Shown here: positions 1 to 64,000 of the stretch, piece by piece
Position numbering within the stretch: position 1 is the first letter of the stretch
Layout of the letters: the number at the start of each line of letters is the position of its first letter
Origin: Parvularia atlantis
Lineage: Eukaryota
Length of the DNA stretch: 64,000 bases
Assembly (NCBI GenBank): GCA_943704415.1
Contig: CALSCO010000113.1
Coordinates: 1-64,000, forward strand
Reading direction: 5' to 3'
The notes under the pieces: generated by a model
What the model was told of the DNA's origin: nothing
What the model saw: the letters and a program-made list of their open reading frames with translations, nothing else
Database searches by the model: none
Program-made: the position numbers and the translations under genes

Positions 1-987
1 ACCACCACCGTCGTCTGCGCTACGAGCGTCTCGTCGTTGATCGGCTGCTGCTCGAGCGTGCGCAGCCGCGCCACGAGCTGCTCGCGCTCACGTACAGCCT
101 GCACCGACTCGCCCGCCGGTGCCGCCTCCGCCGCCGCGCGTGCCCGCGCCAGGTGGTCCTGCGTCAGCACAAGCGCGTCCTTCTGCTCGAGCAGCGCCTT
201 GATGTCGGTCGTCCGCACCAGGTCAAACTCATGCTTGAGCTCGTGCTTGCGGCCCTTGAGCTCGTCCAGCTTGCGCTGCAGCGGCTCGATCAGCGGGTCG
301 AAGAAGCCGTCGACCGTGGCCAGGCCCGCGCGATTGAGCTCCTCGAGGCGCGCGATGTCGGCCTCGATCGCGTCGATGCCCGCCTTGACCTTCTGCTGCT
401 GCGGCTCGAGCGCGCTGCCGAGCGTGACGATGGCCGCGCGCTGCTTCTCGAGGCCCTTGGCGACGGGCACGAACGGATGATCGCGATGCGGCGCGGCGAT
501 GCAGTCGACGCAGGCGAGCTGGTCGCATCGGTTGCAGAACTGCGTCGCGCGGTTGGCCGGGTGCGCCTTGCACATCGGCACGCTCGTCGCCGCGCCGGGC
601 TTGGCCGTCACGACGTGCGTCCGGTTCACCTTGGCGCGCTGGTGCGCCTCGGCCTCTGTCGTGCACAGGTCGATCGCGCACGTCTCGCAGCGGTGCGTCG
701 CGGACGCCTCCTCGCACGACTGGCACATCGTCACCACCGCATCGGCCGTCGCAGCGGCGGGCTCGAGCAGGTCGGCGCGGCTGAACTCGGCGTGGCAATA
801 CGTCTGGCCGAGCAGGAACAGGCACTTGCGGCGTGCGTCGGTCGTCTTGCGCACGCACACTGCGCAGATCGGGTGCAGGCACGGCGTCCGTCCCGCGTCC
901 GCGTCCAGCGCATCCAGGGCAGAACGGGCAGAGATACGTTCTGCCCTCGAAACTCGATCTCGCCACACCTGTTTGTGCCGCAGCCAT
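1..987 (-). CDS. TRIM-like RING/B-box/coiled-coil protein (3' end beyond the window; 1-nt frameshift at 917-919)
   Basis: Minus-strand translation gives CPFC|LDALDADAGRTPCLHPICAVC (RING-like), then CQSCEEASATHRCETCAIDLC...H and CKAHPANRATQFCNRCDQLACVDCIAAPHRDH (two B-boxes), then a coiled coil. The RING is continuous only if one base of the GGG run at 917-919 is removed. Confidence 0.75.
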
Positions 988-1576
988 GCCTCTGTACGAG
1001 TGCATGACCATCGCGCGGACGTACATGAAGTCGGTGCGCGCCTCGTCGTCTCGTGGCCGCGCCGCCGCCTCACGCCCGCGTCGCACGTGCAGGGCGACCT
1101 GGTCGACCTGATCAAGAAGACGGCGTTCATCGTGCTCGACAACCGCGGCGTCGTGCGCAAGATTGAGCACCTGGGCGCGTCCAACCTGCCGTACCCGATG
1201 AAGGCGCACATGGACAGGTTCACAAACGGGCGGTGCGGAAGGCGCGCTCGCTCGGCCGTGCCGCCGTGCTGACGTCGCGAGCGGCAGACACCTGCTCATG
1301 TCGTTCGACGCGCGGCCGGCGATCGTCTCGGAGCTGAGTCGGCAGCTGAGCATCGACGACCGTGTGATCCACCACTTCATCGTCAAGCGGCCGCTGACGG
1401 AGCAGGCGCGTGCGCACCGCGGGCCCGCGGGCGCGCTGACGGCGTGCGCGCGCATGCAGCTCGGCAAGACACGCGGGCCAAGCCCTGTGCGCGTCAGCCT
1501 GGTCAACGAGGGCAAGGAGGAGCGCGTCGTCGAGTCGTTGCGGGATTTCTTTGAGGAGCAGACGCCACGCAAGTGA
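986..1576 (+). CDS. MRPS6: Mitochondrial ribosomal protein bS6m
   Basis: Spliced: MPLYECMTIARTYMKS|GDLVDLIKKTAFIVLDNRGVVRKIEHLGASNLPYPMKAH...R|HLLMSFDARPAIVSELSRQLSIDDRVIHHFIVK. Shows the typical S6 features MPLYE, GVVR..LG...LPY and DxRVI. Confidence 0.88.
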
Positions 1577-1685
1577 CGGCGCGCGCGCAGTTGTGGCACA
1601 GAACAGGCATAGCACACAGATGAAGAGAACACAAAACAAAGAACAAAGCGGATGTTGTCGTTCGTGATTCTGCGTTGCGCCGCGC

Positions 1686-2752
1686 TTACTCGGTCTTCTT
1701 CTGCATGCCCCTCTTGCCCTTAGCCATGTAGGTCGAATAGAAGAACTCGATGAAGAGGTAGAGGTAGCTCGACAGCAGCAGGCAGCCATACCAGCCGGCC
1801 ATCTTGTCGCCCTGGCAGTCGCCGTGGTGCGGCGCCCAGTCGTTGACGTGCGCGTAGGCCGTGTAGAGCGCGTAGTAGCAGGCGACGAGGTCGATCACAA
1901 ACTGCACAATCTGGATCGTCGTCACGTGCTGCTTCCACCAGATGTCGCGCACGCCGATGGCCGAGAGGTAGTAGTAGTAGTACTGTGCGTCGTTGGTGCG
2001 GCGCGTGAGCCACTCGCGCGCATGCGCACGGCCGCGCGCGCGCACCATGACCACGTGCACAAACACGTTGAGGATGATCGGCACCCATTGCTGCGGGACA
2101 GGGGGGCGCACTGCGTGAGCCGCGCGGTCGCGTCGCGGCCGAAAAGCGCGCGCACCACGGAGACCTCGCCGCGCAGCTGCGTGATGCACAGGATCATCGT
2201 GAGCGAGTGGTGGTAGACGTGCAGGAACTTGAGCTCTTTGCGGCTGAGCACGAGGAAGACCGTGTCGACGAGCTCCCAGTACTTGGACAGGTAGTTGAGG
2301 TAGTAGGCAAACTGCAAATGCCCGTCAAAGTAGCTCGCGCGGTTGCAGACGGCGTAGAACAGGCCGTGACGCAGGACCATGGGCACGACGAGCTCCGCGA
2401 GCAGCAGCAGGAGCACGAGCGATGCGAGCGTGAGCAGGAGGTTGTGCACGACAAAGGCCAGGTTGAGCAGCGACGTGTCCATCTTGGCCGCGGGGCGCTT
2501 CTTGCCCTCGCCAGTGCCGTTTTGCGCGCGCGGCGGCTTGTCCTCCCGTGACTGCGCAGGGAAGACGAGCTTGAGGCTGAAGATGACCGTGAGGTACACC
2601 GCGAGGCCGATGAAAGCCTCAGTCATCGTCGACAGCGGCGTCACGCCCGGCTGGAAGCGCCAGGCCCACGTGTGCTGGCCGGTCACGGCGTGGTACACGG
2701 CGTCGACTGCGAGGTTGGTCACCTGCCAGCTCTCGAAGCCCTCGGAGGCCAT
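1686..2752 (-). CDS. ELO/GNS1-SUR4 fatty acid elongase
   Basis: Motifs YLSKYWELVDTVF, FLHVYHH, NVFVHVVM|YYYY, TTIQIVQF, and a C-terminal KKTE ER-retrieval-type motif. Two introns. Confidence 0.95.
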
Positions 2753-3213
2753 CTCTGCCGCAGCGCGCACCGTGAGCGCACGTGCGAAGTGGCGTGATCT
2801 CGCGAGGGGCCACGCGCGGATTCGGCCGCGGCTGATAGCGGATCTGCCGCGCCCGCCACACGCCCCCCACTTCACCGAGCCCTCTCGCGCGCGCGCACGG
2901 CAGTCAGCAGAGGCGCGGAAGCGCGCACAGCAGAGCGCGGCGCAGCGTGCGAACGAAAGGAGCGCATGGCAAGGAAAGCTCTAGAATCCTGACAGATTCT
3001 GTTTTGGGCCGACCTTTTGCCTTGGGCTCGTTGGCGCGCGGTCCGTTCTCGTTCGCGCGACCGCACCGCACCGCAGCGCACCTCCCCGCGCCAACCGCAC
3101 AGCCGCGTCGACCACACGGTGCGCCGCGCACGTGCCGACCCGCCGTTCGCAGTGGCGTGAAACGCGTCGCAACTCCTGAGAAAAGGCCGGCGTGTCGGGC
3201 GCGCGTGTGTGCG

Positions 3214-5977
3214 ATGGACGCCTCGCGCGACAAGCCGCTGCCGGCTGTGCCGGCGCCGGCGCCGCCGCAGGTGCGGCCCAAGCCGCAGATCGCGCCCAAG
3301 CCGGCCGTGATCCCTACTGCGCGGCCGCATCCGCCGCCGCCGCCGCCGCGGCCCACTGCCAAGCCCGAGCTCGACCGCGCCGTGGCCGTCTGGGCGTCGA
3401 CCGAGGCGTCGCACGAGCAGGAGCTGTGCTTCGCCGAGGGCGACGAGATGGCCGTCGTGGAACGCTCCGACCCTGACTGGTGGAAGGTCGAGCTGGGCGG
3501 GCGGACGGGCTACGTGCCGGCCGCGTATGTCAAGCTTGTCAACCCGACCCATGCGCCTGCGCCTGCACCTGCACCTGCTGCTTCGGCCGTGCCTGCGACT
3601 GCACCAGGACCGGTACCAGCACCAGCACCAGCACCAGCACCGGCACCAGCACCAGCACCAGCGCCCGCACCCGCACCCGCAGCGCCAGCGTCGCCGCCGT
3701 CGCCCGTCGCGGCGGCCGAGCCGCAGCTCGTGCGCGTGCTCTTCGCCTCGTCAGCGGACCACTCCGCCGAGCTCTCTGTCAAGGTGGGCGACGTGCTCGA
3801 GCTGATCGACGACAGCAACCCCGACTGGTGGCACGCGCACCTGAACGGCGAGATCGGGTGGATCCCGGCCAGCTTCGTCGAGCGCATCACCGCCGAGCCC
3901 ACCCTGCCTGCCGGCGCACCCGCGCCGGACGACGAGCCCCGCAAGCTGTCGCCCGCCGAGCTGCGCGAGCGCGTCATCGCCGAGATCGTCGCGACCGAGC
4001 GCGACTATATCCGCAACTTGGGCCTCGTGATCGAGGTGCGCACCGGCGAGTGCGGGCTGCGCACGACTGACGGCGTCGCGCAGGGGTACAAGCGCAAGAT
4101 GGAGGTGCTCGATGGCGTGAGCCGCAGCGACGTCGCACTGCTCTTCAGCAACATCGAAGAGATCCACGCGTTTCAAAAGGCGTTTGAGCGCAAACTGTCG
4201 CAGGCCGTCGAGGCGCGGCCGCGGCTGCTCGGGCGCGTGTTCCTGGACGAGGTGCGGCTGCTGTCGCGTGCTCGCTGCCGGACCGCTCACGCGTGCGCGT
4301 CCCGGAGCAGAAGGACGGCTTCAAGATCTACGCCGAGTACTGCGTCAACCACCCGAAGGCGATCGCATTCTTGAGCGAGCTGCAAAAGACCGACGCCAAG
4401 CTCAAAGCGTTCTTCCTGGTGTGCACGGCCCTGCGTCCTCGCGCGTCTGGCTGACGTACGCGCACGCCGCAGGGATGCCGCCTGCTGATCGAGCAGGACA
4501 TTGCGCTCGAGGGCTTCCTGCTGACGCCGATCCAGCGCCTGTGCAAGTACCCGCTGTTGCTGCGGGTGCGCTGGCCGCAGCGGAACAAGCGCCGGCTGCT
4601 CACACGCGCGCGAGCCCGCAGGAGCTGCAAAAGTATACCGACGAGACGCATGCGGACTTCAGGGACACAGAGGACGCGCTCGCGCAAATGAAGGAGGTCG
4701 CGAGCTTCGTCAACGAGATGCAGCGCCTCAAAGACAACAAGGCGCTCATCGCCGAGCTGCAGACACGTATCGAGGGCTGGGAGGTGCGCGCGCGTCCGCC
4801 GCTCGTGGCACCGCTCACACGTTCGTCCAGGGGCCCGACCTCGTCGAGCACAACACGGAGCTGCTGATGGAGGCGACGGTGACCAAGATCTCGCACGGCA
4901 AGGCGCAGGAGCGGCGCTTGTTCCTGCTTGACAAGAACCTGGTCTATGCGAAAGAGAACCCGCTCAAGCGGGTGCGTTCGCCGTTGCCGTGCTGGCGTGG
5001 TTCGCGCCGACACGTGCGCCGCGCAGAAAACGTACACCTTCAAGGGCAACATCCCGCTGAGCAAGTGCAATATTGTCGCGCTGCCGGACAAGGACGTTGA
5101 GCACGGTTTGCGGCGCGCGCGCGCGCAAGCCCGTCGCGGTTGCCGCTCACGCCGCTGCTCTCAGCCTGGCAGATCACGCGCTACGACCTCAGCGCGCCCA
5201 AGACTTACATCGTCGCGGCCAAGTCGCCCGAGGAGCGCGACAAGTGGCTCGGGGCGCTCGAGAGCGCGCAGGCCAAGCTCGACTTTGTCGTGCGCCGTGC
5301 GTGTGGGCGCGGCCTCGGCTGCTGCCCGCGCTGGCTGAACCGATCTGTCTTGCGCGCACGCAGCCGGGCCCGCGCCACAGGTGCTGCGCGCCGCCCCCGC
5401 CCGGCCTGTCGCGCCCAACTCACCCCCACCCGTCAAGCCGCGCACGGGCATCCCGGCCGGCGCCGTTGCCCTGCCCGTGTTGGGCGCGCGGCCGTTCAAC
5501 GTGACGGCGCCAGACGCGCCGGCGAGGCCACCAGCCGAGGGGCGCCCGTCGTTCGCGGGCGGCTCGGTACGCGGACGCATCACCTCGGTCTCGTCCGAGA
5601 GCCTGTCCAGCACGGACGACTCGCCGCCCAAGGACAAGGACAAGCCCGGGCGGCTAGTGTCGGCCATCCGCGGTACGCGCCTTGCTGGTGTATCGCTTTC
5701 TGCGCCCGGCTGAAGTTGATGCGGCGCAGCCGGCTCGAGCGCGCTGCTGCGCACGAAGCGATCCAATTCGGACGCGAGCAGTGCGGCCGACATCGCCAGC
5801 GCGGTGTCAGCGGGCAGCCTGCGCTCTGACAGCCTCAGCGGCGCTCAATCCAAGACGCCGGTGCTGGGCAGCAGCGCAAGCATGGACAACCTGCTGAAGG
5901 AGATGCAGCGCAAGCGCGAGGCGGCAGCGGTAGCGGCAGCGGCCGGCGCAGCAACGTCACCTCCCAAGACGCGCTAG
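3214..5977 (+). CDS. SH3-SH3-RhoGEF(DH)-PH protein
   Basis: Two SH3 domains (ELCFAEGD...DWWK...GYVPAAYV; ELSVKVGD...DWW...GWIPASFV). DH domain (RERVIAEIVATERDYIRNL; LFSNIEEI; FLLTPIQRLCKYPLLL). PH domain (RRLFLLDKNLVY; AKSPEERDKWL). Pro-rich linkers. Confidence 0.92.
3553..3685 (+). repeat. Coding (GCACCA/GCACCT)n hexamer repeat encoding a Pro-Ala linker
   Basis: Tandem gcacca/gcacct units between the two SH3 domains. Confidence 0.85.
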
Positions 5978-6050
5978 GCTCTGCAGCGCAACCAAAAAAG
6001 AAAAAACAAGCCAACCGATTTGTTCTTCCCCGCAGCGTGTACAGCCGCGA

Positions 6051-7571
6051 TCAGTCGAGCACGACCAGGCCGCGCGCGATCGCCAGCTCGGCGTTGAGGA
6101 TGGCGCTGCCGGCCGCGCCCAGGATCGTGTTGTGCGAAAGCAGCGTGAACTGCACGCCCGGCCCGAGTTCCTCCGTCTGTGACGACTTGAGCGGGCGCAC
6201 GCGCCCGACCGACACCGTGAAGCCCTCGCCTCGGTTGCGGTCCATGCGCGGCTGCGGCCGGTTGCTCTGCGCCATGACGCACACACTGCGGCGTGCGGTT
6301 GTGCGCACATCTGAGCATTGCACCTGCGCTGCGCTGCGAGAGGGGCTGAGCACACACCACTCGGCCGGCGCGGAGGGCAGGCGCAGCCGCTGCGCGTCGC
6401 AGGTGTACTTGCGCAGCACGTCCTCGACCTGCGCGACCGAGACCGGCCGCTCGAAGCGCAGCAGGACGCTCTCGGTGTGCCCGTCGAGCACCGGCACGCT
6501 AGCCGTGTGCGCTCTCAGCCACGGATAAGCCGCTGAGCGGGGTCGCACCGGTTGCACGACGCAAAGACGTCAAACTGCGCAAAGACGTGCTGCGTGCGGT
6601 CGGCGTTGAGCGCGCCGAGGATCTTGAGCGGCTCGGTCTCGAGCTGCGCGCGCGCGCAGTGTGAGCCGCGAGCACAGGGCGCGCCACAGACAGCGTGCCT
6701 TGTCTTCCTCGCCGGAGATGTACGGGATGACGTTGTCGATGATGTCCATCGAGCTCACGCCTGGGCGGGGCGCGACGTGAGCCGCCCGCGGCGTGCACAG
6801 AGAGCAGCGCACCGGGGTAGCCCGCGCCGCTGACGGCCTGCATCGTCACAACGGTGCACTCGCGGATGCCGAAGGCGGTGTGCAGCGGCTTAAGCGCCAC
6901 GACCAGGCCCGTCGTCGAGCAGTTGGCGTTGCACACGAGAAAGCCTGCACGGCCCGGCACGGCGTGAGCGGCTGGTCAGGAGCGGAGAGACGGAGGGAGC
7001 AGTGCACCCTTGCGCAGCCCGCGCTGCTGCCGCTGCGCCGCGATCAGCGCGAGGTGGTCGTCGTTGACGAGCGGCACTGCGTTGCCCGTCGTGAGCATCG
7101 CGCGGCAGCCGCACGGCGCAGCGAGCCGCACCGACGAGCGGCACGTCGAGCGCCATCCGGTGGTTGCGCGCGTTGCTGAGCACGGCAAAGTCGCTGCGGA
7201 TGAACGCGGTCTCTGCGCCGCGCGCCGCGTCAGCCGCCACCGCCGCCGTCGCATTGGGCAGGCAGACGCGCACCGATCTCGCCCGCGACGGAGCTGTCGA
7301 GGCCCGAGAAGACGACGTCGCAGCCGGCAAAGTGCGCCGGCTCGCACGGCACAACCGGCAGTGCGGCCACGGCCGGCGGGATGGCCTCGGGCAGGATCCA
7401 CGTGCGCACGGCGTCGGCGTAGGCGCGTCCGTGCGAGCGGTCGCTCGCGCCGAGAGCGTGCACGACGAACCACGGGTGGCCCGCCAGCAGCTGCACGAAA
7501 CGCTGCCCGACTGCGCCGGTCGCGCCTAGGATGCCGACGCGCACGGGGCGGGGCGGCGGCGGGTGGCTCAT
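6051..7571 (-). CDS. HOM2: Aspartate-semialdehyde dehydrogenase (HOM2/archaeal-fungal type)
   Basis: [24 protein letters not shown], catalytic [54 protein letters not shown]. Confidence 0.96.
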
Positions 7572-7753
7572 GGCGCTGATCGCGGTGCCGCGGGGATGAG
7601 TGAGCACAAGCACCAGGGTGAGGGAACAACGACCTTACGTGCACTGTGTCGAGTCAAGAGCGAGAGAGCGAGAGTGGGACAGAGCGAGAGAGAACGAGAG
7701 GGGAGAAGAGGGCGGAGACGAGAGAAGAATGATGCTGTAAAACGGGTGCGGCG

Positions 7754-9977
7754 CTACTGGTACGTCGGCGCGTTGGCCACGCGGTCGTGCAGGCGGAAGC
7801 GCTCGCGCAGGTGCGGGCGCACGTCCTCGACCGTCGCAATCGTCTCGAGGAACTCGAGCACCTTCATCAGCTCACGGTCCTTGCGGTCCTCGTACCAGCT
7901 CTCAATCGGGATGCCGTTGGCGATCTGCGCGGTCGCTGTTCAGCACAACCGCGCCAGTCGCAGCCTGCCGCGCGCACCTGGTAGCCAAAGGCCTGGGGCG
8001 AGTTGTCGACGATGAGCGCGCGGGCCATGTCGCGCCCGAGCACCGAAAGGTCTTTGAGGTAGTTGCCCTCGATGAACACGCACGAGTCGCGGAACAGGCG
8101 GTGCCTGCGCGCCGTCCGCGCCGCTCAGCGCCGCGGCCACAGCGGCAGCGTGCACGCCGGGCCGCACTTGATCAGCTTGCGGTCGCGGTCGAGCAGGTCC
8201 AGCAACTTGTCGGCGTAGACGGCCTGCGAGGCGGTGAAGACGACGACCTCGAACAGCTCACTTGCCCGCGTCAAGAACTCAAACAGGAACGGGCGCTTCA
8301 TCATGTACACCTGGCGCCGCGCCCGCGTCAGCACGGCCGCGCGTGCGCCTCGCCAGGCGCGCACCTGGAACTCTTGCCCGTTCAGGTCGACCGGGAAGAC
8401 CATGTCCGCGTCCGGGAGCATGCTCGTGCTGCAGTGCACAAGGGTCTCGTCGAGGTCAAGCACTGCACGTGCAGCAGGTCAGCACTGGGCCCAGGGCGCG
8501 TGTGCGCGCGTGCACGCACCGAGCGTGATCGGCGGACTCCCGGCCTCCTTGAACGGCAGGCGGTACGGCAACGTGAGGTGCTCCTTCGGCAGCGGCGGTA
8601 GGTTGCGGATGAACGTGAACCTGCGCGTCGCGTGCGTCAGCGTGCAAGCCACGCTGCACACACACACGGCTGCGGCCGCGCACGGGTCAAACTCGATCCA
8701 CTGCACAGCCTCCTGCCCGTCGGCGTCGGCCGCGGTGGCCGTGTTGCTGTCGCCGGCGTCGTCGCCGTCCGGCGTCGACATGCCGTTCGTCCCGTACACG
8801 ACCGCGCTCGGCAAGCTCGCGTACTCGATGCGCTCGGCCCGGATGTAGCCAGCCTCGGCGTTTTCCACGTCCTCGTCCTCCTCGGCCTCGCTCTCGTCCA
8901 GCCGCGCGGCCACAAGCGTCGTCGCGACGCTCCCGCTCGGGCTGCTCTCCTCATCGCCGCCCTCGTCCTCGTAACCGTCGCTGCTGGGCATGGGGGTGCG
9001 CCGCGCGGGCGCCGTCCACGTGCGCCGGCCCTCGAGCGTGCGCCAGCCGTCGTGCACGGGCGCCGAGGCTGCGCGCTGCCGCGACGGGTGGTCGACGGCC
9101 ATGCTCGTGTCCTCGTCGACCGGCGCGAGCAGCGGCGTAACCGAGGCACCGTGCATTGCGCTGTAGCCGTGGCCGTGGCCGTGGCCGTGCGCCTCGGGCA
9201 CGTCCGGCAGGTCTGCGTGGTTGGCGAGGTCGTCCGGGTCGAGAGACAGGTCGCTCGGGTTGGACGCGGTCGACAGCCGGCGTTTTCCTGCGAGCGCGCA
9301 GTCAGCCCCACGCGCGCTCAGCGCCGGCGCAGCGACGCACGCGGCGACAGCGGCGAGGACAACGGCCCGGCCCCGTCGATGCTTCCGCTGAAGCTGTTCT
9401 TGCGCACGGCGCCGGTGAACGGCGGCGAGAACAGCGTCTCGCTCGGCGACGCCGCGTCGTCCATCCCGTCATCTTCGGCCACCGTGACGGCGCCTCCGCT
9501 GCTGCTGCCGCTGCTGCTGTTGCTGCTGTTGCTGTTGCTGCTGGCGTGCCCGTTGACGTGCCCGTTCCCGTTGATGTTCTTGTTGACGTGGCCGTGCCCG
9601 TTGACGGCGGGATGGCCGTTGACGGGCGGTGCCGATGCGGGCTCGACGTGGTGGTGGTGCTGGTTGCTGCCCGCGGTGGCCGCGAGGGGTATCCGCACGA
9701 ACATGGCGCCGTGCGGGCGCACGCGCGGCTCCGGCATTGACGCCGTCCGTGCGCGCAGCGGCGCCCTCGGCGGCAGGTCCAACGGCGCCGTCGCCGCGTC
9801 AGCCAGGTCGACGTCGCCGTCCGCGCCGCCGTCGGACGCCACGGTGCCGTTGAGCGCGCGCGGGCGCAGCCGCTTGGCCTCGCGCGGCGACGGCGGCGCG
9901 GGCGCGGGCACGGGCACGGGCGGCGGGTGCAGCCGCCCGGCGGGGCGCGGCGACGACGTGATGAACGACGTGCTCAT
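7754..9977 (-). CDS. CTD small phosphatase-like protein (NIF/FCP1 domain, CTDSPL2-like) with a long disordered N-terminus; start uncertain
   Basis: [12 protein letters not shown] (DxDxT), [61 protein letters not shown]. Confidence 0.9.
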
Positions 9978-10503
9978 TACGTACACCACCTGCTGCTGCT
10001 GCTGCGGAGGGCGCGTGAGCGACGGCGACGGCGACGGCGACAGCGACGGCGATGGCGCCACAAGAAGGTGATTCGTACGTCACCGGCTCTGGCGAAAGAC
10101 GCGCCACAACGCGGCGGCGCACGCGGCACACGCGACGGCAGCAGCGGCCCCACGCGCCTCCCGTACAAGACCAGCAGGAACAGCAGCGCACACGCGGCGT
10201 GGGCGAGGCGCGCGGAGGGGAAAGAGGACGCGGGGGGTGCCGCCGAAGGGGGCGGACAAACGTCACGCGCGCGCCCGAAACGGGGATCGCTGGACCGCGT
10301 GTGGATGGCGGCGCGCCGCGACCACCCACCGAAAGCACCCGCTCCCACACGCGCGCGCACGTGCAGTCGCAGGCACGCAGAGAGGCCGAAGGAGCGAGCG
10401 GGAGGGCCGAGCCTGCGGGCAGCGCGCCACGCGGGAGGTGAAACGCGGAGCGCGATAGTGTATACGCGACATTGCAGGCTGCTGCACAGGTCCACTCATA
10501 CAC

Positions 10504-13500
10504 ATGAGCGACTACCGGCTTGAACATCTCGTGCGCGCTGCGCCTGCGCCCGCTCAAGGCGGATGCGCGCGCTCAGACGGCCGATGGGCGGCAGGTCGCG
10601 CAGCTGCTTCGGCAGCTGCACATCACCGAGGGCCACGAGCGCTTCGTGCCGCTGGTGCAGCGCGCGGCGACGGCGGCCGCGCCAGCCAAGGTCGCCGCCT
10701 AGCGTCTGCCCGCGACCTGCGCGCTCAATCGCTGCGCTGCCCAGATTGTCCAGGCCGCCGCCAGCGCCACGCGCAAGCGCCTCGCCGGTAGCTCGAGCGA
10801 CCCGGCGCTGTTCCTGCAGCGCTGCGACCGCCTGCGCCAGATGCAGCTCAAGGAGCTCGACACCTTCCTCGTCCTCCTCGGCCGCATTGTCGACGACGCC
10901 GAGCTCTCGGCCGGCCTCGCCGCGGCGCTGCTGGCCAGGGAGGTCGACGCGATGGACGCGCCCAACGACGCCAAGGCCGCCGAGCTGAGCGATCTGCAGC
11001 GCCTCGAGCTCGCGATGGCCCAGGCGCTCAGCAACCCGGCCGTTGCCGCCGCCGCAGCAGCAGCAGCCGTCGGGGCCTCGCCCGCGTCGCGCTCGACCAC
11101 GCCCGGCAGCGTCACGGCCACACCCGCGGCTGCCCTGCCCGCGAAGGCCGCGCCCTCGGCCGCGTCGGCCGCCGCCATCGCCCCGGCACCGCTCGCCGCA
11201 GCAGCGCCGGCCGCTGTCGGGCCAAAGATGCCCGTCTGGGTGCGCAGCGGCGACCACGTGAGCATCCTCAACCTGACCAAGGTGCGCACTGCTCGTGCCT
11301 CGTGCACGCTCAAGCGGCCTCGCGCACACCACGCAGCTCGCACAGCTCCCGAAGGACCCGGCGGCCGCGGCGGCGACGGTGCTCGCACGCGGAGGGGCCA
11401 AGCCGCCGTCGCTCAAGACGATGACGCTCGCCGTGCAGGAGCAGGCGCTCGTGGAAGACCTGGTGCGGCGCAACGCTGCCGCGGCCGCGTGGGCTGACGA
11501 GCCGCCCCGCGCGCAGCTGTTCCTCATGGCCGGCTTTGACGGGCGCTACATTACCATGAGCGCGTTCGACAACAAGGCAGACGGCGGGCCCACATTCACG
11601 ACAGACCCGACGGTACGTGGCGCGGCCGCGTGCGTCGACTGGCTGTGGACGCAAAGGGCGCGCAGATCGACCGCGCGCTCGATCACCTCGTCGGGCGCAT
11701 CCTGCCGATCTGCGCGTCGTACCTGGTCGTCGAGAGCTTTATCGAAGAGGGCGTGGCGTACGAGGCGGGCTACGTCAGCCACGCGCTGTGCGCGGCGATG
11801 CGCACACTGCTCAAGGCGCGGCGGCGGCAAGTAAACGCTGTGCCAGCCTACTGACGCCCCTCGCCGCAGGAGTACCTGGTGCTCGTTGCGCAGCTCGAGC
11901 ACGAGTTCAACCAGGGTGCGCTAACGCTGCAACGGCTGTGGTTCTTCGTGCAGCCGTCGGCCACGAACCTGCGCAGGTGCGGGTTGTCGCGCTTGCGCAG
12001 CCGGCCGCTGATGCCCCACACGCCCAGCAGCCTCGAGCTGCTTGTGCATGTCATCCGCTCGAACCGGTCGCGCGGCGGCGCCATCGTCGACCAGCTGCAC
12101 GAGCAGATGGTGTCGTTCTCCGGGTGCGAGCTCACGCTGCGCCGCGCGGTCGCCGCTTGACATGCGCGCTCGGCCGCAGCGACACGGACGCGCGCGACCT
12201 GTACGCGCACCTGCTGCGTGAGGCGTCGCGGCCGTACTTTGCGATGCTCGAGGACTGGGTCTACCGCGGGCTGATCCAGGACCCGTACCTCGAGTTCATG
12301 GTGCGGTACATCAAGGTGCGTTGCGTGATGGCCCTTCGTGCGTGGCGCGCGGGTGGCTGAGTGGGCGCCGTGCAGCCCAAGGTCGATGACGACGGGTCCA
12401 AGATCTTCACCGAGAACTTCCTCCTGCACAAGGTGCCCGGGTTCCTGGATGAGGTCTCGCACCTGATCCTCAACGCGGGCAAGTACCTCAACGTGATCCG
12501 CCAGTGCGCCCTGCCGATCCCAGAGCGACCGACCGCCAAGGTGCGCTCGCCTCCACGTGCACGCGTGCACGGCGCTGACTGTTGCCGCAGGTCGCATTCT
12601 CGCTCAGCGAGCAGGCGTACGTCGCGCCGATCACCGAGGCGCATGCCTTCGCCGCCGAGCAACTGCTCTCGCTGCTCATGCGCGACCGCAACCTGATGGC
12701 GCGCCTGCGCTCGATGAAGCGCTACTTCTTCCTCGAGGCCGGCGACCTGTTTGTGCACTTTGTCGAGCTCGCGGGCGAGGTGCGTGCGGCTGGACCACGC
12801 AGCCCGCACAGAACGCGCCTGCCCGCGCTCGCAGGAGCTGGCCAAGAGCGTGTCGGACCTGTCGGCCAGCAAGGTGCAGTCGTGCCTGGAAAAGTCGGCC
12901 GTGTGGAGGTGCCCGTTGCGCGCGCGTGCGCACTTGCCGGGCGCAAGGCTGAGACGGGACGCCCGTTCCGCTCCGCAGCAGCATCGCCGGCTCCGACCCG
13001 TACAGCGAGGACCTGCGCATCGCCTTCTCGGAGCTGTCGCTGATCGACGAGCTCATGCGCATCTTCCAGGTGTCGTCATCGTCGCAGTTGTCGGGCGGCT
13101 CGGCGAAGGGCTTGGGCGCGCTGGCCACGCCAACGCCCGTGTCGGCGCAAAGTGCGTGTGACGCGTGAGGACCACCGGCGTGCTGACATGTCGGTTCGAC
13201 GCAGAGGCCACGGTGCTCGCCGGGATGGTGTCCAGCCCTGCGTCGTGCGTTTGCGTCTGGTTGCGGGCGCGACCGCTTGCGTGCTGATGGCACCGCTCGC
13301 AGCACCCACCGCGCGCCGGCGTCGGTGCTGACAGGCATCCAGGCTGTGCTGCTGCAATACGTCGTCGAGTGGCCGCTCTCGCTCGTGCTGAACGCTCAGG
13401 CGCGTCAGCAGTACCAGATGATCTTCCGGCACATCTTCTTCTGCCAGCACGTCGAGCGGCAGGTGAGCGCGCAGCGTCCTCTTCTTACTGGGAGCTCACG

Positions 13501-14213
13501 CCGCCCGTGCAGCTCGGCCTGATGTGGGTCAACCAGTCGCACTGGCGCGCCGTGAGCGCACCGGCCGTCGTGCGCGCGTGCAGCCTGCGACACCGGATGC
13601 TCTCGTTCGTGCAGAACTTCCTGTATTTCATCATGATTGAGGTGCTCGAGCCGCAGTGGAACAAGTTCGAGGCCGACATCGTCAAGGTGCGCCGCGCTGG
13701 CTCCGCTGCAGCCGGCGAGCCGATGCACGTGTCGGCAGATGCGCACCGTCGACGAGGTCATCAAGCTGCACGCCGACTTCCTCAAGACATGCCTGGACCA
13801 GTGCATGCTCACGGACGAGAAACCGCTCAAGGTGCGCTCGGCACGGCGCGCGCCCTCCTTCGGCTCACGGCCCGCGGCAGCTCCTGAGCCAGCTGCTGTC
13901 GATGTGCCTCGTCTTCTGTAACCAGGTCGCGGCCGCGCCAGCACCGCTGCGCACGGCCCGGAAGCGAGCGGTGCGCCGGTGCTGACGCTGGGAACACGGC
14001 GGCGGGGGCTGATGTGCAGCCGGTCAGGGCACACCGCCGCCGCCGACGGACGCGTTCGCGGGGCTTGAGCGCGTCGTCCAGCGCACGGACGAGAGCTTCA
14101 CGCACCTGCTGCGCGACCTGCTCCTGCTCCTGCTCTCGGGCAAGCACTACATGACGACGCTGGCGTATCGGATAGACTTCAACGGGTACTACAGCCTGCT
14201 GCGCACGACATGA
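10504..14213 (+). CDS. TUBGCP2: Gamma-tubulin complex component 2 (Spc97/GCP2)
   Basis: N-terminus MSDYRLEHL|VAQLL. Further motifs LFLMAGFDGRYI, GYVSHALCAAMRTLLK|EYLVLVAQLE, GLIQDPYLEFMV, ILNAGKYLNVIRQC, LRSMKRYFFLEAGDLFVHF, YVVEWPLSLVL, EVLEPQW, and C-terminal RIDFNGYY. Confidence 0.95.
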
Positions 14214-14358
14214 CTCTTTGTGTGGCAATGGGATCGGCGAACGCGCACGACAGACGACAGCGCAGGGCGAGCAAAGCGGCAGCATGTTGCGGGGGAAATG
14301 AGCAGCGGAGCGGCAGCGGTTCGGCGTTTGGTGGGCACCACGGCCCCGCAGGCGTCCC

Positions 14359-17300
14359 TTACGACCTTCGCATCTCGCCGGTCGACAGTCGCTGCGGATG
14401 CCTGACAGGCAGCGCCGCGTCCTCGCCCAAGAAAAGGCCTGCGGACACGGGTCAGCGCCCGCGCGCGGCCGGCCGGTGCGCGCACCCTCGCCCATGTCGG
14501 TGAAGGCGGTGTCGTCGAGCATCATCGCAACCTCGTCGATGTCGGTCTTCGTCTCCACCCCGCCCGCACCCACGTCCGACGGCATCTCGATGTTGTCAAA
14601 CCAGCGCTGGACCTTGTCGGTCGCGGGTAGCCTGCGTGCGCACGCACCGTCAGCCACGCCGACACGCTCATGTGTCGCCGCCTCGCACCGGTCGCCCATG
14701 CCGTCTGCACGCACACGCAGCGGTCAGTGCACGAAGGGGCAGGCAGGCAGTCGCGGCACACACCGAGGTAGTTGGCCTGCGGGCTGCCGATGAGCGGCGA
14801 GCCTGAGATCATGCCCGACGTCGCCATCGCGTTCGGGTTGCCCTGCGCGGCCATGGCAGACGCCGCGGGCACGGCCTGTGGTGCGCTGCTTGTGCCCAGG
14901 AGCGACGACGACGAGCCCGTGGAGGGCAGCGAGGTGCTGAGTGGCGGCAGACTCACGGCCGCGCCTGTCCCGGCCGACTTCTGCCGCGACTTGATCGACG
15001 TGGTCTTCGTAAGCGATTTCTTGCCCGTCTTGGCGCCGGTCGCTGCCGCCGCGGCCTCGGGCCCGCTACTGCTCATCGTCGGCGTCGGCGCCGGTGTGGT
15101 AATCGCGGCCGTGTGTGGGTCAACGACGTGCCCGAACGCGACGCCGCCCATGGCCGACATCATGCGCTGATCTGCAAAGGCGCCTGTGCTCCGCCTGCCG
15201 CAGGTACGCGCGCGCACTTTAGCGCGGCCACCCGCAGTCGGCAGTGTGCGCCCAGCACGCACTGGTAGTAGACGGTCTGGCCCTCGGGCGTCGTCGCGAC
15301 CTCCCACCCGGGCGGCAGCGCCGGCGCCCGCCCAAACATCTGTGTCGTGCCGTCCATTATCACTTGCGACTGCGGCGTCGGCGCCGGGGCGATCGGCTGC
15401 AGGCCCGGGCGCGCCCCGGGCGTGGCGTTGATGGTCGTGATGGACTGCATGGGCGACATCTGCTCCTCGACCTTGACGTCCGCGCGCTTCTTGGCCTTGC
15501 CCTTGGCCGCCTTGCCCTGCATCCCGGCGGCGGCAGCGGTGGCTGCGGCGGCGGCGGCGGTGTTGGACGAGGCGGTGTCGGTCGGGCTGCTGGTGCCCGC
15601 GGTCGGGTTGATTGTGATCGACGTCCCGCTCGGGTTTAGCTCGTTTGACATGGACGACGACGATGTGCCGGCCACGATCAGGTTGGACGAGTGCGACGTC
15701 GACCGCCGCGGGGCCACGATCAGCAGTGGTGCCTGCCGCGGGTTCTGCTGATACGGCATACTGCGCACGGACCCGAAGGGCCCTGCGCCGCCTGCCCCGG
15801 CACCCGACGTGCTGCTCGCCGACAGCCCGGGCATCATCATCGGCGTCTTGGCCGGCGCGCGCCGGGCGGCCGTAGCGGGCGACTGGGCCCACATCGACTT
15901 GGGCGTTTGCGTGCCCAAGGGCGCGACGATGATCGTTCGGCGCGGGTCCTGCCACGTCGTGATCTTGTCAATGTGGCTGTGCGCGCGCGCGCACGCGTCA
16001 GTGCGGACGAGGGCGCAGCGAGCCCATGCAAGGGCGCACTTGATGTAGTACAGCTCGCCCGCCTCGGTGTGCGCCTCCTCCCAGCCATACGGCAGCATGC
16101 CTGGTCGGGCGCGTGAGCGTGAGCGGGCATGCACGGAGCAGCGGCCTCGGCGCACCCGCGGTGCTGATCGACGACTGCTCCGACATGGACTCGTACTCGG
16201 CCGAGGCGTTGTCGCTCGCGCCCATGGGCGACGACTCGCTCGCCTCTGCCCTCGGCTTCAGCGTGCTCTCCGGCCTGCGCGCGCGTTCGGCTCAAGCGGC
16301 GCTGGGCAGCCCGGCGCCGGACGCACTGCTGCATCGGCGAGTGGTCCTCCGGCATGCTGTCTCCCCACTCGTTTCCTGCGCGAGTGGCGTCAGGCGCACC
16401 GTGCGGCAGTGGCGGGCGCGGGCGCACCGTCCATGTCGTCGTCGTCCTTGGCGCTCATGTCGATGTTTGGATTTTGCTGCAAGTGCACGCACACGTGGAC
16501 GCACACAGTGAGCGTGGCCGCCGCAGTACACGCGCTGGCGACAACGACGCACGAGCATCATTGCGACGGCGAGGCGGATGCGGTCGTCCGTGGGGTCGGC
16601 CGCGGCGAGCGCGGACGTGCCCAGCTGCGAGCTGATGATGAGCACGAGGCGGCGGACCTCGTGGATCAGGTCGCCCTTTTGCTGCTGGAGGATCTTGATG
16701 TACGACATGGCTGGCGACGGCCGTATGAACGGCGTGCACGAGGGCTGCGTGCGCGGCGCACCCTTGAGTAGGATCTGCGCCTTGGTGTACTTGCGCGAGT
16801 TGCAGTTGGGCAGGAACGCGCGCAGCTCCTCGAAGTTGTTCTTGAGCAGCTTGCGCCGCGTCTTCTCGTTCTCGACGTGCATCGCGCGGCGCGAGTCGGA
16901 CGTCGTGGTGGACGCGATGCTCCTGGTCTCTGCCGGCTTCGTTAAGCACACATGGCCGTCCGCGCCCACGCGGGCGCGCACCGCTGTACGTCTGCGAGTG
17001 GTCGTCGGCCAGCCGCGCCTCCGCGAGCGTGCGGTTGTGGGCGGACTCTGCGCCGCACGCGTCATGAGCGCCATCCCGCGCACGACAACGCGGGCCGCAC
17101 CGTCCGCCGACGGCGCGCGCAACACCGGCGTGCTGCGGAAGCGGTAGACCGGCAGCAGTCGCGGCCCCGCGCCACCCGACGGCGGCGGCACCGGCGGCAC
17201 CGGCAGCCCCGACACGTGGCGGTACCCGCCGTACGGCGGCGCGGGCGCGGGATGGGCGCCGAGTGGCACGTCGCCGCCGCCGCCGCCGCCGCCACCGCCG

Positions 17301-17368
17301 CCGCTGCTGCTGCTGCTGCCGGCCCCGCCGCCGATCGAGAACGCCGTGACGGGCTTCCACGAGGCCAT
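14359..17368 (-). CDS. bHLH(-zip) transcription factor fused to one complete and one degenerate WW domain
   Basis: bHLH: RRAMHVENEKTRRKLLKNNFEELRAFLP...TKAQILLK|AMSYIKILQ. Phase-consistent splicing continues to WW LPYGWEEAHTEAGELYYIN|HIDKITTWQDPR and to the partial WW LPPGWEVATTPEGQTVYYQ. Confidence 0.75.
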
Positions 17369-17698
17369 CGCGCGCGCGGACGGCGCGGGAGACGGCTGCG
17401 GCGGCGCGGGCGGTCACGCGAGCGCGCGGGAACGGCGCCGTGCCGTTCAGGGTAGCACGAGAGCGGTGGAGGGCAGCTGGGGGACGCGCGGCGCGGACAG
17501 CGTGCTGCGCAGGGGCGCGCGAGCGAACGGCGCGGGAGGAAAAGATGGACAGCTTGAGGAGAGACAGCCGCTGCCTTGCGTCTCACGCGCATCTGGACAA
17601 CAACGGCAACCGCGACAGCGACAGCGCCCTCACAGAAACGCCCCGCAGCAGCCGTCGCCGCAGCAGCCGTCGCCGCAGCCACCCCTCGGACGGCGCGC

Positions 17699-18380
17699 TC
17701 AGTGCAGCGACCACATCATCTTGATCGCGTTGGTGAGGCCGATGTCGGCCGCGTTGAGGTTGTAGCAGCCGAGGAGGGCCACGAGCGTGAAGAGCTGCAG
17801 GCCACGCATCGCCACCAGGTGTGCCGTCGGCTTCTTGTGCTTCTGCACGTAGTCGACCACGAACGCCTGCCGCGCGCGCGCGCCTCTCGTGTGTGAGAGA
17901 ACGCACAAGAGGCGTTGCCCGACCCTCATCCGCCATTCCCCGTCCGCCAGCCCTCCTCGCCAGCCCGTCCGCGCCAGACGCGCCGTGCCGCACAGACGCA
18001 CCTCGAGGCCCCAGTAGGCGTGCAGCGGGATGACCACGCCGAGCACGTAGTCGACCGGCTTGGACGGCGCCACGACAGCCAGCGGCACAAGCACAACGAG
18101 GCTCGCGGCCACGGCGCGCTCGGCGTACCAGTGCAGCGCGTAGCGCTTGCCGCTCGAGGCCTGCGGGGCCTGCGCCGTCTGCTCGGCCGCCTTGGCCTCG
18201 CTGCGGACGATATGCGCTGCGGGACCGGCTCAGCCCGCCCGCGCCGCCGCACCGCCGCACCGCCGCTGCGCACGCACCGGTCCGGAACGGGCGCCGCGGC
18301 ACCTCGAGCGCGACGCGGCGCGACGCCGCGAGCACGGCCGAGGGCGGCGACGAGACGAGGCGCGACCGCAGGCAGAGCAT
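17699..18380 (-). CDS. SDHD: Succinate dehydrogenase cytochrome b small subunit (CybS)
   Basis: Arg/Ser-rich presequence, LHWYAERAVAASL, DYVLGVVIPLHAYWGLE|AFVVDY, DIGLTNAIKMMWSL. Confidence 0.93.
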
Positions 18381-18436
18381 CGGCGCCAACTAAGCCTGAA
18401 TGCACGAAAGCACCTGGCTGGGACGCGACTTCCGCG

Positions 18437-18873
18437 ATGCCCGCGAGGATGACGTCCATCTCGCGGTCGATCAGCGTCGCGCGGTCGATCCGCCGCCTGC
18501 TCTCGACCGCGCCGCCCGAGCCGGCCGCGCCGCCCAAGCCCAGGAGCATCGCCGAGCGCTTCGAGCAGGCGCCGCGGCCGATCCCGCTCGGCGACGCGCG
18601 CGAGCAGCGCGAGTTCCACGAGGCCCTGGTAGCTCGATCGGCGCGCGCTTGCGGTCGGCTTGAACGCGCTGAATGCGGGGCGGGGCGCAGCGCAAGCACG
18701 ACATCGTCATCAACAACAAGGGCGAGGAGCTCGCGGTCGAGGTGCCGATCACGCCGCTCGAGCCGTTCGAGAATGACATCAACCCCGAGACGGGCGAGCG
18801 CGGCGGCCCGCGCGGCAAAGAGCCGACGCGCTTCGGCGACTGGGAGCGCAAGGGCCGCGTGACCGACTTTTGA
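18437..18873 (+). CDS. SDHAF4: Succinate dehydrogenase assembly factor 4 (Sdh8/DUF1674)
   Basis: Presequence-like N-terminus and the diagnostic C-terminus [31 protein letters not shown]. One intron. Confidence 0.95.
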
Positions 18874-18923
18874 GCCCGCGCGCACGCCGGTGGGGACAGT
18901 GTACAGAAGTGCGCGCGCGTGAG

Positions 18924-20953
18924 TTACAGCTTCGCGTCGATCGGCGCGGCGGCCGGCACCGCGTCGCTCGTCTCGACGCGCCGCGTGAACACGGCTTCGA
19001 CGTCCTGCGGGCGCGGCGCCGTGCCGTGAGCAGGGCGGCGGTGGCGCATCGCGTGCGCGCATGCACGCACCCGTGCCGCGAGGGCCTGCGTCAGGCTGCG
19101 CAGCGCGCTCGGCAGGACCGGCCCGCGGATCGCCAGCTCGTACCGCTCCTCAAAGACGGCCGTGCCGGGCCTGAGCACCTTGATCGGCCTGTTGCGGGTG
19201 ATCTGCCGACGGGCGCACGCACAGTGAGCCGCGCACACGGTAGCGCAGGGAGACGGCCGCCGCACCTGCGCGCTCCGCAGCGTCCCGTTCAGGAACGGCG
19301 TCGGCGCGAGAAGCTCGGGCAGCTGCGGCCAGGCCATCGTGTACAGCACGTTGAACAGGCCGTGCACCCCCGCGGCCGTGTCCATCAGTAGCAGGCTCGG
19401 TGTGTTGTTGATGAGCGTGCTCTCGAGGCGGCGCTGGCGGCTGTTGTGCGCTTGTCAGCACCACACTCGGGCCCGCCCAGCAAACGCACAGCGCCTCGAG
19501 CGTCCGCTTGTCGACCTTGTTCTCACGGTCCTCGTCCTCCTCCGCGTCCTCCTCGCCTGCGCCCGCCACGCCGTCTTGCACGAAGCGCTCGACCTCGGTC
19601 GCGGCCGACGCCATCTTGTGCGCCGACAGCGCCTCCGCCGCAACCGCGAGCGGCAGCGAGAACGGCACGCCTGCGCACGCGCGGCGCGTCAGCGGTCCGC
19701 AGCCGTGCGCAAAAGCGCGAGCAAGCGCACCCTTCTCGGTCAGCATCGCGCGCAGGCCGGGCGTGGATCGCGTGACGACCGCCTTGCACCCCGCCGCCGA
19801 CCCGCGCGCGGCGTAGAACAGCACCACGTACGTCGCCGCGCGCAGGTAAAAGTACGGGCAGGAGCCGTGTCGGAGCATGTAGTAGACGGAGCTGAGGCCC
19901 TGGCGCCTGCTCCGCGCCAGCGGCGGCGGTCAGCGGCTGACGAGCAGCGCGGGCGCGCAGGCGCACCAGTCGGCCAGCCGCTGCGCCAGCGTGTCCTCGT
20001 TGCCGTTGTCGACGCGGCGCCGCTTCTGCAGCGCGCTCAGCACGGCGTCGTCGCGCGCCGCGCCGCCCACGGCCCCGCCGCAGGTGAAGTACATGAGCGC
20101 CTGCTGCACGGCCGCGCCGGCGCCGTCGGTGTCGATCGTCGTCTGCGACCGCGGCGAGGGTCAGTGCACGCGCGGGCACAGCAGGGCGCCCGCACCTCGC
20201 CGAGCGACGGGTGCCCGTGCTGGTAAAAGCCGACGAGCGCGCGCGAGCCCTCGACGCCGTTGCCCGCGCGCAGCCACGTGAACGGCGACGCTGCCGTGAA
20301 CACGACCTCGCTCGAGATCGACCAGTCGACGCGCCCGCTCGGCGGCTGGCTCGCGGGTGCCGCTGCGGGTGCGGACGCGGGTGCCGGCCCGGGCGCGGCC
20401 GCGGGGACAGTCGCCAGTGCGGCCGAGGCAGGCGGCTCGACGACGCGCTTGAGCAGGGACTGCGGCGCGGGCTCGAGCGAGTGATTCTCGTCGTTGACGT
20501 CCGACAGCAGGCGGCGGATGAACGACGGCGCGGGCCGCTCGGGCGAGGCGGGCTGTGGCTTGGGCAGCGGCTGCGACGACGCGGGCGAGGCGTCCATGCT
20601 TGTGCTGCCGCTGCTGCCGCTGGTACTAGACACGTCGCCGGCGTCGTGGGGCTCGACGTCAAACTCGTTGTCGCTCTGCACGAGCGCCCGCCGTGTCAGC
20701 CTCTTGTGCGACGTGCGTGCGTAGGCGCGCGCACCGACGGCGCCGCGTCAGTCGTCGCGAGCGTTGTGGCGCGATCTGTGCAGTTGGCGAAGGCCGGCAG
20801 GCGGAACGGCTTGGCCGTGGCGCTGTCGAGACTGCTGGCGCGGCTGAACGGGTTGCGGCGGACGGCGGCGGCGGCGGCGGCGACAGCGGGCTGCGGCGGC
20901 GCGCGCTCGCCCAGCGGCTGGCGCGCGAGGCGTGGCGCGAACGGGCTGCCCAT
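18924..20953 (-). CDS. DONSON: DONSON (downstream neighbour of SON) replication factor
   Basis: VDWSISSEVVFTAASPFTWL, GSCPYFYLRAATYVVLF, STPGLRAML, VHGLFNVL, PELLAPTPFLNGTL, LAIRGPVLP. Confidence 0.88.
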
Positions 20954-21132
20954 CGTAACGGCGCCGGCGCACTTTTGAATCACGGTGAGAGAAAGCGCGC
21001 CAACAGCGGCGATTGGTCGCGAGTGCGCGTGACGTCGCACCAATTGGATCGTGCCAATTTCGCGTCGTTCTTGACCCCTCCGCCACCCTCCGCCGTCGCA
21101 GCCGTCGCAGCCGCCGCAACCGCCTCGCCACG
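20954..21132. promoter_or_regulatory. Probable bidirectional promoter (DONSON / PH-domain gene) with CCAAT boxes, a TGACGT (CRE-like) site and E2F-like sites
   Basis: A 179-bp divergent gap contains ATTGG/CCAAT four times (including ccaattgg), tgacgtc, gcgcgccaa and tttcgcg. Confidence 0.55.
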
Positions 21133-24100
21133 ATGATGACGAGCGACGCCGAGGCGTTCTCGGACCTGGAGGACGAGCCAATCTCGACCAAGGTGCGCGG
21201 CGCGGCAGCGGCATCGTCCGGCAGTTCACGGGAAGCGCGGAAACGACGCAGATCCTCAAGTCCGGCTGGCTGGTCAAGCAGGGCGGCGGGCACAAGGCGC
21301 GTGGCTGCGGCCGCACGTCAACGCAGCGCTGACGCGCGGGGCCGCTCAGAGCTGGAAGAAGCGCTGGTTCGTGCTGACAAGCAGCTACCTCAAGTACTTC
21401 AAGAGCGAACGCGTGCGCTGCGCCGTGTGACGCGTCACCTCGCTCACCTCACGCATCGTCGGCGCGCGCCGCAGGCCACCGAGGCGCCGCAGGGCATCAT
21501 CTACCTGCGCGCAGTGAGCAAGATCGAGCGCACGGACGATGGCCGCAGCGTCGGCAAGACGCCGCTCGAGGCCTTCGCCGTCAGCACACCCGAGCGCGTC
21601 TACATCATCTGCGGCCAGACAGACGCCGAGGTCACGGCCTGGATCGACGCCATCCGCGCCGCCCTGCCCAACAACGGCGTCGGCCTCCAGCCGGCTGAGA
21701 TTGTCAAGCGCGGCTACCTCACAAAGCAGGGCGGCGCGATCAAGGCGCGGCAATCGCGCATCCCACGCATCGGCTCACGCGCGCGCCGGCCACTCTCGCG
21801 CAGTCCTGGAAGCGGCGCTGGTTCGTGCTCCGCAAGGACAACCTGCTCGCGTACTACAAGGATGAGAAGGTGCGCGATCGCCTGCGCGCCGCAACGTGCC
21901 TCGGCTCACACGGCCGTTGCAGGAGTCGATCCCGCTCGGCACGGTCGACCTCGAGAAGGTGTCCGAGGTCCGGCTCGCCTCCGACAAGGTCCCAGCACAG
22001 CGGCGTGTGCGTGCGCGGATGCGCTGACGCGCCGTGCGTGCAGCTCGGCAAGGAGTTTGCATTTGAGCTCGTCACGGCCGAGCGTGTCTACGGCATCTAC
22101 GCCGCCGCGCGCGAGGAGATGGAGGAGTGGATGCACATGTTGTTGCAGATCGTCGGTGACGTCGCAGGCGAGCGTGCGTCATCCACGCGCGCGCCCCGCC
22201 TTCCCCCCGGCTGTGCACGACTGACCTCGCGACTTGGCAGCGGCCGGGACGAGCCCCGGCGGCGCCGCACGGCCCGGGCGGCAGTCGATGATCGAGGCGC
22301 TGGACGACGACGAGCAGCCGCTAACGCTCGACGAGGTCAATAGCTTCATCCGCTCCGACACGGTGCGGCGGCCGCGCTCTCGCGCGCACGCTCGCCTGAC
22401 GCGTGCCCGTGCGCGCCAGCGGATCACGAAGGAGGGCTTCCTGACCAAGCAAGGTGGCAGCATCAAGGTGCGCGCGGGCACCGCTCGCGCTCGCGTGTCT
22501 GACGCCGCACGCGCGCGCGCAGTCCTGGAAGAAGCGCTGGTTCGTGCTGCGCGAGGCCACGCTGGCGTACTACCAGGACGAGAAGGTGCGCTTTGTGCGA
22601 AGCAGCTCGTGGAAGGGGCTAACGCACACCCTTCGCGCACGCAGGAGTCGACGCCGCTCGGGCTCATCCCGCTGACGACGTGCCGCTCGTTCCAGCTCGC
22701 GTCGAAGAAGGCGCGTACTCGGTCGATGCCGCCCGCGTGACCGTAGCGCTGACGCGCGTGCATCAGGTGTCCAAGTCCAACACGTTCGAGATCACGACCG
22801 ACAGCCGCACGTACTATGTCTCGGCCGCCAACGAGGAGGACATGTGGGACTGGATCCGCGTGCTGCAGGACGCGATGACGCGCAACTCGCAGTGCGTCGG
22901 GGCGCGGTCGGTGGGCACGTGCGCGGTGAGCTGACGGCGCCGTGCAAGGGACCCCTCGGTCAACTCGGCCGAGTTGCGTGCGCTTGAGAAGGCCGCCGAA
23001 CTCGCGGCGCAGAAGAAGGCGCTGCAGCTCAAGGTGATTCGGCGCGCGGGCATCAAGAAGCTCGAGAAGCTGCAGGTGCGCCGTGCCACCCGCGTGGACG
23101 GGCAGCAACTGACGCGCAGAGCAGACGATGGTCAGGCGAGCGTCGCGCGCGTCCGACTTCAAGCGCCCGAGCAAACGCTCGAGCTCAGTGCTGCGCTCCG
23201 GCTGGGCCGCGCCGATCGTCGCGCACGAGCAGAAGCTGGCCGAGGACAAGGGTGCGCGGCAGGACTGTGCGCGCGTGGCGGAGCGCCGGTTGATCGCGTC
23301 GCAGGCACGCTCGAGGAGCAGCTGCGCGTGCTCCAGGCGCAGACGAATCAGACGGAGGAGCTGCGTGAGCAGATCCGGGTGCGTTCGCTCGCAGCGGTGT
23401 GCGCTGCTGTGCAAGGCTGAGCCCTGCGCAGGCGATGCAAAGCGAGATCGACCGCATGGCCGCGCAGCTGTCGATGGCGCAGACCAGCAGCGGCACGTTT
23501 GACAGTGCGCTCGGGGCGGCGTGTCGCCGGGGTGACACAGGCTGACGGTGCTGGCAGCGCGCTTCGTGAACGCGTCGATCGAAGACGATGACGACGAGAC
23601 GCCGATCGCCTGGGCGCGCGCCGTCAAGGACTACGTGCCGAACGGTGCGCCCGCAACGTGCCTGGGCGCGCCGCGCGTGGTGCGCCGACTCTGAGCGTGG
23701 CTGCGCCAGCGTACGACGACACCGCGCTTGTGTTCAAGGCCGGCGACATCATCGCGATCACACAGCGCAGCAGCAGCGGCCAGTACACGGGCCTGCTGGG
23801 CGGGCGCAAGGCACGCACGCCTCTCGCGAGCACGGCACGGCTTAGACGCTGACGTGCGCCGCAGGGCGTGTTCCCCTACCGGTTTGTCGAGGAGCTGGAC
23901 GCGGAGGAGGCAAAGCGCGCAAAGCAGGACTTTGCCGCCGAGGCCTCCGCGACATCGCCCGGCGGCGCCAACGGCAGAGACCCGTGGAACGTGCGTGCCT
24001 ACCGGGACGGGCCCAGGCGGCGGGCACTGACGTTGCGTGGACGTGCAGGACAAGCTCGACGACGCCGCGCGCTCGCTCTTTGCCATGTACGACAGCGACG

Positions 24101-24372
24101 GCGACGGCTTCATGACCAAGCTCGACTTTTTCGAGTTCCTGTACGAGTTTGGCAAGACGTACCTGACGGATGTGCAGGTGCGCGCGCGTGTGTGTGTGGT
24201 GCGGGCGTGCAGTCGTTGTGACGCGGAGCGAACGTCGCAGGTCGAGCGCTGCTGGGCCGAGGTCGACCAGAGCAGGCGCGGCATGGTCAGCTGCCAGGAG
24301 TTCAGCCGCGGCGTGAAGAAGCTGGACGAGGTCGAGTTCTACGCCGACTGGAGTCCGGGCGACCTTGTGTGA
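21133..24372 (+). CDS. Triple-PH, coiled-coil, SH3 and EF-hand protein
   Basis: Three PH domains (KSGWLVKQGGGHK|SWKKRWFVL; KRGYLTKQGGAIK|SWKRRWFVL; KEGFLTKQGGSIK|SWKKRWFVL). SH3 (ARAVKDY...LVFKAGDII...GRK|GVFPYRFVE). EF-hand (FAMYDSDGDGFMTKLDF). Confidence 0.88.
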
Positions 24373-24432
24373 GCGGGCGGAGGGGGAGGTTGCCCGCCGA
24401 GTGCGCGCTTCATTGTTGCGGATCTGAACGCG

Positions 24433-25403
24433 ATGTCGCTGCCGGTGCCGCGCGCGCGGCCGTCGCACATGGGCCGCTCGGTGTCGTGGTCAGGTGGGCG
24501 CGACGGGCCGGACGGCGGCGAGACGATCGGGCCGCGCCTGCCGCGCTCGCCGCTCGCGCTGGGCAGCAGCATCGCCGGCGGCGACCTTGCGAGTGCGCTC
24601 AGCGTGGGCTCGGCGTCGTCGCCGGTGCTCTCGTCGGCCTCGCCGGCCACGCCGCTGCTGCTGGCTGGACGCATCTCGCCGGGGCGCACGCCATCGCCGC
24701 AGCTGCCGCAGCCGCCGCAGCCGCCGCGCCGCGGCCGCGCCGAGACGGGCGCTGGGGTGGGTGCGCGGCAGCCCAACGTGGAGATCTACGGCTTTGTGCT
24801 GTACCTGGGCTCGTTCGTGGGCTACGGTGCGGCCGATGCGCGCGCAGACGATGCGCGGGTGCTGACGCGCGCGTGCGCACGCACGTGTGTGTGTGTGGGG
24901 GGGGGGGGGGGGGGGCCGCAGCCGCGTTCATCCTGTGGGCGTACCTGCCAGACGACGTGCTGCACCGCCTTGGTATCACCTACTACCCGAGCAAGTGCGC
25001 CGCGACGGAGCGGGTGGCCGCGGCGCAGCTGACCGGGCGTGCGATGCGCAGGTGGTGGGCGCTCAGCCTGCCCGTGTACGTTCTCGTCCTGGCCGGGTTC
25101 GTCGTCCTGTTCTACGTCGCCTACAGCCTCATCGCGACTGTGCCGCTCGACTCGATCCACGCGCTGACGGACGAGCACGCCAACGTGATTGAGAATCTGG
25201 GCTCGCAGACGTTCAAGCACGAGGACAAGGTGCCCGAGCTGCTCGACATCCCCATCTCGGTCGTCAACAAGTGCCTCTTCCAGGTGCGCACACACGCTTA
25301 CGCTGCGTGCGCTGTGCCGATGTGCCTGACGTCGCACCAGGGCGTGAGCACGCGCGACGGGCCGGGCGGGACAGCGGCCGCGGCGCGCGAGGGCCAGCTG
25401 TAG
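24433..25403 (+). CDS. PIGP: GPI-GlcNAc transferase subunit P (PIG-P/Gpi19) with an N-terminal low-complexity extension
   Basis: EIYGFVLYL, FILWAYLPDDVLHRLGITYYPSK|WWALSLP, VPELLDIPISVVNKCLF. Confidence 0.93.
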
Positions 25404-25535
25404 GCGCATGCGTGCGGTGTGCGGTGTGCGGTGTGCGATAGGGGCGGGTGTTTGTGTTGCAGCGCGTTGCTAGGCGGGCGCAGCCGCGGCCACAGAAACG
25501 GGGCAGAAAGGTGAGGGGAGCAGCCGCCGAGCACC

Positions 25536-27523
25536 TCACGGGTAGATGTAGAGCAGGCCGGGCATCTTGCCCGCGCAGCGCGGGCAGCTTCCATCGGAAA
25601 TCTTGCTGAGGCAGCCGTAGCACAGCTGCGGGCGCGGCGTTGGCACAGGCGGGGGCGCGCAGGCATGCCGCACGCACCGTGTGGCCGCACGGGTACAGCG
25701 CGACGTTGCGCGGGCTGGTCTTGCACATGGGGCAGTTGACGAGCACCTCGAGCTGGCTGATGTGCATGCGAGCCTCGGCCAGCTCGCGCTCCAGCGCGGT
25801 TGTGCGCGCGTTGTGCGTGCTATAGTCTGGTCAACGCGCGGCGACGTCAGCTCGAAGCAAGGCGAGCGCGACGCTCACCGTTTGCCTGGTCGACGCCGCT
25901 GTTGGTAGACGGCGGCGTGAGCATACCCATGGCCGTAATGAGCTCGGACAGGCCTTTCGGCTGGGCCGGGGCGACCGCGCTGCGGCTGAGGATCATTGTA
26001 AGGGCGTCCGCAACGGCCGTGGCCGTGACAGACGGGGCCGCGGGCGTCTGGCTGGGCTGCACGGCGCTGTAGCCGTTGGGCTCGAAGGAGCGCGGCCGGG
26101 GCGTCGCGGCGGGGCCCGGCGGTGGCGGCAGCACCTGGTGATAGGCCGGCTGCTGCGGCTCCGATGGTGGCAGATGCTGCTGCGGCGGCGGCACGGCCGG
26201 CGAGCTGACGGGCGGGCGGACCGTGGCCACGCCGTTCAACATTGTTGACATAGGCGGGCGGGCGGGCGCGGCGGCTGCGGCCGCGGCGACGTACGACTGA
26301 TGCTGCTGCGGCGGCTGGCGCTGCTGCTGCGGCGGTGATGGCGACGCCTGCTGCTGCTGCTGCAGCGGCGCTGGCGGCTGCGGCTTGTGCTGCGGCGCCG
26401 GCGCCGGACGCTGCGGTGAGCTCGACGTGCCCGAGCGCTTGGCCTCGAGCGTCTTCGTCATAGCGACGCGGGCTGGGTCTGGGTTGCCGTGGGCGTAGGA
26501 GCAGCGCACGCCCCAGTGGCAGTTGCGCTCGGCGTAGCGCAGGCAGGCCGTCGTCTTGTACTTGTCCGGGTGGTACATCTGTTCCTCCTTGGTGTGGCTC
26601 AGGTTGCAGTCGTCGCCGTTCGGGCACTGCGACGGCGCGCCCCAGGTCGGCTTGCGGTCGCGGTCGCCGCCGGCGCTCGAGTAGACGTTCGGGCAGGGCG
26701 CGACCTTGTAGTCGTGCTCGAGCGGGGAGCGGCGGCGCTCGCCCTCGTTGTGCCAGCCGTCGCAGAAGCAGCGCGTCTGCTTGCACTGGGCGACCTTGTA
26801 GTGGTGCACGTCGAGCGTGCCGTCGGGCAGGAGCGCGGCGATGCCGCCGGGGGTGACGCCCGTGGCCGGGTTTTGCGGGTTGTAATGCAGGATGTGCACT
26901 GAGCTTACGTTACTGTCGCCGTGGGGCTGCACCGGTGCGACCGGAGACGCCGCGGCCGCTGACGCCGCCGACGACGTCGCCGCCGCCGCCGGTTGCGTAT
27001 ACTTAGCGAGCGCGCGCGGGACGACGCCCGGAACGTGGTTGTGGAGGATGCCGCCCTCGCGCAGGTCGTCCTCACCGTGCGCGAACGAGCAGTGCGCGCC
27101 GTTGAGCTCGCACAGGCCGGCCTCGTCAGTCGGGTGTTTGCACAGCTTGACCTTGTACAGGCTCGGGTGGAAGCGCATCTCAAAGCTGGTGTGGGCGTGC
27201 GGGCACTCCTTGCCGAGGCGGCAGCTGTCGGGCTGCTCGCACATGTCCTTGCTGTAGAGCAGCACACCGTCGTCGTTCACGGGCGGGCGGCGCAGGTCCC
27301 GGCGCTCGTGCGCGTAGAAGCACTCGGCCGCCGAGCGCGGGCACGCCCCATTCTCGTGCTGCGCGCACAGCGACGCGCGGTACTTGGTCATGACGCGCCA
27401 GTGCGCCGTCTTCTCGCCAGTGTTGGCGTGCACGGCCGGCTCGGCCCCGGCGGTGGCGGCGGCGGCGGCGCGGCGCTGCTTGCGCGACTGCTTGCTCGGC
27501 GCCTTCTCCCAGTCGTCGGCCAT
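25536..27523 (-). CDS. UNK: Unkempt-like tandem CCCH zinc-finger RNA-binding protein with a C-terminal RING
   Basis: Two CCCH clusters (CFYAH..DLRRPP; FHPSLYKVKLC...CSFAHG; ERRRSP..DYKVAPCPNV; HTKEEQMYHPDKYKTTAC). RING: CPMCKTSPRNVALYPCGHT|LCYGC...CPRC. Confidence 0.85.
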
Positions 27524-27696
27524 ACGCTGCGCGGCGGCCCGCGCGGCGCGTGAGGAGGGCGTGAGGGCGGCGCGCGGACGCAACCTTAGTCTAAGGCCCT
27601 AGTTAGTGGTTGAAAGTCAACATGAGATGCACCGGGCACGCATCACACGGCGCAGCGACACGGCTCTAATTTGTCGTACACACACACAAGAAAGCT

Positions 27697-29274
27697 TCAC
27701 GGCCGCCGCAGCGGCGACGTCACTGGGCTGCTCACACTCCCGCTGTAGTACGCCGGCGGCGGCGGCGTGCCAAAGGGCGAGGACGGGAGCGACGACGACG
27801 TAAAGTGCTGCGAGCGCGTATGTGTCAGGCCCGCTGCGCCGCGCGCACACGCGGGCGACGCACCGTGCCGAGCGGCGACGACGTGAGCAGGTCGGGCTGC
27901 GACGACAGGCCGTAGTCGGCGCTGTCGTATGGCTGCGGGTGCTGCAGCTGGTTGCGCTGCAGCTGCATCGCGGCGCCCGAGGGCGGGTGGTCGGGCAGGA
28001 ACTGCGCCATCTCGGGCGAGAGCATGGCCTGTTGTCGTGCGGCGTGTGGGAAGCCCTGCAGGCGGGCGCGCAAGTTTGGCGCACCTGGTACTCGGCCTGC
28101 GTGCACCGGTGCATCTCCATCTTGTTGAGCACGCCGATCTCGTCGTGCAGCTCGAACGGCTTGTTCAGCTTGAGGTGGTAGTACGACCTGCGCGCGCCCG
28201 CGGATTCAGCACGGCCTCACGCTCGCTTGGCGCAGCGCACTTGTCCTCGCTCATCTCGCAATCGATCACCGTGTCCTGGTCGGTCTTGATGAGGATGAAC
28301 GGCATGTTGACGCGCATCGCTGCGCACGCGCGCGTCAGACGCATGCACGCACGGGCAGGGGCACGCGCACGCACCCGGGTCCGGCTCGCCGCCCGCAGCC
28401 GCCGCCTCCTCGTTGTGCGCGATAAGGTTGCGCAGCATGATCTTCTGGTACACGAGCTCCTGCAGCCGCGCGCGCTTGCTCTCGACCGCCTTGGCGCGCT
28501 CCTCCTGCTGGCGCTGCGGGCGTGCGTGGGCGGCGCCACTCGTGTGCGCGTGCGCGCGGGAGACGCGCACCTCAAGCTCGTGCATCTCCTGCGTCGCCGA
28601 CGTCGGCAGCCCAACCCACCGGATCTCCTTCTTCTCCTTGCGGATGATGTTCATGGCCATGAGCACGTTGAGCGCGTCGTACACGCGCCGCCGGATGTTC
28701 TTCTGCTCGTAGCTCTGCGGGCCGCGGTGGCGCGCACGCACGGTCAGCCCGTCGAGTGCAAGTCGCACGTGTCACACCTCGTCCGGCTCGTTCATGCCGC
28801 GCATCTCCCGCACGAGCTCCTCGGCCACCTCGACGTACGTCGTCGTGCCCTTCTCCTCGACCTTCTGGCACACGCGCAGGCTGAACTGCCGCAGGCCCTT
28901 GCTCCCGCGCTCGCTGCTGGACGGCGCGCGCTCGAGCCGTCGCGGCGGCTGCATCGCGAGCCTGCCGTCGTGCGCGCGTCAGCGCCCGTGCCCCGCTGCC
29001 GCGCAGTAGGCCGCACTTGCTGTCGGCGGCGGCGTGCGGCGCCTCGGGCGGGCTGCGCGCGCGCGCGTGCGTTGTCAGGCAGTTGCGTTTTTTTCGCGCG
29101 TTTGGCGCGCGCGCACCGTGCGAGCAGCGCGCCACCGGGCGACGGCGCCGTGAGACGCACGCGCTTGTGCTGTGCGCGCTCGCGCGCGGTTCGGCACGGC
29201 AGGCGGAGGCGCAGGGGCCGCGCGCGCACCAGCTCGGCCTCGGCGGTGCCCTCGCGCTTTGTGGGCGTGGCCAT
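27697..29274 (-). CDS. TFDP: E2F dimerisation partner (DP) transcription factor
   Basis: [68 protein letters not shown]...[16 protein letters not shown]. Confidence 0.96.
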
Positions 29275-29315
29275 TTCAACCACAGCTCGCGCGCAGGAGG
29301 AGGAGGAAAATTCTC

Positions 29316-30521
29316 TCACCACTGCTCGGCGAGCCACTCGAGCCAGCGGCCGTGCGCCTGGCCCCGCGCGAGCAGCACGTCGTCGTCGCCCTCGCGCAGC
29401 CGCGGCCACAGGCTCACGCGCAGCTCGGCGATGCCCGGCGTCGCGCCGTCCTCCATCCGCAGCCACGCGAGCGGGCGCTCGGGTGTTGCGGCCGCGCCGG
29501 CCGCGTGCAGCTGCGCTTGGATGTCGTCGCGGTCGCCGGGGCTCAGGTACGGCCAGATGTACGAGTGGTGCACGATCGTGAGCCGCGGTGCCGCTGCCTC
29601 GCCCTGTGCCTCGTGCCACGCCGCCAGCTCGGCGCGCAGGAACGAGCACGCGTCCTGCTCGCGCACGGGCGCTGGGTCGACCGCCGCCGCCGCCAGCGCC
29701 GCGTTGAGCGTGCGGAAGCGCTCGGTCAGGTCGGGCCAGACGTAGGCCTGCAGCAGCCGGCGCGCATCGGCGCTGGTGACGTCGACGGGGGCGAGATCGC
29801 AGCCGAGACGCGACACGACGCGGAACCGGCTGTGGGGCGCGTCCGTGCCCGCAAACGCCGCCGGCACGTCGCCCGCGCGCCACTCGGGGCGGATGACCAC
29901 CGGCGCGTCCGGCACGCCCCACGTCCACGTGCGCGCGCCGTGGTACTCGTAGCGGTACTTGTCGAGGCGCAGGATGAGGCCCGCGCTCGAGCCGATCTCG
30001 CGCAGGGCGAGCGGCAGCTTGGCCCCGAAGCGCGCCCAGACGTACAGCAGGCTCGGCAGGAGGCAGCTGCCGCGCGAGACCTCGTTCGTCTGCTGCGCGC
30101 GGTCGACGAAGGGGCGCAGGAACGCGCGTTCGCGCTGCAGCGTCTCGCTGGCGGCCTCCCACGCCGCATCCGACCACGGCTCGACCTGCTCGCCGGCGGT
30201 CGTCGGCAGGAAGCGCGCGTACTCGGGCGCACGCCCGCTCAGCGCCTGCGCGCCGCGACGGTCACGCGCCCGCCGCGATTTGCCGCCCCGCCCGCGTGCG
30301 CGACGCGCCAGATAGTGCAGCCCGCACGCGACGCGGATGGGCAGATACTCGAGCGCGGCGACGCCGACCCAGTCGCTGCACAGCTCCCAGACGGCACCGG
30401 AGCCGTGCGCAACGTCCTCCGCGCAGCGCTCGAGCAGGCGCCGGTGGAGGTCGCTGCCCATGCGCGCGCTCAGCGCCGCCATCTCGCGGAAGGCGCCGGC
30501 GAGTGCTGTCGCGCTCTGCAT
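29316..30521 (-). CDS. DUF2332-family protein (bacterial type); one in-frame GC-AG intron at 30246-30308
   Basis: QTNEVSRGSCL, LREIGSSAGLILRLDKYRY, GCDLAPVD, LQAYVWPD..RFRTL, C-terminal LARGQAHGRWLEW. Confidence 0.82.
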   Translation of the reverse strand: MQSATALAGAFREMAALSARMGSDLHRRLLERCAEDVAHGSGAVWELCSDWVGVAALEYLPIRVACGLHYLARRARGRGGKSRRARDRRGAQALSGRAPEYARFLPTTAGEQVEPWSDAAWEAASETLQRERAFLRPFVDRAQQTNEVSRGSCLLPSLLYVWARFGAKLPLALREIGSSAGLILRLDKYRYEYHGARTWTWGVPDAPVVIRPEWRAGDVPAAFAGTDAPHSRFRVVSRLGCDLAPVDVTSADARRLLQAYVWPDLTERFRTLNAALAAAAVDPAPVREQDACSFLRAELAAWHEAQGEAAAPRLTIVHHSYIWPYLSPGDRDDIQAQLHAAGAAATPERPLAWLRMEDGATPGIAELRVSLWPRLREGDDDVLLARGQAHGRWLEWLAEQW

Positions 30522-31040
30522 GTGCGATCAGGCTGCAGAGCGTGCAAAGTAGCACACAAAGAGAGTCCGTCTCACGGCCTGCCTCCTGCCGCGCTTCGGG
30601 CTTTCTCAATATGCAGCGCCCTGTCGTCGTGCTCGTGCCCACGATGTCGATGGCATGCCGTGTGCGTCCACGGCGAGCTGGGCGACCCGAGTGGTGCAGG
30701 AGGTCGGCGCGCGTGTGCTGTGGTGCCAGCCCAGGTCGGCGGCGGTCAGCGCGGTGGCCCCGTCGATTGGCGTTTCCGCGCAGACATAGCGCGCTTCAGC
30801 AGCCATCTGCTCGGCCGCATGCGCCCGCCCGCTGCTGGCCACGACGGCCACGCTGCTCAGGACGGGACGAGAACGAGCTGCTCGGCCGGCTCGACGTGTG
30901 CCTGCGGGCCGCGGGTTCCGCCGTCCCGTTCCACGCGGCGTCGCAAGACAAGGTCCGCGTCCGCGTCCGCGTCGAACGGCATCCGTACAACGAATGTTGT
31001 GCATTGTGGCGCACTTTCGTGTACAAGGCGGACTGGGTGC

Positions 31041-32601
31041 ATGGCAGCCATGCCGGCGCAGGTGGCGCGCGCCGAGGGCAATGTCGTGCGCCACACGCGG
31101 CCGGGCCTGCCGGTGGCCGTGCCGGGAGCTGCGCCAGCACCAACAGCAGCAGCAGCACCAGCAGCACCAGCAGCACCAGCAGCAGCGGCAGCAGCAGCAG
31201 CGACGCGTCCGACCGTCGTTCGCGTCAAGCGGCGGCGTGAGGAGGACCCGCTCGACACGCTCGGTAACGGCGAGCAGGCTGCGCGGCGCACGGCTGACGC
31301 GCCCGCGCGGCCGCACAGTGCTCAACGTCGGCGTCGCCAGCAAGACACTGCGCACCGTTGCCGACGGCGAGCCCGCGCCGCCCGCCGGCGACGTGCGCGT
31401 GTTCCGCCGCGCCGGCACGCTCGACGCCGCCGCCGGCCGCACCCGCGACGAGGCCGTGGCGCTGCAGCGGCGCATCTTCGCGCTCGTGCGCAAGGGACGC
31501 CAGGCCCGCCCCGCGGCCGGCGAGGCGCCGCCGAGCGCGCAGCAGCTGGACGAGGCGCGCCGCGCCCTCGCGCGCGACAAGTGGCAGGCCGCGGCGTCGG
31601 CCGCGCGCTACCGCCTCGTCAGCAGCCGGCGCCGCGCGGCGATGGACGCGGCCGGGCCGGTCGACGACAGCGAGGCCGAGGCGCTGTTCCGCCTGTACGA
31701 CGTCGAGCGCGACGACGACGACAACGACGACAAGTCCGTGCCGCAGCGGCCCGCGGCCTTGCCGATGCTCACGCCCATGCCCACGCCGACGCCGGACGTG
31801 CTGCTCTACAACCGCTCGCCGCTCGTGCGCGAGGCGATGGCGCCCGCACCGGCCGCACCCGCGGGCGACGAGTACGTGTACGACATGTACTACCTCGCGG
31901 GCGACGGGCTGTCGGCGGCCGGGCTGGGGCGCGTCGGCGCCGTGTATCGGCACGAGACGTTCGACGAGGAACTCGTGTTTGACGAGGACGACGAGGATGC
32001 GGGCGAGCGACGCAGCGAGTACGATGCCGAGGGCGACGAGGACTCGAACGCGGAGGACCACTACGCCAACGACTACCCGGACGAGGACTCGGACGCGTTC
32101 GACGACGATGTGGACGAGCTGGAGTTCGGCATGGTGTACGACGAGGCGGACGGCGACGGCGGCGGCCACGACGACGACGAAGACGACGACGACGACGACC
32201 TGCCGGTGCCGCGCGACGGACCGCGGGGCGCGAGTGGCGACGACGACGACGACGACGAGGACGACGAGGACAACGACGGTGACGAGGACGGCATGGACGG
32301 CGTGCCGCGTGCCAAGACGAGCGCGTCGTCTGTCTACGCGGGACTGAGCGCGCAGTCGCGGGCCACGCTGCGCGCGCTCCGCTCGGGGCTCGCGCGCCTC
32401 GGGCTCGACCCGAAGGCCGAGCGCGACCGCGAAGCCGCGGCGCGGCGGCGGCGCACGGGCGCGGTGGACGACGAGGGCGACAGCGAGGACGACGACGACG
32501 AGGAGGACGACGACGTCGACGTGTACGAGGAGCCGCGTCCGCCGGCCGTGGCCGACAAGCGCAGCGTGTTTGTGGTCGATGTTGAGCCCAGTGACGACTG
32601 A
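31041..32601 (+). CDS. IWR1: Iwr1/SLC7A6OS RNA polymerase II nuclear import factor
   Basis: VRVKRRREEDPLDTL, DEYVYDMYY, DEDSNAEDHYANDYPDED, acidic C-terminus. Confidence 0.88.
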
Positions 32602-32640
32602 GCCGCACGCCGGCCGACACACAAATCAAGCGCCCGCCGC

Positions 32641-34994
<2,354 letters not shown>

Positions 34995-35010
34995 ACCACG
35001 CGAGGAGACG

Positions 35011-35012
<2 letters not shown>

Positions 35013-35044
<32 letters not shown>
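35013..35044 (+). repeat. (GT)n microsatellite
   Basis: Perfect GT run in the 85-bp gap between Rab6 and the next gene. Confidence 0.95.
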
Positions 35045-35045
<1 letters not shown>

Positions 35046-35079
35046 TTGAGACGAGTGAGCCACGCACGCCACTCTCAGC

Positions 35080-38000
35080 ATGGCGGCGGCTGCTCTCGCG
35101 CCGTCCTTCTGCTCCGCTCACGGCGTCGCGGCGCACGCGCGCACAGACACGCGGACGCGCGGCATGGCGCTCATGGCCGTCGCCGAGGTGGCGCTCGACC
35201 GCGACGAGCTGCTGCAGGCGATGCGGGTGCGCGCGCGCGCGCCACCGCCGTCGACGCGGCGCAACGGCCTGACCTTTGCCGAGCGCGCCGCACTGCAGGA
35301 GACGGTGCACCCTGACGGGCTGCGGTGGGTGCACGCCGTGCTGCGGCGGCTCGCGCGCGGCCCGCCTTCGCCGACCAACGCGACGGCGCCGGCCGCGGGT
35401 GACGCGGTCAAGCGGCCGCCCGGGCGCGAGTCGCCGCTGGACGACGTCGACTGGGTGCTGCTGTGCCAGACCGTGGTCGACAACGAGCACGCGGCGCACG
35501 CGGCCGCGCCGTCGACGCGTAGCGCCAACTCGCCGCGCGTCGCGGCCAGCGTGCAGCGCGCGCTCACGGCCCTGTCGGCCGCGCGCTTCGACCTGCCGCA
35601 GTCGGCGTGCTTCTCGGGTGGGACGCGCCTGGCCGACCCGATCATCGAGAGCTTTGGCGACGCCTTCGCGACCAACCCGACGTCGGCGCAGATCGTCCGC
35701 GGCATCTGGGTCATCCTCCAGACGCTCGAGTACCAGAAGAAGAAGATCCTCGTGCGCTACCCGGTCGAGGTCCTGCGCAACCTCAGCCCGTTCAAGCTCG
35801 CTCTGGCCATGCTCAGCAGCTCAACCCCGCCCACGGTCACGCCCGAGGAGGCCGAGGCGCGTCTCACAAAGTACACAACCGTGCAGCGCCACCTCGCCGA
35901 GCAGCTCGGCGGCGAGAAGGAGCTGATGCAGGTCGTGTGGCTGGCGCTCCTGCGCAACATTGCCAAGGTCAGCCTCGTCGACCGCGAGCGCGCCTACGTC
36001 GACGATAGCTTCCGCGCACGGCACGAGCGCTTCGCGCAGCAGCACCACCCGGACGACGAGGCCGCGCAGGAGGCCTGGCGCGAGCTGCAGGTCAAGTACG
36101 CCACCCGCGCGCTTCTCGGCCGCGACACGCTCGACGTGGCCATCCGCGAGATTGACCAACTCTTTGGCACGCTCGAGCACCGCGTCGAGAAGCGTTTCAA
36201 CGTGTTCTTCGACCAGGTCGTTCTGCCGTCGACCCAGTGCTACCACGACTTTGCCAAGCTCTACCTCGTTGAGCTCGTCGAGGCGCTCAAGTGCGAGCAC
36301 CCGGTCAACCTGGCCGACGTGCCCGAGAGCACCAACAAGGTGGGCGCGCTTTCGCACCGCATGGTGGCGTGCTCACTGAGCACGCGCCGTATAGAAACTG
36401 TTTGAGGAGTCGATCGTTTTTGTGGAGGAGACGCGCGCGCATGTGCACCTGAGCGCCAAGAACGTGCTGCGGCTGTACCAGCTCAACGTGGACCACTACG
36501 TCGCCAAGGGCGTGTTGGTATGCGCGCACGCGCTGAGCCGCGTGGCCGGCTGCTGAAACCGTGCGTGCGCGCAGATCCGCCAGGAGGCCGCGCTGCTCTC
36601 AGCCAAGTGGGCTCAGCAGGTCGCGCCGCTGCCCGCGGGCTCGATCATCGCGCGCGTCACGAGCGCCGCCAGCAACGAGTACAGCGACCGGCTCGCGTTC
36701 CTGGACCGCGAGGTCGACATGGCACGCGGCGACTTTGTGCGGGTGCGTGCGCCTGCTGCGTGCTGCTGCGTGCGGCACTGACGTTGTGTGGCAGAGCGTG
36801 CACGACATCCTGTCGGACAGCCGGGAGGTCGTGCGCACGCTCGTGCACTGCATCGAGCGGCTGCAGTTCATGGGCATGTGCCAGCACGACGTGCTCTACG
36901 ATCGGACCAGGGCCGCGATCGTGCAGGTATGCAGCGCCACACTGCTCACGCTGCGCTGCTGCTGCTCACGCGTCACGCAGGCCGAGAAGCTGATGGACGG
37001 CCTGGCAGACGAGGCGTGCAAGGTGTACTCGCCGGGCGCGATGGGCGGCACGCTGATTCTGTCCAACACGCTGCTGGACATGGTGCGCCGTGCAGCGGGT
37101 GCGGATGTCTGAGTGCTCATCCACGCTGCACGTTGCACTCAGCTGTACAAGCGGGTGCCGCCGTCCGAGCGTACCAACGGCGTGTCGGCCGCGTTGCTAA
37201 ACAACGGCACGGCGGGCAACGCCGGACCAACAACGAACGCGGCCAAGAAGAAGCGCAAGAAGCGGGGGCGGTCCGCGGCCGCCGGCGGTGCAAACGGTCT
37301 CGGTGGCTCGCACGATGGCGACGGAGACGACGACGACGACGGCGGGGACGACGGGTGCGCACGCGTGCTTGAGCATACCGCGCTCGCTCGCTTGCTGATG
37401 GCGACGACTCGTAAGGAAAACGGCCGAGGATGCCGCGGACGACGAGCCCGCGCTGTCGCCGCCGCACGTTAACGGAACACTGGCCGGCGACGTTGTCGTC
37501 TCGCCGCGCCGCCCCGCTGCGATGCTGTCGACGGCCTCGGGGGGTTTTGTCGGCGCACCAGCGGCCGACGCCAAGGCCGCCGGCGAGCAACCCGGCACGA
37601 TCACCAGCCGGCAGAAGCCGGCCGGGCTGCCGATCATCCCGCCGCCGGTGCCCACGCCCTCGCCCACGCTCGAGCTGCGCGGGTATCCGCGGATCGTCTG
37701 GCCCGTGCGTGGCGGCCGCGTGTGTGTGTGTGTGTCTGCGGCATGTGCTGATGTAGCACGCCAGCGGGAGGAGTCGACGCTACTCGAGCTCGTGCAGCAG
37801 CTGCGCTCGATCGCGTTCCAGTACCACGTCGAGCGGTCGATCCTGTTGAACGAGCTGCAGGTGCTGCGACAAGACAACCACCGGCTGCGACACCCGGACG
37901 AGGCGCCGACAGAGACGGTGTGCGCGCGGCAGCTGCGCCGTTCTTGGCCTCTGACGGCGACAACGCTGCAGCGGCCCGACGTGCCCGAGAGCGCCGACGA

Positions 38001-38248
38001 GCTGCGCGAGGAGCTGCTGGCGCTGCGCAGCCGCAACGCGGTGCTGCAAGTGCAGAACGCGCAGCTGACGACGATGCTCGAGGAGGACCGGCGCGGGATT
38101 GAGCGCCTCAAGGCGCGGCTGGACACGCTCGAGCAGACGCTGCACACACGCATGCGCCTCACCGGTGCCGCACCAGACCCCCAGTGGTGCGTGCGCGCCG
38201 TGCCTCTCTCGTGCGCCTCGCTGCTGCTGACCCGCGCCGCCGCGCAGA
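35080..38248 (+). CDS. Large hypothetical, mostly helical protein with a C-terminal coiled coil
   Basis: First exon is over 400 codons with strong GC3 bias, followed by phase-consistent introns. Contains the NLS-like KKKRKKR. The stop appears split by an intron (TG|A). No family recognised. Confidence 0.7.
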
Positions 38249-38309
38249 CACATGTATTGTGTGACGCCTCAAACACCAGCGTATCACCTCTGTTTCGCGC
38301 GCGTGTCAC

Positions 38310-39620
38310 ATGGCGACGCTCGGGCTGAGCACGCCGTGGACGTCGGGCGACGGCTGGGCCGGCGACGTGACGACGGCCGTGACGGCGCGGTGGGCCGCGG
38401 GCGCCGCCGACACGGTCCGCGCGCGACTGCAGGTTTCTGAACGCGCGCGCGATCGCCCTATGTGCTTAACTGTCGCCGCAGCTGGCGGTGCGCGTCGTGC
38501 GGCGCATGGCCAACGAGGAGGAGGACGGCGGCAGCGACGACGACGACGACGACGACGTGAAGGACGACGACGCGAAGGACGACGAGGGCGACGCGGACGG
38601 GCGGCAGGCGCACGAGCAGCGGCAGCGGCTGGCGGCGCGCGTGCGCTGTGCGGTCGCGCCCGATGGCAATCGCGCGCTGTGGCGCGACCTCGGCCTGATC
38701 CTCGCGCTCGACGACGAGGCCGCGCTCGCCGACCACGCCGACGCGTGGGTGCTCGCGGCCGGCCGGGCGCACCGCGAGGGCGCCGTCGTCGTGTCGCCCG
38801 TGGAGTTTGACGACGCCGTGGTGGCGATCGGTGCGTGGTATCGAGATTGCTGCTGCGTCCTCAGCCGCGCGCAGACGTCGAGCACACGACCCTCACGGCC
38901 TTTGCAGCGCGCGTCGGCACGTTCCTCCGGCAGTCAGAGCAGCAGCCGCAGCAGCCGGCGCAGCACCTCGCGGTCTACGACGTCTGTATGCGCGTGCGTG
39001 TGACAAAGGACGTCGGCGCGCCCGACCAGGCCGGTGCAGGGGCGAGCGGCTGCGCGACGGCTGCGCACGCTCACGCGCCGAGGTGCAGACGCGCAGCGCG
39101 TGACGAAGGACACGGTCGAGTCGCTGCGCCGCATCATCCGCACTACGCTGCTCTCGCACGCGCGCACGGTCGAGACGCGCATCCCCGACTGCTTTAGCGC
39201 GCGCATTATCGAGGTGGGCCCTTAGCGTCTGCGTGCGCGCCAGACAACGGGTTGACGCGAGGCCGCAGCAACTCGTCGCGGGCGAGCGCAGCCAGCTGTT
39301 GCGCAGCACTGTGCAGTCTCTGGCGCGCGTGTGCATCGGCTCGCACAGCACGGCGTTCTGCGCGCGCTGGGACGCGCTGCTGGCCTCGTGCAAGTGCGCC
39401 GTGACGGCAGTGCGCAACCAGCGAGCGTTAGCGTGTGCTCGGCTCACGTCTGGACTGCAGACGTGCCCGCTCGACCTGCGCCTGTTCAACCTGCTGCGAG
39501 TGCACATCCTGCGCAAGGTGTGTCTAGTGGGAGCTGTGCATGTGCGTGACTCACGCGGTGCAGGCTCTGCGGCACGCGGTGGCCATGCCGCCCGCGTACG
39601 AGGAGGAGGGCAGTGCGTGA
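38310..39620 (+). CDS. Hypothetical protein, possibly a distant TopoVIB-like (meiotic Spo11 partner) transducer domain
   Basis: Multi-exon ORF containing ALWRDLGL and C-terminal helices ESLRRIIRTTLL...VQSLARVCIGSHSTAFCARW. The gene is likely real, but the family call is speculative. Confidence 0.5.
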
Positions 39621-39652
39621 GCGCATTGTACACGGGGGAAAAGGAGAGAGCG

Positions 39653-42314
39653 CTACTGCACTGGCTCCGCGTCCTGGTCTGCTGCGTCCTGGTCTGCTGC
39701 GTCCTGGTCTGCTGCGTCCTGGTCTGCTGCGAAGTCGTCATGTTGCTCCTGCACGGCAGGTGCGGACTCGGGTACGGGCACGGGTTCGGAGAGCGGCTCG
39801 GACTGCTGCTCTACAGCCATCGGTTCACGGTCGGAGATGGCCACGGGCTCGGCCACGGAATCGGGGACGGCGGGCTCAGGCACGGGTTCAGGCTCGGCCA
39901 CGGGCACAGGCTCGTAGAAGGTCGTGGGCTCGGGTTCGGGCTCGTGCGGCGCAGGCGCGGGTGCGGGCGCGAGAACGGGTGCAGGCAGCGGTGCGGGCAC
40001 GGACATGGGCGCAGGTACAGGCGCCTGCTCGGTCTTGAACGTCATAATTGAGTCGTTCAGCGGCGCGTGCAGCCCGGCCATGTGCGCCGCGGCGCCCGGC
40101 GCAAAGGCGACCGAGTGCGTTGGCGAGTTGGACGAGGCGCGCTTGGTCTTGTCGTTGATCGGCGAGCGCTTGCTGCCGCTGCCAGGCGTTCCGTTCATGG
40201 TGCTGCCGCCGATGCCGCCCGACGGCTGGGCCAGCTGCTCGAGCGCGATCGTGGCGCGCTTGACCATGTCGGCGCTCTCTGGCCCGGTCTGCGTCGCGAT
40301 GAACGTCTGCAGCACCTGGGCCGTGCCGGCGTCGCGCAGCATGAGCGTGATGCCGTCGCTCGCTGTGCGCACAAGCTGTCAGCGTGCGTTACGCGGCAAC
40401 CGCGGCCGCCGCGCACCGTTCGCAAGCAGGTTATCGAGCGCGCGGATGATGTGGCGCAGCGTCTGCGTCCAGTGTGTGAGCGAAGCGAGGCGCAGGCGTG
40501 CAGGCGCACCTCCGGCACGTTGGTCTGGCCCAACTTGATGAGCAGCGGCAGGGCAACGGTGACGAGCTTGTCCTTGTTGGCCTCTGCGACGCGCTCGTGA
40601 GCGTGCAGCCGACGGCCAGCGCGACGGGCACGCACCGTAGAGCGCAAAATTGGCCAGGCCGCGCACGACGTGCCGCACGATGTCCGATCGGTCCGTCGCG
40701 CTCTCGGCCATGCGGCAGAAGGCCAGGAGCAGCCCGTCTGTGCCGATCAGCATGCTCTGGCTCTCGCCTGCATGTGCGCGCCTCCATCAGGCGGCCGGCC
40801 ACACGAGGGCGCACGGCACACCGTTCGTGGCGAGGTTTGCGATCGTGCACGCGATGTGCGAGAGCGTCTCGCGCACGCTGTCGGTCTTCATCACCTGCAG
40901 GATCGAGCGCATGCTGTTGCCACGCAAGATCTGCGCCTTGGACTTGTCTGCCGGGCAAACGCGCACGCGGCGCGTGATCAGCGCGTGGCGAGCTGGCACG
41001 CGCGCTTGTGTCTGCGGCGCACCGTTGCGCAGCGACAGGTACGCGAGCGACTTGGCCGCGTACTTGCGCACGTCGTCGTTGCGCGAGTTGAGCAGGCCCA
41101 CGAGGTACTCGAGCGCGCCCTTGCGGTCCTCGATGATCTTCAGCTGGTTCTTGTCTGTGCGCGCAGACTCTGTGAGGCCACACGCCGGACGGTCACACGC
41201 CGCGCGCACCGTGCGTCGAGATGTACGACAGCGTGCGCGCGGCCAGACCCTGCAGCGCCGCAACCTGCTCCTGCGGCGCACCGGGGCGCTCCTTGTGCGC
41301 GACATCGAGCAGCACGTGGATGCCCTTTTCCGTTGCGATCATGCCGCACGCGTCATCTGCGGAGCACGCGCGGGAGCGTGAGTGCACTAGTGGCACGCCG
41401 CGCCGCGCGCGCACCGGTCTTGGCAAAGTGGAACAGCGTGCGAACGGCGTTGGTGACGATGGCCACGTTGCGGATCGTCGTCGAGGCGCAGAGGCCAAAG
41501 AGGATCGGCAGCACGCCCTTGGTGATCATCGTGTTCTGGATAACGTCTGGCGCTCGACGCGTGAGCGCACAAGCGCCGCCGGTACGCGGTCGCACCGAAG
41601 CGCGCGAGCGTCTCGACGGCAGCCGTGGCGTCGACCAGAATCTCCTCGGGCGCGGTCGAGCACAGGTGCAGCAGCGCGTCAAGCCCGCCCATCGCGACCA
41701 GCTTTGATAACCCGTTCTCTGGCGTGCGGCGCCGTTGAGCTGCCGGTGCGGCGCGCAGGCGTGTGGCGGTGCACCCTTGTTGCCGTACTCGGCGAGGGCG
41801 CGCGCGCCCTGACACTGGAACGAGGCCACGTCCGAGACGACGTTTGCGATGATCTCGGCAATCTCGTGGCAGCCGCCGCACACGCGCTCGCGCTTGTCGT
41901 AGCCGAGCTGGGGCAGGAACACCTTGTGTCCGCAGCACTTGTTGCAGAAGATGAGCCCGCTGCGACCCGCGTCAGACAAGTGACGCGCGCGTGCGCTGTC
42001 CGACGCCGTGCGCACCATTGCCGGCAGTGGTGCTGTGCGTGGCAAGGGGGAGGCTTGGCATCAGAATACACACGCGCATGCGCCACAGCCCGCACGTGCG
42101 CGCACCCGGCGGTTGAACGTCGTGAACGCGCTCTGGCACTGCGTGCAGTCGCTCACGTCCTTGTCGCTGGCCCTGCAGCAGCACGCGGGGGCGCACGGCG
42201 GCACCCAAAACGGGCGTGAACAAACACGGCGCACGCGCTGCACACGCGGCACGCGCGGGCGACGCACCACGGTGGGCGCGTCAGCACAAACACCGGCCGC
42301 TCCGTGTCGCCCAT
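39653..42314 (-). CDS. FYVE zinc finger plus armadillo-repeat protein
   Basis: W|ASDKDVSDCTQCQSAFTTFNRR|HHCRQC|GLIFCNKCC...RVCGGC (WxxD, RRHHCR, RVC motifs). ARM-like repeats follow (GGLDALLHL, KGVLPILFGL, GALEYLVGLLNS). Acidic Pro-rich tail. Confidence 0.88.
39666..39731 (-). repeat. 15-bp coding tandem repeat encoding (DQDAA)n
   Basis: About four units of gtcctggtctgctgc on the plus strand. Confidence 0.9.
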
Positions 42315-42468
42315 CGCTCGTCCTCCGTGCCGCGTGCGCGCTGCCGGCTGCGCGCGAGAGAGAGAGAGAGAGGCAGCGCGGCAGGGTCAGCGGCCACAGG
42401 AGCGCGCGTGTGGCCAGCAGCGGGTGGTCAGCGCCGCGCTTCTGGAATGCGCTGTGATATACTGTGAT

Positions 42469-45244
42469 TTACACACCGAGCGTGCGGAAGAAGTGCTCCG
42501 GTGAAGGCTCGCCGTCTGTGCACGGCCCGTCAGCAGCAGATGGGCGCACTCGATAGATGCCGCACCGAGCAGGTCGCGGAGCAGCTCGCGCGGGTCGCGC
42601 GATCCGCCCGGCGCCAGGATCGTCGCCCGGTAGCGCTCGCCCGCCTCGCGCGAAAATGGGTCGTCTGCAAACAGCTTGTGCCAGATGTGCGCGACGTAGA
42701 CTGCGCCATGCCGTTGCCCGTCAGCGATCGACACCACGTGCACCCGTGTGCACGCACCTTGGCACAGCAGGTACGAGTAGTAGCCCGCGCCGTAGCTGAC
42801 CAGGTGTGAGAAGTCCGTCTGCCACGCCGTCCCGGGCACATGCGGGATGCCGATGTAGCGCTCGTTCATGTCGGCCTGCGCCGCGCGCTCAGCACCGACC
42901 GACGTCGGTGCAGTGCGGAACACGCACGAGGATGTCAGTCGTCGACGACGGCAGCGGGTGCGGCCCGTGGTACTTGAGGTCGATCAGCGCGTAGATCGTC
43001 TGAAGTGCACAGCCGTCAGCACCGCCTGGTGCGCGTGGCATGCGCCACGTGCCTGCGTCTGCGTGTCGAGCGGCGCAAACATCTGGCGCGCTGCGATGTA
43101 CCGCCGGAACAGCGACTCGGGCAGGGGCTGCGACGGCAATGAGCGAGTGCAGTTGCGGACTGCCGATCGCGCGCACCTGGCCCGTGCGGTGGTGCTGTGC
43201 AAAGCGGCAGACGACGCGCGGGTCGCGCGCAAAGTGCTCCAGCAGGATCGACGGCGTCTCGACAAAGTCCATCTTGACGCGCGTGCCCGAGACCATGTGC
43301 AGCTCCGTCTGGCCAAGCTGCGCGCGCACACGCGGCGTGCGTGAGCGCACTGCCGGCTGCTGGCACGCGCGGCAGCGCACCATCGAGTGCAGCGCGTGGC
43401 CCATCTCGTGGAAGAGCGTCTCGACCTCGCTGTGTGCGAGGGTCGGGCCAAAGCTGCACAGCAGCACGACAATAGGCCGCTGCATCTCGCCGCTCGCGAG
43501 CCGCTTCGAGCTTGCGCGCACCGCCGCTCAGACACGCTGCTGCCGTGGGTGCACGAGCGCACGCACCACTGGATCGTGAAGTGCGCCGGCTGCGAGAACT
43601 TGGTCGCGCGCGGGCTAAAGTCGCAGTAGATGCGCCCGAGAACCTCGTCGCGATCCGTCTGGGCGCGCGCGCGTCGTCGTCGTCGTCGTTAGCACAGCGG
43701 GCCGGCGGAAGAGCACAGCGCGCGCACATCGACTACGTCGAACCGCGTGACGCCGTCGGCCCACACCTCGCCGGGAGCGGTCGGCGTTGCGCGCAGCTCC
43801 ACGCCAAAGAGGCTGCGCGTGAGCATGTCGAGACCAGCCTGCTCGCGACCCAGCATCAGCGCCCCGCTCCAGACCTGTGCAGCACCGCGCCGCACCATGC
43901 ACGAGCTCGGAGTGAAGTACGCCCGTAGCTCGTCGCTGCTGATGTCGCTCGCGCCGCGGTGCCGGACCGCGTTGACCCAGTACGGCCGGTCCCACTGCGC
44001 AAAGTGTTCAACCTCGCGCGGCCCGGGTGCGCTCAGCTTGGCGGCGTGCAATGTCGCGACGTTGCGCTGGCACTCGGGCCGCACCACGTCGGCCATGTTC
44101 TTGAGGAACGCCATCGCGGCACCTGCGCACGCAAGAGCGTCGGTGCAGTCCGATGACGGTGCAGAGAACGCGCGCACCTGGTGTCGCGAGCAGCTTGTCC
44201 GATAGGAACAGGGCCGCGTACGAGGGCTGGCCCACAAACTGCGCCAGCGCGTGCCGCCCCTGCAGCAGCTTGTCGAGCAGGCGCAGGCGCGCGGGGTCGG
44301 CCGCGTACGTGTGCTCGTACACGATCCGGCGCAGGCGCTCGCTCGGATGCATGAGCAGCTGCGCGCCGCACGTGGTGAGTGCGCGCACAGCGGGCAGCAG
44401 CAGCGGCCACGCACGCTCGACAACGTCTGCCGCGGCAGGTGAATGGTCGCGTTGGCGTGCACGGCATATTGGTCGCGCAGGTGCGGCGGCAGGTGCTGGG
44501 CCGCCTCGCGCGGCAGCGTCACCGGGCCGGCCGTCTTGGAGCTGAACTCGCGCCCGAGCCGGTGCAGCTCCTCAGCCATGCCCACGTAGCGCTGGCGCTG
44601 CTCATCGGGCAGCTGGCGGCGGCGCGGGTTCGGTGGTGCCACGCGTCGCTTCAGCCACGCACATGGATGCCGCTGTTGCGAAAGTCCGACTGCAGCGACA
44701 CGGCGCAGGCGAGCTCCTCACGCGACAGGCGGCGGCGCGAGTCCGGGCTCTCGAGCACGCGCTGGACGAGCTGCCCGAACAGACGCGATCAGCCGCGACG
44801 GTGCGCGCGCACACGTGCCGGCGCACGCGCACCGTGGCAAGGCCCGTGTGCACGTTGAGCGTCTGCAGCACCGTCGACATGCTCGTGAAGACCTGCTCGG
44901 CCACGGCGCCAAAGTGCCCGTCCGGGTGCGCGTGGCTGAGGAACTGCGCCAGGTCCGACACGCTCGTCGCGGCCTCGGACAGGTCGTCGAGCATGCGCAT
45001 CGTGTGCGGGCCGGGCGCGCGCGCGACGCCGTCGGCCAGCAGGCGGCCGGTCAGCTCGTCCACGCGCTGCCTGGCCTCGCCGGCCATGCGCAGCAGGTCG
45101 TCCACGCCGTGCAGGCCGGGCGTGCCAAACAGCCCCGTGCGCCTGCATGTTCAGCTCAGCGGCGCGCACGAGGAACGCGGTGCGCACGCACGCTGCTGTG
45201 GCAAGCGTGCGGCCTCTCGTTGACGCGAGCAAGAGCGGGCGCAT
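42469..45244 (-). CDS. MIPEP: Mitochondrial intermediate peptidase (M3A)
   Basis: Presequence, WDRPYW, EVETLFHEMGHALHSM, VSGTRVKMDFVETPSILLEHF, FSHLVSYGAGYYSYL, ILAPGGSRDP. Confidence 0.95.
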
Positions 45245-45346
45245 GGCGCATGGCGAACTGCATTCGGTTTCCCACGCACTGCCCGACAGCCCCTGCTGCG
45301 CTGCGTCGCCACCGCCACCTGCTCAGCCGCCGCCGCCACCGCCCCA

Positions 45347-47489
45347 ATGCCGACGATGCGCCCCGCGACGAGCGCGTTCCGCGTTGACGCGCCGGGCGTG
45401 GTGCGCCGCGCCGAATCCGCGTCGGTGGGGCGCTGACGTTTCGACCCGCCGCCGCCCGCCGCCGCCGCGCAGACCTACACCGCGGACGAGATCGTGGCGC
45501 AGTACCGCTACGACGCGACGGCCGTGCGCCGTGACGAGGCCACGGGCCAGTACGTCGTCACGCCGACCGAGACCGCGTTCGAGTTCCACACGAGCACGCG
45601 CGTGCCGCGCCTCGGGTGCGTCAACGCAGGTGCGGCACGGCACCGTCGCTCGTCTCACGCCACGCAACGGGGCCGAAAGGCTCATGCTCGTCGGCCTCGG
45701 CGGCAACAACGGCACGACGGTGACAGCGGGCGTGCTCGCGAACCGGCTGTGCGTCGCGCGACGGCCGTGCGCCGCGGTGTCGTTCTCACGCACTGGCACG
45801 CGCGCGCCAGCGGACTGTCGTGGCGCACGCGCTCGGGCCTGCAGAAGGCCAACTACTACGGCTCGCTCACGCAGGCCTCGACGCTGCACCTTGGCCGCGA
45901 CGCCGATGGGCACGACGTGCACGTGCCCTTCAGTCAGATCCTGCCGATGGTGCACCCGAACGACCTCGTCGTCGGCGGCTGGGACATCAGCGGCCTCGAC
46001 CTCGCCGCGGCGATGGAGCGCGCGCAGGTGCTCGAGCCGGACCTGCAGCGGCAGCTCGCGCCGACGATGCGCGCGATGGCGCCGTGGCCGTCGGTCTGCT
46101 ACCCGGACTTTATCGCCGCAAACCAAGCCGAGCGCGCCGACAACGTGCTGCCGGGCTCAAAGCGCGAGCACCTCGAGCGCGTGCGCAGCGACATACGGTT
46201 CGCGCGCGCGCGCGCGCGGTGGCGCGGGGCGATGGCGGCTGACATGACGCTCGGGCGCAGGCGCTTCAAGGGCGACAACGCGCTCGACGCAGTTGTCGTG
46301 CTCTGGACGGCCAACACCGAGCGCTTTGCCGAGCTCGTGCCGGGCGTGAACGACACCGCGGACAGGTGCGCGCGCACCGCACCGACGCCGTCAGCGGCCG
46401 ACTTGTGCCGACGCACGCACGTGCAGCCTACTCGCGGCCATTGAGCGCGGCGAACGCGAGATCGCCCCGTCGACCATCTTCGCCGTCGCGTGCATCCTCG
46501 AGGGCGTGCCGTTCATCAACGGGTCGCCGCAAAACACGTTTGTGCCGGGCTGCGTCGAGCTCGCGGAGCGGCACCAGGTGCGTGCCGCGCAGCCGCCGCC
46601 TCTGCACAGCTGACCTTGGCGAGCCAGTCGTTCATCGCCGGCGACGACTTCAAGAGCGGCCAGACCAAGATGAAGTCGGTGCTGGTCGACTTTCTCGTCG
46701 GCGCGGGCATCAAGCCGCTCTCGATCACGAGCTACAACCACCTGGGCAACAACGACGGGCGGGTGCGCGCGCGCGCGCGCGCGCGCATCTGACAGGAGCT
46801 CAGCGCTCGGCCGCACGCGCAGAACCTCTCGGCGCCGTCGCAGTTCCGCTCCAAGGAGATCTCGAAGAGCAACGTCGTCGACGACATGGTCGCGTCCAAC
46901 CCGATCCTGTACGGCCCCGGCGAGCACCCGGATCACGTCGTCGTAATCAAGTACGTGCCCGCGGTCGGCGACAGCAAGGTGTGATCCGCATGCGCGTGCA
47001 CGGCTCGCGCGCAACGCTCACATGCTGTGCACTCAGCGCGCCCTAGACGAGTACTACAACGAGATCTTCCTGGGCGGGCGCAACACGATCGCGATGCACA
47101 ACACGTGCGAGGACAGGTGCGTGCTCGCTTGCGCCGCGGCTAGCTCGCGCCTGACACACCGGGCACGCAGCCTGCTCGCCGCGCCGCTCATCATCGACCT
47201 CGCCATCCTCGCCGAGCTCTGCACGCGCATCCGCTACCGCCAGTTCCCGCACAAGCACGCCAACGCCAACGCCTACGCCAACGGCAACGGCCATATCGAC
47301 AGCGCGACCCTGCACGGCCTCTACCCGGTGCTCTCGGTCCTGTCGTACCTGCTCAAGGCGCCCAGGGTCCGCCGCGGCGCGCCCGTCGTCAACTCGCTGT
47401 TCAAGCAGCGCGCCGCGCTCGAGAACCTGTTCCGGGCGTGCGTGGGCCTGCCGCCGCAGAGCGACCTGCGGCTGGAGGAGCGTTTGTGA
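45347..47489 (+). CDS. INO1: Inositol-3-phosphate synthase
   Basis: [76 protein letters not shown]. Confidence 0.98.
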
Positions 47490-47846
47490 CGCGGGCTGAG
47501 TTCTTAATGTTGAAAGTTTGAGCGCACTGCAGTGGCACTTTTGTTACGGCGTTCGGATGCGCTTCGGGCGTCGCCCTCGGCTGCGGCCCGCGCGCCTCGG
47601 CGTCGATGGCCGCATGCGCGGCGACGGGCCACGTGTTCCTGCACGTGCCGCGGTCCTGCGTGTGAGCGGGGCGGCAGCGAAAGGAATCGGCCGGGTGACT
47701 GTCGTGCACAAGCCTATGAATCCACTGAACGCCGCTGAGGCGGCATCGGCCGTGTCGGCGTCGAGCGCCGACGACCTGGCGAGTGCCGACCTGCTTACGT
47801 TGTATGCCTGCGAGAGTCGTGCATGTATTCTCTCTGTGACTGACGC

Positions 47847-48864
47847 TCACGGCTCCGTCACAAACCGCACGAGCTCGTCCATGAACCGTTGCGGCTGCTC
47901 GGCGTGGACCCAGTGCCCTGTACGTGCGTGCGCACGCGTGCGTGCCACGTGAATGAACTTGCCGCCGCGCTGCCCGGCGTTGCCGCACCGGCGTCAATGC
48001 CGACAAAGGCCGTGCGCGCTGACGGGAAGAGCGCGCGGATGATCGGGTGGTGCACGGGGCGGACGTAGCGGCCCTTGCTGCCTGCACCCTGCTGCATGAG
48101 TGCGCGATCACGGTGCGAGCATGCCGCACCGTAGATGATGAGCGCGGGCCGGTCGAATGGGCGCAGAGCCTCGCCCGAGGGCAGAGCGACGGGGAAGGCC
48201 TTGATCTCGTCAATGGCGCGGCTGAGCGCGTCGACGTTGTTGCGCACGACGAGTGCGCCATCGGCCGGGTCGGCCACGAGGTTGGTGAGGAGGAACTGGC
48301 GCACGGCCGAGTCGGGCACGGTCTCGCGCAGGAGCTCGTCGGCGACGCGGCGCGAGGGTACGCGCGCAGCGTGGAGGCGCTGCAGCTCAGCGGCGTAGAA
48401 GGCAAATACGCTGCCGTCGCTGTAGCTAACGGGGGCGATGTCGACGAGCACGACGCGGCGCAGCCGCCCGGGGCGCCACAGGGCCATCAGCGCGGCTGCC
48501 TTGCCGCCCTGCCCGTGGGTGCGCGGATCCGTGTGAGGCGAGCGAGGCGAGCGAGACGCGGCACCATCGAGTGGCCGACGACATCGACCTCGTCCAGCCC
48601 CAGCCGCGCCAGTAGCGCGTCGACGTCGGCGGCCATCTCGGCGTAGGCCTGCCCGGGCACGTACGGCGCATGCGGGCTCTCGCCGTGGTTGCGCAGGTCG
48701 CAGGCGACGACGGGCGCACCGAGCGTGCGCGCGAGGGCCTTCTGCAGCGACTTCCAGTTGCCCTTGGAGCCGAACAGGCCGTGCAGGATCACGAGCGGCA
48801 CGGCCCCGGGCGCGCGCGTCGCGGCCGCCTCGACGGCGCAAGCGAGCGGCACGGGCGCGATCAT
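47847..48864 (-). CDS. ABHD11-like alpha/beta hydrolase
   Basis: ILHGLFGSKGNW, DLRNHGESPH, VGHSM|GGK nucleophile elbow, VDIAPV, RQFLLTNL, GHWVHAEQP. Confidence 0.93.
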
Positions 48865-48907
48865 CGATCAGCAACGGTGTGCGCAGCACTTGTCACTTGA
48901 ACAGCAG

Positions 48908-49289
48908 ATGTCGCGCACGCCTGTGCACTCGCCGTTCGGCGCGTTCCGCCCGTCGCTCGCGCCGCGCGCGCCGTGGACGCCGCTGCAGGTGGTCGTCGTG
49001 GCGGCGATCGCGGCCGTCGTCTTCATCGGTGCGCGCGTGCGCGTCCGCCTGCGGTCGATGGACTCACGTTGCGTCAGGCCCCAAGAAGATCATCCCGCGC
49101 ATCGTCGACACGTTCAAGCAGACGCGCGAGGCCATCGAGGAGGCTGCAGGCGAGAAGCCAGCCGTGCCGACGAACGCGCCGACAAACACGCCGACGAACT
49201 CGACGACGAACGCGACGACGAACGCGACAAGCGCCGCGCCACAGCAGCCTGTCCAGCCGACTCAGCCGAAGCAGCCTCCTCAGGCATGA
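48908..49289 (+). CDS. TatA/TatB-like twin-arginine translocase subunit with an N-terminal presequence-like extension
   Basis: After removing intron 49029-49077: MSRTPVHSPFGAFRPSLAPRAPW, TM LQVVVVAAIAAVVFI, hinge GPKKIIP, amphipathic helix RIVDTFKQTREAIEEA, disordered tail. Confidence 0.62.
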
Positions 49290-49311
49290 GCACTGTCCTG
49301 TACAGCGGCGG

Positions 49312-50454
49312 CTACCGTTTCGCTCGCTTCACCCGCTGATGCAGCAGCGCCAGCCGCGCGTCGCCACCAGCGCCGAGCCCCGCCGTGCTGCCCGCCGCGA
49401 GCCCGCGCGGCACAATCGGCTCGAGCAGCGCGTCGGCCGCGCGCGCCGGCGCACCGAGGGCCTCGCCGGGCCGCCAGCCCATGCGCCGCAGCAGTCGGTT
49501 GCCGACGTTGGCCTCGTCTAGCGGCACGTCGACCCCGCTCACCTCGTCCGGCCCACGCGCGGCCGCCGCGACCTCGTCCAGGTCCGTCCCGACGAGGCGA
49601 CGCCGCTCGGCCGCGCGGTCGCGGTACCCTGGCGGCGCGGGCGGCGCGGCCGCGGTGTCGCCGAGCAGCGTGCGCTTGAGCTGGCGCAGACCCTGGCGCC
49701 ACGGCACGGCGCCCTCGACAACGGGAGCAGCAGCACCAGAAGCAGCAGGCGCAGCCGTGTCGGGCAGGTGCAGCGACACGAAGCGTCGCCACAGACAGCC
49801 GTCGCACACCGGCTGCGCGGGCGGGTGCCAGTGCGCCTGCAGCGCCGTCGAGCCGATCTCGACGACGTCGCCGTGCGCCAGCAGCCGCGGCGGGGCGCCA
49901 CCACCGGTGTCGCGGCGGTCGGCGACGCCGAAGCGCGCCTCGTGCGGGTCGTAGAAGAAGCTCGCGTGCAGCTCGGCCACGTCGTCGTCGCCGTCAAGCA
50001 CGATGCGTGGACCAGCAGCCGCCGTCGCGGCCGGCGTCCGGCCCACGTCCGCGCCGAGGCTGCTGACGACGTACAGCGCGTTGGCCGGCACGGCGGATGC
50101 GCGCGTCGCCTGCACGACGAGCCGGAGCTGCGGCGGCCAGACGTCCGCGTCGACGCCGTGCCAGTCGGGCAGCAGCACGCCCGAGTCGGCATCACGCCAC
50201 AGGCCGTACGTCGCGTCGAAGACGGCGCGATCGCGCGCGTCCTCTGTCGTCGCTGCTGCTGCGTCCGCTGCTGTCGAAGCATCCGCAAACGGGTAGATGT
50301 ACGCGAGCTGCTCGTGGTCGAAGTAGAAGTAGGCGCCGGGCGCGTCCGGGTGGAAGCACCACTCGGTGCTCTGCGACTCCCAGAAGCCGCGCGCCTCGCT
50401 GTAGACAAAGTCGCTCGGCGCCGCGTGGTCGGGCTCATCGGCAGCAGCACTCAT
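49312..50454 (-). CDS. AGGF1-like OCRE/FHA/G-patch protein (intronless)
   Basis: Aromatic OCRE-like N-terminus. FHA-like segments VGRT, VAELHASFFY and LAHGDVVEIGST. Then CDGC, YRDRAAERR, and G-patch NVGNRLLRRMGWRPGEALG...AGLG. Confidence 0.85.
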   Translation of the reverse strand: MSAAADEPDHAAPSDFVYSEARGFWESQSTEWCFHPDAPGAYFYFDHEQLAYIYPFADASTAADAAAATTEDARDRAVFDATYGLWRDADSGVLLPDWHGVDADVWPPQLRLVVQATRASAVPANALYVVSSLGADVGRTPAATAAAGPRIVLDGDDDVAELHASFFYDPHEARFGVADRRDTGGGAPPRLLAHGDVVEIGSTALQAHWHPPAQPVCDGCLWRRFVSLHLPDTAAPAASGAAAPVVEGAVPWRQGLRQLKRTLLGDTAAAPPAPPGYRDRAAERRRLVGTDLDEVAAAARGPDEVSGVDVPLDEANVGNRLLRRMGWRPGEALGAPARAADALLEPIVPRGLAAGSTAGLGAGGDARLALLHQRVKRAKR

Positions 50455-50492
50455 CGGCAGCACGCATCGCAGCGGAAAGACAACTCAACTGG

Positions 50493-51074
50493 TCACAACT
50501 CCTCGTCTACGTCGTCCGCAGCTGCTGCTGCTACCGGTGCGGCCACAGCAGGGGCGGACGTCCCGACGAGGCCGTGCAGGTGCCGCCGCAGACGCTCCAA
50601 CACGACCTCGTTCTTGGCGCTGAACAGGAACGCGCCCTGCCCGCGCACGTCCAGCCGCAGGTGCACCGCCTGCCTCGGCTCGGCAGTTTTCTGCGGAGAC
50701 GCAGCTGTCAGGTGCTGCGCTTGTGAGCCCACGCCCGGCGCACCCGCTCTGTCGACGGCTTGCGGTACAGCACGCTGCCCAGCAGCTCGTCCATCTCGAT
50801 CTCGTCGTCCGGGAACACGCTGTTGTCGCGCTCGGCCGGGTCCACGACGGCGATTGGCAGCCTGCACGCGCGGTCAGCCGCGGCACTGCAGCGCAAGCGC
50901 AGCCGGCGACGTCACTGGAAGTCGATCAGCGCCAGGCCCGACAGGACCGTGAGCATGATCGCAAAGTACTCGGGGTCGCGCATGAGCGCGTCCGACGCGT
51001 ACAGCTGCGCGAGCGTGTACCGGTTGCCGCCCGCCGTGACTGGTGCGCCTGCAACACGTGCGCGCTCAGAGGCT

Positions 51075-51154
<80 letters not shown>

Positions 51155-53981
51155 GCACACACGCCCACAACGCGCACCTGCCATGGCCGCGGCGTGCAGG
51201 GCCTCGAGGCACTCGGTCAGCGTGTACATCGACGAGGACGTGGCGGGCGCGTGCCCGCTGCTCCGGTTGAGCGCGAGCCGGATCCACGCCTGGCACAGCA
51301 GCGAGTCGTCGCTCGGCAGGTCGAGCGACTGCAAGTACGCCGTGTCGTCCCTGATCACCCGGCGCGTCAGCACAAGCAGCGCGACGCTACTCGGCGCACT
51401 TGGGGATCATCGGCTTAAGCACGGCGTCCCAGAAGACCGCGCGCCGGGCCGCGCCGCGGAACAGCGAGAAGGCGTCCGGCGCCGTCCCAAAGCCGTGCTT
51501 GAGGCACAGCTCTATCCGCTCCGCGAGGTTCTCGACGGCTGCGCGCGCACATTGCCCGTCAGCGCCATCCGTCCGCGCACACAAGACGGCGCGCACCGGG
51601 TGTCAGTTCGCCCACCGTCACGAGCGACTTGCTGGCACGACTGGGCTCGCTGTCCGGCCCACCCGCCCGTACGGTCTTGGGGATGAGCCCGTGCAGCTTC
51701 TGCGCTCGGACGGCTCCATGAGATGCCGTGGCGCACAACGCAGCCCGCCCGCACCTGCACGGCCATCTGCAGCTCGTCGCACAGCATCTGCTTGACCTGC
51801 AGCTCGCTCACGATCGTGCGCGGGTTGCGCACGGGGTTCTGCGCGGGCCATCGCGTTGGCTGCGTGACGCGTGAGGGCCGACGGACAGTGACGCACCGGA
51901 TTGCGCTGCACCAGTGCCTGCGGCAACATGAGAGACGGGCTCTTGGCGTAGACGCTCTCCTGCGTCTTCAGCACGACGTATGCGCCATATGCCTGCTCCT
52001 CTTGGTTGATCTCGCGCAGCTCGCGGAAGCTGCGATGCGCGCGTGTGACTGCTGGTCCACGCACACGCACACAGCGCACCTTGTCAAGTCGCCCACGGCA
52101 AAGCTGAAGCGGAAGCGCCGCACGCCGTGCACTTTCACCAGCGGATCGCTCTTGAGCGGCTCGAAGTAGATGCTGTGCGCGGCGGAACGGTCAGGCGGGG
52201 CCGCGAACCGGCCGGACCGCGCACGCACCGGCTGTGCGTGAACACGAGCACGCCGCTTACGTCGCCGTACGCGCTCTGGCTCTTGACTAGCTCGCGCAGC
52301 TGCACCTGGCGTGCGGGCAGCGCATGAGCGGCTCAGCGGCGCGTGGCGAGCAACGAGACGCACGAGCGCAGTCGACGTGGACGAGCGCGAGGTCCGCGCT
52401 GGCCGTGTGGCGGGCGACGTCGCCGTTGGTAATGCGGCGCGGGGCGATGCGGGCGCGTCCTCGGGCTCGTCCGCAAAGTCGTCGTTGCCGAGCTCGTCGT
52501 CGCGCAGGTAGTCGGGCACGCGGTCCTGCACGATGAACGGCGACAGGTGGCGCTTGCCGAGCTCGTTCACCTGCCTGGCGCCCGCACCCCACAGCATGAG
52601 CGCTGGACGCACGTGCGCGCTCATTGTCATCACCTTGCCAGGTCGTCGTAGTCCTCCAGCGACGTGCACAGGAACCCAAGCAGCAGCGACGGGTCGATCT
52701 GGTTGTGGCGCAGACGCAGCGGCGCATGGTTTACCTGGAAGCTGCGTAGCTTGTCCTGCACGGCGCGTGTCAGCCGCCAGCCCTGGAACGCGCCCGCCGA
52801 CGAGACACGCACCATGCCGCACGCCTTGAGGTCGGGCAGCGGCACCATCGGCTGGGTCGTGTGCGGGTCCAGGTAGTAAAAGTGCTGCGCGTCGCTGCCG
52901 AAGAAGAACATGGCCTGGTGCGCCGTCTGGCCGTTGCGGTACCTCTGCAGGCCTGCGTCCCACAGGCGTGAGCAAGGCGCGCCGCGGCCAAGCCTCGCTC
53001 GCGCACACACGCACCGAGGTTGGACCCGATGCGCGCCGCGAGCAGGTTGCCCTGCTTGGCTCCGACAAAGCCCACAAACTGCCGCATGCGAAAGTACTCG
53101 CACATGGCTGGGATATACTCGGCGTTCAGCGTGAGGCCGAGGCGCAGCGGGATCAGGATAAGCAAGCCGCGCGCGTCGCCCGCCGCATCGACGAGCTTGG
53201 CGACCTCGGAGCGGTACACGGAGCCGTCGCGGCAGAGCAGCGCGCCCGTGTCGAACGGGTGGTGCTCCTGCATGAGCGACGCGACGACCTGCGCGCACGA
53301 CGTCGGGCTGTGCCACTGGCCGACGCTCGTCTTGTAAAACTCGCCTGTGATCGCCAGCTGGTGGATCGAGTAGGGCGCGCTCGGCGCGGGCGTGTCGTGA
53401 AACCACGAGAGCATGGTGCGGTACACGCCAAAGACCTCGGCCGCGTCGGTGTCATCGCCCATAACGAGCCCCGCCACGCTCTGCTTCATCTGCAGCAGGC
53501 GCTGCGCGTAGTGCGGCCCGAGCCGTCGCCGCAACAGCGCCTCGGCGAGCAGCATCTGCGCCGAGCGCAGGACGCAGCCCCACGACGTGTCGGCCTGACG
53601 CCGATGTCAGCGCGCACCCACGTCTGATATCGCTCTCACCGCGCGTACCGTTAGGTTCGTGTGCCCGATCGGCGCGAAGCCCGAGCGGTAGCTCAGCCAC
53701 GGCCGCTGGCCGTACTCGGTCAGGAACGCCGTCGCGGCGGCGCGCTGCGCCTCGGTCCACGCCGCGCTGCCGCCTGCGCCGCCGCTTCCGCTCCCGCCTA
53801 ATCCACCGGCACCGCCGAGCAGCGTCGACGACGCGGCCTGGAAGAGCGCGAACGCGGGCGATGCGGCCGGCGCGACGAGCGTCGTGGGTGGCGTGGCCGG
53901 CGCCACGCCCAGCAGCGCTTCAGGCGGCACGTCGGCGCAAACGCGCCCTCCCGCGAAGTGCACCGTGCTGAGCGGCACCAT
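50493..53981 (-). CDS. ATG4: Atg4 cysteine protease with a C-terminal GRAM/PH-like and RUN domain extension; start uncertain
   Basis: Atg4: WLSYRSGF, DTSWGCVLRSAQMLLA, PYSIH, LIPLRLG, YLDPH, IDPSLLLGF. Phase-consistent splicing leads on to GVLVFTHSR|IYFEPLKSDPLV (OXR1-type GRAM-like) and to RUN (IELCLKHGF, FWD, AWIRLALN, YASDALMRD...LSGLALIDF). Confidence 0.8.
51078..51150 (+). repeat. (CA)n microsatellite, about 36 units, inside an intron
   Basis: Perfect CA run. Confidence 0.97.
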
Positions 53982-54027
53982 CGACTTTCGATACTGTGAC
54001 ACCGCATTAACTGGAGGGGCACCTGAT

Positions 54028-54642
54028 ATGGCGGCGAACCTTTTGATGTCGCGCCTCGTTCGTTCTCCTCGAGCGCGGCCTCGCTGTGCACGTCGGCCAC
54101 AAGCACCCGGTGTTCCCGGCGTTGACCGCGACGGTCGCCGATCGAGCGGACGCGACGGGCGAAGCGCTCTCCGCTCAGTGCGCCGACGCCGCACCGAGCG
54201 CCGCACCGAGCGCCGCACCCAGCACCTCGGTCGTCGACGGCGGCGTGGCGTGCTCGGTCTGCGGGCAGACGTTCGTCAGCAAGTTAGGTGCAGCAATTCA
54301 CATGGGCCGCGTGCATCGTCGACCGGGTGCGGCGCCGCAGCCTGCCCGCGCAGGTCGTGTTTGCGCCTGTCGTGCAGCCTGCGCCCGCGCTGCTTAGTGC
54401 CGCCATCGAGCGCATCCGCTTCGCCGTCAAGGATACGCTGCTGCGCTTCGCTCGGCCGCAGCAGGGCAACCGCGTGCGCGAGCGTGCTGGTCGCGCGCAG
54501 CTACGCCCGCGGCATGTTCACCATGTCGTTCTGCGCAACCTGCACCTCGTCGCGCACGGTGACCGCGCCCGCACCCGTGCCCGCTGCGCCTGAGCCCGCA
54601 CCCGCCGCGCCCGCGCCCCAACCGCCTAGTGTTTCTGCATGA
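54028..54642 (+). pseudogene. Disrupted C2H2 zinc-finger ORF, probably transposon-borne
   Basis: CSVCGQTFVSKLGAAIHMGRVH in ORF 54086-54397. Coding-like text continues in other frames to TGA at 54640-54642. Confidence 0.45.
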
Positions 54643-54643
54643 A

Positions 54644-56140
54644 CTACTTGGACTTGAACACAACATGATGGACGCGGTTGGTGAGGAGGGGAGGGGGTCT
54701 GTACAGGGAGCGGTTCTCCTTCTCCATCGTCGTCAGCACGGCCGACTTGCGAAGGGAACCGCCCCCGTGTGTGGTGTGGGTAAAGTAGAACGAAGCGTGT
54801 TGATGATTCTTCTTCTCAACGGGCTCGGTTGAGAGGTGGCTCAGCGGCACACCGAGCTTGGCGCACGTGCGCAAATGGTCACCGAGATGGGCGATCAGGG
54901 CATGGAGGTACGGTGTCACCGGCACAGGCGCGCCGGCGATGACTTTGTCCGTGTCCTCCATGCGGGCGGGAGCATCTTGGTCAACAGCCGGCATGGGCTG
55001 ACCGAAGACGAGATCAACGACGTGGAGGTGTGTGCACATTCGCGCATGCGGCTGAGCGCGTGCCTCACCCGTGCGCTGCATCAGAACTCTGCACGTGCCT
55101 TCCTGCGCGGCCTCGCGACGTCGGGCAGTGACCCTGGCCGCCCGTACGCGCGCGAATTGGGACACGTTCATCGTCGTTTATGACGCGGCCAAGTCCAGCT
55201 TCTGCAGCAGCGCGTACTTGGCCGGCCGGCGCAGGCTCGTCCAGTTCAGAGATCCTGTGAGACGTCAGTGCACGTGCGCGTGAATGCGTGAGCGCACCGG
55301 ACGCCGTGCCCGTCGCCTCGTCACGCGACGCCCAAAAGTTGATGGTCACACCGACATCGGCAGCGGCGGTGGTGAGGGCGGCAACTGCGGTCGCGTGGCA
55401 TGTGCGCGAACGCGTGGCGGACATGGTTGTAGTCCTTGCCGCACGCGAGCAGGGCGACGGGCAGCTGCGCGTCGGGCGTGCGGTTCATGTCGGTCCCGGT
55501 CACGATCGCGACAGTGACCATCGTGTGGGTGACCGAGCCCACGCGGCGGCCGTCGCCCGAAAACTACCCGGCGAGGTATGAGTGCACGCACAGGTCATGC
55601 GCGCGCGCACTTTCAGCAGGGGGCGCGTCGGCTTGGGTACCATGCCCCGCAGCACGTGCGTCAGCAACGGGCGCAGCGGGCGGCGCCAGGCGTCGTTTAG
55701 GCCCTCCACGCGCTATATCGGCACCGCGCGCCATCTCCTCCGTCTCGCCGCTTGCGCTCCTCGGCCACTGCGTCGCACGCGATGTTCAGCAGCGAGCAGA
55801 GTGCCGCACGCTTGTGCACCCCGATACTCGCGCGCCATTTCAGGCGTGAGCGCGGCCAGGGCGCGGTACGCGTCGCGGCTGCAGCCTGTGCTGTCCAGCA
55901 CGTGGACGGCCTTGGCGAGGCGGGCACGGGCCTCCTTGTTCTGCAAGCGTGTCTCAGAGACCAGCGCGACCAGAGCGCGCGCACGCACCGGCATGTCGTT
56001 CGGGCCAAGCGAGTGGTCGTCGTCGAACGTCATGCGCACGCGCTCGCCGGCAAAGTTGGCGTCGATGCCCAGCAGCGTGGCGTCGTCCACGGCATTGCGC
56101 TTGCAGGACTCGTTGAATGCCGCACGTGCGTCGCTGGTCA
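54644..56140 (-). pseudogene. Degenerate RAG1/Transib-like DDE transposase
   Basis: Fragments across frames: LDSTGCSRDAYRALAAL, FSGDGRRVG...MVTVAIV (first Asp), INFW, NWTSL...LLQKL, and VTPYLHALIAHL...LSTEPVEKKNH...TTHGG (resembles RAG1 TNYFHKTLAH...SEGNE). Has in-frame stops, frameshifts and an apparent deletion of the central Asp/CxxC region. Confidence 0.6.
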
Positions 56141-56945
56141 CAGAGCGCCGCACGCCCCACACGTCTTGGACGTGTACTCCTCCGTGCATGTAATCACCTC
56201 ACACCGCGGGTGCTCGCGCGACTTGTGTAGCAGCAGCATCCAAAACGTGTAGTGGGAGAGCGTGAGCAGGCGCCGCGCCGTCTTGCTCCGGATCCGCCGC
56301 GCCCCGCGCCGGACCATCTGCTGCGTCTCGAACCGCGGCAGCAGCACCACGCGGTAGTTGCGGCACAGCCACAGGGCCAGCTTGCGGTGCATCTCGTCGA
56401 CCAGGTTGCGAATCCGCTGCAGAAGGCGCCGGCCCGCGCGACGCAGTCGGTACCGCCGCCGCTTGCGCGTCTCGCGCGCATCCATCTTGCCCTGCAACTT
56501 GTCGTACGCGCGGCACAGACGGTACACCCGCCCGATGTCGCCTGGCCCCACTCGACCACGCGCCCGTCCGCGTCGTAGCCCGTCATGAACGTGCGCACGC
56601 CCAGGTCCAGCGCAATCACGCCGTGCAGTCGGCCCGGAAGACCAGCGGTTGCGGCATGCACAGGTACTGTGCGCACCAACCGCGCGTCGCACGCCTTCTT
56701 CTGGCCGTGGCTGGGGAAGACGCGCAGCTTGAGCGTCTTGAGCGGCTGCGCAGCCTCGTCCACGTCGTCGTCAGGGTTCGGCTCGTCCGCGTGCGGCTCA
56801 GACGGCGTTGTCGGCGTCTTCTTGGTGCGGCGACGCTTCTTGTGCGGCGGCTGTTGCGTCTGCACGGCGGCGGCGGCGTGGCCGTTCTGGCGCGCCACAG
56901 AGTGCGTGACGACGGCGAGGAGGTCGTGCAGTGCGTGGATGGGAC
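56138..56945 (-). pseudogene. IS607-derived Fanzor2/TnpB nuclease remnant preceded by the C-terminus of a serine-recombinase TnpA
   Basis: DLLAVVTHSVARQNG (IS607 TnpA C-terminal helix), KTLKLRVFP, RuvC-I ALDLGVRTFMTGYD, bridge helix RIRNLVDEMHRKLALWLC, LPRFETQQMV, LSHYTF, TEEYTSKTCGACG. Frameshift at about 56545. Truncated before RuvC-III. Confidence 0.88.
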
Positions 56946-57031
56946 TGGCTGTTTGCCGGCTGCGAGGGCCCGGCGGGCACGCTTACATAGGGCGGCCGGA
57001 AGTTGGATGCGCTAACGTCAGCGGGAACACT

Positions 57032-59157
57032 CTAAATGATCACTTCAAGGGTGTGCGGTCGCGGAGGCGAGGGCCGGGTCGGTCGGGGGCACGGCCGCGG
57101 GCAGCGCAGACAGGTCGATCTTGGTCGAGTGGTACTTGGCGGGCGGCAGCTCGTGGTGCAGGCTGCGCCAGACGCGGTGCCGCACCTGCGAGCGCGGTCA
57201 GCTTGTCTCGCGCGCAACTGAGCGCGCACCGTGAACACGATCGCGAGGGCGACGGCAAAGGCGCACATGGCCACGGTGATTATGAACGCCTGCCGGTAGC
57301 ACCCGTTGCCCTGCCACAACGGTCAGGACGCACGACAACGAGCACAAAGGACACGCACCGCGCAGAGCGTGCCGTCGCCCGGCGAGTGGCTGTCGTAGAT
57401 GTACCCAAAGATGAGGTTCGTGATCGGCCCGGCAACCGCGGGCGCGAGGAGCATGCTGCCCCTGTCGGTGCGCAGCGAGTCAGCGGGGGGCCAGCTGCAG
57501 CGACTGCGGCTGCGCACGCACCAGTTGGAGCCGAACGAGCGTGTGCCGAAGAGGTCACCCACGAGCGTCGGGATGAGGCAGAAGGTGCTGCCGTAGGCGA
57601 CGCCGACGAGCACTGTGACCGCGTACAGTTGCTGCACGTCGCTGGTCTGGAGCGTGTGTGAGCGCGCACACCGGTTAAACAAAGCGCCGCACACCGTCAG
57701 CGCAACGATCTGTGCGATCGTCATGAGCGACGACACGCCGATGAGGAACGCGCGCCGCGACAGGTGGAAGTCGCGCAGGTACCAGTCCGACACGACGCCC
57801 ATGATCAGGCGCCCGGCGAAGTTGCTCGCCGACAGCACGGACGCGTGCGTCGAGATGAGCACGCTGATGTCTGCGCGGCGTTCGTCACGGGCCGATTGCA
57901 CAGTCGCGGCCGCTGCGCGCACCCTCGGCCGTGTACGAGCCCGCCTGTGTCGCCAGCGACTTGATGACCGCGCTCAGGTTGTTAATGTACATCAGGCCAG
58001 ACGACGCCGACATGAACAGGACCAGGAACAGCAGCCAGTAGTCGGGTTGCTGCGGCGCGCGCGGCCTGAGCTGAACGCCGCTGCGGCCACCGAGCACGAG
58101 CGCACCCTGGCAAGCGCGAGCCCGTTGTAGTCGTGCTTCGAGTGCTGCGGCTCGTGGCGCGCGAGCACCGCGTCCTTCTTGAGGTCGGCGTGCGAGACGT
58201 CGGGCGGGCTGACGATGAGCGACTCCTGCGGCAACACGTCAGTTTCGCATCATGCAAACACGTGTTGTGCCGCGCGCGCACCCGCCGGATGTTGCGCGCC
58301 GCGGGCGAGTCGTGGTTGACTGCGAGATTGGTGAAGTGCGCGTGGATAAAGTCGGCCGAGTCGTGCAGGAGGAAGAGCGAGAGGAAGAATACGCCCGCGC
58401 CGCTGATCGCAATCATCTCGATGAACTGCGCCAGCTGCGCACTCGCGGCGCCGTTCGTGACGAACGCGTGCACGTAGATCTGCGCGCGTGTGAGCTCTCG
58501 TTGCGCGCGAGAAATACGGGCGGGTGGCGCGCGCCTGCGAGAAGACGAGCGTCGACAGGCCGAAGAGCGCCACGTGCACGCCCACGATCAGCCCGCGGCT
58601 GCTGTCGGAGAAGTTGCGAATGTTGACGGCGAGCGGGGCGCTGTCTGCACGGCGATCAGCGGCGCCACGTGGGCGCGTCCGGACGGAGCGGACGCACAGG
58701 CCGGCGCGCCGCCGATGCCCACGAGCACGTAGAAGAACGTCATGAGGCCGTAGTTGGTCGTGGCCAGGCGGCCCGCGAGCATCGCCGAGACGAGGCCGTA
58801 CGCGAGCGGCTGGATGACGAGTGCGGCGAGCATGGCCGGGATGTGTCCGCGCTTGTCAACGACGTAGCCGAAGCCCCACTGTGCGAGGTACGCGGCTGAC
58901 TGCGGCGGGACGGCGCATCAGTCGGCTGCAAGAGCGCAGCGTAGGCTCCACGACTGACTCGCCTGCCCGAGTGTGGCAATGAGCGAGAGCTCCTGCTGTC
59001 TGTAGCCAAGCTGCACGCCCATCGCAGCCATGTACGTGCCGAAGAGGTAGATCGTGCCGCCGTAGAGCATGCACAGCAGGCCGATGGCGACCGACGCGCC
59101 CTTGCGCACGGCCGCGGGCACGCGCGGCGCACGCACGTGCACGTGCGGATGCTCCAT
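57032..59157 (-). CDS. MFS transporter, nodulin-like/Mch1 (OFA-type) family
   Basis: GGTIYLFGTY, GYVVDKRG, NIRNFSDSSRGLIVG..VALFGLS, GLMYINNL, NFAGRLIMGVVSD, LVGDLFGTRSFGSNW, FGYIYD, GNGCY. Many TM segments. Confidence 0.88.
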
Positions 59158-59364
59158 CAGAGCCGCGGCCAGAAGTGAGTCAGGTCGGTTGACTCATCGC
59201 GCTGTCATCAAAGCGCTGCCATGGCATGCAGCGCGATCGCCCCAAGCGCTCTCCATGAGGGAGCACGCATGACGTTTGGTACGTCACGGCAGATGACGTA
59301 CTGCTCACTGATTGGCTGCTTCCAAAAAAGGCTATTTGCCGGAAGCGGCCGGCCCGAACGCCGC

Positions 59365-60939
59365 ATGATGGAGGGCGCGGCTCTGTCGCTCGCCAACACG
59401 CTCGCGAGCCCCGCCGCGCTGCTGCACAGCCCCTCGGCGGCCGAGGGCGTGCCGGCCGAGCTCGAGTACGACCTGCGCATCTGGGGCTGCGAGCTGATCC
59501 AGCACATGGGCCTGCACCTGCGCCTGTGCGTCTTCTTGCGATGCGCGATGCGCGTGCCCCTGGGCTGATCGGCCCGCAAACCGCCAGGCCGCAGGTGTCG
59601 ATGTGCACGGGCCAGGTCCTGTTCCAGCGCTTCTTCTACCGGCGCTCGATGCTCAAGTTTGGCGTGGAGGTACGCGGGGCTGTGTCGTGTCGCATGCGCG
59701 TCTGTAACGGCCGGGATGGCGGCGCAGGACGTAGCGATGGCGTGCATCTTTCTCGCGTCCAAGCTCGAGGAGTGCGCGCGCCGGGCCCGCGACGTGATCA
59801 ACGTGGCACAGTACCTGCGCGCACAGCGGTTACAGCAGAAGTACGAGCCGATGGACCTGATCAGCGTAGTGCGTGGCCGCCGCGCACGCCGCTTGTCGTC
59901 GGCTGAACAGAGCGCGCGCCCTTTCGCAGAAGTACGACGAGATCAAGGCCACGCTCGTCCAGACCGAGAAGCACGTGCTGAAGAACCTTGGCTTCAACGT
60001 GCACGTGCAGCAGCCGCACAAGCTCATCATCAACTTCTTCAAGCTGCTCGGCGTGGGCGAGGGTGACCCGCTCGTGCAGAAAGCGTGGAACTACATGAAC
60101 GACAGGTAAGGGCGCTGCGCCGCGGCCGGGGCCTCGCTGCCGTGCTCACGCGCGGCGCAGCTTCCGCACCAACGTGTTTGTGCGCTACCAGCCGTACGTT
60201 GTCGCGAGCGCCGTGATCATGCTCGCCGCGCGCGCGCTCAAGCGGCCGCTGCCCATGAACCCGCCCTGGTGGACCTTTTTCGACTCGTCCCTGGCCGGTG
60301 CGTGACCGGCAGGCGCCGTGTACGTCGCGGCTCAGTGGCACAGCGCAGACATGACCGACGTCTGCAAGGACATCCTCTACCTGTACACGCGCGACGTCTC
60401 GCGGCTGGACCTGCCTGTCACCGTGCCCACGCTTGTTGTGCACCTGTCCAAGCTGCCGCCGCCACCGCCCGTACCCGTGCCGCGTGAGCCGCCCGTCGTC
60501 ACGCCATCGCCCGAGCGCCGTGACGGCACACCCGCGCCCGTTGTCGAGCAGTGCGCGCGTCGTCGCGTCGTCTGCGTTTGGAAAACTCATGACGCCACGC
60601 TGCAGGTTATCGTTGCCTGTGCCGGGGCGCAACTGGGACCGTGAGCACGACGAGCGAGAGCACGACGACCGAGAGCGCAACCGTGAGCGCGACCGAGAGC
60701 GAGAGCGAGAGCGCGACCGAGACAGCGACCGCGAGCAGCAGCGCCGTAACCGCTGGGACAAGCGCGAGCGCGAGCCCGCCCCTGCGCCAGCACCACCAAC
60801 CATCCACCCGCCAGCACCGCCCGCCGAGCCACCACAGCAGCAGCAGCAGCAGCAGCAGCACCGCAGCATCTTCGAACGCCTGTCACTGCCCGGCGACGAG
60901 GACGACCTGAGAGCACGCCTGTCGCGCAAACTAGCTTAG
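59365..60939 (+). CDS. CCNL: Cyclin L
   Basis: SPSAAEGV..ELEYDLRIWGCELIQ, PQVSMCTGQVLFQRFFY, FLASKLEE, VLKNLGFNVHVQQPHK, QKAWNYMND|SFRTNVFVRY, RE/RD-rich tail. Confidence 0.96.
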
Positions 60940-60951
60940 ATCACATTGCGA

Positions 60952-63191
60952 CTACTTTGTCGGCGTGCGCTCGGGCAGCTGCAGCGGCTGCACCTCAAAG
61001 GTGCGGCGCTTGACCGGCGACGACTTGAGCGCGCTGGGCTCGAGCTCGCGCTTGACGCTGCGGCGGCTCGTCCGGCGCGGCGGCCGGCGTGGCCGCGGCG
61101 ACTCGTCCATCGGCTCGGGCGTAAGCGGCACGCTCAGCGGCAGCGGCGCCACGTACAGGTCGATCGTGGGCGGCGGCGTGAGTGCGTCCTGTCGGGCGAC
61201 GAGCATCAGCCAACAGCATGAGCGCGAGGTGCACGCGACGCACCCCTGCGGCCTCGGCGCTCGTGCTGCGCAGTGGCGTCACGCTCAGCACTGCGGGCGA
61301 CTTGAGCGCCTCGCCCGGCGTGGTCGGCAGGAAGCCGGACGCGTGCAGGTTGTGCCGCTCCTCCTCGGCCGACACAACGATGGCCGCGAGCGCGGCGTCC
61401 GAGATGTCGGCGACCGGCTGCGCCGGCTCGGTCTCCATCGCCTGCTGCTCCGCCGTGCCGAGGACCGGCGCTGCTTCTGCTTGTTCACTGGCGAGCGACT
61501 GCGGCGCTCGGTAAGCGAGGCAACGTGGTGCACGCGCGGCGGGAGGCGTGCCTTCATGTACGCCTGCTCGCGCTCGAGCTCCGCCGGCGGGTAGCACTCC
61601 TTCACGTTGGGCGTGCGCGGCCCGGACTGGCTCTTGATCTTCTCAAAGACCTCGTCGAGGCCGGCGTAGTGGCCCTCGGCGCGCGTCTTCTGCATGTGCA
61701 CCTTGGAGACCGCGTGCTTGGGGCCGTGTCAGCACAGACCCCTAGCACGCGGTGGCCTGCACCTTGTTGATGTCGTTGAAGGTTGCGCAGCAGTGCTCGC
61801 AGTAACCCGAGACCGGCCCGAGACGGCGGCACACGCGCACCTGCTCCTCGTGGTCCATCGACATGAACCGCATGCGGCTGCTCTCGAACGCCTGCCGCTT
61901 CCGCTCCCTGTCGCGTGAGGCTCAGCAGTTGTCCCGGCCGCGCGTGGCGCCGACTACACGCACTGATGGTCGGCCTTCTGCTTGCCGTGCTCCTCGTAGT
62001 ACTGGTCCGACAGGAACAGGCACCCGCTCGGCGGCGCGTTGAAGTTGAGCTCCGGCAGCGTGCGGTGACCGTGCTTGTCCGGCAGAAACTCCTGCTCGCG
62101 CGCGGTTGGCACGGCGGTCCCGCGTCAGCAGGGGGCAGGACGTGCCTTGTAGCACGGCCGGTAGATGCCCTCTGTGTCGTAGAACATGATGAACGGGTGC
62201 ATGAAGTACTTGTCGTCGTCGGCGACCTTCGCGGCCTGCGGCGCATGCGCAGCACGTATCAGTCGTGCCGTGCGCAGGGCCGGGTCGTCGTGCGCACGCC
62301 TTGTTGGTGCTCAGGCCGTACGCGCGCTCGTACTGGATCGACTGCTGCAGATCCATGTCGGCCTTGCCGCTGCCGAGGCTGACCTTGCCCGTCTTTTTCA
62401 TGTAGTGCAGCAGCGCTGCGGCGCCGTGCGCGCTCAGCCCCGACTCGGCCCCCGCAGGCGCGCGGCCGACGCACTGTGCACGTTCCATATCTTGATGTTG
62501 AACGTGCGCGCGCGCTGCAGAAAGTCGTCGACGGCGGGCTGGTCGATGGCGCGGCGCGCGGGGAAGAGCGTGTGCGGGCTGCGTTATTCCCCCCCATGTG
62601 AGCGCCACGCCCGACCGGCTCGCGCACAACCAGCCGCACCTCGACGTTGCAACGGCCGGCTGCGAGCTGAGCGGCTCGGGCGCGTTCGGCAGCGGGCTGG
62701 GCACAGGCTGCCGTTACGCGCGCTCGCAGTTAACGGGCGCACGCGACACACGGCACGTCGGTCAGCGCACCCGCGGTGGGTCGTACGGCTCGGTGCGCTG
62801 CTGCAGCTCGTGCAGGCTGTTGCTGATGATGAGCGTGACGCTCTTGGTCAGGAAGCCCTCGATCGTCTGTTGTTCACGTCAGAACGGAGGGGGATCCTGT
62901 CCGCACGACGCGAGCGGAGCGCACCGCGCCCAGCTTCTCGAGCGGCTCGCGCAGCTGCTTGGTCACCTCGCTCGCGTCCGTGTGGAAGTAGATGGCGGCC
63001 TTGCGGAACAGCTGGCGCGCGGCCTCGCGCTCGGCCTCCTTGTCGCGCGCGGCAGGCGGCGCGGGCGTCTTGGGTGAGCGCGCGGCGGCGGCCGTCGGTG
63101 TGCCCGGCGCCAGCTGCGGCGGCGGCTGCGGCACCGCGCCCAGCGCGCGCAGCGGCGACCGACCCTCGGGCGGCCGCGGGGTGGCGCTCAT
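60952..63191 (-). CDS. DBF4: Dbf4 (Cdc7/DDK regulatory subunit)
   Basis: N motif FRKAAIYF...LEKLGA|TIEGFLTKSVTLIIS. M motif YFMHPFIMFYDTEGIYRPCYK|EF. C motif GYCEHCCATFNDINK|HAVSKVH...YAGLD. Confidence 0.88.
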
Positions 63192-63303
63192 CCGAGGCTG
63201 GCCGTTTACGAGATTCGAATTTTGGCGCGCACGCCGGCTCCGAGTTGGACGTGGATCAACTTGCACCGCACTGCGCCAGCAACACTGCTCTTGCACACAG
63301 CGT

Positions 63304-64000
63304 TCATTTCTTCTTGAGCAGCCGCACGAGGCCCCAGATCGCCAGCCCGAGCAGCACCGCGCCGACGATGGAGCAGATGACAATGACCTGCCCCGGCCAG
63401 CGGGCGGGCGGCTCAGCGTCGTCAGACACGCGCACGCTGCGGCCGGGGAGACGCACCGCGATCTGCCACGGCAGCAGCGAAAAGTCGCACGTGGTGAAGC
63501 GGTTCAGCGGCGTCACGCAGAGCATGTTGGGCGGCGCCTGGTTGGTCGCGTTGAGCCAGTCGTACGCGTAGATCGTGAACCTGCACGACGCCGAGGCGTT
63601 CGAGCGGCGCATGCCCACGGTGAAGTCGACGTCGGTCGGGCTCGCGGCCGAGCCGACGTACTGGAACGACAGGTCGAAGCGAGTGTACGCTTGCCCGTCG
63701 GACGCGAGCGAGTAGCTGGCGTGCGCGCCGTTCAGCTCACGCTCTCGACAGCGTCCCGCACGCACCTCGACGTCGTCGGGCAGCGCGTGTTGCTGTTGAA
63801 GTACAGGTCGAAGCCGGGCCCGTCCAGCACGGTCATGTTGAGGATGCCAATGTAGTTGTCGGCCGGGCGCCTGCGCGCGCGTGCTGTCAGCAAGCCAGCA
63901 GCAAGCGGACGCACACACGCGAGAGCACGACGCACCGGTACTTGCCCTGGAAGTACACGATCTCGCCGACCTCGGGGCAGACCGCCGAGCCGTCGAACGG
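63304..64000 (-). CDS. Single-pass membrane glycoprotein of unknown family (5' part outside the window)
   Basis: Beta-rich, Cys-containing ectodomain with NxS/T sequons, a C-terminal TM segment VIVICSIVGAVLLGLAIWGLV, then RLLKKK stop. Confidence 0.7.
   Translation of the reverse strand, partial: RSTARRSAPRSARSCTSRASTGASCSRVCASACCWLADSTRAQAPGRQLHWHPQHDRAGRARLRPVLQQQHALPDDVEVRAGRCRERELNGAHASYSLASDGQAYTRFDLSFQYVGSAASPTDVDFTVGMRRSNASASCRFTIYAYDWLNATNQAPPNMLCVTPLNRFTTCDFSLLPWQIAVRLPGRSVRVSDDAEPPARWPGQVIVICSIVGAVLLGLAIWGLVRLLKKK

Follow-up and report, generated by a model that had tools for sequence, protein, structure and literature searches.

We analyzed a 64,000-nucleotide stretch of DNA (here called the window) and found that positions 48908 to 49289 hold a genuine, expressed, and spliced nuclear gene. 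The 110-residue product of this gene is, on the evidence of its sequence, TatA/TatB-like in layout, but assignment to that family is not warranted. Our best explanation, which we hold to be about as likely as not, is that the protein serves as a divergent subunit of the TatA/TatB type in a mitochondrial twin-arginine translocase (Tat).

The open reading frame runs on the plus strand from an ATG at 48908 to a stop at 49289. Exon 1 (48908..49028, +) contains the start codon, an N-terminal extension, a hydrophobic helix, and the first base of the Gly41 codon, and it is covered from 48866 by a contig of run X1. Exon 2 (49078..49289, +) supplies the rest of a hinge (Pro42, Lys43, Lys44, and Pro47), an amphipathic helix, a tail, and the stop codon. 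Between them lies a 49-nt GT-AG spliceosomal intron (49029..49077, +) with a GTGCGC donor, a CTCAC branch-like site, and a CAG acceptor; it is built like the rest of the window's consensus introns (145 matches to the pattern, overlaps included). In run X1, which is RNA according to the tool's guess, one contig of 352 nt spans 48866 to 49266 and omits exactly these 49 nt. This confirmed the initial annotation, which had placed a spliceosomal intron at the hinge glycine; the intron splits the Gly41 codon. It is retained in run X3, which is DNA-like and colinear with the genomic sequence across the gene. No piece of run X2 crosses the splice junction and, because X2 does not cover the gene, splice support comes from one of the three runs. 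The spliceosomal intron and the colinear X3 contig together ruled out bacterial contamination. Exon 1 has a third-position GC of 0.97 and exon 2 one of 0.83, compared to 0.57 at second positions; these values fit coding exons in this gene-dense eukaryotic DNA of about 70% GC with short introns.

The limits of the gene are set by its two neighbors. A divergent gene for an alpha/beta hydrolase (first exon, 48490..48864, −; PF00561, E 1.6e-17) has its start codon 43 nt from that of the 110-residue protein (window 48864-48908), so the latter gene cannot reach far upstream, and an additional upstream exon was ruled out. Downstream, a convergent gene for an AGGF1-like G-patch protein (49312..50454, −) ends after 22 nt. 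With both sides occupied, the gene model is complete. The X1 contigs of the hydrolase gene and of the 110-residue protein overlap at 48866-48894, which suggests overlapping 5′ ends, as far as contigs that prove neither ends nor strand can do so. Within the hydrolase gene (48129-48894, −), a frame shift near 48490-48560 resembles an intron, yet the listed X1 contig is unspliced through this region.

The anatomy of the spliced product bore out, feature by feature, what the initial annotation had described. The first 25 residues (48908..48982, +) form a basic and hydroxylated N-terminal extension with 3 Arg, 3 Ser, 2 Thr, and 6 Pro residues and no Asp or Glu. This putative targeting peptide is Pro-rich and weakly amphipathic (moment of 0.25 or less). 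One short transmembrane helix of 15 residues is predicted at residues 26 to 40 (48983..49027, +), with a mean Kyte-Doolittle value of 2.97 and Gln27 near its start. The annotated GPKK..P hinge is present as Gly41-Pro42-Lys43-Lys44 followed by Pro47, and an amphipathic helix is predicted at about residues 43 to 63 (49083..49145, +). Downstream of the hinge, the hydrophobic moment peaks at 0.57 over an 18-residue stretch; when this segment was shuffled 5,000 times, 183 shuffles did as well or better. The medians were 0.57 for 40 bacterial TatA sequences and 0.66 for 56 TatB sequences. The tail, described as unstructured, is a low-complexity stretch of Pro, Thr, Asn, and Ala that derives largely from a 12-nt tandem repeat of 5.1 copies (49168..49228, +) and includes three N-x-S/T sequons (residues 81, 85, and 89). 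The net charge flanking the predicted membrane helix is +3 on the C-terminal side and +2 on the N-terminal side.

Membership in the TatA/TatB families was assessed with profiles drawn from 80 loci near E. coli TatA and 110 loci chosen from the 150 matches listed in 201 genomes of the same phylum. From 377 cores, clustering at 70% identity gave 96 non-redundant Pseudomonadota sequences (40 TatA-like and 56 TatB-like). Built from one bacterial phylum, these profiles may under-score a divergent eukaryotic member; on them, the spliced protein reached 9.6 bits for TatB, 7.3 bits for the combined set, and 1.3 bits for TatA. The TatB score corresponds to an E of 4.7e-5 in a single comparison and would not be significant at whole-proteome scale. 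A first TatB profile gave 5.6 bits for the spliced and −5.3 bits for the unspliced sequence, so splicing creates the Tat-like signal. No full shuffle out of 3,000 and no natural membrane-helix decoy out of 281 reached 9.6 bits; of 3,000 block shuffles, 2 did. Moreover, the protein ranked first among 1,537 spliced candidates from the window, none of the other 1,536 attaining its score. When the Gly-Pro pair was held fixed, 96 of 3,000 shuffles reached 9.6 bits; thus, the bulk of the signal is a hydrophobic helix followed by Gly-Pro. Two unrelated open reading frames scored higher, one among 895 in the window (11.9 bits) and one among 7,345 from other loci (12.5 bits). The former (55716-56198, −; six-frame) has no hydrophobic helix, owes its score to a Gly-Pro..Pro motif and a helix, and was taken as chance. 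True TatB sequences, left out in turn (19 of the 56 tested), scored 63 to 86 bits on the TatB profile, and TatA sequences scored 9 to 44 bits on it, 38 of the 40 lying above the 110-residue protein.

The hinge scored +12.5 bits on the TatB matrix, and the hinge glycine directly follows the helix, as in the TatA/TatB/TatE family (PF02416), with Gly-Pro as in TatB. With the 56 bacterial TatB sequences, the protein shares a 15-residue helix that runs into a Gly-Pro hinge, as well as Ala at −5, a small residue at −8, and a basic residue at +3, but the counterparts of Glu at −13 and Pro at +5 are out of register. All 96 bacterial sequences have a polar residue at −13 from the hinge glycine, where the 110-residue protein has Val, with Gln27 at −14; a hypothetical one-residue insertion would reconcile the two positions. 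Likewise, Pro occupies +5 in all 56 TatB sequences and +6 in none of the 96, and here it stands at +6. TatB is further characterized by a long helical stretch that continues past the first amphipathic helix; here the helix ends near residue 65 and the Pro/Thr/Asn tail follows. With bacterial and mitochondrion-encoded TatA (PF02416; the 52-aa TatA of Andalucia mtDNA), the protein has in common the size and moment of its predicted amphipathic helix, Gln as the polar residue, and a disordered tail; it differs in its low TatA score, in having Ile rather than Phe at −1, and in being nuclear with an intron and an extension. In each of the five registers examined, the sequence of the amphipathic helix scored below zero on the two family matrices. 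Searches of curated Pfam and NCBIfam, in which each exon and the unspliced frame served as queries, gave no Tat hit. Of the TatA/B layout claimed at the outset, the helix-hinge-helix order stands, while the polar residue and the proline are each one position off and the profile score is low. In E. coli, E8 of TatB binds the polar cluster of TatC (PMC13323110), and the TatB Glu has been called essential (PMC6251230).

Further homologue searches were also negative. The unspliced frame with exon 1 produced 131 candidates, not one of which reached an E of 10 or less; the hinge and helix region produced none; exon 2 gave 606 pattern matches in metagenome contigs, none of which was confirmed. Neither exon matched the PDB sequences, and residues 1 to 41 had no usable match in the ESM Atlas. 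Since the queries were exons or the unspliced frame rather than the spliced protein, these searches are weak evidence of absence.

The host lineage was examined through neighboring genes. The INO1 gene model (45470-47490, +) has eight inferred introns, three of which agree with X1 joints. In a FastTree analysis of its protein with 76 of 122 fetched hits, a set biased to fungi and without a named nucleariid, choanoflagellate, filasterean, or apusomonad, INO1 grouped with four environmental proteins (SH-like support of 1.0), and together they were sister to fungi plus ichthyosporeans (0.97). Ten of the 150 hits to the AGGF1-like protein were looked up, comprising 7 animal clusters, 1 fungal cluster, and 2 without a name. 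These two genes point to a host on the opisthokont side, likely a heterotroph in or near the opisthokonts. The Pfam hits of 140 window open reading frames included no plastid-type family, in keeping with the apparent lack of photosynthesis noted earlier; together with the opisthokont-like neighbors, this ruled out a plastid TatA/B. The closest relatives of INO1 (P0001-P0003 and P0122, 74 to 78% identical) and the closest relative of the AGGF1-like protein (P0273) are environmental proteins, pointing to a sister lineage in metagenomes. An INO1 exon retrieved 80 metagenome loci, which are distant (65 to 81% identity to the window INO1 for the best 12 of the 80). No other window gene was found in them at E 1e-4 among the matches listed, and the 110-residue protein had no match better than E 3. 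A search of viral contigs gave no match.

A nuclear partner of a mitochondrial Tat system is less new than the initial annotation implied: nucleus-encoded mitochondrial TatB has been published for plants, stramenopiles, and cryptists (PMC6251230) and for jakobids (PMC7050145). The text of the former report describes TatC-only as the most common mitochondrial arrangement, two TatC proteins of this type as inactive in E. coli, and nuclear genomes as having yielded only TatB, never TatA (PMC6251230). Pairing mitochondrial with bacterial components also failed in that study. In plants, Tat (TatBC) is reported to export the folded Rieske domain (PMC8662606 and PMC13456617, citing Carrie 2016 and Schafer 2020), and, by its title, a preprint describes plant TatA as dually targeted (10.1101/2020.04.06.026997). 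Like these eukaryotic TatB proteins, the 110-residue protein has a nuclear gene, a short N-terminal helix, an amphipathic helix, and a low-complexity tail, a likeness drawn from descriptions and not from sequence comparison. It is half the length of plant At5g43680 TatB (232 aa; PMC13456617) and Andalucia TatB (198 aa; PMC7050145), and it differs from them in its short amphipathic region, in having Gln at −14 instead of Glu, and in its likely opisthokont-side host. The Andalucia TatB gene also has one intron, and jakobid nuclear TatB also has a Pro/Thr-rich terminal stretch. In contrast, jakobid TatA and TatB have their polar residue at −13 (read by eye) and no N-terminal extension, compared with −14 and 25 residues here. 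If the 110-residue protein is a Tat subunit, its lineage, its extension, and its TatA-like size would be new.

Supplement 2 of PMC10809612 (columns counted by hand) marks tatC but not tatA in Nuclearia simplex, Fonticula alba, and Monosiga brevicollis, so by that listing some unicellular opisthokonts carry an orphan TatC; neither gene is marked for Thecamonas, Capsaspora, or fungi. The review PMC7194472 agrees on Monosiga and Capsaspora and, in the portion available, makes no mention of tatC for Nuclearia. We found no report of a nuclear TatA/B from an opisthokont in the available text of the literature covered, including the 2026 review PMC13673990 and 10.1101/2024.01.30.577968; subscription journals and bioRxiv supplements were outside this scope.

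According to our model, the N-terminal extension would carry the protein into mitochondria, where insertion into the inner membrane would proceed from the matrix side and give the N-out/C-in topology known from bacteria, which is favored because basic residues follow the helix. Conservative sorting with matrix-side insertion has been described (PMC5855863). The short helix would dock on mitochondrion-encoded TatC through Gln27, the amphipathic helix would lie on the matrix face, and the substrate exported by the complex would be the folded Rieske Fe-S domain destined for complex III, as has been reported for plant TatBC. The Rieske substrate is a further assumption, since the twin-arginine motif of Rieske proteins does not track the presence of Tat (PMC6251230). 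A plain stop-transfer route would give the opposite topology, which is a weak point of the model. The proposal of a missing nuclear partner thus gains from the fitting architecture and the first rank among spliced candidates; against it stand the 9.6 bits, two invariant positions shifted by one, the want of a homologue, the Pro-rich and barely amphipathic extension, and the listed absence of tatC from Thecamonas, Capsaspora, and fungi.

We would extend the model only hesitantly, as a possibility well short of even, to the unicellular relatives of animals and fungi with orphan mitochondrial tatC, which may hide a nuclear, TatA-sized, presequence-bearing partner too divergent for standard profiles. 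Their TatC-only systems would then be functional translocases of two subunits, and the 110-residue protein would be the first partner of this kind from the opisthokont side. A divergent nuclear partner from an opisthokont-side protist would be a candidate for testing whether orphan TatC functions, and it would bear on the timing of the replacement of Tat by Bcs1 for Rieske export in the animal and fungal lineage. Should the Tat reading fail, what is left is an ordinary orphan membrane protein.

Of the other readings, the one that survives best is an unlikely one: a secretory-pathway protein that is lineage-specific and crosses the membrane once, with a short cytosolic N terminus, a signal-anchor helix, a luminal helix, and a glycosylated Thr/Pro/Asn-rich stalk, in which GPKK is a chance likeness. 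The three sequons and the Thr/Pro-rich tail would suit such a protein, although the sequons lie inside the 12-nt repeat and may be incidental. The Pro-rich N terminus is unlike a helical presequence, and the charge difference across the helix disfavors a luminal C terminus. The shifted Tat signature residues and a TatB score inside the range of unrelated open reading frames are also consistent with this reading, whereas the failure of every membrane decoy to reach that score argues against it.

Stop-transfer proteins usually carry an acid-free, Arg-containing N terminus ahead of a single helix. The extension and helix would also match a small protein of the mitochondrial inner membrane that has nothing to do with Tat, such as an accessory subunit or assembly factor with a presequence, a stop-transfer helix, and an intermembrane-space tail, and the quick divergence of small proteins of this kind fits the absence of homologues. 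We judge this distinctly improbable: no Pfam or NCBIfam family of that kind was found on either exon at E up to 10, and the Gly-Pro-basic hinge and the amphipathic helix are left unexplained. A spliced by-product transcript of a bidirectional promoter shared with the hydrolase gene, yielding no functional protein, would agree with the close divergent start codons, the missing homologues, and a splice seen in one run, but it is very improbable given the coding-type third-position GC and the fact that splicing makes of two open frames one coherent protein of the helix-hinge-helix type.

Elsewhere in the window, where Rfam gave no matches, a gene at 29316-30521 (−) encodes a DUF2332 protein (PF10094, E 1e-75); the family is described as bacterial, and horizontal transfer into a eukaryote is possible. 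Finally, EF-hand and PIG-P domains occupy adjacent overlapping open reading frames at 24031-25400 (+), representing either one fused gene or two close genes.

Follow-up and report, generated by a model that had tools for sequence, protein, structure and literature searches.

We identified in the genome of Parvularia atlantis a gene that encodes an Atg4 protease fused to a RUN domain, and our results demonstrate that this fusion is real: it is one gene, read in a single spliced frame. All positions given here are those of the window, that is, the whole stretch of 64,000 nt that was analysed. By domain and triad, the protein belongs to the Atg4 (peptidase C54) family, and it is no canonical stand-alone enzyme of that family. 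In two species, P. atlantis and a metagenomic relative, a polypeptide that combines an intact C54 domain with a RUN domain is under selection.

Gene structure and transcript evidence

The Atg4-fusion gene occupies positions 50493..53981 on the minus strand, with its start ATG at 53981 and its stop at 50493-50495, in agreement with the coordinates originally predicted. The model, built from the joints of an RNA contig and translation by coordinates, consists of 15 exons encoding 878 aa. All exons lie on the minus strand: exons 1-5 at 53981-53649, 53594-53015, 52952-52813, 52755-52634 and 52574-52364; exons 6-10 at 52305-52229, 52172-52080, 52029-51897, 51838-51755 and 51699-51597; and exons 11-15 at 51538-51400, 51350-51178, 51048-50916, 50861-50744 and 50690-50493. 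Translation of the 15 exons gave a frame with zero internal stops, and GC3 was of the coding type (0.84-0.98) in every region except the last 21 aa.

Three sequencing runs matched the window, namely X1 (share 0.56), X3 (0.98) and X2 (0.10). X1 contains a single 2,640-nt minus-strand contig, extending from about 53744 to 50253, whose pieces fall in the protease core, the linker, the RUN domain and the tail. From the Atg4 core to past the stop, this contig is joined across every one of the 14 GT-AG introns. Thirteen of the 14 rows in the X1 joint table are CT..AC, corresponding to GT-AG on the minus strand, and all 13 derive from the 2,640-nt contig; the remaining row is a chance match of 20 nt in a different contig. 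The 14th intron, which bears a (CA)n repeat, is absent from the joint table because of the repeat filter, and it is also spliced, positions 1952 and 1953 of the X1 record being adjacent across it. Intron sizes are 49-62 nt in 13 cases and 129 nt in one, intron 12 (51049..51177, minus strand), which has the (CA)n microsatellite inside. The microsatellite itself (51068-51169) reads open in frame and contaminates protein searches.

The RNA type of X1 was initially a guess; its contig is spliced, and X1 is therefore RNA-derived. Transcript support comes from a single run, as one contig assembled from short reads. This contig does not cover the first 237 nt of the CDS, and the start codon was placed by alignment to the Met of the relative described below. 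At its other end the contig extends 240 nt beyond the stop, into the next gene, and contigs here can therefore overlap neighbours. The DNA-like run X3, from which the window itself may derive, gave one unspliced contig across 51170-54099. In X2, whose share is small, the pieces were short and unspliced, and the run was left out of the analysis.

The original prediction that no stop follows the Atg4 core, and that GT-AG introns keep phase into the RUN domain, is borne out by the X1 joints and the 878-aa open frame. An early transcript end near 52300-52500 was looked for, and the X1 contig was found to be spliced in frame through that stretch. An in-frame Met is absent between aa 352 and 552, so that the GRAM-like part that follows the protease has no start of its own. 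Being spliced, in frame and devoid of Met across aa 352-552, the Atg4-RUN junction is unlike a join of neighbouring transcripts.

Retention of most introns of this gene would lead to an early in-frame stop. In intron 4, two in-frame stops stand at its very start (52630-52633), directly after C54, and retention would yield a stand-alone Atg4 with its stop at aa 393. Retention of intron 4 was not seen in the sole RNA contig covering the gene, from which the intron is spliced out.

Conservation of the fusion in a metagenomic relative

A metagenome scan yielded at least one relative among the matches listed (595 stretches), designated L001, with 62% identity on exon 2 and a GC content of 54.6%, compared with about 70% for the window. 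By tblastn, the protease, the linker, the GRAM-like part, the RUN domain and the tail are colinear in L001 4210-7283. The L001 model, made without RNA, comprises 884 aa with 10 GT-AG introns chosen by eye, eight of which share alignment column and phase with introns of the window gene. Identity between the two proteins amounts to 222/325 in C54, 16/44 (36%) in the linker (aa 419-462), 51/83 (61%) in the N-terminal PH-like piece, 36/75 in the pre-RUN segment, 81/160 (51%) in the RUN domain, 12/35 in the post-RUN segment, 21/42 (50%) in the C-terminal PH-like piece (aa 816-857) and 4/21 (19%) in the tail. The L001 frame is broken within C54 by one extra base in a C-run at about 4990, which was read as X; both sides of the break are highly conserved, and it is therefore likely an assembly error. 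As in the window gene, a separate start or stop between the parts of the fusion is absent from L001.

Searches for further relatives were made with single-exon queries, which are weak for distant relatives, and a third orthologue of the fusion was not found. Exon 2 against longer proteins gave three matches of 7,994 scored, each to C54 only, and the RUN alignment search gave none among 5,427 candidates. The RUN frame including the (CA)n intron was discarded as a query, since its matches were repeat-driven junk. When the mid exon of L001 was searched by phmmer in 1.84 billion representatives, two matches came back: a fragment of L001 itself and a repeat protein that is unrelated. Viral and prokaryotic contigs contained no relatives; in the Atlas, the mid exon had no usable match and the protease part led to C54 and C54+ATG4_LIR clusters only. 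Exact look-ups of nine frames gave 0 matches in the sequence collection, and no second Atg4 was found within the 64,000-nt window. The open literature, searched by title and abstract, yielded no ATG4-RUN fusion. The ATG4 passages of a review of protist autophagy contain none either (PMC10104450), and in the part of PMC4742741 that bears on it the GRAM domain is merely named.

Protease, RUN domain and flanking pieces

The peptidase C54 (Atg4) catalytic domain spans approximately aa 85-391 and is encoded by exons 1-4 (52634..53729, minus strand), as judged from Pfam PF03416 and PDB matches. PF03416 matched exon 2 with an E-value of 5e-36 (125 bits), exons 3-4 with 3e-15 (57 bits) and exon 1 with 0.2, the cut-off being 25 bits, and profile positions 3-273 of 276 were covered in three pieces. 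The PDB sequence matches for the protease were exclusively human ATG4B/ATG4A (5/5). Catalytic Cys118 (53574..53576, minus strand) lies in a WGC motif that aligns with that of ATG4B and is present in L001, and catalytic Asp333 and His335 (52861..52869, minus strand) were placed by alignment in a DPH motif, also found in L001. The triad C118, D333 and H335, as described for Atg4 (PMC5799747), is intact in both proteins, and the equivalent of the lid Trp is, by alignment, W205. With PF03416 above its gathering score, the triad complete and the PDB matches pointing to ATG4B/ATG4A, the predicted Atg4 core stands, and at the level of sequence the protease is assigned to C54.

A 23-residue insertion, aa 292-314, is located at the regulatory loop across intron 2 (52924..53054, minus strand), as seen from the alignment and the RNA joint. 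The position of the loop was set by alignment, using the residue numbers of the loop. The insertion is missing from all three canonical Atg4s aligned and is a new feature in the protease. The joint of intron 2 is present in the RNA contig, and the insertion is therefore not a gene-model error. Residues 286-320, which hold it, are identical at 33 of 35 positions between the window protein and L001; against a background of 68% identity the binomial chance is 2e-4, for a stretch that was picked after inspection. In sliding windows, 23/24 positions were conserved in the loop insert versus 24/24 at the active site. An amphipathic membrane helix in the insert is not supported, the hydrophobic moment being modest (0.14-0.44). 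In Atg4, the catalytic Cys lies beneath the regulatory loop together with Trp142 (PMC5799747).

Exon 5 (52364..52574, minus strand; X1 record 940-1153) encodes the end of an Atg4-like tail followed by an acidic, Ser/Thr/Pro-rich linker, together aa 392-462. A simple pattern search of the linker and the tail did not find a canonical C-terminal LIR. The linker leads into a putative GRAM/PH-like N-terminal part, approximately aa 463-545, in exons 6-8 (51950..52305, minus strand), which is conserved in L001 and whose exons 6-7 presumably resemble the OXR1/NCOA7 GRAM segment, although none of the searches returned an OXR1/NCOA7 sequence. Searched as single exons of 25-44 aa, this part had no Pfam, NCBIfam or related PDB match.

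The RUN domain follows at approximately aa 572-774 in exons 9-13 (50916..51838, minus strand), placed by Pfam, a PDB profile and a structural model. The Pfam RUN family (PF02759) scored 25.7 bits in the window protein and 23.2 bits in L001 against a cut-off of 22, with exons scanned separately and the matches falling on the C-terminal blocks. A profile of these blocks gave four PDB matches, all to RUN proteins (PLEKHM1, PLEKHM2 and RUFY3 twice) and weak (E 0.05-0.5). RUN membership is confirmed by these family scores, as a sequence assignment. Of the full RUN domain that had been predicted, the C-terminal blocks are thus recognized above the cut-off in both species, while the N-terminal blocks had no match in the searches and were assigned by eye. 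The mid exon of L001 was modelled with low confidence (mean pLDDT 57); strands are absent from the model, and its single confident helix (52-73) may be the first of the RUN domain. A Pfam Thermo-DBP match on the same exon was below the cut-off and was set aside.

Beyond the RUN domain, residues 822-856 (50562..50666, minus strand) are predicted to form a hairpin plus helix, which, from AF2 and VIA-align, likely corresponds to the end of a PH fold, namely its final two strands and its helix. AF2 modelled the L001 tail exon with strands at 61-67 and 71-77 and a helix at 80-94 (pLDDT 64-71, mean 54). VIA-align of this model gave Z-scores of at most 3.4, a level that the tool calls common; among 50 rows, 11 are PH and three FERM by title, and seven more are, we assume, PH folds. 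The PH matches fall mostly at their last strands and helix, near their C-terminal ends, and the joined split PH of alpha-syntrophin is among the rows. PH folds make up eight of the top 11 rows (five by title, one FERM and two with other titles), with non-PH rows tying with PH rows. Foldseek gave no match at E<=0.001 for the L001 mid-exon and tail models, comparing the profiles of the tail and exon 8 found nothing, and the PH/GRAM-like single exons (25-65 aa) had no family matches and unrelated PDB rows. The predicted hairpin-plus-helix and the PH-rich rows favour the reading of the tail as the end of a PH fold, while the low Z-scores and the blank Foldseek search do not. Overall, the tail model is suggestive of a split PH/GRAM domain, and the two pieces flanking the RUN domain likely form one domain of this type around it.

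Proposed role, alternatives and genomic surroundings

In our assessment, the protein is probably a membrane-docked Atg8 de-lipidase with an altered lid that gates or tunes its activity. A docked de-lipidase is the most likely role because an address is not required to prime soluble pro-Atg8, while delipidation has to be spatially confined. Spatial regulation is indeed required for delipidation by Atg4 (PMC5799747), and delipidation on single membranes varies between ATG4 isoforms (PMC8122138).

The C-terminal module, made up of the RUN domain and the PH/GRAM-type pieces, would bring the protease to a specific organelle membrane, on which the enzyme would remove Atg8 from lipid. The two pieces flanking the RUN domain may close into one PH/GRAM fold, in the way that split PH domains with inserted domains act as supramodules (PMC3216653). 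The RUN domain would bind a small GTPase (of the Rab, Rap or Arl8 type) or a motor; RUN domains are known to bind Rab and Rap GTPases and motors, and their sequence features alone do not identify the partner (PMC7431699). The PH/GRAM part could bind a lipid or a Rab. OXR1/NCOA7 bind GTP-Rabs, and perhaps phosphoinositides too, via their LysM-to-TLDc region, which holds the GRAM domain (PMC12146697), and the GRAM domain of C. elegans LMD-3 is dispensable in the assays reported in PMC12652258. Together, the RUN and PH/GRAM parts might allow endolysosomal, phagosomal or autophagosomal membranes to be recognized by coincidence detection. The 23-residue insert may alter the active-site lid; it would either gate the enzyme until docking has taken place or touch the lipid head group. 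A more specific version, in which a RUN-in-PH supramodule that reads a small GTPase plus a lipid is coupled to a conserved new lid, giving a lineage of microbial eukaryotes a site-gated enzyme dedicated to Atg8 de-lipidation (at phagosomes or lysosomes, for instance), is put forward as a tentative possibility.

It is unlikely that the tail of the fusion serves mainly for autoinhibition (closing the active site via the loop insert) or as a transport or scaffold device (linking Atg8-marked vesicles to a motor) instead of targeting delipidation to a membrane. The near-equal conservation of the loop insert and the active site suggests a fixed partner surface, the split PH plus insert of PLC-gamma is autoinhibitory (PMC3216653), and RUN domains also bind kinesin (PMC7431699); however, the protease and the tail module are separated by a poorly conserved linker of 60-70 residues, and an autoinhibitory tail would be compatible with targeting. 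We regard it as quite unlikely that the PH/GRAM label is wrong, with another fold around the RUN domain or a complete PH domain before it and a separate small tail element. Although neither piece has a significant family or fold match, a hairpin followed by a helix occurs commonly and the PH rows of VIA-align are tied with non-PH ones, the pre-RUN segment is modelled as a lone confident helix with no strands, which suits the first RUN helix better than the end of a PH domain, and PH folds supply most of the top rows.

A highly improbable alternative is that there are two genes, or that a short stand-alone Atg4 is the main product and the long form reflects an assembly join or rare read-through. 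Retention of intron 4 would end the protein just after C54, and contigs may fuse neighbouring transcripts, the X1 contig overlapping the next gene; yet intron 4 is spliced in the sole RNA contig, the junction is in frame with no internal Met at aa 352-552, L001 likewise lacks a separate start or stop, and early in-frame stops on retention are typical of most introns in this gene.

Compared with Atg4/ATG4A-D (C54, PF03416), the window protein is alike in its full catalytic domain, the Cys-Asp-His triad, the lid Trp and the Atg4-like segment after the core. It differs in some 480 extra C-terminal residues comprising the RUN domain and the PH-like pieces, in the 23-residue loop insert, in a change of the loop GG to GA and, as judged by pattern, in having no canonical C-terminal LIR. 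PLEKHM proteins have roles in endolysosomal traffic and autophagy. The RUN domain is common to PLEKHM1, PLEKHM2/SKIP, RUFY3 and Rubicon; these adaptors are non-catalytic and carry an N-terminal RUN domain, whereas that of the window protein lies near the C-terminus, with PH-like flanks and fused to a protease. In contrast to OXR1/NCOA7, the window protein has neither LysM nor TLDc, and its likeness to their GRAM segment is presumed. RUN proteins have been linked to endolysosomal traffic and autophagy (PMC7431699). As in the PH domains that are split in PLC-gamma, syntrophin, ROCK, Vps36, PIKE and myosin X, the predicted PH halves surround an inserted domain, and in PIKE the split lies at the beta5/beta6 loop (PMC3216653), as is proposed for the window protein. 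A RUN insert is listed for none of the six split PH proteins in the part of that source that treats them (PMC3216653), and the fold of the window protein is a predicted one.

A docked de-lipidase of this kind would share its design logic with Legionella RavZ, which deconjugates Atg8, has a PI3P-binding domain of its own and carries a lipid-binding loop inserted in its catalytic domain (PMC5799747). RavZ differs in being bacterial, in its unrelated clan CE fold and in its irreversible cleavage. What keeps Atg4 from removing Atg8 at a wrong membrane is regarded as an open question (PMC5799747). A natural Atg4 with domains in the style of membrane or GTPase targeting, present in two diverged species, hints at which signals solve the siting of Atg4, and the fusion offers a single polypeptide for testing its spatial control. 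The conserved loop insert provides a handle on Atg4 autoinhibition, and if the predicted fold holds, a RUN domain within a PH domain would enlarge the range of split PH supramodules by a new type. If the protein is a de-lipidase addressed by its RUN-in-PH module, a eukaryote would possess a natural equivalent of the RavZ design, and the protein could serve directly as a model of Atg4 siting.

The gene order is common to the window and L001: the Atg4-fusion gene, a G-patch gene and then a gene (45470-47486 in the window, 9156-11087 in L001) that we take to be inositol-3-phosphate-synthase-like. The window has two more genes, one alpha/beta-hydrolase-like and one small, between the latter two. 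The G-patch gene (49312-50469, minus strand) is intronless and begins about 25 nt past the stop of the Atg4-fusion gene; its L001 orthologue encodes an FHA domain plus a G-patch. Just upstream of the Atg4-fusion gene, at 54200-57000, lies a multi-copy element, with an X3 depth of about 640-3,000 over 54208-55500 compared with about 250. Within this element, the frame 56141-56770 (minus strand) matched RNA-guided TnpB below the cut-off (NF040570, E 4e-9) and a Cas12f1-like TNB (E 0.002); it appears to be a Fanzor/TnpB-like gene whose N-terminal part is seemingly in another frame, 56197-56982.

Follow-up and report, generated by a model that had tools for sequence, protein, structure and literature searches.

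Eukaryotic IS607 elements (IS607EU) carry tnpA and then Fanzor2 on one strand, with a Fanzor-type catalytic Glu beside the zinc finger and without visible introns (Bao and Jurka 2013, PMC3627910; PDB 9b0l). Fanzor2 is defined by its RuvC similarity and by a catalytic Glu six residues ahead of the zinc finger (PMC13565253). The guide RNA is made from the 3' end of the element directly after the gene, and in a mimivirus element the guide-RNA region was given as about 200 nt after the gene (PMC10530073). Fanzor proteins have been reported with CMC and EnSpm elements (PMC10530073, PMC13565253), and the variant Fanzor2* has been described in non-IS607 TIR elements, including those of Chloropicon, which show 5-nt target duplications and whose transposase was reported as unknown (Yoon et al., 10.1101/2023.08.09.552727).

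On the side of the DDE transposases, the CMCT clade (RAG1, Transib, Chapaev, EnSpm) is defined by the motif set D..D..C(2)C..H(3-4)H..E (Kojima 2025), and DUF1280 (PF06918) was equated with Chapaev and grouped with RAG1 (Majorek 2014, PMC3985635). RAGL/ProtoRAG elements hold two convergent genes between inverted repeats (PMC7204232, PMC9435367). One survey, which searched fungi with Pfam RAG1, reported that they lack Transib (Muszewska 2017), and 20 fungal Transib-like proteins were listed in another (Tao 2022). A Transib derivative made by internal deletion with microhomology has also been described (10.64898/2026.08.26.747230). No paper with "Fanzor" and "Transib" together was found in the literature searched, and no pairing of Fanzor with RAG1 or Chapaev was present among the matches listed. 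The terms "Transib" and "Chapaev" were absent from two supplementary files of PMC10530073, and neither Parvularia nor the searched mycorrhizal genera were named in one supplementary file of PMC9435367.

The window, that is, the whole stretch of 64,000 nt analysed here, was intron-rich eukaryotic DNA with a G+C content of about 70% and ordinary housekeeping genes. An island of Fanzor2 and transposase remnants was flanked by an MFS-transporter-like gene (judged by eye; stop 57047-57045), which gave no match in a Pfam search at E 1e-4, and by an ATG4-like gene (Pfam Peptidase_C54; likely start 53981). The island was collinear between these two ordinary host genes, contained no N, and its G+C content of 0.67-0.69 was the same as that of the host. 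Based on the sequence alone, the earlier note had described a dead copy in which the minus strand carries a remnant of TnpA, then Fanzor2, an abrupt junction at about 56140 and transposase pieces, co-oriented and spacer-free. This order was borne out by mapped relatives, and the copy, with its deletions, frameshifts and an inversion, is dead. The identity, order and damage of the pieces could be read directly from these alignments (Table 1). At least four large deletions and an inversion were counted within 3 kb; TnpA had lost about 170 residues, Fanzor2 about 129 and the transposase about 130. The possibility that all gaps are introns was ruled out, since three are introns and the large gaps are missing sequence. 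Only G+C-rich, chance-like pairs were obtained when repeats and TIRs were searched in 53500-57600, no further copy of the island was found within the window, and a tRNA search gave none.

Table 1. Features of the decayed island, listed along the minus strand (positions in the window)
Feature	Position	Strand	Evidence or remark
Remnant of DNA upstream of IS607 tnpA (probable left-end/promoter region)	56972..57004	-	7/11 match to N-terminal extension of P0143
IS607 TnpA serine recombinase, C-terminal remnant	56881..56925	-	13/15 residues (87%) identical to P0088 170-184
Fanzor2 5' pieces including RuvC-I	56542..56742	-	Piecewise match to P0023 1-15, 145-152, 159-170, 180-205
Fanzor2 RuvC core, cut after first CxxC	56141..56539	-	71% to P0023 209-341 (133 aa)
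Junction Fanzor2/transposase	56140..56141	-	TGA at 56140-56138 ends Fanzor2 frame, right after first CxxC
Transposase N-terminal pieces, gene start missing	55611..56140	-	P0006, P0013, L002, L016 and others, E 1e-5 to 3e-4
Intron 55610-55564 and exon with first catalytic Asp (SGDG)	55399..55610	-	71% to P0004/P0007 43-98
Transposase middle pieces, intron 55297-55255	55187..55400	-	P0007 227-285
Inverted internal block A of transposase gene	55137..55190	+	P0007 294-311, opposite strand
Probable inverted block B of transposase gene	54983..55126	+	P0001 320-345, score 36-41
Transposase C-terminal part, H-x4-H and catalytic Glu region	54644..54973	-	Family profile E 7.5e-31; P0001 363-452
Decayed convergent C2H2-finger gene	54028..54642	+	Pfam zf-C2H2 below cut-off, E 0.013
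Possible right end of transposase element, starts CATT	54005..54027	+	Candidate; ends of relatives start CAT

The TnpA remnant, which is the C-terminal helix, was also aligned to residues 203-217 of P0143 and matched a viral IS607 tnpA (L077) at 21 of 22 nt. Its identity was based on P0088, in which the Pfam MerR and Resolvase domains were detected. The stretch 57004-56972 gave the top score among 426 windows of 150 nt when compared with P0143, a close IS607 relative that covers the DNA just upstream of TnpA. The Fanzor2 gene retained its N-terminal start (the first 15 core residues), followed by the deletion of about 129 residues and by pieces split by three small frameshifts, and its RuvC-I reads DLG where the family has DPG. 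The segment 56533-56141 matched PDB 9b0l, "TnpB-like protein L79", at E 1.4e-9, the entry of a mimivirus Fanzor2, and 277 longer proteins matched the fragment at E 1e-10 or better. The RuvC core was Fanzor2-like, and its Fanzor-type catalytic Glu stands six residues ahead of the zinc finger. P0023 continues for another 43 residues to its C terminus, among them the second CxxC and the DRD motif, which had no counterpart here; the complete C4 zinc finger, the RD motif and the 3' guide-RNA region were lost at the junction. An Rfam search gave no match at E up to 1. No introns were seen in the IS607 pieces, compared with the introns of the transposase gene.

As in IS607EU (PMC3627910), a serine recombinase TnpA, here a remnant of 15 residues, thus lies upstream of Fanzor2 on the same strand, the Fanzor-type Glu stands beside the zinc finger and no introns were seen; unlike an intact IS607EU, the window copy is dead, and TnpA, the N-terminal half of Fanzor2, its last catalytic motif, the guide-RNA region and the right end were deleted. 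Since the TnpA remnant and the matching upstream DNA were both present, these sequence comparisons indicated that Fanzor2 came as a whole IS607 element, its recombinase and the DNA upstream of it included.

At the junction, the transposase piece was in a frame that differs from that of Fanzor2, and together with the stop codon this ruled out a fused Fanzor2-transposase protein. Sequence was missing from both sides. The Fanzor2 side had lost the last catalytic motif and the guide-RNA region, leaving no room for a guide RNA, and the transposase side had lost the promoter and the N-terminal part; in the relative L016, more than 200 codons precede the position equivalent to the truncated start in the window. 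The 28-nt junction sequence was absent from viral contigs. Given the losses on both sides, the junction was counted among the large deletions of the island, and most likely it marks the scar of a deletion rather than two parts that worked together.

Beyond the junction, the N-terminal pieces of the transposase matched the family profile at E 2.5e-5 and were aligned to residues 5-42 of P0007; an intron interrupts them at 55819-55768, and frameshifts lie near 55750-55715. After the SGDG exon, a deletion of about 130 residues had removed the second Asp, the CxxC and the DxxH, and the match resumed at about residue 230 of P0007. The match of block A was the best of 1028 window ORFs, with a score of 54 compared with 40 for the runner-up. 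The score of block B, which contained an intron-like stretch at 55028-55084, was not above the background best of 40, and this block was assigned solely on the ground that it closes the one gap left in the series of pieces. The stop codon was at 54646-54644. In total, three GT-AG introns were recognized, the first D, the H(4)H and the E region were kept, and the second D and the C(2)C were lost. The pieces between 56129 and 54644 showed 59-71% identity to a Parvularia atlantis transcript family over the matched pieces, and these transcripts were the closest relatives of the transposase that bear a species name.

The earlier note had called this transposase RAG1/Transib-like. No RAG1 or Transib match was obtained for the window fragments against Pfam and PDB sequences, and the RAG1-like assignment therefore rests on relatives. 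The intact relative P0001 was found among longer proteins (63% over 60% of the window query) and in turn found three more. Its motifs follow the order D, D, CxxC, DxxH, H-x4-H, E, and the CMCT motif was complete (starts 51, 133, 153, 371, 401). The AlphaFold model of P0001 (pLDDT 59) has a predicted RAG1-type core fold: Foldseek matched it to RAG1 at E 2.7e-6 and to HzTransib at E 3.7e-4, and VIA-align gave RAG1 the highest Z of 14.3 (rmsd 6.2, 370 aligned), followed by BbRAGL (13.4), the P-element transposase (12.3), HzTransib (9.8) and Hermes (7.5), and neither the Foldseek nor the VIA list contained an EnSpm or Chapaev structure. At the sequence level, neither P0001 nor alignment A2 matched RAG1 or Transib in Pfam and PDB sequences. 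By Atlas features, P0001 was near DUF1280 and RAG1 clusters at 0.92-0.95, with DUF1280 clusters at the top of the list, and sub-threshold DUF1280 matches were detected in 4 of 14 family members (best E 1.4e-4), all of them short and below the curated cut-off.

Based on the motifs, the structural matches and the DUF1280 hits, "RAG1-like" is right for fold and motifs, at the level of the CMCT clade and not of one lineage inside it. The note's label held only in the broad CMCT sense and not for Transib or RAGL specifically. The transposase fits the broad CMCT clade, as judged from motifs and a predicted fold. Shared with that clade were the order D, D, C(2)C, H(4)H, E in P0001, the RAG1-like fold and the CA..TG ends of four relatives; unlike it, the family matched no Pfam family above cut-off, its ends start with CAT, and a convergent C2H2 partner gene was conserved. 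RAGL/ProtoRAG (PMC7204232, PMC9435367) was resembled in that RAG1 was the best structural match of P0001 and in that relatives carry two convergent genes between inverted repeats. It differed in that the partner in the relatives, of about 200 aa, combines a C2H2 finger with an alpha/beta domain and is not a kelch-PHD RAG2, and the ends are not CAC heptamer-like. Features in common with Chapaev/DUF1280 were the sub-threshold hits and the Cys-rich N-terminal region of L016, but these hits were short and below cut-off. The family was found neither in viral contigs nor in prokaryote genomes.

The ends of the transposase elements were characterized in four relatives (L016, L033, L008 and L010), which were bounded by inverted repeats starting with CATA or CATG. 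These agree with the CMCT form 5'-CA..TG-3' and not with the CAC ends of Transib/RAG1. Where a duplication of 2-5 bp is expected for CMCT and one of 5 bp for RAGL, poly-A was present on both sides of L016, and the two flanks differed in L008 and in L033. In the window, a candidate pair, CATT at 57038 (minus strand) and CATT at 54005 (plus strand), encloses both elements; in shuffles its P was about 0.06 (0.06-0.10 over four lengths). The two sites were no more like the L016 end than chance (54005 ranked 631 among 4125 sites), and no target duplication was found at the candidate ends. This borderline pair, if real, would put the IS607 element about 30 nt inside the left end of the transposon, which fits a nested insertion and equally fits carriage as a passenger.

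Taken together, these results made it probable that an IS607-Fanzor2 element inserted into, or right beside, a two-gene CMCT transposon and that later decay fused the two. In the IS607 element, TnpA would have moved the element, and Fanzor2, guided by an RNA made at the right end, would have cut empty sites. The other element is of the CMCT cut-and-paste type, in which the gene for a DDE transposase of RAG1 fold faces a convergent gene for the C2H2-finger partner. The IS607 element would have inserted into the 5' portion of the CMCT element, or immediately next to it, at a site flanked by two host genes, and both would then have decayed by repeated deletions, frameshifts and an inversion. A single deletion would have reached into both elements, taking the Fanzor2 3' end, the guide-RNA region and the right end from one and the promoter and gene start from the other. 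We infer this order of events, and with it which element came first, from the arrangement of the remains. The suggestion of the earlier note that one element had inserted into the other before a deletion was accordingly supported, in the form of insertion into or beside, by the own TnpA and upstream DNA of the Fanzor2 half and by a junction that destroys both genes.

The other suggestion of that note, a RAG-like family that carries Fanzor2, would in its fullest form be a CMCT transposon with an IS607-Fanzor2 cassette between its ends, spread as one unit and represented here by a decayed member, in which Fanzor2 would cut empty donor sites and so restore the element. The co-orientation and tight packing of the halves, and the borderline CATT...AATG end pair around both (P about 0.06), are what such an element would display, and precedents exist in the Fanzor proteins of EnSpm/CMC elements and in the Fanzor2 of Chloropicon TIR elements. 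Linkage of the two parts in relatives gave this suggestion no support. Transposase relatives were sampled as at least 56 metagenome loci (185,616 nt; 20-53% identity to P0001), the flanked ones all distant and none from the host lineage; the close relatives (Parvularia transcripts, P0002, P0088) were 5'-incomplete or flank-free. A Fanzor2 profile, which found the window's own copy at E 3e-69, and seven Fanzor2/TnpA queries matched none of the 56 loci listed, including the four bounded by inverted repeats. The N-terminal part plus at least 700 nt upstream was held by 16 of these 56 loci, and at least 1300 nt upstream by 8. L008 and L010 were near-identical, as were several others, and these do not count as independent.

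In the reverse direction, 78 viral Fanzor2 loci, likewise distant relatives (698,692 nt; 80 of 118 matches taken), were searched, and a broad transposase profile matched none of those listed. A narrower profile gave one weak viral match (L063, E 0.01), which lacked the motifs and was unseen with the broader profile. TnpA was present in 40 of the 78 listed, 34 of them with TnpA on the same strand as Fanzor2, the usual IS607 layout. No transposase part was detected in 120 Fanzor2 proteins of at least 231 aa, taken from 277 matches (best E 0.27). When used as a lone query against viral contigs, the window Fanzor2 found nothing, although the alignment query did find loci. The retained TnpA remnant and the missing target duplication also spoke against a composite, and the element end that would supply the guide could be reached from Fanzor2 only through the transposase gene, over about 900 nt or more. 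The Fanzor2* elements (Yoon et al., 10.1101/2023.08.09.552727) are a precedent for Fanzor2 inside a cut-and-paste element; they encode Fanzor2 only, with clear TIRs and target duplications, whereas the island keeps a TnpA remnant and shows neither clear TIRs nor a duplication. A composite that spread as one unit was therefore considered unlikely.

A nesting in the opposite direction was regarded as improbable. In it, the 3' end of the Fanzor2 gene would have been the target of the CMCT transposon, whose left end would later have been deleted, as would the IS607 tail that it had displaced. This reading would account for the position of the IS607 upstream DNA within about 40 nt of the host stop codon (57045), which leaves little room for an outer transposon end, but the displaced Fanzor2 tail, expected beyond 54005, was found on neither strand, no more than about 24 nt are left there before the ATG4-like gene, and two extra deletions are needed. 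Least probable was a chimera of two repeats made during assembly or amplification: each half is by nature a repeat, and inversions with short overlaps are typical of amplification chimeras, but the island is collinear between ordinary host genes with no N and host-like G+C, and the large number of independent small lesions suggests that it decayed where it stands.

Insertion of IS607 into or beside the CMCT transposon, read as a dead nested pair, would matter little, because transposons often pile up and decay together. The tentative case is a three-part element in the host lineage, with a RAG1-fold transposase, a C2H2 partner and an RNA-guided nuclease, in which the IS607-Fanzor2 cassette sits inside the ends and all spread together. 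Although doubtful, such an element would be a snapshot of Fanzor2 capture before the loss of TnpA, and would show how Fanzor2 passes out of IS607 and into a RAG1-related eukaryotic DDE transposon.

The sturdier by-product of this work was the two-gene CMCT lineage itself, which is transcribed in the nucleariid Parvularia atlantis and has many members in metagenomes. A convergent gene followed the transposase in 29 of the 56 loci listed, and in 25 of the 34 with at least 800 nt downstream. The stop codon of the convergent gene in the window is one base from the transposase stop, and the gene lies in the same position as in the relatives. With a partner profile built from 22 of the partner-bearing loci, this gene ranked at the top of the 1028 window ORFs, but at E 0.05 and by the finger only; a further match of 30 aa was obtained at E 0.08, and hhalign of its remaining pieces gave nothing significant. 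These matches and its position suggested that it is probably, though with weak support, a remnant of the partner gene. The partner protein of the relatives has about 200 residues, with a C2H2-like finger and a predicted alpha/beta domain (model pLDDT 82). Foldseek gave no match for this model at E 0.001, and the best Z by VIA was 4.0 among 48,161 chains, which does not show a new fold. With this partner, which has no clear structural match, RAG1-fold transposases gain a further partner other than RAG2. Its look-alikes in the Atlas were C2H2 clusters without names, mostly from Mucoromycota.

Intact-looking two-gene elements of the CMCT clade were detected at four metagenome-contig loci. The ends of the elements in this group started with CAT, and the inverted repeat of the L016 element was 62 bp with 95% identity. 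For the C2H2-finger partner protein, no clear fold match was obtained in a structure search with the predicted model. These two-gene CMCT elements possibly represent an undescribed lineage.

Intact-looking two-gene CMCT elements in relatives of the window transposase (coordinates of each locus)
Locus	Coordinates	Genes
L016	40-4114	RAG1-fold transposase and convergent C2H2-finger gene
L033	484-4915	RAG1-fold transposase and convergent C2H2-finger gene
L008	137-11226	RAG1-fold transposase and convergent C2H2-finger gene
L013	2956-6367	RAG1-fold transposase and convergent C2H2-finger gene

Additional coding stretches were also observed upstream of the transposase. Further copies of the partner gene were located within the same ends in L008 (1604-2278 and 6335-6616) and L033 (624-1319). 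A Myb/SANT-like ORF was found upstream in L013 (1646-1930 and 2500-2907), and an upstream exon family of L008 (6917-7336 and 2741-3178) gave a weak Ets-domain match (E 5e-4); these may encode the N-terminal part of the transposase as upstream exons, or represent additional cargo. At the protein level, residues 1-25 of the transcript-derived relatives P0001 and P0003 resembled the exon carrying the first catalytic Asp (SGDG exon) read from the opposite strand, which is probably a fold-back artefact from transcript assembly.

In P0088/P0143 (1167-bp contig), a close IS607 relative, an internal deletion joined TnpA in frame to the C-terminus of Fanzor2, which shows that deletions of this kind are recurrent in this family. 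A 12-residue match to residues 179-190 of P0143 TnpA was identified on the plus strand of the window at 55790-55825, with the top score among 1028 ORFs (43, runner-up 37). It overlapped intron 1 of the transposase gene, and was either a chance match or a displaced TnpA fragment.

Elsewhere in the window, a long open frame on the minus strand (29319-30527) matched DUF2332 (E 1e-75), a family described as conserved in bacteria, and gene transfer is possible. At about 51060-51130, an intron of a RUN-domain gene contained a (CA)n/(TG)n microsatellite of considerable length.

Follow-up and report, generated by a model that had tools for sequence, protein, structure and literature searches.

A very probable remnant of an IS607-Fanzor2 element behind a transporter gene of Parvularia atlantis

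Described IS607-Fanzor2 elements and the locus compared with them

Elements of the IS607 type that carry a Fanzor2 nuclease are recorded from amoebae, choanoflagellates, fungi, molluscs and giant viruses in the accounts of PMC3627910 (Bao and Jurka 2013) and PMC10432273. In those of eukaryotes and giant viruses, as portrayed in PMC3627910 and, for ApmFz2, in PMC11832414, the tail of the transposase TnpA lies upstream of the nuclease, the Glu of the active site is shifted, the residue at the canonical place is inert and a basic patch is present in the thumb. According to PMC10530073, Fanzors have Pro or Gly at the canonical RuvC-II Glu, and the definition used in PMC10711439 combines DPG in RuvC-I with the shifted Glu. 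Judged from intact relatives and this literature, TnpA would have inserted such an element by serine recombination, with neither inverted repeats nor a duplication of the target. Fanzor2, whose reading would start inside the TnpA gene in the +1 frame, would have taken up an omega-RNA supplied by the right end and cleaved empty target sites next to its TAM.

The DNA analysed here, called the window below, is a stretch of 64,000 nucleotides from Parvularia atlantis (GCA_943704415.1 CALSCO010000113.1:1-64000); it has a GC content of 0.70 and is eukaryotic DNA with short introns. On its minus strand, between a transporter gene of the MFS type (weakly matched in Pfam and with spliced joints in X2, a public run) and a peptidase C54 gene of the ATG4 type (E 7e-36), lies what is very probably a decayed IS607-type element, composed of TnpA and an overlapping Fanzor2; the larger part of each gene is gone, and the element is likely inactive. 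The upstream TnpA tail, the shifted Glu, the inert canonical residue and the thumb patch are common to this remnant and the IS607 Fanzor2 elements of PMC3627910 and PMC11832414. Compared with those accounts, most of TnpA, the N-terminal domain, REC, the second CxxC, RuvC-III and the omega-RNA end have been lost, and the remnant differs further by four frame-shifting breaks, by DLG in place of DPG and by a host that is probably a nucleariid. The cyanobacterial IS607 TnpBs presented in PMC10711439 as pro-Fanzors have the same active-site layout and IS607 TnpA partner, but they form a separate group in the tree described below and the remnant, unlike them, is embedded among intron-bearing eukaryotic genes.

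A literature search found no report of Fanzor in nucleariids (Parvularia, Nuclearia, Fonticula) among the papers listed, and none of four host names occurred in the supplements of the Fanzor papers searched, in which tables with accession numbers only would not show the host. The remnant probably adds the nucleariids, the nearest amoeboid relatives of fungi, to the hosts of IS607-Fanzor2. No tool can be drawn from the copy itself; the by-products of use are the intact-looking close relatives P0003 and P0038 and the loci L080-L159. Elsewhere in the window, three diverged repeats at 21250-22564 (families D12 and D18) resemble tandem exons that may encode PH domains.

The nuclease core, the TnpA tail and their kin

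The bridge helix, RuvC-II and the first CxxC (56161-56150) were found at 56148..56545 on the minus strand, where a profile search of the window gave an iE of 1.2e-67. The RuvC-I block precedes them at 56546..56625 on the same strand (iE 4.8e-12); its Asp codon is kept and a 1-nt frameshift lies at its end. When a 136-aa piece from 56141-56548 was searched against proteins of 239 aa or more, 277 were matched at E<=0.001, the top one with 71% identity over the whole length of the piece. In the PDB, the best solved relative of this piece was the mimivirus Fanzor2 (9B0L, ApmFz2; E 1.4e-9), which was found together with one chance chain and was the only TnpB-family chain at E<=1. The NCBIfam model guided_TnpB (NF040570) also placed the remnant with TnpB/Fanzor (E 3.9e-9), but the scores stayed below the curated cut-offs, with 36.3 bits against 100 for NF040570 and 18.7 bits against 26.3 for PF07282. 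The N-terminal piece alone gave no match in PDB and NCBIfam searches.

The three residues picked out in the sequence-only reading were all found in their places, namely the Asp of ALDLG (56607-56605), the Pro of VVLLPRFET (56338-56336) and the first Glu of TEEYTSK (56182-56180). The Glu stands seven residues before the first CxxC, in an ExxxxxxCxxC pattern (EEYTSKTCGAC) that was aligned with the ApmFz2 motif, and the Pro was invariant in 18/18 rows of alignment A1 and aligned with the canonical Glu of a TnpB-type chain. The claim that this is the active site known for Fanzors holds for the Pro at the canonical site and for the shifted Glu, but not for RuvC-I, which reads DLG and so departs from the fingerprint of PMC10711439, whereas 290 of the 291 parsed relatives have DPG (under a pattern that allowed only P, L or I). 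As the DLG and DPG codons are one base apart, the DLG of the remnant is likely a DPG decayed by that base. RuvC-III and the second CxxC, noted earlier as missing, were indeed absent from the whole 64-kb window, in which a C-terminal profile of 96 proteins found nothing better than iE 0.68.

Upstream of the nuclease, 56881..56925 (minus strand) encodes DLLAVVTHSVARQNG, the tail of the IS607 serine recombinase TnpA; 13/15 of its residues are those of P0089, and it was the best match to a TnpA profile in the window (iE 3.7e-5). Only this 15-codon tail is left of TnpA, which is whole in the relatives. At the DNA level it was 79% identical to L119-L121 over 61 nt, in a match collinear with that of the nuclease. 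In the +1 frame 56925-56881 reads TSSPSSRTLWRART, the overlapping N-terminal domain of Fanzor2, and relatives match both frames. A TnpA match near the nuclease was found within the fetched flanks of 57/79 viral and 55/80 metagenome loci. In 64 of the 72 loci with a complete TnpA match, drawn from L001-L159, the nuclease frame was open through the TnpA tail in the +1 frame (median overlap 539 nt in loci with complete TnpA, stop-to-tail), and of the motif-parsed loci 37/38 showed the +1 offset and 0/38 a fusion. No report of overlapping TnpA and Fanzor reading frames was found in a literature search. Because TnpA regularly overlaps the Fanzor2 N-terminal domain in two frames, automatic gene calls can truncate Fanzor2 nucleases.

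This layout bears on the continuous frame that had been read from DLLAVVTHSVARQNG into the nuclease. The tail is genuine at 56925-56881 and the frame is a single open one, but the join is a lesion, since the two genes overlap in different frames in the relatives. Past the NG motif, the relatives have R-R-S-A-A-N-R-K-R-R-R-like tails, and the remnant has an arginine run in frame 2, the basic tail of TnpA, which ends at a stop at 56800-56798; from the relatives' tails, about 16 nt would have been lost right after the motif (break 1, 56798..56880, minus strand). GC at third positions was 0.90 in frame 0 versus 0.73 and 0.49 in the other frames, a value that fits frame 0 as the coding frame of the nuclease. 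By this comparison, the in-frame join appears as the product of a deletion through which the nuclease frame slipped into that of TnpA.

The basic patch HKKRRRTKK (56844-56818) and the linker up to LRVFP occupy 56715..56844 on the minus strand, and by position they are the thumb and first WED strand of Fanzor2. In the description of ApmFz2 in PMC11832414, the NLS comprises residues 1-53 and the basic thumb residues 109-130; the equivalent patch of P0037, just ahead of an LRVFP-like strand, was aligned to ApmFz2 residues 106-130. The patch, earlier described as NLS-like, is present, but its aligned position makes it the thumb and not the ApmFz2 NLS, and the segment equal to that NLS is deleted in the remnant. 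As most predicted N-terminal NLSs of Fanzors are functional in the account of PMC10530073, nuclear import by such a patch is conceivable.

The probable left-end or upstream region of the IS607 element lies at 56960..57043 (minus strand), just past the stop that ends the host MFS gene. P0124, which belongs to the cluster of the close relative P0089, has an upstream extension whose best match among 6390 window tiles lay at 56995-56972; the match was first noticed by eye, and its score, judged post hoc, was equalled in 3/5000 shuffles and 5/3000 random window pieces. On this match, the element probably starts shortly behind the MFS stop and reaches up to about 57000, and most of TnpA was probably deleted between about 56960 and 56926. 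A DNA-level search for the left end gave a single 14-nt match (E 0.28 among loci), which was rejected as chance.

Fusions of this kind were also seen among the relatives. P0089 has the same TnpA tail as the remnant, yet it is a separate deletion product in which a whole TnpA is fused to the C-terminus of the nuclease. P0089/P0124 and P0076 are natural in-frame fusions of TnpA with a partial Fanzor2, each without part of the nuclease, and deletion fusions thus recur in the IS607-Fanzor2 family.

For the phylogeny, 292 parsed sequences were thinned at 72% identity and a quick IQ-TREE run was made with 141 rows and 160 columns, P0065, P0076 and P0089 being left out for absence of a bounding motif and Fanzor1 not being among the rows. 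The remnant paired with the metagenome protein P0003 (support 97) inside a group of 99 rows (SH-aLRT 95) that held 7/7 of the named eukaryote proteins, and six of the seven prokaryotic rows, all cyanobacterial, formed a separate group outside it (support 97). In this tree 63/138 inner branches are open and 85/99 of the neighbours in the group are unlabelled metagenome proteins; L160, a prokaryote-labelled locus on a 2.1-kb contig of a metagenome bin, also fell inside the eukaryote-rich group. By sequence, then, the remnant groups with protist and fungal Fanzor2s, apart from the cyanobacterial pro-Fanzors.

Identity was 72% to P0003 in the RuvC block, 63% to P0038 and, over the stretch retained by P0089, 83% to that protein. 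Akin to the remnant in public sets are the Fanzor2-like proteins of Phalansterium (P0038), Mycamoeba (P0037), Lipomyces and Balamuthia; RuvC-III and both CxxC pairs are present in P0003 and P0038, unlike in the remnant. Assignment to Fanzor2 rather than Fanzor1 follows from TnpA, from the match to 9B0L and from the description in PMC3627910. The profiles, the 277 proteins, 9B0L, NF040570, the TnpA match and the tree all support the family call of the sequence-only reading, an IS607-Fanzor2 remnant with a rearranged RuvC and a TnpA tail. Two intact-looking Fanzor2 proteins near the remnant in the tree, P0038 and P0125, are labelled Phalansterium solitarium, a name absent from the supplements of the Fanzor papers searched.

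Copy number was judged from contigs of public runs at 80% likeness or more, which cannot prove absence. The nuclease body was mostly covered by a single X1 contig, and among the contigs listed there was no second one with at least 80% likeness over it, save short chance-like pieces. Nor was an intact sibling or other full-length copy seen among the best 120 of the 277 protein matches or in contigs at 80% likeness. The shares of runs X3, X4 and X5 were small (0.09-0.15), with short pieces below 95% likeness in X4 and a few short exact pieces in X3 and X5. One 206-nt X1 contig matched 56867-56914 (4 differences) and about 56929-56959, some 79 nt, and departed from the window on both sides, which suggests that the TnpA-tail region, at the least, is probably present a second time.

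This contig is one point in favour of the reading that the window copy is dead while the genome still contains an unbroken IS607-Fanzor2 of this family at another site; the other is that the decay is not ancient, as follows from the 72% identity to P0003 in the RuvC block and from the GC3 of 0.90. Against it stand the lack of a second X1 contig over the nuclease body among those listed and of any host-labelled protein (239 aa or more) among the best 120 of the 277 matches, and we consider such a survivor unlikely. The proposal that the lineage could be a source of new nucleases was thus not borne out by the proteins and contigs compared; past activity of a Fanzor2 family in it is judged from the remnant and the roughly 79 nt matched by the 206-nt contig. 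A search of viral contigs for close relatives, made with the nuclease piece of the window, gave 9 pattern matches with 0 confirmed, and the viral-contig searches with nuclease and transposase gave no sign of a viral insertion.

The junction with a transposase of putative RAG1/Transib likeness

The 3' side of the remnant is joined to a neighbouring transposase at 56145..56148 (minus strand). X1 and X2 contigs match 56072/56082-56147 with 3 differences and then leave the window for other DNA that continues the transposase frame. Because they continue that frame beyond 56147, the Fanzor DNA ends at 56148, one codon past the first CxxC. The TGA at 56138 belongs to the transposase, read out of frame, and the lower bound of 56138 given in the sequence-only reading has to be corrected, as it takes in 10 nt of a different transposon. 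Transposase DNA directly adjoins 56148, and the Fanzor right end and the omega-RNA, already noted as missing, are gone: nhmmer with the 3' segments of 35 relatives (no positive control) gave 0 matches at E<=10, and Rfam gave 0 at E<=1 over 53500-57600.

The neighbour, at 54647..56147 on the minus strand, belongs to a repeated DDE transposase family that weakly resembles RAG1/Transib. This copy is broken and lacks its 5' part; its stop lies at 54649-54647, and its outer end was not found. Its C-terminal piece was 63% identical to P0123 over 61% of the piece (E 2e-33), and divergent copies occur in X1 and X2 contigs, several of which cover the transposase. Relatives are few, with 4 proteins at E<=0.001; the longer members P0123 and P0163 are in EukProt. 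The only match of the transposase piece carries the EukProt label Parvularia atlantis, and it is from this one gene family that the host was judged to be probably a nucleariid. No Pfam match was obtained, and in viral contigs there were 11 pattern matches with 0 confirmed. Likeness to RAG1 was seen as an Atlas score of 0.95 to RAG1 clusters, as a weak profile match to the RAG1L chain 6B40 (E 0.0038) and in a Foldseek search in which all rows to rank 29 were RAG/Transib, but at E>=0.0049 and on a model of pLDDT 54; the single-sequence fold of P0123 (pLDDT 36.7) was unusable. The likeness to RAG1/Transib is therefore weak but consistent across three lines. RAG-like elements have been described from a protist (PMC10629977), and this family, with few database relatives, may deserve its own study.

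Two further features were observed near the transposase. At 54047-54640 on the plus strand, a C2H2-zinc-finger-like frame (weak, E 0.013) lies tail to tail with the transposase and overlaps repeated DNA; this frame could be the element's second gene. The segments 54408-54480 and 54070-54118 were matched by many X1 contigs with differing flanks, with a summed depth of up to 12,500 compared to about 227 nearby, and are possibly a small high-copy repeat or a transposon end. Within the transposase, X1, X2 and X5 contigs switch strand at 54963-55361, which suggests an internal inversion in the window copy or in other transposase copies.

The two parts adjoin directly on the same strand with no spacer, as would be expected if a RAG1/Transib-like cut-and-paste transposon had captured an IS607 Fanzor2 and the window held a deleted copy of the composite. 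Such uptake by cut-and-paste transposons is described in PMC10711439 as Fanzor2* in the alga Chloropicon and in molluscs, where Fanzor2 also stands directly beside a DDE transposase. Unlike in those cases, no shared inverted repeats or target duplication were found here, and the mid-gene joint was seen in the window copy only. No terminal inverted repeat pair enclosing both parts occurred among the 25 longest of 217 pairs. The joint lies mid-frame in both genes, other transposase copies proceed at 56147 or 56121 into their own sequence without Fanzor DNA, the nuclease body is mostly one X1 contig compared with several divergent ones for the transposase, and the remnant still carries a TnpA tail and what is probably the IS607 upstream region. 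Capture is on this evidence very improbable; if true, a capture by such a transposon in a nucleariid would add one more independent stage to the route that has been proposed to lead from Fanzor2 to Fanzor1.

As the joint falls inside a gene on either side and is missing from other transposase copies, it is most simply explained by a local deletion. The decayed IS607 element would have lain upstream of the RAG1/Transib-like transposon, or have been interrupted by it, and a deletion would then have taken the Fanzor 3' end, the omega-RNA and the 5' part of the neighbour; this order of events at the joint is inferred only.

Lesions, transcription and origin

The remnant has five internal breaks (a REC deletion of roughly 128 codons and four frame-shifting lesions), which were located by the spacing of landmarks compared to relatives and by tblastn of the best 120 of the 277 protein matches. 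In addition to break 1 behind the TnpA tail, the joint of the deletion of the REC lobe and part of WED lies at 56688..56714 (break 2, minus strand), where about 128 codons are gone between LRVFP and CDAR: 9 residues separate these landmarks in the remnant versus a median of 137 (range 128-159) in 36 relatives, and the deletion suspected between LRVFP and CDARLVRT is real. The WED remnant at 56608..56691 (minus strand) contains breaks 3 and 4, by which YLCMPQPL (56666-56628) is put into the third frame, and homologues match there in another frame. About 14 nt are missing before YLC (break 3; 28 nt versus 42, n=44) and about 22 nt before RuvC-I (break 4; 53 nt versus a median of 75 nt, n=63). 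Break 5 is a 1-nt loss near 56548-56545, with an Asp-to-Glu distance of 425 nt compared to a median of 142 codons (n=125). The motifs thus do not share a single reading frame, RuvC-I and RuvC-II being separated by this 1-nt loss and the WED strand lying in the third frame; the four frame-shifting breaks had gone unnoticed in the sequence-only reading. A methylation-driven decay was not supported, CpG observed/expected being 1.30 for the nuclease core as for the window as a whole.

One X1 contig matched 56072-57600 and X2 contigs matched 56072-56469 and 56671-57180, all with 0 differences. X1 is possibly the sample behind the window, so that these contigs argue against a long-read slip yet are not fully independent; for the breaks at 56688-56545, the stretch from 56670 down to 56470 is covered by X1 only. 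Part of this coverage is of the RNA type. One spliced X2 contig, from the MFS gene, reaches down to 56671, another X2 contig covers 56072-56469, X2 RNA-type contigs also cover 56671-57150, and X5 covers 56814-56986; 56470-56670 is without X2 cover and uninformative on expression. Contigs tell neither strand nor level of transcription, and the RNA cover of the remnant is likely read-through from the MFS gene. Today the DNA would at most be transcribed passively, as a 3' extension of the MFS transcript, and would yield no working protein.

The RNA-type contigs, the single open frame common to the TnpA tail and the nuclease start, and the example of P0089 as a natural TnpA-Fanzor deletion fusion could instead be taken to mean that the breaks are assembly errors or introns and that the gene yields a short protein, functional or domesticated, such as a TnpA-tail/Fanzor fusion. 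An intron reading fails because every break removes sequence, and assembly errors are opposed by the contigs without differences from the window. Moreover, the open frame has no ATG ahead of the TnpA tail in 56982-56926, REC, RuvC-III and the omega-RNA end are absent, and the 5' RNA cover is the tail of the spliced MFS contig, all of which makes this alternative highly improbable.

A bacterial TnpB (pro-Fanzor or of the D-phi-G/shifted-Glu group) brought in by recent transfer or contamination would have DLG in RuvC-I, as ordinary TnpB has in PMC10711439, but it is hardly credible for a remnant that shares one contig with intron-bearing host genes, has a GC of 0.69 versus 0.70 in the host, stands apart from the cyanobacterial rows of the tree and is 72% identical to P0003, compared to 45-55% for the best prokaryote-genome loci (on short binned contigs) and about 35-43% for most cyanobacterial ones. 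Four loci, L160, L161, L175 and L187, lie on 2-3.5 kb contigs of bacterial bins and are more like a eukaryote-type query than most cyanobacterial nucleases are; they are possibly mis-binned eukaryotic DNA.
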